Part shown: piece by piece, positions 1 through 59,305 of the stretch
How positions within the stretch are numbered: the stretch's first letter is position 1
Layout of the letters: each line of letters starts with the position of its first letter
NCBI GenBank assembly: GCA_001938485.1
Contig: MQRK01243359.1
Location: 1 to 59,305 of the forward strand
DNA: 59,305 bases
DNA from: Girardia tigrina
Lineage: Eukaryota
Reading direction: 5' to 3'
Made by a program: the position numbers and the translations under genes
The notes under the pieces: generated by a model
Seen by the model: only the letters and a program-made list of their open reading frames with translations
What the model was told of the DNA's origin: nothing
Databases searched by the model: none

Positions 1-291
1 TGGGGTGATACAAATAGAGCTGGTAATAGAGAAGAACGGAAACAAACAGCTATCAAAAATCAAAATTTAATTACCTATCAAAATGACAATCGTGGAAATA
101 GGTTTTTCGAAATAGATGACAAAGTTTTAGTAAAAAAAGAAGGTCGTGAGAAAGATGAACACAGGTATGAAGGTCCTTATCGAGTCATTAAAAAAATTCA
201 TGATCGCAGTTATGAGTTGGAAAATGACATCGGTAAAAAAATTATACGCAATATAGAATGGTTAAGGTCTTTTAAGAAAGGGGGATGTTAG
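1..291 (+). mobile_element. Ty3/gypsy integrase C-terminus (GPY/F region), 5'-truncated by the window edge
   Basis: Frame 1 reads ...RFFEIDDKVLVKK...RYEGPYRVIKKIHDRSYEL...NIEWLRSFKKGGC*. Polypurine tract AAGAAAGGGGGA at 274-285. Confidence 0.85.
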
Positions 292-485
292 GAAGAATAT
301 TAGTATTATTAAATTATTATTCAAAATTATAATCATTCAAATAAATATTAATTTATATAAAATTATTTAAATGTGGTTCCAATTATTTCATCATTAATTC
401 TCGCATTTTTTATGTATTTGTTTTAATTAGTAAATATATTTTTTGGGAAACGAAGTTATTGTGTAATTCTTATTAAAAACTAACA
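286..485 (+). repeat. 3' LTR (200 bp) of the gypsy element
   Basis: Starts TGTTAG immediately after the PPT and ends CTAACA, giving perfect 6-bp inverted termini. Confidence 0.75.
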
Positions 486-864
486 CTAGCAATGTTTCTT
501 TTTGTTCTTGCCTCATTTGCAAGATTGGTAACAATTCACCGACTTTAGATCTTTGCATGTCAAATTTTTCGATCAATTTAGAAGCCAGTGTTTGCGTATT
601 ACAACATTTTCAATCGGATCCGGAATCGCATTGAATTTCTGCAATATCTTTGTCAAAATACGAAGAAAACACCTCCATTTTCATATTTTCGTCTAATTTC
701 GCTTCTTCGACTAATGTTAAAAATTCTTTAACAATTCTTTGACGGGTTCCGCAATCGATTTTTCCTTCAGATGAATTTATTCGAAGATAAACATTTTTTT
801 TCTTTTTTCTTGAATATGATTTATTCTAAAGACTTCTGCGCAGTTGCATTTGTTCGTGGCGCCA
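486..864 (-). mobile_element. 5' internal part of another LTR retrotransposon: tRNA-Lys-like PBS plus degenerate gag
   Basis: Minus strand TGGCGCCACGAACA (864-851) resembles the tRNA-Lys PBS TGGCGCCCGAACA. The downstream frame ...VKEFLTLVEEAKLDE...LASKLIEKFD...LLPILQMRQEQ is gag-like. Confidence 0.5.
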
Positions 865-1477
865 TCTTATAGTCTTAAATAAGATTAATAAGATGGATTA
901 TAAAATATTTATTAACAAAAATCAATGTTTAAATAGTAATATTTAAACAACATATAAATTCCTATTTTTTTAATAATTTCTATTTTTTTATTCATTTTTA
1001 ATAATTATCCTAAATGAAATATATTTTTTTATTTTTTTAAATACAATTTTTAATTTTAGAAATACGATTTTTATTTTTTGAAATACAATCGTTAATTTTT
1101 GATAAAAATTTTTTGGAGCGAATGTAAATTGGATAGACGAAGAAGACCTTGATCTGAATGGTATCTTCTCTTCACTGGATGTAGAGATTCGTGCTCTCAT
1201 TGTTTATTCCACGAAAGAGCATTTTCATTCGCCATGAGAGAATGGAGAGGCATAAATTTTGTGAATTAATCAATGGAACAAGAAAAGTGTATTATAAATT
1301 TTTCTTATTTTGAATTTTCTTATCGCTATAAAACTTTGACTCGACTCTACTCATTAAATATTATCAGTGGCTCGTAAAAATTTTAGTGAATCGACGACAA
1401 AACCGAATGATGAACGTAGTTCAATCCACCCAGTTTTATCTATTTAAGCACTTTACGGTAACAAAAGGGAAGTATAG

Positions 1478-1599
1478 AGGTGATCAAAGCTTTGAAACGT
1501 CATATTGCAGGAGGGGTCAGGCCTTCTGTGACGAAATGTGACGAGGGGGAGGGTGGTTGGAAAGTCGCTAACATCACGTGACTTCATTTATGGACAGCC
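1478..1599. mobile_element. Degenerate MITE end, PIF/Harbinger-like
   Basis: Right end reads GGCTGTCCATAAATGAAGTCAC on the minus strand, with internal TGTGACG repeats and a G-run typical of this MITE class. The left end is decayed. Confidence 0.4.
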
Positions 1600-2650
1600 A
1601 ATAGAGGATGTCAAACAAAAATTTCTATCGGATTACAATTAGGTCTGGTTGACCATTTAATGATCCAAATTTACCCTTTAACAATGTGTTGTTAAAAATG
1701 TGACACATGCTTGGTTTATTATCGCACTGAAATAAAATAGTCCTGATGCGATTGAAATAGATTACATCCTTCTTTTAAGAATAATGATCATTTAAATAAA
1801 GAGAATTAAAATATCTGATTATCAATCTTACACCAGTATGACAATATTTCACAAAATCTAACTTCAAAATCAATTTATTATCTCTAACAATTAATATGAT
1901 TTTCGAAATATAACTTTGAATACCATCATTCAATTAAGACAATCAAAATTCGGAAAAAAAGTATCATTCTCCGACAAAATGTACCAGGAATTTCTACCAA
2001 GTCACCAGCTTCATGCCTAGACGAGCCACATGGACCACAATTTCAATGGATGAGGTTGAGTGGTTATATGGGGATATATATGTATATATCTATCGATAAC
2101 AAATAAATTAAATATTCATGGAAATATATTTATCTAGACATAAATTGACAAAATTATATCATTCGTGGTTTCAAAAATACGCAAATATTACTGGTCACGA
2201 AAACATAACAGTTTAATTGCGAGCAGCTTGTTGAATATGACAAAGATAGAGAAATAAATGTATATGAAATCGCTGTGTTTACAATCTGTACTACTCTCAG
2301 TCGGTTGATTGCCTATTCTCGTAGTCTTCCCATCAGTAAACATTGCCGGCACACAGGCCAGTGGAGGATGTTGTAAAGAATATAGGCTGTCTAATGGAGC
2401 ATATACACTTAATTTTCACTCAATCAAATATCATTTGTTATTATAACCCAATTTATCTTTTGCTGCATGTAATACTGTATAATGTTCATGGCAACTGCTT
2501 TGACAACCATACTGGCTTTTATTGGCTACTGCATTTAATCAGCTGCCAACATCATTAATTCAAAATTAATAATTTGAGCTCTCCCATTTTCAGTGAATCG
2601 CGACTTCTTTCCCTTGTCAATGTCAACTAATAATATCATCTTTACCGAGA
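1600..2650 (-). mobile_element. Highly decayed gypsy pol (RNase H/integrase) remnant
   Basis: Only faint, stop-ridden resemblance to RNase H (TDHxPL-like, TGRLARW-like) and integrase segments. Confidence 0.25.
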
Positions 2651-3540
2651 GAACAAGAACACAATAATCTTTCTGGCTCTAAGTGACAATTTTAAATTTC
2701 AGTAACTGAAGACTTATAGATATTTCAAATAATATTATATTATATTATATTATTATCCAATCCCGAAATTCCAGGTAATTTTGTTTATTAAACTTTTATT
2801 ATTGTTATTATTATTTACCAACATAAAATAGACAAATATTTCAAACCCGATTTACCAACAACGATAATATAATATAAAAAATAATATTATAATCTGATTA
2901 TTTTTTTTTAAATAAATTATTTGAAGATCTTTAAAAAAAATGGAAGAACAATCAGAAAAACATTTTTTTATTATTCAAGTGTGAATAATTGATATAAAAA
3001 ATCGTAAATCCGAAAATTCTGGTGGAGAACTTTGACTTCCGTACGACGACTAATTTTAGATTTATGGAATTTTGTACTTAATAATTTATTTTAAACTAAT
3101 TTTGGAGTTGTACAGAAAAATATTTTTCCTCTGGATCAATTGAAACAATCTTTTTTAACTATTATTTATCCTTATCTGATTGTATGATGTTGATCTTGAC
3201 TATTGAAAGAGTCGTTCTTCGTATTAACCTTCAATGATCGTGACGAAAATTATCATGAGTTAATGATGAGCCCAAAAGAAATTCTCATTTATTGTTTTAT
3301 CAGTTATATTTAGTCGGTAATTTATTATATTTTAATTGAAAAAAACCAAAATAATATAAAACTTTAATAAAAACGCATTATTTATTTTTAAAATCTTTTG
3401 TTTATTTATTTAATCAAATGAAAACCAAATAGAAAGTTACTTATATAAGTGAAGGTAGTGATTTTGTGATCAGTAGGTCATCAGTACATCATTGAGATAC
3501 CATTTAAAATATGATCTGTGATTTGGAAAATATCATCAAT

Positions 3541-4805
3541 AATTAAATGTAGAAATAATTAATATCGTTTTAAAAAACATTTGAAACAAATTTATTTAAA
3601 CAAACAAAATAATTTAATCAACAATATAGTCGACGCTGTTTGCAACTATTTCTGTCCAACATCTTAATACCTCTGTTATAAAATTTTTGTGATATAGATT
3701 CAAAAAAATCGGACAAGGAGTTTTTATTGCACTTTTCATTTTTGAATTTTTTCCCAATAAGAAAATTTTGCAATGAACGATATTTGGATGGTGCAATATC
3801 TGGAAAATATACAGGTTGTGGTAGAACTTCCCATCCAAACTGGCGTATTTTATCCGCTGTGAATCTTGCGGTATGCGGTCGTGCGTTACCATGATGAAGA
3901 ATTATGCCATTCCGATTAATCAGCGTGGTATCTTTTTTTTCAAAGCTTTGTCTAACCTTTCCAATTGTGCACTATACACTCCACTTATAATGGTTTGGTT
4001 GTTTGGTAAGAGTTCAAAATAAAGAATATCTTTAAAATTCCACCAAACACACAACATAAACTTTTTCACATGCAAATCAGGGTTTGGCAAGGGTATCGCC
4101 GCTTTTGTCCAATTTTTTTGTCCAACAATTGTGGTCCTCTCTTCCGATTAACATGAATCACCCATTTGTCATATCCGGTAACAATTTGCTCTAAAAACGG
4201 CAATCGGTCTTGACGAGAGAGGAGCGAACTGCAGATTGCAACTCTTTGTTTGCGATTGTTTTCGATGAACTCATGCGGAACCCACTTTCCAAACTTGCGG
4301 ACCTTACCAAGTGAGAGTAATTGATGGAAAATAGTTTTTTTGCGAACAAATCTTGTTACATAATTTCAGAATTTATAACCACAAGAGCCTCAAGTGCTTC
4401 CTGGTCAAAATATGACACACGACCTCGACCATTTTCGTCATTCAATGAAAAATTTCCATCACGAAATTTCTTAAACCAACGCTGGCATTTTCTGAAACAA
4501 ACCTCACTGCATATATTTTTAGCATCCTCATTTCCTTTTCTTCCAAACTGGAACCCATAAAGCATGAAACCCATAAAGCAAGAACCCATAAAGAACCTTA
4601 TATGCTCTTCATCTACCATCCTTTACCACGTACTTTGAAAAAAATTCAACAGTTAAAAAACAAAATATTTGCAACAAGCCTTGTTAATTAAGCTTTACTC
4701 TTTTTGGATACACTAATTTTTTGTATTTATTGCAGGTTTGTAGGATATATTGATGTAATTAAACGAAGATCAAATAAACGACATTAATTATTACTAGACA
4801 TAATA
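3541..4805 (-). mobile_element. Full-length but decayed mariner (D,D34D) element
   Basis: 30-bp TIRs match 24/30 (3541-3570, 4776-4805). Motifs: QRWFKKFRDGNFSLNDE.GRGR, GKWVPHE, IVTGYDKW, HGNARPHTA, YFPDIAPSKY. Confidence 0.9.
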
Positions 4806-4946
4806 TTTATTGATATGATCTTCAAGAAATTGCTATAAATAATATATTATATAAATAATATACATTTATATTGCTATAAATAATCTTAAATGCTATAAAT
4901 CATATATGATTTGGTATTTTATTTATTGATTTTGTGCTCTTTAATA

Positions 4947-5824
4947 TATTAGGTTGGGAAAAAAGAAATCCATTATTTTGACTTGAAATTCAAAACTTTG
5001 ACAGTACAGTTGTTGACAGTACAGATCTGAATTTATTGTTTTGTCATACGGAAACAACTCATAATAAATGATTCCTTTTCATTCCCACCAAATACACAGT
5101 AGAACCTTCCTGGCCGTTAGTCTTAGTTTGGCGACCGTTTGAGGTGCTTCACCGTGCTTTGATCACGATCTTTTTCGTACAATATTGTCGTATGTGACCC
5201 ATTTCTCATCCCCAGTAACCATCCGTTTAAGAAATGGGTCGATTTCATTTCATTTGGCCAAGGCTTCGCAAATGGAAATTCGATTCATCATGTTTTTTGG
5301 CGTTAATTGGTGTGGAACCAAAACATAAAATTTCTTTTTGAATCCTACTTTGCCAAAATGATTTAAAACCGTTTTGTGATCGATCTTCAGCTCATGTGCG
5401 ATGCTACGACTACTAACATGCCGGTCAACTTCGATCATTGCCGAGATTTTATCGAAATCTTCAACGATAGGCCTGCCTGTGCGAGGTGCATCTTTAACAT
5501 CAAAAATGCATCCACGGAATCGACGAAATCAAAATTGCGTGTAATTAGCTGTTACATTATTGGCACCATAAACACCATTCACAATAACAGCCACCTGGCT
5601 TGCATTTTCGCCTTTATCGAATAAAACTGTAAAATGTACCGCATTCTTTCTTTGTTGACTTCCATTTTTAACTCAGAACTGAAAAAAAACAAGCAAAAAT
5701 TTTTTTGTGAAATAACTGTGAAATGTTACCTTGACAAAGAGCATAAATTTGAAATTGTTTGATCGATAAATAATGATTTAAAATAATGGATTAAAATAAT
5801 GGATTACTTTTTCCCAACCTGATA
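4947..5824 (-). mobile_element. Internally deleted mellifera-type mariner
   Basis: TIRs TTAGGTTGGGAAAAAAGAAATCCATTATTT / AAATAATGGATTACTTTTTCCCAACCTGA with TA flanks. ORF from ATG 5665: MEVNKE...DAPRTGRP...VPHQLT...VTGDEKW...LYCQQL, then jumps to the 3' TIR. Confidence 0.92.
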
Positions 5825-5829
5825 TTTAG

Positions 5830-6900
5830 TGTATATAACTTGTAAAAAATCTTTTTTACGTTCTAAGACTATTCAAAGGATTATCAGGTGATTTGAAAAT
5901 CTCATCAAAGTATTTATCAATATGATCCTCAAGAGACGTTAAAATTTATGACAAAGTTGGTGTAATTGGGAACCCAGTGTTTGAAAACATGAAACCTTTT
6001 TTTGTACAAAATTTAATGTTTTTTCAATTCCTGGTAGTACATAATCTTATTCACAGAGTCGAAATTGTATCCCCTCATTGGTCACACAGGTCCAGAGTTT
6101 TATCGATGGGTGCATTCGTAAATAAACTAGAGACATCAAAGGAGATCATGAATTAGAATGTCCTTTTTGGAGTCCATTCTATCTTTTTTACTAGCTGTAA
6201 ATAAAAATAATAAGTTAAAAATTTTATTTGGAAAATTTTTGTTCCTTGAACTAATTAGAACTATTTTGTTTGAAAAAAGAAACCAATTTTCCAACATCAA
6301 TCGATATAGAAGAAGAGACATTCACATTTCAAGTAATAAATACTAAAATAAATTTAGCTTTTCAATTGAGTTAGATTTCCTTATCAAATTTAATTAAATT
6401 ACTCCACATATTAATAAGATTATTAAAATATATGATTCATATTAGATTATTATATTTTTCATAAAAGAAATTAATCATATATTAATCACTCATTAATCAT
6501 TTTAAAGTAAAATATTTTATGAACCTTTCAAAAACCCTAAAATAATATTTTCAATTTCTTCTCGAATTTTTCTAACATAAATATAAATTAAAGAAATCAC
6601 CAATTTGACAATTATATTTTGATTGAGTTTCAACGTTCCATAATGCACCATTTTTGTATATTCTTATTAAAAAATCCTCTAAAATATTATAAATATATAA
6701 AGGTTATTTTAGAATACATTAAATAATCAGAAAATATTAAAGAGCAATAAATAAATCAATAAGGTACCATATTCAATAGGGTTTAGAAAATTTGAGATTT
6801 GTTATAGATATATAAGTAGTGTCAAGATTGATTGAAAGAGATCCAAAGTTCAAAGCTTCCAATCTAATAAATTGAAAAAAATGTTTAGAGATTAAAAGTT
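5830..6900 (-). mobile_element. Penelope-like RT remnant, apparently interrupted by the mariner
   Basis: Minus-strand VSSLFTNAPIDKTLDLC (PLE RT SFDVxSLFTNVP motif) and GFPITPTLS (MGSPxxPxLA-like). Confidence 0.65.
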
Positions 6901-6944
6901 AATCTGGTATGTAAATTTTATCCTAAAAGATAATTTTATTGAAG

Positions 6945-7270
6945 TGCTGACCCCCGGGCCGAGCGATTGTGGTCATCATCTCTTTATTGTGCGTGAAGTT
7001 GCCGCGTGACAAAGTCGAAAGAACAATTGAGTGGGCGCCACGAAACGCGTCGATACATTTCGAATTCTAGTCCCGTCTCTCCGGCTCTGTAACAGTTGGT
7101 GCCAGTCAAAATTGCGGTTAGTGTGACCGCTTCGTCGGTTGGTGACCCGTCCTTTGATAATCGGCCGGTTCTCCCGATCGTACCCAGACAGTATGGACAC
7201 TCCGGTCTTCTCGTTGTTTTCGACAAGTTTCGGAAAGTGTATTTTATGCTAATTCTTGAAGAAAACATTG
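6945..7270 (-). pseudogene. GC-rich intronless gene-fragment island; first part CRAL-TRIO/Sec14-like
   Basis: KIHFPKLVENNEKTGVSILSGYDRENRPII resembles the Sec14/PDR16 start of the CRAL-TRIO domain. The remainder, in other frames, is unassigned. Confidence 0.45.
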
Positions 7271-7629
7271 CTTTTTTGAAGACTAGTTAGTGTATCGCTA
7301 CGTTAAAATAACATTAATAAATTAACATAAAGAAAACAATTTTTCATCATCTTAAACTATTTATTCATCAAATTTTACACATTATTTCTAATTATTTAAA
7401 TTTAAATTAAAATTAAATTTCAAGTTTTGATTTTTGTCCTCAATGTGATAAAGTATTTGTGAAAAAAGATTAGTTTAGTGTAATTATACATGATAAAAAT
7501 TGAATTGTTGTTTGCATTATCAAATAAATATTAAAATATATAAAAGAATTGCAATTTTGAATTTTTTTGAATTTATAAATATTTTTTCAATCCAAAATAT
7601 GGAAAAAATAAAAAACTAGTCCACAGTTT

Positions 7630-7950
7630 GTGAGAAAAAAATGGAGTTCAATCTATTGTCCGATAATCCACCGAATTTTGTATACGTCGTCAATGTATTC
7701 AATGACTTATTTGATGGGTGAGAATTGCGGCTCGGAAATCGAATTATTGGATCTCCCAAATGACAGCATTTCTCCAGTGGAGAGTAGTGAGCACAATAAG
7801 AACGAGAATGCCGATACGAACACCGAATCAGAATGCAAATTTTACGAACCGAAACGCACCAGTTCTTTGAAGACGAATTGAACACCGCTGGGTACGCCGA
7901 AATTGAAATCCGTTTGATTTGCCGATGCTTTTGGGCTCGATTTAAAAGGC
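7630..7950 (+). pseudogene. PP1 glycogen-targeting subunit (PPP1R3/Gbs-76A-like) fragment
   Basis: KRTSSLKTN*TPLGTPKLKSV*FADAFGLDL matches the family RSSSLKxxKTPPGTP...VxFADxxGLDL (RVxF) segment. Two in-frame TGA stops. Confidence 0.75.
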
Positions 7951-9635
7951 AGAAGCTACAGTTTTAATATCGATCTATTGGAATATCAATTATAAGATTA
8001 CAATTATAAAATTAAAATATTTTTTTCGCTATTATTAATAGTTCTACGTGCCTATTCGATTTTCGACGTTTCTTTCCCTTTCAACATATACTTGACATGC
8101 AAACTTTCTATTAAAAATAAATAAAGTTATACTTTCATATAATATATGAATCCCTCGTTTTTATTGGTATATATTTATGGTGATGAATATTGTCAAAGTT
8201 TAACATGTATTTATTCAAAAATATAATCTGGCTCTGTAAACTATAAAATACTCTCATTCCTTTTAACCCCTGAAATATATAATGTATACAGCAGTGAAAT
8301 TAATAGTAATAAAACTTAATTAAATAACTTTGAATCGTATATCAACAAATTCATTTTATAAATAATGTATAATTTATAATTAGATTTAGTAACGTGTTAT
8401 CATTCATATTATGTTTTCATTAAAAAACAAAAGAAAAAAAATTAAAAAAATACATTTATAGCATTATAAATATTATATTTATAATATTATACAAAATATA
8501 AATTTTATTTAAGAAATTTAGTTAAAAAGAACAAGGGAATTGGGAAGTGCATATCATCAACTAGAGTTGTAGAATAAATGAAAAATGACAAATGAAAAAA
8601 ACAGTACTCTCGTCAAAGAACGACCAATATTGTTTCTATAGAATGTAATTAGGAATTGCGACCCTCTCAGTGACATTTCTAGAATTAATCACAATGGTAC
8701 TGGGAGAATCAAACTGGAAAGAAACAATAGTGTATTTGTATTTCTAGTGTGTGCAAATGACAAAGAACATCTCAGACTAGTCGAACCAATATTTCAATAA
8801 ATAAATTTCCAAATTAAATAATATAAAATTATTGACTCGATTCAAAGATTATAAAATTAAGAAAGAATAAAATTTGTTCAAATAATCATGATTAACAAAT
8901 CAGAAAATATACAAGTATAATTTCACCAACCAGAATGCCGACTTGTGAACAATCTATCGAGAGCTGTCACAGAGACAACTCTAATTGCTGTAATAATAAA
9001 TGTTGTAAAAATATTTGTGACAGTTTTCTTAACAGTATTATCGTTTAAATAATTAACAATTTTTTTGGAACAAGTAATACATCCTACTTACATATTTATA
9101 ATTGCTAATAGAAAATAAATAATTTTTTTATGAATAAAAGGAAAATTAAACAATAAAGAAAAAAAACAAAAAACGAATTCTTCAACTCTAACAGATCCTC
9201 AAAATCGCACGATTTGTATACTGTTCGTATCAGTTTTACAATTATTTTTTCCATTGAAACCTCACGAATTTAATTAATAATAAAAACTAAATAATAAATA
9301 ATTATATGCCTACTTCATAAACATAAGTTTTCTATTTTTATCAATGAGGGAGAACAAATTATGATTTATTAATATTCATGTGGTTTTATATTTATAATTG
9401 GATATCGTTACTTCATTTCTTATCTAAAATATTATAATTTTCTTGAGGAAATGAAAATGTTTCCCACAAAGTAACCTAAATTACAAGTTTTGATCTTTTG
9501 AGTTGTCAATAGAAGTAAATACATTGAATGTGGATATAAATCTTTGGAATTTTAAGGAATTTACTTAAATAAAAGGTATATATATATATACTTTTCAATT
9601 AATGCCAATGGCAATCGGGTTAATAAAACAAAAAA

Positions 9636-9905
9636 TAGCCATTTTTCCAAACATTTATTTTTATTTTGCAATACTAGTTTCGCCATATTGGCATCTTCAG
9701 TTGACTAATTGACTAATTAACTAAAATTCAGATTTAAGTTCCTTTTATATAGCGGTAGATATATAAAATAGACACAATACTACTCAATTTAAGGCTTTTT
9801 TATTTATTATTATTATTTACTTTAATTTAAAAAAATTTAAAAAAAGATGGCAATATGGCGAAACTAGTATTGCAAAATAAAAATAAATGTTTGGAAAAAT
9901 GGCTA
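9636..9905. repeat. 62-bp inverted repeat pair, probably inverted Penelope pseudo-LTR pieces
   Basis: 9636-9697 versus the reverse complement of 9844-9905 differ at one base. The arms carry hammerhead sequence. Confidence 0.85.
9669..9703 (-). ncRNA. Minimal type I hammerhead ribozyme (PLE type)
   Basis: CAA-CTGAAGA-T-GCC(AATAT)GGC-GAAA-CTAG-TA-TTG: intact core, stem II, palindromic stem III ACTAGT, 3-bp stem I. Confidence 0.8.
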
Positions 9906-11283
9906 CTTTTATATATATATATATATATATNNNNNNNNNNNNNNNNNNNNNNNNNNNNNNNNNNNNNNNNNNNNNNNNNNNNNNNNNNNNNNNNNNNNNN
10001 NNNNNNNNNNNNNNNNNNNNNNNNNNNNNNNNNNNNNNNNNNNNNNNNNNNNNNNNNNNNNNNNNNNNNNNNNNNNNNNNNNNNNNNNNNNNNNNNNNNN
10101 NNNNNNNNNNNNNNNNNNNNNNNNNNNNNNNNNNNNNNNNNNNNNNNNNNNNNNNNNNNNNNNNNNNNNNNNNNNNNNNNNNNNNNNNNNNNNNNNNNNN
10201 NNNNNNNNNNNNNNNNNNNNNNNNNNNNNNNNNNNNNNNNNNNNNNNNNNNNNNNNNNNNNNNNNNNNNNNNNNNNNNNNNNNNNNNNNNNNNNNNNNNN
10301 NNNNNNATATATATATATAATTTTTTACATCGATTTCAATATTTGTTTTCATTATTATATTTTGTATCAAAATCAGAAATTCAATTCTATGAAAATTTTC
10401 TGAAACATTTTCATTACAAAATATAAAATGATTATTATTTCATTAAAAACCATAAAAGTTCAGATTCAGTGTAAAATATTTTTTCTATTAAGCTTTGCAA
10501 TATTTATAATTTTTTAAAATTTATTTTAATAAAAAATTATTTAAAATCAACTCATTATTCGTATGAAAACGAAAAGTTTAAAAATATTAGAATATTAGCA
10601 GAGGAAATTATATCAAACGTCTCACATTTCGGAGATTTCTATCAACGTATTCGAATTCAAATGGAAATCCAAATTACAAAAGACACTGTTAAAATTTTCA
10701 TGTCTTATCACACTGACTTTTACTTCATAATGTCTCGTAATCGAGCATCTTTTTACTGTTTTCCGTTATGTTGCTTAGTTATCATATATTTTTACGTTCC
10801 AGTGTAACCATGGCTTTTATTTATAAACTTTTTGATTGAGGAAAATTCAACAAGTGAGACGTATTTGTTTAATCTTCTTCAACAACCATATTAAAATTAG
10901 TAGTTTTTATAAATTATGCGCTATAAATATGATTTGAAGAGGTTATAAAAACATCACATACAATTTCAGTGTTAAAAATTCTGCATAATAAACTAAACTG
11001 AGCAACTTATAAGGCTTCAGTATCGGGAAAGAGTCTCCCTGAAAGAAGAAGAGGGTAGACTGCAGTGAAGTAAGAATTCACCTTTCCGTCCCCGATGTTT
11101 TGAAGAATAGTGTACACTTAAACAAATTTTTTATTACAATCATCACAATAATTTTTATTTAATTAAATGTAAAAAATGTTGTTTTGCTGGAATCTTTCTG
11201 TTTGAGATGTTTTTTTATAGATAAATTTAAGTTTTTTTGTTGTTGGGGAGTGAAGATTTTTATAAATGTATATAAAGTTAAGT

Positions 11284-11323
<40 letters not shown>

Positions 11324-11399
11324 AAAATTTGTAGGGACCATTACAATAAATTCAAATAATTATTACTGATAACTGGTTTTCCTAATCAGTATTTAAAAA

Positions 11400-12251
11400 A
11401 ATGGAAAGGACAGAAATTCGACCTATTAATTCAAACAAACCAAATTGAATCACTTGGCTCAAATCAGTAAAATCAAAAGGTTGCCTAAGTGGATTCCATC
11501 TCAGTTGAATGGAAAGCAGAAACTGAAGCTTTCATATTATATATATATCATTTCATTCATATCTTCTCGTTATAAATGTGATCACTTTTTGAATCGAATC
11601 GTCAATTATGCTAAAAAGTGGATCTAATATAATAATTGCAAACATTAAGCAAGCTGAGTAGATATGAATGAAGCATCAAAACGCAGTCCAAAGTACTACA
11701 TTCATGAAAAGAATCTGATGGTAAGAGTTTAGTTTTCTGTTGCAAGTGTAATTCATTATGACTTCATGAAACCTGATTCATCGATCACATCATATATCTA
11801 CTGAAATCAATTGGTTCATTTGATGGGTGAACTCAAAGAAAAACAGCTGCATTTGATAAACAGGTCAACTCCCATATTCAACTCCCACGACAATGCAAAA
11901 CAACATACTGCACATACAGGAACTTGAGTTGAAACTTCTGCATTATCTTCAATACTCACCAGACCTAACCCCAAATGACTGCAATTTCTTCCTCAATTTG
12001 AAAAATCTTTTGATTAGAACAAAATCAAATTCCGAAGATGGCTTAAAATAATATGCCAGGAATTTATTGAATCTCGCCATCCAAATTATTATTCCAATGG
12101 CCTAAACAATCTGCTTCTAAAATGACAAAGGTGTGTCGATAATATGAGTAAATACTTTGATGAACGACAAATATTTGTGTTAGTAAATTTTAAATACACT
12201 TTGACTTTAGTTTTACAAATTTCATACTTGAAATACTTTTCATAACTAATA
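11400..12251 (+). mobile_element. Decayed mariner, 3' two-thirds (cecropia-like)
   Basis: HLAQISKIKRLPKWIP, FLNRIV..KKWI*YNN, HDNAKQH, YSPDLTPNDC. TIR-like 3' end near 12215-12251. Confidence 0.85.
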
Positions 12252-12359
12252 AAATTAACTATTTATATTTTATTTTTGTATTTAAATAAATAGTTTATTA
12301 ATTCTAGTTGTTAAACTACTACAATACATTGATCACGCAAAAAATGGGTTGTTTATTTA

Positions 12360-13025
12360 TATACTTGTGGCCAAAAGTAAATGGTAACATAGAAAAACAT
12401 CACTTTTATTCGAGAAATTCCCAACAAACATCAGAAATTTAATGATAACTATGATGTGTGACCACCACGAGCTTTGCTAGTACATGGTTGCACATCAAGT
12501 CACACAGGTATTGATGACAGATAGGTCAATGGCCTCCCATTGATCCAGTAAGCGTTGGCAAAGTTAATGATGGTTTACAATGGGAGCTGAGTATGCACTG
12601 TGAATTCGACGACCAATTTCATCCCATAGATGTTCTATTGGGCTCAGATCGCAAGACTTTGCAGCCACAGTAGAACATCGACAACCATAGCTGCAAGGTA
12701 GGTCATCGTTGCCCTTGCTGTATAACATCGGGCATTGTCTTGCTGAAAGACATAGCCCAGTGTTTCCATAACGAAGGGGACTGCCTCTGCTTCCGAAATC
12801 TCATGAATGTAACGCTCAGAATTAATGTTTCAATCCAAAACAAGAAGACGCAATTTGCGGTTAAACCCAATGGCACCCCAGACCTCCTCTGCCGAAGTGA
12901 TTGTGCTCTCGGATGCAATCATCATTGAATCGCTACCCTGAACGCCTGTGTGCATTTATTCTCTCATCATTGAATTCTAGTGGGAAACTTGACTCATCAG
13001 AAAAGATTACATTCCTCCTAAAGGC
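12360..13025 (-). mobile_element. Tc1 (DD34E) transposase 3' fragment with one TIR
   Basis: VIFSDESSF and FQQDNARCYTA motifs. Terminus TATACTTGTGGCCAAAAG. Confidence 0.8.
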
Positions 13026-15007
13026 ATTATTCTTCATCTTGTATTGGTTTGAAAAAAGTGTTGAACGAAAGAAGTTTGTAAATTTTGAAAAAGATTTAAA
13101 ATTTTCAAATATGTTCGCCATAAAACATCTTCCCTAATCTCAATGATTATTTACGTCTTAAGGTTAAATTACTAATAATAACTAAAGATAATCGAAAATG
13201 TAATAAATTAGATTTATCTAAAATTTATTTGAATAATTGATAATAAAACCAATTAAAAACGACTGAGACAAAAAGAACGTTTTATAGATTAAAAATGTCA
13301 TAATTATAAGGTTTATCCTTTTCCTTCTCAATTTCAGTGAAAAGCAAGACTTTGAGCTATAGAAACAGCATGGGGAAATTATCTTCGTTATTTGTGCCTC
13401 CAGCTGAATAATAATATAATTATTTAATCAAAATTGTTTACCATGTTTAACTCTATTTAATAATAAATATAATCTATTATCGAAAGAAATTGTTCCGATT
13501 ATTACAAAAAATGTAATTATATTATAATCAGTAAAATTAATTATTATAATAAATGAGAATGAAAAAGTAATTCATTTCTCTATTCATTTTTATTATAAAA
13601 TTAATGAAAAAATATAAATTAAATCAGAGTAAAATATTCACTGTTCCTTTTGCTTTATATCTGTAAATTTATATTATAAAATGATATCAGATTCAATATA
13701 TCATATAATTATTTTTAATTTTTAATTATTTGAATAATTAGAAAAGGTATAAAGAAATATAATATATGTTTCAGTTTGGTTATTTTATTAAAGAATAATG
13801 TTTTTTAAATATTCTAAATAAAGATTTTAAAATAATTTATGAAATTTTCGTAAGACTAGATGACTTCCATAGATTCCATTATAAGGAACAGATCATCTAA
13901 AAAGGTTTTATGAAGATGATCCTGTTATATATCACATTATTAATTATCTGTATTTTAATAAATATAATATAATAATGATTAAATATCTATAAAACCCGAC
14001 AATTTCTATAAATCTCTGTAAGCAATAAAAAAGAAAACCATATTTTTGTCACGCTACATTTTAATTTAATGAAGAAATCCTTTTTTATTTTTAAAATAAG
14101 AAAATTATATTTTATATTGAATGTAAATATATTTTATCAAAGCATAATTTTTTAAATATTCTAAATAACGATTATAAAATAATTTATTAAATTTTTATTT
14201 ATTTTATTTATATTTAAAATTTAAATTGTTTTATGTATTAAAAATACACTCTTTTTAAGACATAAAAAACTTTTATCACAAAATATATAAAATAATAGGT
14301 TTCTAAACTTAATTATTTACTGAAACAGTTCTTTTCTATAAAATATTCTTTTTGGGAATTTGAGTACCAACTTACTTTAAATAAGATTTAAACTTATCTC
14401 AAAATTACATAAAAGAATAAAAAAGTGAAATATTTATAAATATTTGTATCATATAAAAAATCTTAGCCATAACCAATTTTTAATGAAACTTAGAAATACA
14501 TTAGCTAGTTTTCCTCACAAAAAATGAAACATTCTCTAAATTTATGAGAAATATAAAACTTATTTACAATTTAAATAACACTTTATTTTTATTATTTCTT
14601 TTCACAAATGTTCATAATGACTTACAGCACATCTTACTTGAAATTGATAGTTTTTGAATAGAATATTTTTACTAATTTATATGATTTTAATCACCCTTTT
14701 AAAATCTTCTGTAAATAATGTTTTACTTTCGTTATTTAGCCATATGTTTAAATATTAAAATAATTTTAGAGTTATATTATTTTATTTTACCCCATTTTTA
14801 AATTTCCTTTCAATAGCAGTTATAATAACTTTTGAAAAAATTACCTTTAATTAATTAATTAACAAATATGTTTTATGTACTTATAAAAATTCTTTTCAAT
14901 AAAAATTTTAATAACTTCTTAAAAATTAACTTGAATTAATTATTTAGAAAATATATTTTACTTATGAAAATTATTTTCAATAAAATTCTGATTTAAAATA
15001 TTTGAGA

Positions 15008-15090
15008 TACCGTATTTCCTCGAAAACACGCGTATCTTTTATTAAAATATTAGGTTTTTGTGAGTACCGTTTAATTGAGGAAATACAGTA
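15008..15090. mobile_element. 79-bp Tigger/pogo-type mini-MITE
   Basis: TA|CCGTATTTCCTC ... GAGGAAATACAG|TA, 11/12 TIR match. Confidence 0.6.
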
Positions 15091-16471
15091 TTTTAAATTT
15101 GAAATATTCCAATATTTATGACTTCGAGAAATCCTAACATAAGTGTAGTAGCAATTGATTCAATAAAAGCTCTTGTGTTAGGTACAATGTTTCTTTCGAG
15201 TATTAAATATAAAATCTATTTATTTATTTATTTCGATTAGAATCAATTAGCATTTGAGGAATATTTTAAATTTGGTATGTTGAAATTGGTTTGTTGAATT
15301 TTGTATGTTGAGTTTAGTATTTGGAAATGTGTTTCTCCCACCCAGATGGAAAATTGATATTTTGGATGTTCACGATAAATAATTACTCGAGTATAATTTA
15401 TATTTTAAAGTACAGCATAAGGTATTTAAAAAACTTTAAAAATATTAAATCGTTTCAAATTTTCATATTAAAATTTAAATAAAATAAATAGCTTTAACTA
15501 AGTTTTGAATTAAATAAATGTTCTTTCTTTACGTAAAATCATTTTTCAAATAAAATTAATATGTAGATAAAATTATTACTAAAATTACAAAATTTGAACA
15601 TTAAAAATAAAATCTGAAAATAATGAAAAATTTGTTCGAATTGTTTATTAAAAAACATTAACTAAAATTCATCAATTTAGAACGATGTCGAATGACGAGA
15701 GTTTTGCTGAGAGTTGTCCAAATGACAATTCTGATTGTAATGAAAATAAAAGTTCGAAAACTCATGTTGGTGTTCTTAATTTGGCATGTAAACACTATTT
15801 TAATAATATATTTTTGATTTTAAAAATTATTAGATTTATAATTTTTGAATTCTTGACAATCAAATGTAAAAATTACTATGAAGACAGAAAGATCAAAATC
15901 GTATTTATTAATCTGATAATTGGAAAGAAACAGTTGTTGTAAGACGTAGATCAAATAGCTTCCGTTATTCTAAATATTGTTGAAAAATCTTTCAGTTCTG
16001 GGGAGCTAGCATCTTAATGTAAGGGCATCTTAATTCGATGATTGTTTTGGATTGAGAATTAAAAAAAATGTAAATAAAAAATTATTTGAAATAAAAATAT
16101 ATATTTTTAGAATTTCAAAATTTTACAATTATTTTTGTATAAAGAATATATATATATATATATATTTGTTTGTTTTGTGGAAAAGTTGATTTGTATTGTC
16201 GGCAAATTTTTTGTATTAAAGATTATATAAATAATTTTAAAAAATCGTTTGTTTTAATTATAATAAAACGTTCTGCCGGCGTTTAATTCGCGATTTTGAA
16301 TTGTGATAAATTTGAAATCTATTATTTCATAATTACTATGAATCTCATGAATTTGAATTTGTAATACGAAATTCAGTTAATAAAATTGATTAATTACAAT
16401 AAGAAAATTGGTTCTATTAAGATTCCTTATCAGTTGATTTTGAATTTCAATTTCGAATCGTTACCGAGTGT

Positions 16472-17734
16472 TAAAGACTGAGTGCGAAAAATATTACTAA
16501 CTTTAAATCTCTACAACTCTAACATAAATTCACAAATTACAAAAAACTACTCAAGTTGGCTGTTGCTTGAATAAATCAAAATAAAATTCATTTTAGTATT
16601 CATTTTTTCAACTTCATTTTTCATGAAAATGTCGTCAGAAACAGAAAGTCGCGAATTAATTATTCGTTTATTTCAAGAAAATCCACAATCAAATCAGAAA
16701 ACAGTTTCTAATGTTATTAAAAACTTCAATGATAACTTGAACGTTTTCAGAAAAATAGGTTCAAGAAAAAGAAATGGTTTTTCATGTACATAGAATGTGA
16801 AGAAAGTAAAGGCTCTCTTAGAGAGTAATCCTCGACTATCAAATCGAAAACTGGTAGTTAATGCGAATTTTAACGAGAAAACAGTTCGGAAAATTAAACA
16901 GTCTATGGGTTTAAAAACGCATAAAGTTCAAACAGTACCAGACCAGAACGATAACAAGAACGTAAAGGTGCAGCAGCGAGTCAGAAAGTTGAAATCTGGT
17001 TTTCTTGCGAAGAAAAAATGTTGCATTGTGGATGATGAGACTTACGTACTCTGCGAGTTTTTCCAGCTACCCGGACAAGAATTTTAATCTGCAACTAAGA
17101 GAATCTAGAATCTAAAATCTAGAAGCAAGAAAAATCTAAGTTTCTCAAAGAATTTCTTGTTTGGCTGGCTATATGTGGATGCGGGAAAAGGAGTAAATGC
17201 ATTGTCACGTCTGGCACAATAAACACAGAAGTATTTGTGAAGGAATGCTTGCAAAAGTGTTTATTACCATTCATAAGTCAGCACGGAGGTCTTACTTTCT
17301 TTTGGCTGGATTTGACATCGTGTCACTATGATAAGGCAGCCAAGAAGTCGTACAAAAGAAAATAATATCGATTTTGTGCAAAGAGAGGCAAACCCATCAA
17401 ATTGTCAAGAACTTCGTCCAATCAAAAGATATTGGCCCCTGGTAAAAAGGCAATTAAAGACGACAAACAAGAGGGCACAGACAATTGCAAATTTTCGGAA
17501 CAAGTGGAATAATGCAGCTAAAAACGTGACAGAAACTGCAATTGCAAGTCTAATGGCAGGCATTCCAGAAATCCTCGTAGAATTTATTAAAAAAATAAAT
17601 AATCTTTCTTAGCTTACTAAAATTATTTTGAATAAAACACATTTTTCTAAACTGTCGATATTTTTTCAATAAAAAATATGATTTTGAAGATAGAGGATTT
17701 TAAAGTTAGTAATATTTTTCGCACTCAGTCCTTA
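16472..17734 (+). mobile_element. ITmD37E (DD37E) Tc1/mariner-superfamily element, copy 1
   Basis: About 34-bp TIRs (AGGACTGAGTGCGAAAAATATTACTAACTTTAAA), TA flanks, VDDETY, FWLDLTSCHY...NCQELRPI. 37 residues between the second D and the E position once the frameshift is corrected. Confidence 0.92.
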
Positions 17735-18349
17735 CAATCCACAAAGTAATTTCGAATCATTAATTAAATAAAACGAACAGTGATTTGTTTGAATATTTTC
17801 TGTCCATTTTTCTACTGATAGAATTACTCGTACATACAATACATACAACATTCAAACAAAAAATATCAAACCTTCCAAATATTCCTCACAATAATATCTC
17901 AATATCATAATTATTTCCCTTAAAACAGGACTGTCTTTACTTTTTTATAAACGTTAAATGACATAATAATGTTGTATTGATTGAATAACCACAATCGTTT
18001 CTATGGTGACGGTATTTTTAATGAAATAGTTTTTTATTACACAATCAACACGACATCAATAAATCATTTTAAAAGGCTTGAAACTTATTTCATCGACTAA
18101 AAAAAATAAAATTTGCAACTATTTATGGCTTCTTTTAATGACAAATAAATTATCATTTGGCAAAAAATAAATATTTTTTTACAAAAACATAAAATTTAGC
18201 AACAAATTTATTTTATTATAGCAACAAGTTAAATAAAAAAATGCGATAAAAATAATATTAAGAGATAATTGTAATATTATTTCACCGTAAAAACATTATA
18301 TATAAGAAAAATAGATTTACAAAAGAGAAATTGGCTACCAAATGTTTTA

Positions 18350-18846
18350 TTAATTACTTAAATTGCCAGGATTATTAACCGAAGGACCAGGAGTATGAGA
18401 ATCGTCGTCATTTGTTTCATTAAAACGTTTTCTTTGATATAAGAAAGCAGTTGCTGTTTTAGTGAGTCGCCCTCTGTCATTTTCACTTTTGGTTATTAAA
18501 GGTAAAGCAGTTTCTTTAACCATATGAATATGCTCTAAATTATTGGAATAGATGATACATCTATTACTATTTGATTCTAGAAGCAAATAAATTTGTGCAG
18601 GACATTCAGTCGTTCTAAAGGCTAAACATTTATAATAAACCTTAATACCTTCACTGGTGCTTCTTGTATACCTTACTGACCATTTAGATCCGTTGTATGT
18701 CCTGATGAAATTCTCTGCAGATATTTTATCATCAAATTGGCGGATCTTATCGCATACAAAGTTAGCCGCTCTTTTTCTTTCTCTTGTCAAGCTTCTTCTA
18801 CTTCAACACTATCATCTACATAATCGGGAATTTCAAAGGTACTCAT
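18350..18846 (-). mobile_element. Internally deleted MULE transposase derivative (WRKY/GCM1-type Zn finger joined to C-terminal GRP-like tail)
   Basis: YYKCLAFRTTECPAQIYLL...NLEHIH followed shortly by RGRLTKTATAFLYQ. The upstream ATG at 18846 is out of frame. Confidence 0.65.
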
Positions 18847-19199
18847 TTTTATGGAAAAAATAAGTTTTCTGAATTGATAATAATTTTATTTAAACTAATA
18901 TAATATCCAAAATTTAATATTTAATTACAATATTTACGGTAACAAAATATGTTTTTCTAAAAAGATATCATATACTAAGAAATAAATAGTTTAATTAATA
19001 AATTATTATTTTGCTAACAATTTTTTTACCGTTTGCTATAAATTTATATGTACTATATATGATACACTAATTATATCTTTATATGTCTTCACAAAATTTC
19101 TTTTCATAAAATATGTCTTTCAATTTATTTTATTAGTTATTAATCTAGGTTATTATATTCTGATGTACTTTTTTTATTGCTGATTGTCGCAACTTTTAT

Positions 19200-19740
19200 T
19201 TATTTTGATGCCTCTTATTATCGAAATCCATGTTAAAAATATCAATAGAGTTGTCGAGAGTGCATTTTGAAAGTTCATTTTAGGATCCAAAGATTTTATA
19301 TATAACGCTTCACATATCACTCTTTCCTAATGATTCTTAAATTGAGTGCACAGGATTTTAAGGTTATGGTTATTTATGTCCCCGTTATGATTTTTACTAT
19401 GTCCAGCAATATTGCTTCCACTTTCCTTAAGATTGTGTTCCTGGATTCTCTTACAGAGATGACGCGAAGTCTTTCCAATTTATGTGGTATGACACCGATT
19501 AAATCTATATTGGTAAATGAGATCCGAACGCAATCCTAACGGTGTTGAAGATTTATTACTAAACATACTTTCAATTTTTTGGGAACGGGACCCTATTTTT
19601 AAATTTACAATATTATCTACTACTTTTAAAATAAAATTTTTAAATTTATCAAGTATTCCACATGTAGATACTTGTGAAAGTTTCAAGATTTAATTAATTT
19701 TCACAGCAATTATTTGTTTTTCAACAATTGTTATAAATGG
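19200..19740 (-). mobile_element. Penelope-like linker plus GIY-YIG endonuclease remnant
   Basis: LGLRSDLIYQYRFNRCHTT*IGKTSRHLCKRIQEH. Confidence 0.85.
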
Positions 19741-21030
19741 GTTATAAAACATCAAACACTTGAAATCTTAAAGGATGTTATTCAAATGTTTATGTTAAAA
19801 AGCCTAAAAAACAAATAATAAAAAAATTTTTAGTTGTAATTAATAATTTACCACTCAAATATTATTACAGACATATTTTGAATTTTAGAAAAAAATATTT
19901 TTTGTGAAAAGATTTAAAAGTTATATTTTTGTTTCTGTAAGAAGTAAATGTAAAAGGTGAACAAGCTTTTACTAAATGATAACAACAATTAAGTAATGAC
20001 ATTATAATAATTTTATTAATTTTAAAATTCAAGATCAAGGGTAGATGCTCTCTAATCTTAACTCTAATTAATCATATTAAATTTATTATGAAAAAATTAA
20101 TTTTTCAATACTTTTTTGAGATTATTAAAACCAACTTTTCAAAATAAAACAAATTTCAACAAATTAATTCAAAAGCAAAAGACTCATTTTAAAAGACAAA
20201 TTTTAATAACTCCAATTAAATCACATAAATGAATTTTGATGCAAAATGTTCTTTTTTTAAAAGATTTGATATATTTGTTAAAATTTTAAGACAAATTATT
20301 TTTTTTTCAATTCTTAGTGATAGATAAAAATAATTTTTTTAAATAAATAAAAAAAAATAAAATAACTAAAACTGGTAAAAATGACAAAAATGCCAATATC
20401 TAAAAAAATAATTTATTCTGAAAAATATGAAAAATGCCAAAATTTAATTTATTTCATGATTTAATAGAATTTAATTTATTTTTTCAGATATTTATAGAAT
20501 TTTCCACAAACAAATTGTTTGGCCTGCCTTGTCCTAAATGTAAGGATTTATTTCATAAATTTTAATTTGTATACAGATAAATATAAAATAAAACTTATTT
20601 GGCGTCAATATTATTGGTAATAAAATAAATGGATATATTACTATTTTTATAATGTACTTTAACATTTATGTAAACAGAAAAACATTACTAATTTTATAAT
20701 AATAAAAATAATATAAAAAAATAAAATCAATTAAATAACTGCTTTGAAAAAGATTTTCAATTTCTGAGAATTAAAATAAATACATCAAAAAGAGAAGTAG
20801 TAAAAAATATAAAAATATCAACACAATTCGCTTTCTTACCTTAATATAAATCTAACCAAAATAAATACTTAAAATAAGAAGTAATTGCCTATGTACTATG
20901 TATATAAATATATATTTCTGTATGATAAGTATTGATTAACACATTGACTGCTGGAACTAATGGGTTTTTCTTTTATTATCATAGAGACTCTTTTGAAAAA
21001 TATGATCGAACATTGTTGCCTTTTTAGCAT

Positions 21031-21174
21031 TTAACACATTGAATGCTGAGTACGAGATATCTCGTACTTAGCGTCTTAGTAATGTAAGCCAAAGTACGAG
21101 ATATCTCGTACTTAGCGTCTAACTAATGAATATTGAAGTACGAGATATATCGTACTCAGCATTCAATGTGTTAA
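21031..21174. mobile_element. 136-bp piggyBac-like MITE with three internal palindromes
   Basis: TTAA flanks, 35-bp TIRs with 1 mismatch, and AGTACGAGATATCTCGTACT at 21049, 21093 and 21137 (third copy has one substitution). Confidence 0.8.
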
Positions 21175-21195
21175 TAAACATGTATTATCAGCATT

Positions 21196-21760
21196 TATAT
21201 ATATAATATTTGTCTAAAATGTGCTGTTTGTTTGTTTGTTTGTTTTTCGGTCTCGCATTTTAACGTAAAATTACGGACAAACCAGAGTGAATCCGTTTAA
21301 GATCGTTGTCAATCTGGAGAGCCCCCATCAATAAAATTTTGTCGGTACAGCGCCTCCACCGAAAGACGCCCGGAAGGCAATGAAATCGATCGAAAACCAT
21401 ACAAGTGGTTAAATGGTTAATTTAACACCGATTTGGAATGAGGATTTTAAGGATTCTTACAAAGAATTTCGTGAAAATTTTTACGAAAATACTACTTCAT
21501 TTTATAAATTACGATTTTCATCACTTATTTACTTATTATATTGCTGAATATCAATTTTGTATAAAATGCAAATTTTCATTAATAAAAAATTATATCAACA
21601 AATAAAATGCAAAATTGCGGAGGAGCCGGAGTGAATCCAATTAAGGACGTGGTCAATTTAAATAGCCCGCATCAATACAATTCTTTTGGTGTAGAGCCTT
21701 GGGGAAAAGACGTTCGGAAGTCGATGAAATCGATCGAAAACCGTATAAGTCGTTAAATGT
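21196..21760 (+). mobile_element. Helitron-like non-autonomous fragment with internal duplication
   Basis: (TA)n start then (TGTT)n, followed by two diverged ~134-bp repeats (21282-21415, 21626-21759). No 3' hairpin/CTRR end identified. Confidence 0.45.
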
Positions 21761-22115
21761 TAACTAATAAAGTCTCTAGTCGGATATTTTTATCGTCTAC
21801 CAACCCATTATTATAAATCCACTTCAATCACATTTGATCACCTTTTAAATCAAATTTTTGAACGACAATCGCTCATTATGAAAATTCATTCCTCACTCAA
21901 AAAAACGATTTTCATCTGTATCACATCATCTACTATACTGTTTTCTCGTACATAACAGTCCTTAACCCCGGTTTTGAGATTACTATTTCATTCTTCAATT
22001 GCAAATACTATTCTTAAATACTTTTCATTTTTCAGAATAGGGTATTTTGATGTTTTGTTTGTGCTTTTTAAGTTTTCTTTTTAACCAGTGTTTGTGTTCA
22101 TCATTTATCCAATGT

Positions 22116-22187
22116 AACCTTAATGTTGTGATTTATCTGCTTAAATATATATGGATATTTAAACAGATAAATCACAATATTAAGGTT
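22116..22187. repeat. 72-nt near-perfect hairpin
   Basis: 33-bp arms with 2 differences and a 6-nt loop. Confidence 0.85.
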
Positions 22188-23914
22188 GATTGAATAATTA
22201 TTATATAATTTTATTAAATATTTTTTTTATGAAATTCATTATTGAAATTTTTGAAGTTATATACTCTATTGTAAAATATTGTAAAACATTTTAAAGTTTG
22301 TGTTTCAGGAAGATTTTGAAAATTTACATTTAACTATTCAATACATCATTTGATAATAATAGCAAATTTATTTTAAAAATATAATTAAAGATTTTAAAAT
22401 TTGAAAAGGCTTTACTTTGTCAATTTTAAATATTGATAAATGGATTGTAGATCAAAACTAACGGAACTGCCGCTTATAGTACGAATCAATCTGAGTGGAT
22501 ACATTAAGGCTTTTGGTCATTTGATACATTCTAAGAATAGAATTTTCTCTGTTTCAAAAGGTGAGTTTTCTGTTTTACTGGACGGCTTTGATTCACATGA
22601 CGGTGAATCAAAATTAACAAGACACTACACCTGAATAATCAATATTCAAATTGGGTAAAGTAAATACGTCTCAATTCTTAAAATTATTTAAATAAATAAA
22701 AATCTGCAAAATAAAAATTTGGAGAACAACGATTATCACATGGAAAATTATACTAGTGACTATGATTATAACGACTGAACTGTGTCATTTTAAAGAGGGG
22801 TTACAAATTTATACAAGATTACTGGACAAATTATCACAAACGTTAGAAATATTATACATTTGTTAAAAGGATCTACAACATATAATTACAATTATTTAAA
22901 GAATTATGTAAGCATTAAGTTTATGAAAGGGCATCGATTTAATCTTAGAGAAATTTGTTTCTATTTTATTAAATGTCCTAAATATTTCAAGCAGGAATAG
23001 TGATGTTTAAAATACGTTTGTTGTAATAGCTTTAAAAAAATTAGTGAACAATAAAATAAAGTTATGAAAAAATGTTTCGCGTCGATACAAACTGTTAGGG
23101 ATGGTAATTGATAAGAAGAACATTTGTTAGTTCGAGAGTATGATAAACATAAATTAAATTAAGTTAAATCAAATTTTAATATAGAAAATTAAATTTAATA
23201 ACAAGATACAGAATAAAGTAAAATTAGAACTTCGGTTTAACATTAGGAAAACGTAAAAAATAGCTCCCTAATTAAAAATTTTAATTATTAAAAATTTTTA
23301 AATAATACAAAATTTAGATTTGAAAATATTTTTTTAATAAAATTTTGTTTTCCTCGAATATTCATTACGAACATCCAAAATACTAATTTTCCATTTAGGG
23401 GGAAACATATTTCTAAACTCAACCTACACAATTCAAAATACAAAATTTAAAGTATTCCTCACAATTCAAAAGAAAGCATCCAAACTTTTTTTGCATGGGA
23501 TATTTGTTTTAACATGATTTCTGGAGCGAAAAAAGAAATAATTGACCGAACATTTTGCCAGTTTTGAAAAAAATAAAGAATAAATAAATAAGTTTATATA
23601 ATTAATTAAATAAATAAATAAATCAAATCATTAAGCAAAGTAAAAATTAAATAATTAAATAAAGCTTTTAAATTTAAATAAGTAAATATAACTTAAACAA
23701 ATTAAAAAAAACTAATTAAATAAATAAAGTTTAAATAAAATGAAGAAATAATAAAAAATATTGAATTAATATAAATAGATTAATATATACAATTAAATCA
23801 AAGAGAGAATGTGAATTATTGATTCGAGATTGTGTAAATGTAAATGTGTTTCTATCGAATGTATGTGTGTTTTGAATAAGTAAAATTGTAAATAAAATGT
23901 GTATGTGTGTATGA

Positions 23915-24351
23915 CAGGGCGTAGCCAGGGGGGGTGATTGGGTGGATTTTCTCCCCCCCTGATAAAATGCCCTAAAATTCTTAAAAAAAATTATTACGAA
24001 AAACAAAACTTAGAGGAACGGGACCTCTCGTTTTTCCCCCAATTAAAATCCAATTGGGCATTCCCATTTTAATCCACGTTTTCGGCCCTACTGGCGAGGC
24101 TGAAAACAAAGATTAATATAGAAACCCTTGATTGGATTTTAATCGGGGAGAAAAAAGGAGATCCGAGGAACGTTTAAGGAGCTTAAGGATCGTTTAAGTT
24201 TAGAGGGTTAAAATCGGGAGACACCCCCACCCTTGAAAACAGTAAAACAATAAAAAATTAAAACATAATTAGCCACCCCAATTATATTTAAGATTGCTAG
24301 ATCTTTCAGGAATTATTTTCCACCCTCTCTGCAATCCTGGCTACGCCGCTG
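23915..24351. mobile_element. 437-bp hAT-type MITE
   Basis: TIRs CAGGGCGTAGCCAGG / CCTGGCTACGCCGCTG. Perfect 8-bp TSD GTGTATGA at 23907-23914 and 24352-24359. Confidence 0.9.
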
Positions 24352-24753
24352 GTGTATGAATATCGTGTGTGTGTGTGGTGAATGTTTATGATTATTTTTT
24401 TTAAAAAGATTCGTAACAATTAACAGTTCAATTTAAATTTGTTTAAATGCATCAAAAAATTGATTAATCGACTTGATTGTTTAGCACCTGTTTTGAAAAG
24501 TTGATTTTCAACTGTGTTAAAAAAATTAAATCAATTTCAATTGCGGTTTCGATGTTGAAAGGAGAAACGTGTAAAAAATACAAATTTTTAAGATTGGAAA
24601 AAGTGTTTTTAAAAATAAATTAATGCTTTGAGTCAAAGAAAATGAATCTTGTTTTTTTGTGCGACGAAATAATTTAAAAATGAATAAATGTCGTTTCATG
24701 CCTATAAAACATTTCAATTACAATTTTTTTGTAAAAAGTGTTTTTTAATGCAG

Positions 24754-24897
24754 ATTCGATCGGCGCTGAATCGTTTGATCTCTTTATTGGAAACAATCGT
24801 CAATGAGCCGTTGGGTCACTCTATTGATTATACTAATGAATTTAAATCAGAATTAAGTAAAATAAAAGTTCTTTCTGGTTCTCAGTATAAAGTGGAG
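24754..24897 (+). CDS. Candidate isolated coding exon, unknown gene
   Basis: Pyrimidine tract plus TGCAG acceptor, GT donor, 144 bp open in phase 0 (IRSALNRLISLLETIVNEPLGH...YKVE). Confidence 0.3.
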
Positions 24898-26223
24898 GTT
24901 TGGTTTCCGCATCAATTTCTAAAACACTTATTTAATTGACAAATTAGGAAACACATAAAACTTTATAACCAAGTGCAATTTTTTAGATAAAAAAATAAAT
25001 AATATAATAAAGTTTTCATAATATTATTTTTTTTAAATAAGCAACCTTCTGAATACAAACATGAATTATATATTATCTTCTAAATACAATCAATTGATGT
25101 ATATATATTTAAAAATTCTTATATTTTTGTCAAATATGAATCTTTTGCCGATTTGAAGATTAACAGATAATCTTGATCATTTTAGGGGTAGAATCTAACA
25201 ACATAAAATTATTTAAATATGAGAGGGATGGAATGGTTTTTGAATTTGTAGAACTTCGAAACTCAACAGAATATTTTTTTTGTATATACTTTGTTTTTTT
25301 GAAATATGTACAAAAGTTTAGGACCAATAGATTAATATAAAAGTTTGTCTGACAAAGAGACAAATGGAAAAATATTTTGATCTCTAATTTTTATTAATTT
25401 TTTAAATAACTCTAAACTAAAAATTAAAATACTATTTTAAATTTTCGTAATTAAATTTTTATGTGAATTAAAATTCCTACAAGAAAATCACAGTAAAAAT
25501 AATTACTGGGAATAATAATTTCCGTAGTGTGAACAGTTAATTACGATGCCAAGTTTAACATAAGCGTCATTTAAAAATCTCACAAATTATTCTTGGTAAT
25601 TTAAAATTACGAAAAAATAGAAATTAATAAATAAATTAAAAAAATATTCTGATAAATATTAAAAAAATCATAAACAACAGACTGTTCCATGAACTATTTT
25701 TGATCAGATTCTGGGATAAAATAATGAATTTTCAAATTAAGAAGAGAATTTTATGATTAACCAAGCTTTTTTACAAATAAAATAATAAATATTTCAGTAA
25801 TAAATTCAATATCTATATTTTTCAGATAAGAAGTATTATATATTTAAAAACAATTTAAATTATATTATTATGATAGTAGCGAAAAATTTATGTTTAATTA
25901 TCACAATCAGGAAACGTCAAAAAAGAGCATTAAATATAAATAATTATATTAATAGTAATCATAGTAAAACAGTCATTACAATAAAAACTCCAAATTATTA
26001 ATTTGAAAAAATTTTATTTTGTGTCAAATTATTTTAATTTCACTGTCAGTGAAGATTTACCAAAAACAGACTGAAATTTATCTTTAGAATTTTTATAATA
26101 TTACAATATTATCTATTAGAGATTAAAATTTAAAAATATTCAAGTTATTCATATTAAAAAAATATAAAAAAAGTAATTACAAAAATTATTTTGTAAATTT
26201 AGTAAACTTCTACAGGCAAATAT

Positions 26224-26830
26224 TCTTCTTCTTCTTTTTGACCTTAACCGTTGAGCCATGGGTGCACTCAATTATGCACAAGCCTTCGCCACATCTCTCT
26301 ATTTGTAGCATCTCTTTTTTAGACAATTCCATGTTCAATCCACTCCATTCTTTTAAATCATCTGTCCATTGTCTCTTTGGTCTTCCTCTTGGTCTTTCTC
26401 CTTCCACTATTCCTTCAATCAAAACATTTGTTGGTGCTTGTTTTCTTTTCTGATGTCCGTAAAAGTTCACTTTCTTCTATTGATTACGGTTTTAACCTAG
26501 TATTTCTGTCACTCTCATCCAGACAAAGTCGTTAGTCTTTTTTTTCTTTCCTCGTGATCTTCAGCATTCTCATGTAGTACTTCATTTTAAACGCTTGAAG
26601 TCTATCCATGATCTTCTGATTTATTGTCCAACTATCACAATTCTTTATTCTATCTTTATTCTGTTCTTGAGATGATTTTTTTGAGGTTAAAAACTGTGCT
26701 AAACTTAATCATTGCGCTTGTTGCAATACCAATCCGGCTTCTGATTTCATCTTCACTTCCCCCGTTCTCTGTGATAGTATATGAAACTCTTAACTTGGTC
26801 CAGCTTCTCTCCTTCAAATATGAACACTTA
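26224..26830 (-). mobile_element. RTE-clade LINE 3' fragment
   Basis: ITENGGSEDEIRSRIGIA and LIEGIVEGERPRGRPKRQWTDDLKEW motifs, with a (GAA)n tail. Confidence 0.9.
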
Positions 26831-27855
26831 AAACACAATTATATTTAAAAAATCGAAAAAAATACAAGCATAATAATTTAAGAAAGGTACTTCAGTCTTC
26901 ATATGACGTTCTAAGACTTCCTGCATCTTCCTGTTTATACGAATAATACGAACGTGTTTTTCTCAAACATTAATGTGTCTTTTTTTCTTAATCATTGTCC
27001 ATAACTTATGGAAACATAGACATTGGTATTGTCTTCAACAGAGCTGCTGCCTGTTTTTATATCAAGTCGCTTTCGAAAAAAAGAGACGAGTTTGTTGGTC
27101 GAAGGTTTGTATAGTACAGGAAGAGTGTCTATCAAAAATCTCTGTATATATTCCCATGTAGACTGATTGAAAAATTTATTTTTCGTTTCATAACATTGAA
27201 GCACAATTGAAATCAACAATAAATAATTTCTTCAAACATTTTTTTGAAAAATATATTTTGTTGATTTATGAAGATGTTTCTTTTATTGTGACGAACATCT
27301 GTATATAGCTAACATTAATTTTAGAATTGTAAGACTTAAATATTACCGCTCTACACTTTGTCAGTAATTTCTAAAATTTGATTACAGAACTTTGAAGGTT
27401 TTGATTTCAAATTTACGTATACATTACTTTCAATGTTGAAAAAGGTTACTATTGTTAGGGTTTCAAAAAAATACAATGAAACATTTTTTAATAAAATTTT
27501 ATGTAAGAAAAATTTAAAATAATTCTTTAAGTAAAATTATTAATTTCAGATAAAATAATATTTAGTTTAACAAAATTAGAATTAAAAATTATAAATATTT
27601 TAGTGTTTGTTTTAATTGATGAATTTTCAAGGCTGATGAAAACTAATATATCAACAATAACAAATTTAATTTAGTTTGCCCAACAAATATGCACAAAAGT
27701 TAAAAAGAAAAGAAAGTAAAATTACTATTAATTCATATTTTGTATTTTTTTCTAATTTTTCTTTATATAAAACCTTGAGTATCCCGTATTGGAGAAGACA
27801 GTTTTATTTTTCAATCAAAGTATCGTTTGTTTTGGAGATTCAGTTTTTACTGTAA

Positions 27856-30279
27856 CACTACCAGACATTTTTTCACTTTTCACTTTATACAAGAGGTTTG
27901 AAACGAAAATAATGTTCTTTGGATGGCCCTGAAGACCAAATGCATAGCCAAACTTGTCAGGGTCAAACCATTTTTTTGTAAACTAGATGTATCGGTTTTC
28001 CCATTTTTGTAATAAAACTAAGCGATGTTGTTAAGGTATATGAGTGTATAATTGACAAAAGACAAACTAAACAGGATTGTAAATCAGCCAGCAGAAGTCA
28101 GCCATCATTCTCTCATCGGCGCGCCCCTGGTAGCGATGCTCAATAGTTGAAATCGTTTGATGGAAACGTTCTCTATGCTCGTCTGTAATGTTTCTCTCAA
28201 AATGCTTGGGAAAAAAGTCCACATGGCTATGCAAAAAGTGAATCTTTGGGGACATGTGCACATTCATTTCTTTGAAGGCTGATAACAGTTCTGAGATGAT
28301 GTCTTTATAGTNNNNNNNNNNNNNNTTGCCTGAATAAATGAGTGCAAAGAAGAAATTCTTTGATAGAATACAAGTATTATGTACTTAATTCCTAAAACTT
28401 TCAGATACTTACCCAGAAAGTTCTCCACACAGTCTTTCAAAGCCTTCCATGCTCTGAGCTCAATCGGAGACAAGGAATCAGTAAACTGTTGGCTTTTCAA
28501 AAGTTTTTGAGTGTCTGGTCCAACGAATACTCCTTCCTTAACTTTTGCAAGTGACAGTTTTGGAAAGGTCTCCTTTATGATTTTCATCGGTTCGCCGTCA
28601 GAGTGTAATGTCTTAAAATAGTTCTTAAACAGGCCAAGCGTTATGTGCAATGGAGGTATAATAACATTGTCAGACTGAAAAAGGGGCTCATAGCGAATAT
28701 TGTGAACACCAAGGGTCGCATTGCCTCGTGCTGGCCACTCATTCCTGATGTAATGTTTAGCGCGGCTATCTCACAAACATATGAAGCATGAGTATTTCAC
28801 GTAACCTCCTTGCATACCTGTCAGCAGACCTACAACTTTAAGATCGGAGCAAACTCTCCACTGAAATGTGTCATAACGAACAAGCTGCAAAATACATTTC
28901 ATAGTTTCATAAGACTCTTTTGCTGTAATTAAGTAAGCAATCGGGATGGCTGAATATGCGTTCTCAATATGCAAAAGGACCGTCTTTACACTTTTTGTGC
29001 TGCCATGGATGAACAGCCACCAGTCATTCTCCACTTGTGTATAGATACCAATCTTCATCAACAAACCAGGAATATCATAACAAAATACAAAGTTATTGTC
29101 TTCACTTGTCTTAAAAAATGGCACGTAAGCTGCGTCTCTTGTCTTGTAAACAGACGTTCTAGTTTCCTTAGCAAGGACACCGAATTCTCTTAGCATTGAA
29201 CCAGCCAAACACGCATCCTGTTTGGACAGGCTAAGTCTCCTAACAAACAAGTCCAGCTGTCTCTGGCTGATAGACTTCGGCTCGTCGTCAGGCAGCCAAT
29301 CATCATAATCTTCATCGCTCTTCTTCATGTTCGGCACATCATCATCATCACTCAAAACAACATCAAGAAGATCAGAAGAAAACACAGGAGGCTCTTCTCC
29401 CTCATCATATGCTCTCGGTCTTATCGCTGATGGTAAGTCAGGGTAAATTATGCTGTTAGCTGTCCTTCTGGTAAATTGCGCCGTGGGTGTCAAACAAAAA
29501 TATCAATCAGTAACATGATCTTTTTGGTCGCGCCACGACATAGGTGTGGAAAAAGGCATTCTCTTCAATTTACCCTTAGACCACAGGGACAGGTCAGACA
29601 GACACTTAACACAGATCTTATGGGGGGCGAAAACCTTGTCCTCATCCCCTAATTTCATCTTGAAATCAGCATAATACAGGGTCTTAACTCGAGGTGTAAT
29701 GGAACGCTCATCTCCTTTAAACATAAACCTCCCGCAAATGTAACAGAACTTGTTAGGATCGTTATAGCACTTCCGTCTCTGAGACATTCTAAATAATCTG
29801 AAATAGTAAAAATAGTTATGAAATTGTAAGAATTATAATTATAACTTTTATAACTATTATAATATATCAAAACTGAAACTTAACATTTGCTCACATGAAT
29901 TAAACGGTGGATGAAGACATACATAAAATCGCCAAAAATTCGTTCATTACAACAGTTAGAATTATCACCATTTTCACAAATTTGTACTTCAGCTCAAGTA
30001 ATTAATGTTAATAATACGTACTAATTACTTTAATATGTTTAACAAGTCAAATAAATGTATTTGTCCTATACATTCATTAGAGTAAAAGCATCATAGAAAT
30101 TATAACCATCGACTTCTCTTAGTATAAAGTATATGAGAAATGGAAAAATAAAAATTTCCATTTTGCAAAAAAATGTTTCGACCTAGACTATCAAAACTAT
30201 ACTTTTTCTTTCACTATTCATTAAGTACTACATGTTTTCGTTACAGATTCTCTTGTATAAAAATTCATGTCTGGTAGTG
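27856..30279 (-). mobile_element. Complete Chapaev3 (CMC) DNA transposon with a disrupted, intron-containing transposase
   Basis: 13-bp TIR CACTACCAGACAT and TAA TSD. CYNDPNKFCYICG...APHKICVKC...WRDQKDHVTD, DLKVVGLLTGMQGGYVKYSCFICL, PPLHITLGL, DEHRERFHQ. GT-AG intron at 28412-28330. Confidence 0.93.
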
Positions 30280-31969
30280 TAATCTGTTAACTTGCACGAA
30301 TTATTGATTTGTGTTTGCGTTCTGTCATCAAAGAATTGAATTATTATTATTATGTTTGACGTGTTAATTTTTGTTATTTGAAAATAAAGTTTCATAAAAG
30401 AATTTGTGTTCATTATTTATATATTTATGTTGGAAGTCCTTTCTGATTAATTGGAGTCAGATTAACGATTAAAAATTTGTTTTAAAAAGAAATATTTAAA
30501 TTTAAGATTTTAATACCCAACACTATTATCGTAAGTTCGAAAATAATAAAAAAAATGAAAAATATTACGACTACATTAGGATCACATAATTTTCAATTAC
30601 ATATACATTTTTATTTATGTCATTTTAATTACTATTTTTTGTCTGATATTAACGGATGATCCTTCAAAATTAATTACGTCTTTGACAATAAATCTTAAGA
30701 ATAATATAATGATAAATTTAAAATTAAAACATAAGTTTAAACAGGAAAATAATAATATTAACTACTTACGCATTACTAAATTTTATTATCTGTTTTCATT
30801 ATTCCCTAAATATTATTAAAAATGTATAACATTTTCTTCCTTAGTATGGAAAAGTTGAAAAAGTTTTAAAAATTTATTGAGGAAAATATGTTATTTCTAA
30901 AAAAAATTATTGAAGTAGAAAAATATGTTTAAATATGCGTAATTATTATTGTAATAAATTAAAAAAATAATTTTAAATTTTTATTTAAAATTATAAAATA
31001 CTTAATTTATAACATTATATACATAATTCTTTTAATCAAAAAAAATATTTGAAAAAAATAATTAGGTTTCATATGAGATTATAAATTATTAATATTATTA
31101 TTTTTGCTTTGATTATATTTTGAAAAAGAATAATAATAAAATTATTTACACATTTTAAAAGAAAACCATTAACTGAAAAAAATAAATAAATCATTTTTAT
31201 TAAAATTATAATACAAGTCAATTAAGATTAATATGGAATTAAATATTCGATAATAAAAAATAAAATTCATTTTTATCTATTTCGAATTTATTATTTTTTA
31301 CATATTTCCCAAACAATTCATTTTTAATATATTGGTTTTTTTTATTAAAACTATAATTGAATAATGAATATATACATATATTATTTTAAATTATTATCAA
31401 TATTTTTTTTATATTTACATCATTTAAATAAATAAATTTCTTTGACTTTTTCAGTACGTAAAAGTTTTTTCTGAATTTAAAACCATTGCTCGAAATGTTC
31501 TTTTGGGAAACTTTTTTTTCAATTAGATTATTCATTTTCTGCCAGGGGACATTAATTTAATGATAGAAAAATTATTTTATTTTAAATAATTTACGACACA
31601 TTAAAAACACAAACTATTTCCGAAATGGTAAAAGTAAAACCAAATTGTTCATTTTATTTATTTATTATTTTAAAGAAAATCTGATGATTTTAATAAAAAA
31701 AGTTTTAGATCTGAGATTCGTTGAGGAAATAGTAATTTGTCTGGAAAGCTTATGTTACTTTAGGATCAGGAGTCGCTTATTTGCTGCTGTAACATTATAT
31801 TTGTAAATACTAAATTGGAAATATAAAATTTCGATGAAAAAATATTTTAGAATATAAATTATACTAAATGTACAACAACTAATTTATTAAATATATTATT
31901 TCTACACCATTTCGTAATATATGTACAGTAACTTTTTGAGTTAATGATTTTTTTAAGAAGGAATGTTTG

Positions 31970-32330
31970 GAGTGTCATTGAAATTCTTCAATCAAACTAT
32001 GCTTCTAGAATCCAACCCCTAGACCAATGAATCATCAAAACATTCACAAAAGCTTTTACAAGAAATTTGACTATTGAAACAGAAGATCACGCCATTACAT
32101 ATGAGGAAGCGATTAAAATAACTCGTTTGGTTGATGTTCTTCCACTTATAATAGATGCTTGAGACTAAATTAGTAAAGAGAATATAACCAACTGTTTTAG
32201 GCAAGGATTCGATAATTGGAGAAGATATAACACAATTCAAGTAAACGATGTTGATAAAGAGGCTCTTGCTGATAGAAAAGACACGTCTGAAATATTTCTG
32301 ACACGATTTCAATATTAATTTGGTATGAAA
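31970..32330 (+). mobile_element. pogo/Tigger (DDE_1) transposase remnant
   Basis: SRIQPLDQ*IIKTF and DA*D*ISKENITNCFRQGF. Confidence 0.75.
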
Positions 32331-35283
32331 GCATATTTAGTTTACCATTATAAATGTCACAAGATTAAATTGTGTTGTAGATTGTCCGAAAATTTGCCAG
32401 TAGATTAACTCCTGGTCAGGTTTATCGAATCAGTTGAAAAGCGTTAGAACGGTGACAAAAATTCATGTTATAGTAATAAACAGATTTTAAAGATGAATTT
32501 ACAGTGTTTCGTGCATAAAAATGAGAATACACTTCCTAGCTGGATGAATCCCGGAAATTTATAACTGCGGAGATAATGAAATTTCAACGAGAACATTGAA
32601 GCATTCTCAAAATATTCCAAAACATCTATCTCTAAGATGCTTTCAGAAGCGAAGGCAAATTTTGTTTGCTTCTCCGATTTTGAATAAATATATTAAAAAA
32701 ACCAAATAAGTAAAAATAATGATTTTAATTTTACAACTGTTTTACAATATATATATATATATATATCTGGCTATAAAATAATTTGAAAAAAAAGAATCTT
32801 TTAATATTAAATAAAAGAAAATGATTTTTTTCGTATTTTCTAAAATCAGATAGAAATAATTTTGAATTTGAAAGATATAGATGAAAAACATGTCATAAAT
32901 ATAAGATACCAAAAGAACTGTTTTAAATAATATTTTTGAAATATAAAAATTAAATTTTATAAAAAACTTGTCCTCAAAATTTAAATAATTATTATTTTAA
33001 TCCAATTTTAAGAAATGTATATATGATTGAACTTCTGAAATTAAAAGTATTTTCAAATTAAATATTTAATATTTTTACGAAATAAAAAATAATTTGATAA
33101 TATTTTATGTAAATGATAAAACACTAAGAAAATAAAAAATATGAAAAAAAATAAAATTATTTTAAAAATAGTACTGAAATAAATTAGTTTTGCCAAAAAT
33201 ATTGTACAACAGATTTGTTGATAAAATCAAAATCTTATTTTGTGTATGATTAAAAATATATTATTTTTAACATAGAAACGTATAAAATATAAATAAAAAT
33301 ACCTTTCTCAAAGAATTACTCAAAAAATAAGTATTATATATTTATGACACTTTGTCATTGCGACTTCAATGGGATATTATTTCTAAGCTTTCGCTGACTT
33401 TGATACAAATGAAAAAAAGGAATTATTAATCAGATATAGATAATATTATTATTTTATAATCAATCAAGTTTTGTTTACTGCTTAAAGGCGCGTCTCAGTT
33501 TGAAAAAAATTAAAAGCAAATTTCAAAAGAAATTTATAGATTAATAAAAAAATGAAAAACAGAAATACAAAAAATATTTTATATGTATATATAATTTAAT
33601 TTTAGATGATGTTTGTTTGAAAACTGAACAATATAAAAAGTAATATATGGTAAATTATTTCGAAAAAAGTTTACAAAAAACAAATATTATTAAAGGTCAT
33701 TCGAACGTCAATATAATTTTAGGATTAACAAATATTTTATTAAACTAGATTTTAAAAATTGTCGTGAATAAAATTATAAATAAAATTATTTTGCATTTAT
33801 TTTCATTTAAAAATAAAATTTTGGAATTAAAAAAAATTAAAATCATATTGTATTTAATTTTATTAAATGAAGCAACAAAATCAAATATTGTATTTGAATA
33901 TTTAAAATTAAACATTACGAAACTAAAATGAGAAACAATTAAAGTAAATTTTACGTTAATAAAAATTATAATAAATCAAATATTAAAGACCAAAATAAAC
34001 TTAACAAAAAAGTGTGACAAGTAAAAAAATTAATTTAAAACTATAGACATCAATTTGTAAAATAAAACTTTATATCGATATTTATATTTAGTATTTTTAT
34101 TTATAACTGGTTTGTGCAAAATAAAACATCGCTCCTGAAAATTTTTTTAAAAATAGTTAATTGTTAGAAATAAATTTTAGTGTTACGAACTCTCTTATTG
34201 ATCACGAACCTAACACCTGTATACATTCTTACGAAGACTCTATTGAATTATTCTATCTTTCTTTCACTAACAATAACGTAGAGAAGATTTATAAAAGTAA
34301 TCCTTAAAGATAAGAGAATATTCCTGCAGCTTTTTCAGGAATATGTAAAATAAAATCAACTATAAATATTGTCTTCAAAAGTGTTTCACGATGATTATAA
34401 ATGTGAAAATTATAGAAAAGGGTAAACGGTAAATGCTGTGCAAAAATAACTAGTTTGTCTATTGGGTCTTGTTAGAATTCTTTAAGAAAAAGCAAAACCC
34501 TCTATCCGTACAAAGTGATTTGAGTTCACAAATATTCCAATGATTTAAGTACCGCATAAGAGATGAGACCTTAGTGCCATGTTTTATTCTTAAGAACCGT
34601 CAATTAACCTATCAGACTTTATCAATTCAGAACATACTCTCTATCGTAAGTCCTCAGTAATCCATTGAAGGTATGGTACATCCCATAAAAACAAAAATTA
34701 GAGTTGCAAAACAGCCTCTACAATTAATTAATCTCCCTTTAAATGAACGTCATTATTGTTTGTTTTAACAAGATTCTGTCTCTTCCCAAACCAGTTGATG
34801 CAGTATTTTTTCAGAATTTGATGACTATATCCATTTTGCTTATAAGGTCTCTTGATTTCACGTCCATAAGTTATTCCATTTTCAGTTTTATTATAGAAAA
34901 AATTGAGAACAATTTAATCTCATTTATCAAACAGAAGAAATGGAGTTAGAAGACTAATTGTCAAAGATAGCTTAGTTTAATAAGATATTCTTGAATAACC
35001 TCTCGGATATTTTGCTGTATAATAGCGTTTAATCATTATGAGATAACTTCTTCAGGTGTTCTTAATAGTGTTTGAAAGAATGAAATGCCTAACCATTCTA
35101 AAAACTTCAAAGACAACATGTGGAAGAAAAAAATTATTTTTTAACTGTCAAAATATATTAAAATCTCCTAGTCCATCCTTTATTGTTATAGTGTATGTTT
35201 TGCATTTTATCTTCATAGAACTTTTAAAGAAGCTTTATCTGTACAGAACTTTGACCTGCTAAGAACTATATATTTTAAATCAG

Positions 35284-36515
35284 TAAGGACTGAGTGCAAA
35301 AAATATTACTAACTTTAAAATCCTCTATCTTCAAACCAACATTTTCGATTGAAAAAATACCGACTGTTTTGAAAAATGTGATTAAATCAAAATAATTTTA
35401 GTAAGCTAAGAAAGATTATTTTTTTAATAAATTCTGCGAATTTTTCCGCAATGCCTGCCATTAGACTTGCAATTGTAGTTTCTGTCACGTTTTTGGCTGC
35501 ATTATTCCACTTGTTCCTCTTGTTTGTCGTCTTTAATTGCCTTTTTATCAGGGACCCATATCTTTCGATTGGGCGAAGCTCTGGAAAATTTAGTGGGTTT
35601 GCCTCTCTGCACCAAATCGACGTTATTGTCCTCGTACGACTTCTTGGCTGCCTTACCATAGTTGCACGATGCCAAATCCAGCCAAAAGAAAGTAAGACCT
35701 CGGTGCTGACTTATAAATGGTAATAAACACTTTTGCAAGCACTCTTTCACAAACCAAATGAGATAAAGCATTTTTTTCCCAAATAGCCGACAAAATAAGA
35801 ATTTTTTCGGGAAATTTAGATTTTTTCTTGCTTCTAAATTTTTCTTCAACTTCTCCTCTCTTAGATGCTGAGTAAAATTCTTGTCTGGGTAACTGGGAAA
35901 ACTCACAGAGCACATAAGTCTCATCATTCATAATGCAACATTTTTTCTTCTCAAGAAAACTAAATTTAAATTTTCTGGCTCGCTGCTGCGCCTTTACGTT
36001 GTTGTTATCGTTCTGGTCTGGTACTGTTTGAACTTTATACGTTTTTTTTAACCCACAGACTGTTTAATTTTTCGAACTTTTTCCTCACTACAATTTACCG
36101 CCAGTTTTCGATTTGATACACGAGGATTTCTCTCTAAGAGAGCCTTTACTTTCTTCACATTCTGTGTACACGAAAAACTCTTTCTTCTTCCCGAACCAAT
36201 TTTTCTAAAAACGTTCAAGTTCTCATTGAAGTTTTTAATAACATTAGAAACTGTTTTCTGACAAACCTTTGTCTTTCTGGTAATTGTTTTCTAACTTGAT
36301 TGCGGATTTTCTTCAAATAAACGAATAATTAATTCGCGACTTCCTTTTTCTGTCGACATATTCATGAAAAATGAAATTTAAAAAATGAATACTAAAATGA
36401 ATTTTATTTTGATTTATTCAAGCAACAGCCTACTTGATTAGTTTTTTGTAATTTGTGAATTTATGTTAGAGTTATAGAGATTTAAAGTTAGTAATATTTT
36501 TCGCAACAGTCCTTA
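35284..36515 (-). mobile_element. ITmD37E element, copy 2 (inverted relative to copy 1)
   Basis: Same TIRs and TA flanks. MNDETYV, FWLDLASCNYG, FPELRPIERY. Confidence 0.92.
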
Positions 36516-36547
36516 AATACTTGATTACGTGAAGGATTTATTGTGCT

Positions 36548-36980
36548 TTAACCCTTAAATGCATGATTTTTTATTTTTTCATGAAATATTTTTTTTTTTT
36601 TTGAATTTTGACGTTTATATCAATATTGGCGGGAGTTTTGACATGTTTTGTTATAATCGTCATAGACAAAAATGTACAAAGATAATTTATTTACAAAGGA
36701 CAGCAATTATTTACACAAACTGGATGCATGGCACTTTCAAACGTTTGTTGTATCATTTTTGATACAAGATGCATTCATACAAGATGTTTCACTTATGTCA
36801 TCTAAGTAAATAAAAATGCAATAACAATACATTGAATGAGACTGATAGCGAAGATCTTATGTCGTTCTGTAAAGTCGTGTTCCACATTAAATTGTCTGAG
36901 GTGTCATAATTGGTCATTTAGACTCCACAGGAACAGACATTCATCAACTCGGTTTTGAGTCTGCATTTTTTTTAAATCTT
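36548..36980 (-). mobile_element. piggyBac 3' end remnant
   Basis: TTAA|CCCTTAAATGCATG terminus next to a decayed cysteine-rich coding stretch on the minus strand. Confidence 0.6.
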
Positions 36981-38213
36981 ACTTAAATCATTGAATCTTG
37001 AGCTATAAAGATTAATCAATAATTACATTTATCTTAATTTTTCGAAAAATAAGTATTTATCACTATCAATTACTCGTGTATATATATAATAAAAAGTCAA
37101 TTACAAATCAATGAACTATTTATTTTTGTTATATTTTATTTTTGTTTTTTCCTTTTATTTGTTTTAATTTGGAAGACAAATTTCCTGTCTAATGAAACAC
37201 TATAAAACTAAAATTCAAATAGGAAATTTAATAATATTTTATATATATATTTCAAAATTTGATAATAAAAAACAAATTTTTATCCACTAAAAATAGTAAA
37301 AATAAATAAAACAATAATTTATAAATTGACCCCCATTAATAAATAATTATATTGCATAATTGATGCATATTATTCTCTTTCTGTTCAAAATATTAATTTT
37401 AGTTTCGTTTCAGTTCTTTTTATTTTTATTTTTTTTGATTTAAAAACAAATAATTATTTAACAGAATTTATAGTATAATAATAATTATTATTATATTTTT
37501 TCTTCATTTACAGTTTGTTTTTGTAGAATAGTATTGAAGCAAATTGTTTTAAAAATAAATATTTTATAAATCATCAATAAAAAGTAAATTAAAAAATCTG
37601 TTGGAATTACTACACGTAATTTTATATTTATATTTTATATTTATAAAAGTTTCGTAAAATATGTTTTTGATAAAATGTTATCAAATAAAAAAAATGAATA
37701 AAAATATATATAAATAATAATTCTTTTTTTCTATTATTTTTAAAGCAGTAATACTATGTCTGAAAATTATTATACTTTTAATTAAAAAAATATTAAATGA
37801 AGCAAAATCTTTAAAATCTAATTGAAAGAAAACGAAATTTTATTATCTTCCTCAATTGCGTTGATTATTTGTCGAAATTTTATAAAGACCGACAGTTAAA
37901 ATGAAGCATAAAATAAAACAATTAAACTTAAAAATTTTAATAAATGTGATTATTTTTAATTGCTCTTAATTATTCACAATTTTATTCATTATAAAAATAA
38001 TACAATCAATGAATTATTTTGTTTTATTTATATAATTAAAATATTTTATTTTATTTTATTTTTATTTTTGATTCATTATATTTCTTTTTGAAAATTACAT
38101 TATTCAAATCTCAATATTAATAAATATCAATATGAAAATAAATAAAAATCATTTGATTTTTATTATTAAAAAAAGAAAAAATTTATAAAATTAATTTTTT
38201 AAATATTGTTATT

Positions 38214-38540
38214 ACGCGCGTGGTTGGGGGAGTGACCCCGTTTTATGCGAGGTGCTCGCAATGGCACCACTAGGACTGGGGAGCTCTAGATAAATTTGTC
38301 TGTCTGGACCGACTGACAATAACGGAGAATTCTAACACGATCATCTTTCACATCTGTATACTGAATCTCCTGTCGAAAGCGGCAGCACGGACGAATGCTA
38401 TCTTATAAAATCTTACTGAGTCGAGATAGCTCTCGAAAATACTGATAGTGGTAACCATTTTACCCTTTGGTCCGTAGGGTCCAGCGATCCTGTAGGATCG
38501 TGCAAAGGGAACAACCCTCTTTAACTTCCGGCTGCAGCAT
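38214..38540 (+). other. GC-rich structured island, possibly the 5' UTR of a non-LTR (RTE-like) element or a SINE
   Basis: Several hairpins: GGGG/CCCC, GGTGC/GCACC, CTGTCG/CGGCAG, CGATCCT/AGGATCG, AGGG/CCCT. No convincing ORF. Confidence 0.35.
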
Positions 38541-39760
38541 GTAAAAAATTATTCCCTGAAGAAAAGTCAATATTGATAAATAACTATATAAGATCAATGA
38601 TTGAAGGCTGGTATGCCATTCCTTTAAAATATTTGTTGTACATGAGATACCGTCACAAATATCGAAGTAAATACGGAGTAAATAAAGCAGGTTTGTAGCT
38701 TTCTTCACGACCAGGCATTTGTCTTCTCGTACATACGTTCGTTCAACATAATAAAGTAAGTCCTCCATTCCATTTTGTCATGGCATAATTCATAAAATGC
38801 TTCTAAAAACTCTTCAAGTGGAGCATGAACTAAAGCAAAAAGACATTTGGACATCATTTGATTCATAAAAAGAATGCAATTCAAGTTTTTTCACTTTCCA
38901 TATAACATACTGGCAGAGATGAAAATAAGAACCAGTGACACTAGTAATTGAGAAGCTTACACAAAAAGCAGCCACAGCAGCAATTTCGAAATTCATAAGA
39001 CTTTCCTCTGATTTAGCTTTGGAAAGCAGTTCATTAATTGTAATAAAATGACATCTATATGTATCACTATTCTTATTTGGAAGCGGACAAATAAGCGCAA
39101 CAGGATTTATTCCATTGCTGAATTGAAAATGAATGAAATATATTTACGAAAATTAAATGTGGGACATTTTTCCATAAGCAAGCCAAATTTTTGGACATTT
39201 AAACCATCAGTTAAATTTTGTTGTCTAAGCATTAAAATTCGATTATTGCCATCTGAATCAAGATCGCATGCAACAAGATTCTTTTATCTAAAAGGAATTT
39301 CAAAATTGATTCCCTTAGGTGGAGGAAGAACGTCCGACGTGAATTCGTTACATTTTTGGCGATGGTGACGTAAATAACGGAAATAAAATTTTCGCGAGAA
39401 GGACCATTTTGAGTTCATTTTCTAAATTTCCAAATATTACAGATTGTGCAGAATTACATGTGAATTCGTTTTTAGCAATTTTGACCTTCCATTTTCAATA
39501 GCAGCTCTGGCTTTTGATTTATTGGCGTTTCCTTCATGTGAGTAATTTGTAGTAATTAAAATTATCTAACACCAACAGTCTTGATTAAGACTGCATGTTT
39601 TATTTAGAGTACGATGATTCGCCCAGTGATAAAACATCCGGATACCGGGATGCCATGAATGAAAAGCATCTTAAAATGCATTTTTATAATAGGAAAAATA
39701 TATTCTGAGAGCTCTGAACATTGTCGAAAATCTATCCAACTCAAAAATACTAAAAAAGGA
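38541..39760 (-). mobile_element. MULE transposase pseudogene
   Basis: MNFEIAAVAAF...VTGSYFHLCQ, YYVERTYV, CTTNILKEWH (DFE, CxFHxxQ and RTNNxxEGWH motifs). Confidence 0.85.
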
Positions 39761-39922
39761 GACAGAAGACAATCTGCAATTGCTGCAGAATACCACATCA
39801 TCTCATTAAGAAGTATTATTTGAATGAAAAATGTAATGAAAGATTTATGGGAAATAAACCTAGATCACACTTTTTAAAACACTGCACTGTAGAGTAGTGT
39901 TAACGAATTTATATGCAACCGT

Positions 39923-40480
39923 GATCAGAGAGGTGATCAGGAAGCTAACAAGTTTAAGTGCCACAAATGCAACAAAAACTATAAGACAAGAGGATGACTA
40001 ATAAGACATCTGAATAAGGATGACAGGGTAGACATTACATAGAGGTAGAAAATCAAATTAAACTGACAACAAGTGGGACAAATGAAGGAAGCAATACAAC
40101 AGAAGCAAACACACCACAAGATATACCAACTATCAATCCCCGGTTTGCGAAAGAACCTCCGACTATCTCAATGGTGTAGCAAACGATTAATCCCAAAGAT
40201 ACGCACTTAACTTTTAGGATCACTGACTCAACAGCGAGAGAAGAGTTCAAGTGCCCCTGTTGTGACTGTGCTAAGTCCACTAACACAGACAAAGGGATGC
40301 TCAATCATGGTACCACAGTACATGATTAGTCGTTTGTAACAGGAAAGCCAAAGAGAATTCAGAGACTGAAGCAATCCGACCCCGTAGGAGGTCTGTCGGG
40401 GGCAGCTAGCACTCTTTAATTTAGGTGGACCCTATAAAGAGCCTAGTGGCTCAATACCATTCGAAAGAGATGGGATGCCC
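39923..40480 (+). mobile_element. Zinc-finger-encoding fragment (N-terminal region of an RLE-type non-LTR element?) bounded by a 12-bp direct repeat
   Basis: FKCHKCNKNYKTRG*LIRHL and FKCPCCDCAKSTNTDKGMLNHGTTVH. ATATGCAACCGT at 39911-39922 and 40481-40492. Confidence 0.6.
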
Positions 40481-40657
40481 ATATGCAACCGTAAACTAAA
40501 CGTTAATTTAATAGTGTTCTAACTATTTTTCAGAAAGTTGAATGTTAAATGTTTCAAATGTTACACCGAATAAAGCTGTTTCGCGAAAAATATAAATTTA
40601 AATAAATTTAAAAAATAAATAAATAATGTGTACTATCTTCAAAGAAAATAACAACAA

Positions 40658-41420
40658 ATGTCGAAAACGATTAACGTTAAAATTTCCCCTGTTGAATCGA
40701 AACTCGAGTTCTCGGTCGCTGCCAACACAACCGGCGATAAATTGTTTGAGCAAGTTGTGAAAACATTGAACCTGAGAGAAACCTGGTACTTCAGTTTGCT
40801 CTTCAAAGACTCCAGAAGATATCCGACGTGGCTCAAGTACAACCGACAAATCATGTCTCAAGACGTCGGTAAACAGTACCCGCTCCAATTCAAATTCTGC
40901 ATCAAATACTATCCCGAGGAAGTCAAGAACGAATTAATCCAAGAGACGATCCAGAGACTGTTTTATTTGCAGGTGAGGAACAATATTCTTGAAGGCACGA
41001 TCTACTGTCCGCCCGAGACGAGTGTCCTGTTGGCTTCATACGTGTGCCAATGCAAATACGGAGACTTCCGTGAGGAACTGATCAGTGATCCCAATAACTA
41101 AATTAACACCGACAATTGGATTTCCCTGGAGCGAAATTACAAACGTGTCTTATTCGAATAGAAAATTCACAATTTAATCGTCAGATAAAAATAGTTCGAA
41201 TTTCATTTTCAATACCGACCTCAGTCGAATCAACAAGACCATTCTTCATATGTCCATGGGCAGCCACGATCTCTATCTAAAGAGACGTGAAGCAGACACG
41301 ATTGAACTGCAACAAATGAAAGCTCAGGCTGAGGAAGATCGAAAAAACAAACAAAACTTTAAAGATAAAATCACGAGAGAACGAATGGCGAAAGAAGAAA
41401 TGAGAGAAAATTAATCGATG
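40658..41420 (+). pseudogene. ERM (ezrin/radixin/moesin)/merlin-family FERM pseudogene, intronless and internally deleted
   Basis: MSKTINVKI...LRETWYF...KYYPEEV..ELIQE...IYCPPETSVLLASY, then after a deletion and frameshift [12 protein letters not shown]...MGSHDLYLKRR..DTIELQQMKAQA. Contains stops. Confidence 0.9.
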
Positions 41421-41945
41421 TGGAAATGAATTTGAAAGACACAAACGAAATCCATTTAGAAACAAGAAAATCAATTTCAAATTTCTTTCGGAAAAATATC
41501 CGTTTTTCAAAGACGTTTTCAATAATAGCAAAAATCATGAAGAAATAACGATTGATTTCAAATCTCCATCGCATATCGCTGCGATCAGTCGAGCGTTATT
41601 GTTAGACACGATGAATTTGGACTTGGATGAATTCCGTTGGATCGATTGATTCCGACAATTCCGTTGAGAATGAAGTATATTTTGTGAATTGAAGATTTAC
41701 AGTCACTGGCAATTAACAGTGACTTAACATCGTTCGTTTGAAAAATTCAAATGAAAATTGGAAATCTAAAAATAAATAGCCAATTAAAAATCATAAAAAA
41801 CGTTTAAACAGATGATAAAAATAACTCACAGCATTTAAGAATAGTTTATTTTATATAAAAGAATGTTCTACCCCTCATACACACAAAACACACATACAAT
41901 ACATACATACAGAGACAAAAACACACCTCATACACACCTGATTTG

Positions 41946-43344
41946 CCAGCGTTTAAGAGTGAATCCAGACTTTAAGAGTAAAAAAATTAAATTTCAAAAA
42001 TGCTGCAAAATTACAATTTATCGTCCGTTAGCAGTGCCGATGACATTGAAATAAGGTACTTTATTGTTAATTATGATATTTTATTAAATAATCATAGCAT
42101 GGATACCGAGGACAGCCAAAAAACACAACCTTGTAGGATAAAGAAAACTCGCAAATCGTAATTTTTATTTACAATTTAAAATTAAAATAATAAAATTATT
42201 CAAGAATAAGTCTAATCGACAAAGAAANNNNNNNNNNNNNNNNNNNNNNNNNNNNNNNNNNNNNNNNNNNNNNNNNNNNNNNNNNNNNNNNNNNNNNNNN
42301 NNNNNNNNNNNNNNNNTATAAATATCAAAAATGCGGTCTCCTATCGGTCGGTAAACATGGAGGCCACAAGAAATCCATTATTACCGACGAAATCGGCGAG
42401 ACGATAATTCGGTATGTGGAGGAGAAACCGCAATCCATATTAAGAGAAATGAAAAGATATATTGAGGAGAACAGCGAAATCAATATATCGGAATCCACAA
42501 TTTCCCGCTTCCTCACCGGTAAATTAATTACCATTAAGAAGATCAGGGGCTCCATCCAAGAACGAAATTCTGATCGAATGAAGGACCTCCGATTTCAATA
42601 TACCTGCCGATTTATGAAGGAAGATTGGCGAATGAGTCAATGTGTTTACATTGACGAAATCGGATTTAATCTATGGACCAGCCGCCAATTCGGTCGTNNN
42701 NNNNNNNNNNNNNNNNNNNNNNNNNNNNNNNNNNNNNNNNNNNNNNNNNNNNNNNNNNNNNNNNNNNNNNNNNNNNNNNNNNNNNNNNNNNNNNNNNNNN
42801 NNNNNNNNNNNNNNNNNATGCCAAATATCAATCGTTCATAAACGATTTATCGAGGATTCTGCCAGGGACACCGCATTATTTAATCCAGGATAATGCGAGA
42901 ATCCATTCCAACACTGTCTCCAATCATGAAATGGTCCATTTACCGCCATATTCTCCATTCCCCAATCCAATTGAGGCATTTTTCGCAAAAATGAAGCGGG
43001 AAGTCAGGACAGCAATAACAAACCATCCAGGCCTCCTGACACTAAGCCATCATCAAAGGCTGGTCATTTTGCAGGAGAAAATCGAGGCTGTGGCAGCAAA
43101 TGAAAGCAACAAAGATATGTCCAATTACTTCCATCATCCGAAGAAATTCTTTGTTGACTGCATTCTGAAGAACGATATCCACGGTGATTGAANNNNNNNN
43201 NNNNNNNNNNNNNNNNNNNNNNNNNNNNNNNNNNNNNNNNNNNNNNNNNNNNNNAAAAAAATCTTACTCTTTTAAATTTAACAAATAAATTTATCAGCCT
43301 AATTAAGAAAAAATCAGAATCCGCCATTTTCTCTTAAATGCTGG
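41946..43344 (+). mobile_element. IS630/Gambol-like Tc1-superfamily element (gapped assembly)
   Basis: 14-bp TIR CCAGCRTTTAAGAG, HTH region ISESTISRFL, VYIDEIGFNL, IQDNARIH...LPPYSPFPNPIE. Confidence 0.8.
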
Positions 43345-43579
43345 TTAACTACAGTTAACCGCATGACACTGTATTAGACGGTTGCTCGTTGTCTAAGGAT
43401 CACCAGGTCAATATATTGGTTGCGGTGCGTCCTGTATATATCCAAAATTTGGAGCCTCAAAAAAAATTGGACGGCGAATTAATGGTTGTGTGACTCGAAC
43501 TTTTTTTGTGTGTGTGTTCGGGATTTGTTTTGAATGGTTCGATCTTGTGAGTGTGTTGTGTGTGTGAACGTGACTAAAT

Positions 43580-44080
43580 TTGTTTAATTCATCTGATAGT
43601 CAAACTGGCAATTTGAAACTCAAAGAACTTTTATTCTCCAAACCGAATATTTCTCTCATTCTACTCGACATCATTCTCAACTACAACATTGACGAATCTC
43701 ATCGATTTTTCGCCGTAATTCAACCGAAAAATCTGATCGAAAAACACTGGCAACGAAGCGTCAACTTCCCCGACAGCGATAAGGAAATCATTCACCGACA
43801 ACTTCTCCGCTCGTCTATCCAAGTGAACGCGCTGTCGTTCTCGAAATTCGTCAACTTGATCGCTGAAATCATCGCCAAAATCAGGAATGGCAGAATTTAT
43901 TCAACGGTTTGTTCGCCAATGACGCTTGGATGATCATTTACCATGTGTGTCCGGTGCAATCGACCCTCCGCTTGTCCAAAGGACTCGATCAGTTCCGAGG
44001 ACTGGCATCCGTCATTGGCCGACAAAAAGCTGTCAAATGGAAACGGTTCCCGACGATTTTTCAATCGAAATTCTATGCTC
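43580..44080 (+). pseudogene. Importin-11-like N-terminal (IBN_N/HEAT) fragment, intronless
   Basis: RFFAVIQPKNLIEKHWQR...DKEIIHRQLL...IAEIIAKI, frameshift, then EWQNLF...IIYHVC..STLRL....FRGLASVI. Parallels IPO11 RWLAVLYFKNGIDRYWRR...IAVLIAKV...QWPEL...FYHVTKTLASKRL...FYDLASGI. Confidence 0.65.
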
Positions 44081-44134
44081 AATAGAACCCGATCGATAAC
44101 AATCGCTCGTCGATCGGTCTCGAGTTCGATCTGA

Positions 44135-44310
44135 TCGATACGAAAAAAATGCGTCTTCAAATTCAAGGAGAAATACAAAATAATACGATTGCACAATTTT
44201 CTGTTAAACAGGAGGGGTGTTTGCCCTTTATCGTGGTCTGAGTGCTGAAGAGATTCGTCAGGCATCTTATGGCACTGTAAAAATGGGTTTATGTGATAAA
44301 ATCGAAACAA
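44135..44310 (+). pseudogene. Mitochondrial carrier (SLC25, UCP/KMCP1/dicarboxylate-carrier-like) repeat-1 fragment, intronless
   Basis: IDTKKMRLQIQGE...KQEG(frameshift)VFALYRGLSAEEIRQASYGTVKMGL. Confidence 0.8.
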
Positions 44311-45049
44311 ATCGAATATGTAAAATGACGAGCGAATCACAGCGATTTGAATTCATTAAATTTTGGATGGAAGGCGACTGCCGATTGTTGTGGATTGAGA
44401 ATAGAGTCCAACGTTCTTTGAGGATGAAAACCGATGAGTTAAAACGTGAGATTCAAATGTTTTTGTCCCCCCGACCTGATAGTCTTTCCCCACCGCCGGC
44501 GCGCCGCAGCCACAAAAGTGCTGCGCCTGTTCTTGCATCACCAAAAGCTCTGTATCAAACTCTGAGTCATTGAATTTGGCATATATAATGTCAACTACAC
44601 ACTTATATTTCAGAACAAAACAATATTTTTCGTTGAAAAATATTATTGAGCTTTAAATTCAAGGAAACATTTTGAATAGTTGTGACGTTTGGGCATTAAT
44701 TTTCTAATGCAATTTTTTTTTAAAAATTAGCTCTTTATTACAATAGTTTGTATCCGAGATCATTCAAACAAAAAAATTTACTAAATAAATAAATTAAAAA
44801 AATTTTAAATACAAATATTATTTACAACAAAACGTCGTAATACTTTTTTTTAATTATCATTGTCAAATAAATTTGTTTTTATTTAATAATTAAAGAGATT
44901 TTAGTTTCGTATTTATCGATGCTATTAAATTATAAACATTATTTATAAAAAACAATATATACATTAAATAACTTATTAAAAATCTGATAATTAAATATAA
45001 ATGAATGATTGGCATATAAATCTCAAAAAGTAATATAAGCTTATTTCAG

Positions 45050-45164
45050 ATAGGAATTATGGCAGCCTCACCTCATACGATGAATTATAGAGATTTAGCC
45101 CATGCCAGTTATCACAGCGCCATCCATCAGAAGATCCAAGAATCTATGGATATAATTGACACAG
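45050..45164 (+). CDS. Candidate isolated exon, unknown gene
   Basis: TTTCAG acceptor, CAG|GT donor, open frame IGIMAASPHTMNYRDLAHASYHSAIHQKIQESMDIIDT. Confidence 0.25.
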
Positions 45165-46097
45165 GTATACATTTGCTTGCTGTTTTCATTTGATATGGCT
45201 TCGTAAAATTCTTTCAAGTGCTATTCTTTCTTATCTGAAATTAAATTTTATGCATTCTTAAAGTTTATTAAAAAACGAAAAGGCTATAAGAATAAAAACT
45301 TTTAGTAGTAATAAAACAAAAAAATGTTAACATTCTGAATGATGGTATTATAGAAACATTATTGATCATTTTCCTTGAAACAATAAACTTAATTGTTTTG
45401 GTAGAAGAAGCAAATTCCGGTTTCAAAACGTTAAAAAACAATAATTCATAAAATGCTTATAGTCTCAATTCTTCAAGCAAAAGCTAAATAATATCAGACG
45501 AAAGAATATCCATGAAAGGTGTATGTATCAATAACTCTAAATTACTTTTCGGTCATTGTATGTCCAGAAAATGTTTCGTTTTTTGCAAGGTCTAAAATCT
45601 AATATCTATAACAAAATCTACTCCGTCTAATATTAATTCGTGACCCTCATTTTACAAAGCAATAAATTATGATAAAAGAAATCTCAACTTCATTTTTAGT
45701 TATTCTCTATTGTACAAAAAATAAAAAAAATCAAATCTAAATTAATCAAGCCTAATTTATTTAGTTTCTGAATTCTGGGATAATAAATAAATACTTTTCA
45801 AAAAAGTATGTCAACATAGGTGTTTTGATAGATCCTGTGTTGCCCCAGAGTACTGCTGTGAAGATCCAAGTGCTCGACCCATATTTTAAAGAATTCACAA
45901 TATGTGATTGATTTCTTAGATTTCAAATTTTTGATATTATTCTTTTTATTGAAGAATTTTCTATCAATCATCAACTTGTTTTAAATCAGACCAAAATAAA
46001 GTTTCAAAAACAAAGTTCTTGTTATAACAGTAAAGAAAAAAGGCTTAATTTCAAAATATTCTAACAGTTTCATTTTTAAATTCAAAAATGAAAATCG

Positions 46098-48971
46098 TCA
46101 ATTCAACTCAAGGTCATGTCTATTCATTTTATGGGAACCATATGCAATTACTCTTTCTCTTCCACATATGTCTTTCTGTGATAGCACCGCTCCTATTGTA
46201 TCAAAACTTGAGTCTGTATCGAGTATAAAGTCTTTTGAAAAATCAGGATATGCCAAAATTGGTGTCTTAATCATTCTTTCTTTTAATTTTTGAAAAGCGT
46301 CATCATATTCTTCAGTCCAAATCAGTTTTTTATCCTTGCTCTTACCACATAAGCTTTCTAAAACCTTTGCATATCTAGCGTAATCCTTTATGAATTTCCT
46401 GTAGTAATTCGTCAAACCCAAAAAGCTTCTTAAATGTTTGATACATGATGGGTTTGGAAATTTTCTAATTGCATCAATCTTTGTTTTATCTGTCTCAATA
46501 CCTTCTTTACTTACGGCATATCCTAAAAATTTCGTTTTTTCTACTAGGAATTGAAATTTCTCTGTATTTATTCTCAAGCCGGATTCTTTAATTTTTTCAA
46601 ATACGTTATGTATTCTTTGAAAATGTTCTTCTCTATCTTTTGCAAAAATCAAAATGTCATCCAAATATACGACGGCTTCTTTCTAATTCAAATCTCCTAA
46701 AACTTTCACCATTAATTTTTGAAAGGTAGCTGGAGCCGCTACAATTCCAAAAGGCATTCTTTTAAAACAGTATTGACCATTCTTTGTTGAAAACGCAGTT
46801 TTAATCTTTGAATCTTCTTCTAATTCAACCTGATAATATGCATTTCCCAGATCGATTGCACTAAAATATTTTGCTCCATTCAACGTGTTTAACATGTCAA
46901 CCACATTTGGCATGGAAAATGCCGGTCTTACCGTAATTTTATTTAACTGTCGAAAATCGACACATACTCGGATGTCTTGTTTCTCTTTTTTCCATACACA
47001 CACCAGAGGGAAGTTCCATGGAGAACTACACTTTTCAATTATANNNNNNNNNNNAAAATTTCTAATGACATCATCTAGTTTCTCTTCAAAATGTTGTGGT
47101 AGTCGATAAGGCTTCACTAAGACTGGTTCTCCAAGAGTTTCTATTTTGTGTTTCGTTAAGGAAGTTTTCCCAACATCCCAGCCATGAATATTGATTTATA
47201 TTATGTTAATAGTCTCTTTAGTTCGTTGTCAACTTTGGTGTTAAATATTTCTTTAATTCTCTTTAGTCTGTCATCATCTGTTGGAATATCTCTAATCATC
47301 CATAATATCACTTGAATCTATAGTTTCCTTCTTTAGTTTTATTCCAAATTTGTCCAAAAAGTCAACTCCTGCTATCATTTCTGGGTAGAGTTCTTTGACT
47401 ACATAAAACTCTATATTTTTTGTACTCCTTCAATTATTACTTTTAATTTAACAATTCCATAATTTATAAGTTCTGAATCATTTGCACAATGAATGCGTTT
47501 ACTCGTTTTCTCTATCTGAACATCTTTCATACTTTTAAGTATATCTGTGTTAACAACATTTACTTTGGCACCGGTATCCAAAAGACATTCAACATTCATA
47601 TTCTGTGTATTAAATTCAATGCTTGGTCTTCCATTCAATTTGTCATATCTAATATTGAGCTTTAATATTTTCAACATTTCTTCCTGTTTCAACTTTTGCG
47701 ATTTTGTCTTTATATCCTTATCAAAACAGTATGTTTTAAATTCTTCTTTCCAACAATCTAATTCACAAACTTCGAGAGGGGTATCTTCCAACACGCAATC
47801 ACACATACAGTCATACATACCATTACATACACAATCACAAACACATACATTTTTAATTTTTAGTGAAGCACACTGATCACCTCTCCTTGTGATCGTGCAT
47901 CCTCGTTTCCCTGGTCTTTGTCATATACTTGTCTATTATCTGTAAACATTCTTTGCCTCGAGTTTCCTTCATTTGATCGTGTTCCTTCATATTCGTTGTA
48001 ATCGTTGTCATCATGAATTTCTGCAATATCATATCTTCGATTTTGATTCCTTTGCTAATTTCGTGGGTTATTTGTTCTTTGCCATTCATTTTTCCTAGCA
48101 TATTGGTCTCTTTCTTTAAATCTATTCTTGTTCATGTAACATTGCGTCCTGATATGGCCATTTTTATTGTCATAAGAACACTTTATATTTGGACAGTTTC
48201 TTCTGATGTGTCCTTCTTCGTGGCATGCCAAGCATTTAACAACTTTTGAATAGTTATTTCTCGGTTTGTATTCATTATTTCTTTGATTAGTGTACCTATT
48301 TTTCTTTGATGGTTACGTTCTATATAGTGTGGTTTACGTTTACCTACCGTTTTCCATTCATCATGTTTACTTACCGTATTGTATACCGCAACTGTTTCTT
48401 CTTTTTCCATTTTGCGTAGTTCATACATATTTGAAACTACATCTTTTATGTCCTTTGTTTCGGTAGCTCCTCTCAATTTCAATTCTCTTTTCACCTCATA
48501 ATCGTCAACCATATTCATGCAAACAAGGTTGAGCAGCTTTTTCTTAGAAAGTTTACTTTATGTTAATATCGTTACTAACTCTTCGACTTTTTTGAACGTT
48601 TCTTCTGGATCTGAAGATCCCCACCGGAGATTTAAAATATCCTTCATTGTGTCGAGCAAAGATTTTTCTTTCACAAATGCCGTTTTAAACTTTTCTTTAT
48701 ACGTATTTCCATCTGTTTCTGAAAATTTTGTGATTGCTGATGGAGTCATGAAGATCATCACCATCACTAATCTTCTATCTTCTGTTATACCAATAATATC
48801 CGCATAACGTTCGAAATTTTTTATGAAGTGATCTAATTTCGACTTGGATCCATCAAATTTTTCGTGTCCCATAATGTTCGTTGTCACATGAGCTGTTGTC
48901 GCCATATTAACAACATCAATATTAGTTTTGCAACATTTATTATTATCACAAGCGCATTCACTATTTGACAT
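46098..48971 (-). mobile_element. Ty3/gypsy gag-pol (gag, Zn knuckles, PR, RT, partial RNase H), 3'-truncated
   Basis: CLACHEEGHIRRNC, LLDTGAKVN, DFRQLN, DLGNAYYQ, MPFG, YLDD, FILDTDSS...GAVLSQ. Confidence 0.95.
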
Positions 48972-49074
48972 CTCTCTTGATCAATTTATTTCTGAGTTCA
49001 AAATAATTATTTTCAATAAATGAAAATCTGTTAATAAAAATTATTAATTATAAAGAATGTAATTGGTTGAAATT

Positions 49075-52000
49075 AAATCGTATTTGAAACTAATGGGTAC
49101 CGGATGTGTGGAGTCGGACATTCGCTCCCATGGTGAGAATGATACAGACGCTTTCTGGTTAAGGGAATGGACTTTCGGCATGTCGACGGGACCATCTTCA
49201 ATGTGCATACATGGCTTCAATTTGCAAATTTTGACGATGCTGTGGGTGCCATTGAAATCGATGGTTGCAGTGTTGTTTTGTGCATCGAAATGAAGCGTGC
49301 GGTAGGGACCGGTGTATCGGGTTTGCAGTGAGTTAGGGTGCTTCTGAATTAACCAAACGAATTGCGCGTTCAGTAAGTCTTTGGGTACGTGTACCTTATA
49401 AGTGTCCTGTGATGATGGCGCAGTATCCAGATTTTTGAAGTGGCGTCATGCTTGTTCCAAGTGTTAGTCGTTGCTGGGGCAGTCACTGAAAAAGAGTTCA
49501 TTCACGAGTGACGTGTTTGACCTGAATAACATTTGGGCGAGCGAGGAGCCATGGCAACTGCTGGGGATGTTTCGCTAACCCAGTAGAATTAGGGACAGTT
49601 GATTGACCTAGTCTTTGTTGGCTGATATCGTCCTCAAGGAGTTCTTGATTGTGCGTTGAAACCTTTCGACGAGCCCATTAGACTGTGGATTGAACGCTGT
49701 TGTTTTCAGACGTTGTGTTCCCAATCTTTTGAGGAGATTGGTGAATAATTTGGATTCGAATTGGCAGCACTATTCTGTGATGAGGCGTTTGGGGACCCCA
49801 AATCGTGATACCCAATTATTGACTCCGTGGTGATGTTCATCATCGGAAACGCTTCAGGCCAGCGTGTGTTCCGGTTAATGACGGTGAGCAGATATGATTA
49901 ACCGTTGCATGGTGTTAGTGGACCAACGATGTCCATGTGAACGGTGTCGAAACGGCTACCAGTCGGGAAGCTGAGAATGGGCGGTTTCGTGTGTCTTGTC
50001 GTCTTGCTGGCTTGACATTGTATGCAACTTTTGCACCATAACTTAACGTTCCGACGCATGTGTGGCCAGATAACCTTGGTGCGCAAAAGTTCATATGTCG
50101 CTTTGAAACCATTTGGTGAACAGCCTTGAAGGCCTCTTGACGGAGGGCGGGACCCAATATGGGGCGTATGCACCCAGCGATGGAAGTGTCGAAATAGACG
50201 CGACCGCGTGCTGTTGGCCGTTCCTTGAAGATAGCTAGGTCCTTGTCCGAAGGGGGGTTCTGTTCTAAGATCTCGTGAGTGAACAGAGGTTCAAAGTCTA
50301 AGGCTGCCAGTTCGATTCGTGAGAAACAATCGGCTACGACATTATCGGCACCTGCGATGAATTTGATATTGAAATCGAATTGCGAGAGATAACTGATCTG
50401 ACGTAGTGAGGGATTCTTCATATGAAATATCTGCAGGAGCGGTTTGTGATCGGTGAGTACAGTCGATGAACTACCTATGAGGAGGTGTTCGAAGTGTTTC
50501 ACTGAGAGGAATAGACCCAATAGCTCTCTATCGAATATTGAGTATCTGGTCTGAACCGGTGATAACTTCTGAGAGTAGAATTCCAGTGGCTCCGGTGTGT
50601 CCCTTCATGTCTGTGTCAAAACCACTCCTACTGCGATGTTTGATGCGTCGGTCGTCAACGTTATTGGCAATGATCCATCTGGGTATCGAAGTGATGTGGT
50701 GTGTAAGATGACAAGTTTTATTTGCTGAAATGCTTTGATTGCTTCATCAGACCATGACAGAGATTGCTTCTTTGGGCAAGAGGACATGTTAGTGAGTGGA
50801 GTCAGTGTCGCAGAGATGTGCGAGATGAATCTACAACAATAATTTACCAATCCTAGAATACGACGCGGGAAATCGGTTATGGCCTTAATTCGATCTGGTA
50901 GTGAATGAATTCCATCTGCTGACAAGACGTGTCCCAGGAAAGTGACATGCGTCTGGAAAAACTTGCATTTCTGTAGTTTAAGTTTCAGTTGGTGATTGTT
51001 AAGTCTGAAAAGTGTCTTGAAAAGATGCTTTTGGTGTGTGGATGTGTCTGGTGATGCCACAACAATATCACCAACGTATGCTACTGTGTGCGACAGCCCT
51101 TGAAGCACAATGTCAATATGGCGCTGGAATATCTGCGAAGCTTTACGCAGGCCAAATGGCATTCAAAGATATTCGAAGAGGCCAAATGGTGTAAATACGG
51201 CTGTTTTTGGAATGGATTTTTTGTCTACTGGGATTTGGTGGTAGGCCTTGGCCAAATCCAATGATGATAAGATGCTACAGCCGGAAAAACGTTGCAAGAT
51301 GTCACTGATTAGTGGCATCGGGTATGAATCTGAAGTTGTGACCTTGTTCAACCCTCTGTAATCGCCACAAATGCGTATGGAACCGTCTTTCTTGGGAACA
51401 ATCTGTAGTGGTGCTGCTTAAGGGAAGCTGGAACGTCGTACGATTCCTGAAGCTTCGAGTTCAGAGAATTCTTTCTCGGACAGAAGTCGCCGTTCTTGAG
51501 ATAATTCACGGCGACGCTGTCGTAAGGGTGCGCATGGTATGGTGACTATCACATGGTTTGAGATACATTCGGCCGTACGTCCACTTATGTTGGAGTTGTC
51601 AACTGTGTTGGGGAAGGTCCTTTCAATGAACTTTGTAGGGTCGGACAACAAGGTACATACTTGTATGGCAGGTGCTGTGCTAAGCGCTGTTTCTGACTGT
51701 TGAGGTGGAAGTAATTTACGGTTCCTGCAATCAATGAGTAGACAAAAGTTATCGAAGAAATCCGCCCCGAGTATTGGTTGCGTGACATCGGCGACCGTCC
51801 ATTGAAAAGATTGACCCAGTGAGAATGGTCGAATGACAGACAGACTGATCCATACGTGTGGACGATTGATCCGTTTGCAACAGTTAGACGAGAGACTGAG
51901 CGTCGAGTCTGTGGATAGAAACTTTTGGGCAGGACAGAGATGGCGGAGTCCGTGTCGATTAAGAAAGTCATTTTGTTGGCAGAAGGACCAATGACGGTGG

Positions 52001-53188
52001 CATCGCAGATAAAGATACCGCAGCATTTGTACTCCCCTTCTGTGTCAGCTGCGAAAACCGAAGGTGAACTTAGTTTTTTGACGGTTTCTATGAGCAGCCA
52101 GGCGCACACCGTTTCGCCTGATCCCCGTAACGGGAGTGTTGCACACAGACAGTGTCCCATTCAATTTCGATCTTTTCGTCCTTTCAGGTACATCCTGGCA
52201 AGCATTTCCTCGCTTCTTTATCGAATTTTGAGTGATACCAGCACATAATGAGACTGGGTGACCTTTTTCGGCTTGGTGTTGGGTTCTGTTTACGGAACTG
52301 TCGTGATTTCATGTTGTTGAGAGCAGTGTCGTGACTGCTTGCATCTGTGCTTGTAACGTCTCGATTTGTGTGACGAATGTGTCTGGTGTTGCTGGTGAAG
52401 GCAGTTGTGACGGTTGCGTGTTAACGGCAAAGCAAGTATTTGGCTCCGTCAGTTGTGTTTCCATAATGTCATCTGCAACTTTTGCCAGTTCGTTGAGATT
52501 TTTCGTGTTAGTGCCAGCTAGAACAGTGGTGGAAGTGACCACAGAAAAAAACGTTTGAGCAGGTCGTAGTGAGATCCGTTCGTGGTTCCTGGATGGATAG
52601 TTTCCAGGTCCGTCACAATTTTCGTCTAAAAGGTGGAAGGTTTTTGTTGGTCAATGTGTTTTGATTTGAAATATGTGACGAAAATATCGTTGAGTGCCGG
52701 TTGAAATGGTCTGAAAATGTGCTTCTTCAGTTCATCAAAGGGTTTATCGTGTGATCCGATCGTTGGAATATGCAGTGAGATTGATTGCATGATTTCAGGT
52801 GGAATAAGACATAACGTATGATGGAACATAGCAATTTCATTCGTAATTCTCTGCAGGTGAAACCGCATCTCCAGGATTCTTAACCAACCTTGTGGTGTTC
52901 CATCTTTGTCTAAAAAATATGGCTGCGGTGTAGGTGGCAATGAAATAGCGTTGATATCTTGCCCTTGTGTCGGGGTGTCATTCAACCCCCCCCCCCGGTA
53001 AAATGTCATTAACAGTTATGTGTACCTGGTTGGGGATGCCGCACTCGATCCATGTGAGCTGGGGACGCAGGGGTTTTGTGTTCCAAGATAACCAGAGTCG
53101 GCAACCGGGAGTATGTGATAAAATTGTTATGACGTCGTTGATTCATGAGGTGGGTGAAATTCGTAAGTGAGATTCCCCAGATGAACCC
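49075..53188 (-). mobile_element. Second, GC-richer Ty3/gypsy element (gag, PR, RT, RNase H, integrase), disrupted
   Basis: FLIDTDSAISV, LDLAKAYHQ, MPFGL, YVGD (mutated YVDD), TTDASN, TDHKPL, CKSCIQCQ, HMDIVGPL. Confidence 0.95.
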
Positions 53189-53317
53189 TGTAATGTGATG
53201 GTTATGTGATCATTAATAGATGAGGTTATCCTTTTGTGTTGAATGTGTGTGTGGATGATGTTACGCTGGCGTTTGCAATTATGAAGCCCGAACAAAAAAC
53301 CAAAACACTCAGTTACA
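53189..53317 (-). repeat. Candidate short 5' LTR (129 bp) of the second gypsy element
   Basis: TGTAA...TTACA termini followed directly by GGGTTCATCTGGGGAATC, similar to the tRNA-Gly PBS TGGTGCATCGGCCGGGAATC. Confidence 0.5.
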
Positions 53318-53459
53318 ATTAAAAATTCGATTTTTTGATGAAAAATATTAAAATAATTATTAAAAAAGTTATTTAAATTTGAATTAATTACATAATTTTT
53401 ATAAAATGTATTAAAATCATAAATCCTAAAAGGTTTATTATTCGACAACGATATATCAA

Positions 53460-53815
53460 AATCTATCAGACCAAACTGAATTTCCACTGTTTCGATGTTT
53501 GTCACGCGTACCGCGTTTACTGTCCTCGTTCGGCAACCCATGAGTTGATGAGAAGCGGTGTGGCTTCTAAACAGTGAGGAACGATTGAGTCTAAATGGAT
53601 CTCGAAAACGCGTGACTCGCTCGTTCGCGGATCTCGTTGGTGTTGCAGCGGTGTCCGAAGCGGGCCGGAGAACGGTAATTGTAGGTTCGGAATCTGACGT
53701 CAACATTGCTGACTTGGGTGACCGATTACGAGTTTGAGTCGCCTGCATTGAATCAGTGTTTACTTCTGGCACCAGTGAAGTGGGAGTTTCCGTGGCGGTT
53801 CCCATTTGCAAAAAA
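53460..53815 (-). other. GC-rich coding-like island, S/T/P-rich open frame, unassigned
   Basis: Open minus-strand frame with sharp compositional boundaries. No motif recognised. Confidence 0.25.
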
Positions 53816-54874
53816 CAAGGAAAAGACAGAATCGAATACAAAATTTATTGATCACAAAATAAATTTTACACGATTTTTCGGCAGTTCGCTCACGGTTAAA
53901 AAATGTCTAAATTGGTTTGAATTTGGGACACTCGAATTATCTCCGTTGAAACATTAAAACAATTGTTTTCGTTTTTTTATTTACATATTTAATTTCATGT
54001 GGAAAAATTCTTGGGTCGATTGATTCCGATATTCTCTGTAAAAAAAACTTGTGGGAATTAAAATTTTTTAATTATTAAATAGTTTTGCGACAACAAAAAA
54101 ATATAACAAATTTAAATTACATTTAAATAATATTTAAATTTGTGAAAATTTTAGCGTGGTTTGATTTTTTTTGGAAATGTTCACTACAAATCTCATTAAA
54201 TTAATCTCATTAGATTTAAATAATTAGTCAATAACATATCAATCCCTGAGGAGAGTCACCAATCTAAATAGTATACAAACAACGAACTTACAATATTCAG
54301 AATTTTTCCTCAGAATATAAATGGTAATTTTATCAAAAAATCTATTGATAAAATATCTTTTAAATATACTCTTCTTTTATAAAATATGATTTCTTAATAT
54401 CGTTGTAAACCAATTTTATATTTTATCAAAAATTGTCTTCAGCATCTTTACAATTACAAATGCATTTTTCATTACGTTTTTGCTAAATTAATGGTTTCAT
54501 TTTTAAAGAGAAAAAATATCGGAATATAATTAATCTCGAATAGAATTTCAAAGAATATCTAATTTCTTAATGTTCAAATCAAATGACAATGAGATAACAA
54601 TAAAATTAATAATAATTAAAATAATAACAGTACTAATAATAATAATAATCTGTAATTAGTTTAATTTACCAAAAACAATAACGGTCAAGTACCTAAGTAT
54701 TTTATGAATAAAAAGAAATACAAGTAAAACGCAAAATCGATGAATTTCTTAAAGTGAATACACATAATCCGATGCTCAATATCAACACGAGCGGCGTGAC
54801 ACAATAAAAATAAATAAAAATAATGACCTTCAATAAAAAAAGAATTTTAAAATAATAATATTAAAAATAATTAT

Positions 54875-56050
54875 TATTGTTGGTGCGAGAGCGAGTGCCG
54901 TGCGGTCGCGGGGCTCCGGTGCTGGGGATGTAGTGCATCTAGTTCGTGGGTGACGGGAACATAATGTAATCTCACCATAATTGCTGCCAATCGCTTTAAC
55001 CATATAGCTTCAAATTGCTCGTTCGTTTCATCGTGGATAATACAACATCGATAATTATCTCCACAATCGCAATTTTTGAATTTGAGCACAGAACGATGTA
55101 TAATATTTAAAATATCTAATCAGTGGTCGAAGGTATCTTTCACCATGAGCAAAAAGTCTTTTATATTCTCGAATACATGTCTTTAACGCAATTGTTACAA
55201 CTCTCGGCCTGCTCCAATAAAGAAATTTTCCCCATAACAATTGACGATGTCCAGTAATTCCACATCATCACCAAATACGAAAACTGAAATCTGCACAAGT
55301 CACAAATAATCCGAACAATCAACCGAATTGCTCCGCATGACTCAAACAATTGAAATCAAATTAACCAATTATTCCTATCTTTCTATCTATTTTTAAAAAA
55401 TCTTTTTTTAAGTATATAGCATTTAATTTATTTACTACAGAGGCTTTTTGTATCGGTTTTTTAATAGATTATTTATTATTAATTAATTTTTTTTAATCTA
55501 TATAATTTTTCCGCTTTTTTACATTAGGTAATTCTTTATTGTTACGTCATAAAGTCAAAACAAAAATATTTTTTACACATCAACGACTAAAACTGTTATT
55601 GTTAAATTCATCATCCATATGACTTGTTGTATTAGACGCCGAATTGTACTGGCAATTAGTTGATACAAACAATTTGCAAATTCCGAAAGACGATGGTTTA
55701 AATTTTAACACCCGACCGATTGGTGTTGGATAAAGTATTATTTTCGATTGCCGAATTATTGCTTTCGCTGCCAAGTTGACAGTGATTACGTGCTCCAGAT
55801 TTATTATTTCGACGTGAAGCATAAGTTGGAACTAATCCACGATATTCTATTTGTGTTCGATCGGACGAGACATGCTTTATGTTATAGAGGCTGAGCGATA
55901 AATTGAGAAATTTGTTAGCGAGTGCTGCAATCTTTCCAGAAAAAACTCGGAATTTCTGAGCCGAAGAAGTCTTGATACGAAAATATGAATGACGGCCAAT
56001 GACATCCCACATTTGAATTATCCTTGTACTCTCCTCCCCCGGGTGGATCG
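54875..56050 (-). other. Two GC-richer decayed coding-like islands (54875-55350, 55575-56050), unassigned
   Basis: Composition differs from the flanks and frames are stop-interrupted. No confident family. Confidence 0.2.
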
Positions 56051-56151
56051 ATCAATAATAATAATAACAATAATAATAATAATAATAATAATTGATAAAA
56101 TGAAATCCGATAATTTGTTTTGAAAACAAACCTCATCCATTAAAAATATAT

Positions 56152-56200
56152 TTAGAGATAATATATTTCGACGAATCAACTGTCATCTTCAGGTCACTAA
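56152..56200 (-). ncRNA. Minimal hammerhead ribozyme in the PLE pseudo-LTR (slightly decayed)
   Basis: TTAGTGAC-CTGAAGA-T-GAC(AGTTGATTC)GTC-GAAA-TATA-TT-ATCTCTAA. Stem I pairs 6/8; palindromic ATATAT stem III. Confidence 0.72.
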
Positions 56201-56898
56201 TTAATAATCAATTCACCTGTATATAAATACAAAAATGATGATTATGTAATCGATTGCATGAAATCATGCTACTCAAAAATTCTCAATAAGTTAGTTGAGA
56301 CTACCGATTGAACATTGATTTTAGGGCAATGTGACCTAATTAACAATGCTTCACACGATACTCTCTCCAATATCTATCAAAATGTTTACACAGAATTTTG
56401 AAATTATCAATATTAACATCACATTTACATTTTTCCTATGTTCAACAATATTACTCTTATTCTCTTTTTGACCATGTTCTTGAATTCGTTTACAGAGATG
56501 GCGGACAGTCTTTCCAATGTATGTGGCATCGCACCCATTACATTTATATTCATAAAAAATATTAGAACAAATTGTTAATGGTGTAATAGGTTTATTACTG
56601 AATATATTTTAAATTTTATGAGATCGTGATATAATTTTTAAATTTAATTCATTGTTAGTTGTTTTTTAACAATGCATTTTAAATCATTCAGAATAAGTTA
56701 CAATTAAACAATATTTAGGCATATTATTAGTATCCAATGATCCTTCGATTTCTTTCTTAGATAGATCAGGAGAAGCTAAAGTCTGATTTTTCGAAAAATC
56801 TTTCAAAAATATTTTATCTACTGTTTCCTTTATTAATTTTTCTAGAAAAGATTTCGAATAACCATTCTGTTTTAACAAAGAACTTAGTTTATTAATAC

Positions 56899-57720
56899 TG
56901 TGATACCTAATTTTAGTAAACAGACGGTATTCGATATTTTTGCGTGTATGTATTTCTTTTATTTCCCTCCTTTTGAAGGTACTTATTTACTTTGGTTATT
57001 TATATTTTCTTTCGTGTGTTCCTCTACTTTTATTATTGTACAACACTTGTGTCCTTTTACGAGTCACTGTAATGTTATTTTATTTTTTTATATCTTATCT
57101 GTTATGTCGGGTAATCTATGAGATTACCGAAGAAGTAAAGGAATTAAATGTCAGAAAAGAAAATGGTAATAAAGAATATAGAAAATTAAAGTCAAGAAGA
57201 AAGAAAAAAGAAAGACGATTGCGTTATCTAATTATTATAATTTATTATAATTCATATTTGAATATGAACTCAAATTTGTGATCGATTTACAAATTAATTA
57301 ATTAATTCTTAAGACATTTATTGTCTACAAATTTTTTTTCCAGAAGTATTTTGTAATGATAATTTGTCGTACGGCATAAATACTCACTGAATTACTTACT
57401 TACCGGTGACATCCCCAAAGTGACTTTGATTACGTTATTTATTTGTTATATAGTTTTACGACTGATTAAAGTGATTTTAATTAAGTGACTTTAATTACGA
57501 TATTTATTTGTTATACAGTTTTTCCGCTGATTAAAGTGTTTTCCTTGATATTATTTATTATTGAACTCTTATTATTTTATTTTATTACAGTCACTAAGGT
57601 AGCCTAATTCAATATCGTATTCTACATTGAGTTAGACTAGTTTAGCCTACTTGATTATCTTGGTCCTATAGTAAAAATAGAGACTTGGTCACAATTTCTG
57701 ATCTCTATTTTTAGAAACAC
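56899..57720. repeat. ~0.8-kb LTR-like insertion splitting the PLE thumb
   Basis: The PLE frame rejoins across it (VES|INKL). Starts TGTGA with TCACA at 57689-57693. Internal ~65-bp tandem duplication at 57418-57540. Confidence 0.5.
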
Positions 57721-57831
57721 TTTCTACAGATTTATCAAAAGTTGAAGACAGTTACCAGGAGCGATAAATTAAACATTTAATCATGTTTCTTTTATACTTA
57801 AGTTCATGAAAACTGTCATGTGAATTAAGAC

Positions 57832-58547
57832 ATAAAGGTACATAAAAATGAAATACCTTTAAGACGTTTTATCGATGATTAGAACGTCTAATGTTAGATA
57901 TGGTAACGAAGTATCTAGTTTCAAAATTAAAACCTTTATTATCATCTGAATTTTTATGTCGTGATAGTTTTGAATTTGCTGAGTTCATTTCTAATTATAA
58001 AGTACAGAATGAAGGTGAATTTATCGTTTCTTTTGACATCTATAGTTTATTTACAAATGTTCCTTTGGTTGAAACTTTGAATTTGTTTTGTGATCTATGA
58101 AAAAATAATCAGTCAGAACATCATATTGTCGACGAGATTGGGTTTCGTGAGTTATTAAGTTTTGCAATATCAAATGTTCATTTTCTTTTTAATAATGAGT
58201 GGTGTAAGCAAACTGATTGGATTACTATGGGTTCACCGTTAGCACCAACGTTAGCTTCTGTTTTTCTTTCAAAGATTGAAAATAAAATTAAATTGTTTAA
58301 TGGAAATCAACCTTTAGTATATATATATACATATACGATACGTTGATGATATATTTCTAGTTTTTAAAAATCAGGCTGATGTACTTCCATTTTTCAATTT
58401 TATGAATTCGTTACATTCAAATGTTTCTTTTACAAAGAAAATGAAAGAAAGTCTTACCTTTTCTGGATCTTTTGGTTGAAAGAAAATCTATTTGTTACGA
58501 TAATGAAATTTATAGGAAGCAAACTCATACAGGTTTATATACTTCAC
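57832..58547 (+). mobile_element. Penelope-like RT core, inverted relative to the adjacent 3' part
   Basis: KVHKNEIPLR, VSFDIYSLFTNVP, MGSPLAPTLA, RYVDDIF, LPFLDL, YRKQTHTGLY. Confidence 0.92.
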
Positions 58548-59019
58548 TTTGAAATCGTTTAACACTTTGTTCTTGTTAAGAGAACTCACACACTTGACAG
58601 AACATTTATTATATTCACAATTTCGATCATCTTTATGACGATCAATAGTATTACTTTCACTTAATTCCATCATTCAATGTTTTAATACTCCTCCTTACAA
58701 TCTGAACTAACTATTTTATTTTAAATATTTAATTTAAATTTTAACGGCTTAAATAAAATTACTTTTTACAATCATTTTTTTAACATTAATTTGATTTTAA
58801 TTATTTAAAAATTTATAAAAAGAAAATCAATAAAATTATTTAAAAGTTACAATAATAAAAATTAAATAGTTGAGTATCAAATCTAAATTGAAATAAATTA
58901 GTTTCAGATAATAATATTTAAAATATTAATCATCCATCTGATTAGGAAAGGCACAATCCCAAATCAACATACAACATTTAAACATGCACGCACTACACAA
59001 AAACATACACACATCAAAT

Positions 59020-59238
59020 ACTTCTCACAGTTCTGATATTGTTTATGAATATTAATGTAATGCGTGTGATGCCACATACATTGGAAAGACTACCCGCCAT
59101 CTCTGTAAACGAATTCAAGAACATGGTAGAAAAGAGAATAAGAGTAATATTGTTGAACATAGGAAAAAATGTAAATGAAATGTTAATATTGATAATTTCA
59201 AAATTCTGTGTAAACATTTTGATAGCTATTGGAGAGAG
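59020..59238 (+). mobile_element. PLE GIY-YIG fragment, same family as the 56380-56570 segment
   Basis: CNACDATYIGKTTRHLCKRIQEHGRKENKSNIVEH. Close reverse-complement match to 56380-56570. Confidence 0.9.
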
Positions 59239-59305
59239 TATAGTAGGGGAAAAATGGGCGTTCTCCACCACCCCGGGGGGGGGGTAACGGTTGCCATGGC
59301 AACGG
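59239..59305 (+). mobile_element. Probable terminus of a DNA transposon carrying a perfect palindrome GTTGCCATGGCAAC
   Basis: Abrupt switch from PLE coding sequence to TATAGTAGGGGAAAAATGGGC. Palindrome at 59290-59303. Confidence 0.4.

What the first reader, a model, noticed from the sequence alone, without database searches (positions are those of the whole stretch)
43580..44573. Mosaic of unrelated, intronless host-gene fragments joined head-to-tail (importin-11-like, SLC25, BACK-like)
Seen: in ~1 kb, all on the + strand, an importin-11-like N-terminus is followed by a mitochondrial-carrier repeat-1 piece, then MTSESQRFEFIKFWME (weakly BACK-domain-like) and a GC-rich tail. Both junction zones are rich in ATCGA/GATCGA words (44088-44141; AATCGA twice at ~44299-44316). 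The SLC25 piece and everything after it form one open frame (44217-44573). Inference: a chimeric retrocopy built by repeated RT template switching between cellular mRNAs, or a fragment-capturing element. Either would be an exon-shuffling route. This is the best candidate here for an undescribed system.
Basis: partly seen in the sequence, partly recalled or inferred. Interest (0 to 1): 0.8.

Follow-up and report, generated by a model that had tools for sequence, protein, structure and literature searches.

The report
Retrotransposon LTR stuffed with host mRNAs
The gene-fragment mosaic is the inside of a lone terminal repeat (solo LTR) of a BEL/Pao retrotransposon whose family keeps copying pieces of spliced host messenger RNAs into its LTR and has spread such mosaics to at least dozens, probably hundreds, of places in what is probably a flatworm genome.

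Summary
The mosaic is real but is only the right quarter of a larger unit: a complete solo LTR, window 40577-44543, TG...CA, with an exact 5-bp target-site duplication (AAAGC). Elsewhere in the genome the same left end follows a polypurine tract and a BEL/Pao pol C-terminal domain, and the same right end (897 exact matches) precedes an initiator-tRNA-Met primer site and BEL/Pao gag. Only ~17 nt at the left, a middle core and ~105 nt at the right are shared; the rest is variable, sense-strand host cargo. This copy carries ERM, METTL16 (split by a nested Tc1-type transposon), importin-beta, SLC25A14/30 and one unidentified module. The ERM piece lacks at least five introns of its parent gene, so capture was from spliced RNA. 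The importin-SLC25 joint recurs at 28 or more loci. Not supported: BACK domain, importin-11 assignment, ATCGA as junction signal, the 118-codon frame. RT template switching onto mRNAs is known (Tan et al. 2016), but there cargo replaces internal genes; here it sits inside the LTR, spares gag-pol and differs between subfamilies. Verdict: new variant of a known kind.

The parts
40572..40576 (.). Left target-site duplication, AAAGC
40577..40628 (+). LTR left end (TGTTTCGCGA...; only about 17 nt shared by all subfamilies)
   Evidence: preceded by a polypurine tract at other loci
40658..41451 (+). Cargo 1: ERM (ezrin/radixin/moesin) mRNA fragment, residues 1-147 joined to about 230-330; at least five introns absent; found only at this locus
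   Evidence: Pfam FERM_N/M/C; PDB radixin 3e-52; parent exons on C217872
41440..41699 (+). Cargo 2, first part: METTL16 exon 1, 95% identical to parent
   Evidence: PF05971
41700..43371 (+). Nested Tc1/IS630-type DNA transposon at a duplicated TA, imperfect TIRs, DDE_3 transposase remains, three N gaps left unfilled
43374..43470 (+). Cargo 2, second part: METTL16 exon 2 (85% to parent exon on other contigs)
43495..43588 (+). Left half of the LTR's own middle core; the right half (GGCGCAA ... motif) was lost in an about 180-nt deletion in this copy
43585..44132 (+). Cargo 3: importin-beta-family (Cse1/Kap120/importin-7 group) N-terminal fragment, with a 23-nt deletion at 43884 and a stop
44130..44314 (+). 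Cargo 4: SLC25A14/30 repeat-1 fragment, 14 codons shorter than the parent, frameshift near 44213
44315..44439 (+). Unidentified module (MTSESQ...), shortened here by an about 165-nt deletion; about 130 matches in the genome; probably an older cargo
44440..44543 (+). Conserved GC-rich LTR right end, ...CATCACCA; followed by the primer site at other loci
44544..44548 (.). Right target-site duplication, AAAGC

Best explanation
Window 40577-44543 is a solo LTR of a BEL/Pao retrotransposon family whose LTR is a skeleton (about 17-nt left integrase end, a middle core, about 105-nt right end) filled with pieces of host mRNAs. Shown: ends, TSD, primer site, polypurine tract and BEL/Pao domains next to the same ends; loss of introns; sense orientation; spread of the same joints to many loci; neutral decay of this copy's importin piece. 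Inferred: host mRNAs are co-packaged in the element's particles; while RT copies the LTR parts of the RNA (U5/R before the first strand transfer, U3 after it) it jumps onto an mRNA and back, helped by short matches; because the new LTR is templated once and then copied to both ends, cargo lands in both LTRs, leaves the single gag-pol frame intact, accumulates over rounds and survives when LTR-LTR recombination leaves a solo LTR. A Tc1-type transposon inserted later.
For: Exact TSD at this copy and at 5 of 10 other complete units, one mismatch in 4 more. Right end + 4 nt + TGGTAGCAGAGCGTGG (few variants) at 48 of 48 pattern hits, control 0; TGGTAGCAGAGC is a published tRNA-Met primer site (PMC3587641). 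Polypurine tract directly before the left end at about 20 loci, control 0. DUF5641 ends 170-180 nt before that tract at 7 loci, DUF1759 lies about 1 kb and Peptidase_A17 3.7 kb after the primer site. Cargo inside LTRs attached to internal regions: importin 420 nt after the tract on C61622; module between DUF5641 and DUF1759 on C253627; module before end + primer site on C237970 and C225385. ERM parent exons (92-97% nt) are fused here; METTL16 exons 1 and 2 likewise. Nine identified cargo genes, all sense; no antisense hit. Seven different left-hand cargo sets in 14 copies; at least nine sequence types after the tract. No poly(A) at joints.
Against: No single contig with both LTRs of one element was read, so identical cargo in both LTRs is inferred. 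Exact microhomology at the importin/SLC25 joint is only 2 nt; the 12-13 nt overlaps at ERM joints are alignment overlaps, not base-checked. The importin parent seems intronless over the captured part, so it is uninformative. SLC25 intron loss rests on protein-level exon hits on two contigs and RNA-like contigs; the DNA search did not score the parent exons. Start and poly(A) sites are unmapped.
Confidence: 0.85

Rival explanations
1. Processed pseudogenes made by LINE or Penelope-type RTs, or cDNA patches at DNA breaks, were inserted into existing LTRs at the DNA level and then amplified with them.
For: Also explains intron loss; the window holds non-LTR/Penelope-like remains (58.0-59.2 kb) and the ERM+METTL16 cargo is single-copy.
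Against: No poly(A) or internal TSD at any joint; pieces are 5'-biased or internal, not 3'-biased; all sense to the element, where insertions would be in either direction; importin replaced part of an older SLC25 piece rather than splitting it.
Confidence: 0.08
2. The units are not LTRs but short non-autonomous elements that keep only the two integrase ends of a BEL/Pao element and move on their own.
For: Most copies stand alone: 48 of 897 right ends are followed by the primer site; all 11 complete units read have no primer site or tract.
Against: The same cargo-bearing units abut the tract, pol end, primer site and gag at other loci; without primer site, tract or terminal repeat a unit has no way to be reverse transcribed; solo-LTR excess is ordinary.
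Confidence: 0.04
3. DNA-level capture by a Pack-type DNA transposon or Helitron.
For: Multi-gene mosaics with dispersed copies are typical of these elements; a DDE transposase lies inside the unit.
Against: No TIR, no Helitron ends, 5-bp TSD, introns lost, primer site and tract present; the DDE element has its own TIRs and TA duplication and splits the METTL16 piece.
Confidence: 0.02
4. Misassembly, or one real fusion gene.
For: Fragmented assembly (255,254 contigs); no contig of an independent run spans the whole stretch.
Against: Matching TSD 4 kb apart; the importin-SLC25 joint at 28 or more loci and in contigs of other runs; the right end and flank identical in run X1; separate intact parents exist; substitutions fall 11/19/20 on the three codon positions.
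Confidence: 0.01

Closest known systems
LTR-mediated retroposition in animals (Tan et al. 2016, PMC5131818), incl. the two-gene chimera of the Pao element BATUMI and a four-gene mouse retrocopy
   Same: Partial, intronless, multi-gene mRNA pieces inside an LTR retrotransposon; no poly(A); secondary amplification; template switching as the model.
   Different: There the cargo replaces part of the internal ORFs in every case, giving rare non-autonomous loci. Here it lies inside the LTR, next to intact-looking gag-pol domains, is carried by solo LTRs, and differs between most subfamilies of one family.
BEL/Pao superfamily (de la Chaux and Wagner 2011, PMC3118150); planarian BEL1_SM of the Flow clade
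   Same: TG...CA LTR, 5-bp TSD, DUF1759 / Peptidase_A17 / DUF5641 order, purine tract running into TGTT.
   Different: Published LTR medians are 212-754 bp with a maximum near 2.4 kb (Flow 100-812 bp); here 1.4-2.8 kb, mostly host mRNA. Clade not tested.
Maize Bs1 and Sirevirus gene capture (PMC13317346; bioRxiv 10.1101/777037)
   Same: Several host genes captured by one LTR element.
   Different: Only 3% of Sireviruses carry cargo, without orientation bias; Bs1 cargo is internal. All 11 complete units read here carry cargo, though they were found through it.
Foreign sequence inside LTRs: BARE-2 (PMC13317346); Cassandra 5S RNA, MMTV sag and HIV nef in U3 (from my own knowledge)
   Same: Non-LTR sequence fixed within an LTR.
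   Different: One fixed acquisition each, not a turnover of many spliced host mRNAs.
Planarian Burro giant Gypsy elements (PMC6431247)
   Same: Probably the same host group; long LTRs; host-like domains.
   Different: Gypsy, with host-like domains fused into the polyprotein, not mRNA debris in the LTR.
Pack-MULEs and Helitrons
   Same: Works like them as a gene-fragment shuffler.
   Different: RNA route, no TIR or rolling-circle ends.

Membership tests
Solo LTR | TG...CA ends with a 4-6 bp TSD, no internal coding region, primer site or tract | tested here: met
LTR retrotransposon | tRNA primer site after the 5' LTR | tested here: met
   48 loci; tRNA-Met identity by match to PMC3587641, host tRNA gene not checked
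LTR retrotransposon | Polypurine tract before the 3' LTR | tested here: met
LTR retrotransposon | Two matching LTRs on one element | not testable with these tools
BEL/Pao | DUF1759, Peptidase_A17, DUF5641 in order between primer site and tract | tested here: met
   by coordinates on separate contigs
BEL/Pao | RT/integrase tree placement (clade) | not tested
   no internal sequence was fetched
LTR-mediated retrocopy (Tan 2016) | Partial, intronless mRNA pieces without poly(A) | tested here: met
LTR-mediated retrocopy (Tan 2016) | Microsimilarity at switch points | tested here: inconclusive
   2 nt at importin/SLC25, 6 nt at two deletions, 12-13 nt alignment overlaps at ERM joints; no null test
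LTR-mediated retrocopy (Tan 2016) | Cargo replaces internal ORFs between two LTRs | tested here: not met
   cargo lies within one TG...CA unit; no terminal direct repeat
LTR-mediated retrocopy (Tan 2016) | Further rounds of transposition | tested here: met
   same joint at 28 or more loci; different TSDs among family units
Pack-MULE / Pack-TIR | Terminal inverted repeats, long TSD, introns kept | tested here: not met
Helitron | TC start, CTRR end with hairpin, no TSD | tested here: not met
BACK domain | Profile match | tested here: not met
Importin-11 | Best match among importin-beta subfamilies | tested here: inconclusive

The most novel reading that the evidence does not exclude
The LTR of this family acts as a standing mRNA-sampling cassette that matters to host or element: cargo downstream of the core is transcribed from hundreds of solo LTRs and feeds piRNA/siRNA control of the donor genes in stem cells, or shields the element from silencing, or yields selected chimeric proteins.
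Probability: 0.2. Interest if true: 0.85.

Novelty: new variant of a known kind. Interest (0 to 1): 0.68.

Why it matters
It gives an animal counterpart of Pack-MULE-style gene shuffling that runs through RNA and costs the element nothing in coding capacity, which would explain why capture is common here and rare in published LTR cases. Each LTR is a layered record of RT switches and of which mRNAs enter the particles, so rates, order and sequence rules of capture can be measured from genome data alone. Sense copies of housekeeping genes inside a silenced repeat make small-RNA cross-talk with the donors testable. In practice, dozens of importin and SLC25 matches in this genome are LTR cargo and would inflate gene-family counts and disturb RNAi or read mapping.

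Tried and rejected
Rfam: nothing. Fold of the GC-rich end: not better than shuffles, z -0.5 to -1.5, so no structured RNA is claimed. TIR search: none. I first read the copy as 5'-truncated at 43495; one search found the true left end. tRNA-Tyr primer site: rejected. Pattern scans of metagenome and viral contigs: none, or 23 chance hits without the primer site. An apparent 1192-codon importin frame on C208948 is mostly an N gap. No homologue for the MTSESQ module. Paper searches for cargo inside LTRs, or in planarians, found nothing; the library is incomplete and the Schmidtea genome paper was not held. Earlier scan notes held nothing relevant. N stretches were not filled. No consensus of the element was built.

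Full report
Observation. The three pieces are present on the + strand. 43585-44132 is an importin-beta N-terminus, 44130-44314 a mitochondrial-carrier repeat whose nearest named full-length relatives are flatworm SLC25A14/30, and 44315-44439 a module that nothing identifies. The importin subfamily is open. The ATCGA words come from the parent gene. The 118-codon frame is an accident of one deletion, runs out of the element and is closed in sister copies. The host is probably a planarian: an AT-rich 1.43-Gb genome with flatworm best hits (inference).

It is a repeat. A DNA search of the genome gave 66 matches from 983 candidates at 80-95% identity. Copies share a sharp right end and differ in what lies before it. 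In ten fetched copies a common left end appeared 1.4-2.8 kb upstream, flanked by a 5-bp duplication: exact in five, one mismatch in four, two in one. The window copy has that left end at 40577, with AAAGC on both sides. There is no TIR and no terminal direct repeat.

It is an LTR of a BEL/Pao element. The right-end 15-mer has 897 exact matches (control 2); this is a lower bound, since the window copy itself differs by a base. At 48 loci it is followed by four bases and TGGTAGCAGAGCGTGG or a close variant, a tRNA-Met primer site (PMC3587641). The left end follows a purine tract at about 20 loci. DUF5641 ends 170-180 nt before the tract on seven contigs; DUF1759 lies about 1 kb after the primer site on two, and Peptidase_A17 3.7 kb after it on one. 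That these domains mark BEL/Pao is established knowledge; no tree was made. Stand-alone units with a TSD are therefore solo LTRs.

The LTR is mostly cargo. Across 14 copies only about 17 nt are shared at the left, after which seven unrelated sequence sets follow; LTRs still attached to the tract diverge into at least nine types at the same point. A middle core with GGCGCRA and GTCGCCATT words recurs in most units whatever flanks it; a promoter role is my inference. The window keeps only its left half. The last 105 nt or so are shared by all. Cargo lies on both sides of the core. In the window: ERM, METTL16, then importin, SLC25 and the unknown module. A Tc1-type transposon sits at a TA inside the METTL16 piece. 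Other copies carry SRP9-like, RRM, EF-hand, ATIC and claudin-like pieces. All identified pieces are sense (one search found no antisense hit). Cargo also occurs in LTRs joined to internal regions (C61622, C253627, C195041, C237970, C225385).

Capture was from spliced RNA. The ERM parent on C217872 matches as separate exons (residues 2-34, 32-66, 64-108, 101-147 and later ones; 92-97% at DNA level where ungapped), which are contiguous in the window: at least five introns are gone. METTL16 exon 1 and exon 2 lie on different contigs and are joined here apart from the transposon. For SLC25 the likely parent exons lie on C250737 and C237970, and RNA-like contigs run through the joint; this case is likely, not base-checked. 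The importin parent (L006, also in an RNA-like run) has no intron in the captured part. No joint has poly(A).

History. Units with core + SLC25 + module and no importin exist (L026, L035, L041). Others keep a few SLC25 start codons, then importin, then the rest of SLC25, so importin replaced part of an older SLC25 piece. That joint recurs at 28 or more loci, in subfamilies 68-85% identical to the parent protein: one early event, amplified. ERM+METTL16 is found only here. Two deletions private to this copy lie between 6-nt repeats; the importin/SLC25 joint shares 2 nt. Substitutions against the parent fall evenly on codon positions (11, 19, 20 of 183 each), so this copy decays neutrally. Contigs of DNA runs X1 and X2 confirm the right end with its flank, X2 the 43372-43538 stretch and X1 the importin-SLC25 joint; RNA-like runs hold cargo-type pieces at low depth, but their RNA status is a guess and their labels differ, so expression is not shown.

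Mechanism. Shown: element type, cargo position, RNA origin, sense bias, amplification. Inferred: RT switches to co-packaged mRNAs while copying LTR sequence; the result is copied into both LTRs, does not touch gag-pol, builds up over rounds and outlives the internal region as solo LTRs. Confidence 0.85. Rivals are DNA-level insertion of retrocopies into LTRs (0.08), independent mini-elements (0.04), Pack/Helitron capture (0.02) and misassembly (0.01).

Comparison. It works like LTR-mediated retroposition (PMC5131818) and, in outcome, like Pack-MULEs. It fails one feature of the published cases, replacement of internal ORFs, and its LTRs are several times the BEL/Pao medians. Single foreign inserts in LTRs are known (BARE-2; others from memory). 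I found no report of a family whose LTRs turn over spliced host mRNAs, but the paper library is incomplete, and my copies were found through their cargo, so the share of cargo-bearing LTRs is unmeasured. Verdict: new variant of a known kind, interest 0.68.

Limits. N stretches were left as they are.

Noticed in passing
window 54878-55367 (-): Sister solo LTR of about 490 bp, TG...CA with a 5-bp TSD; its end aligns with the family end (score 86, shuffle maximum 68); repeated and modular in the genome; coding-like interior without Pfam hit.
   Followed up: partly
L031:3856-4960: Another sister solo LTR with an exact GAGAC duplication, inserted in the same mariner-like repeat that holds the L028 and L031 units.
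   Followed up: partly
L008, L011, L016, L021, L005, L032, L036: Other cargoes of the family: SRP9-like, EF-hand, RRM pair (Spen/RBM15-like by eye), ATIC, claudin-like, weak LIM.
   Followed up: partly
G000:C237970:55458-55841: A family LTR with primer site lies on the opposite strand between exons of the likely SLC25A14/30 parent gene.
   Followed up: no
genome-wide: About 100 further intronless, often broken ERM-like matches at 40-60% identity; may be older captures by another family.
   Followed up: no
genome-wide: Several importin-beta matches in open frames near 1000 codons with one TAG near the start (C163894, C198617, C253210, C208711, C254656, C235454).
   Followed up: no
window 46098-48971 and 49915-53841 (-): Two decayed Gypsy-type gag-pol remains.
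   Followed up: no
window 56355-56568 and 58.0-59.24 kb: Non-LTR/Penelope-like RT remains with an inverted copy of one end.
   Followed up: no
window 16459-17735 and 35283-36529: Two inverted copies, about 90% alike, of a Tc1-like element.
   Followed up: no
L034:6989-9993: Polinton/Maverick-like ATPase and neighbouring genes around one family unit (by eye).
   Followed up: no
L041 (ENA ERZ2272679): An independent metagenome contig holds core + SLC25 + MTSESQ module + start of the right end, without importin.
   Followed up: yes
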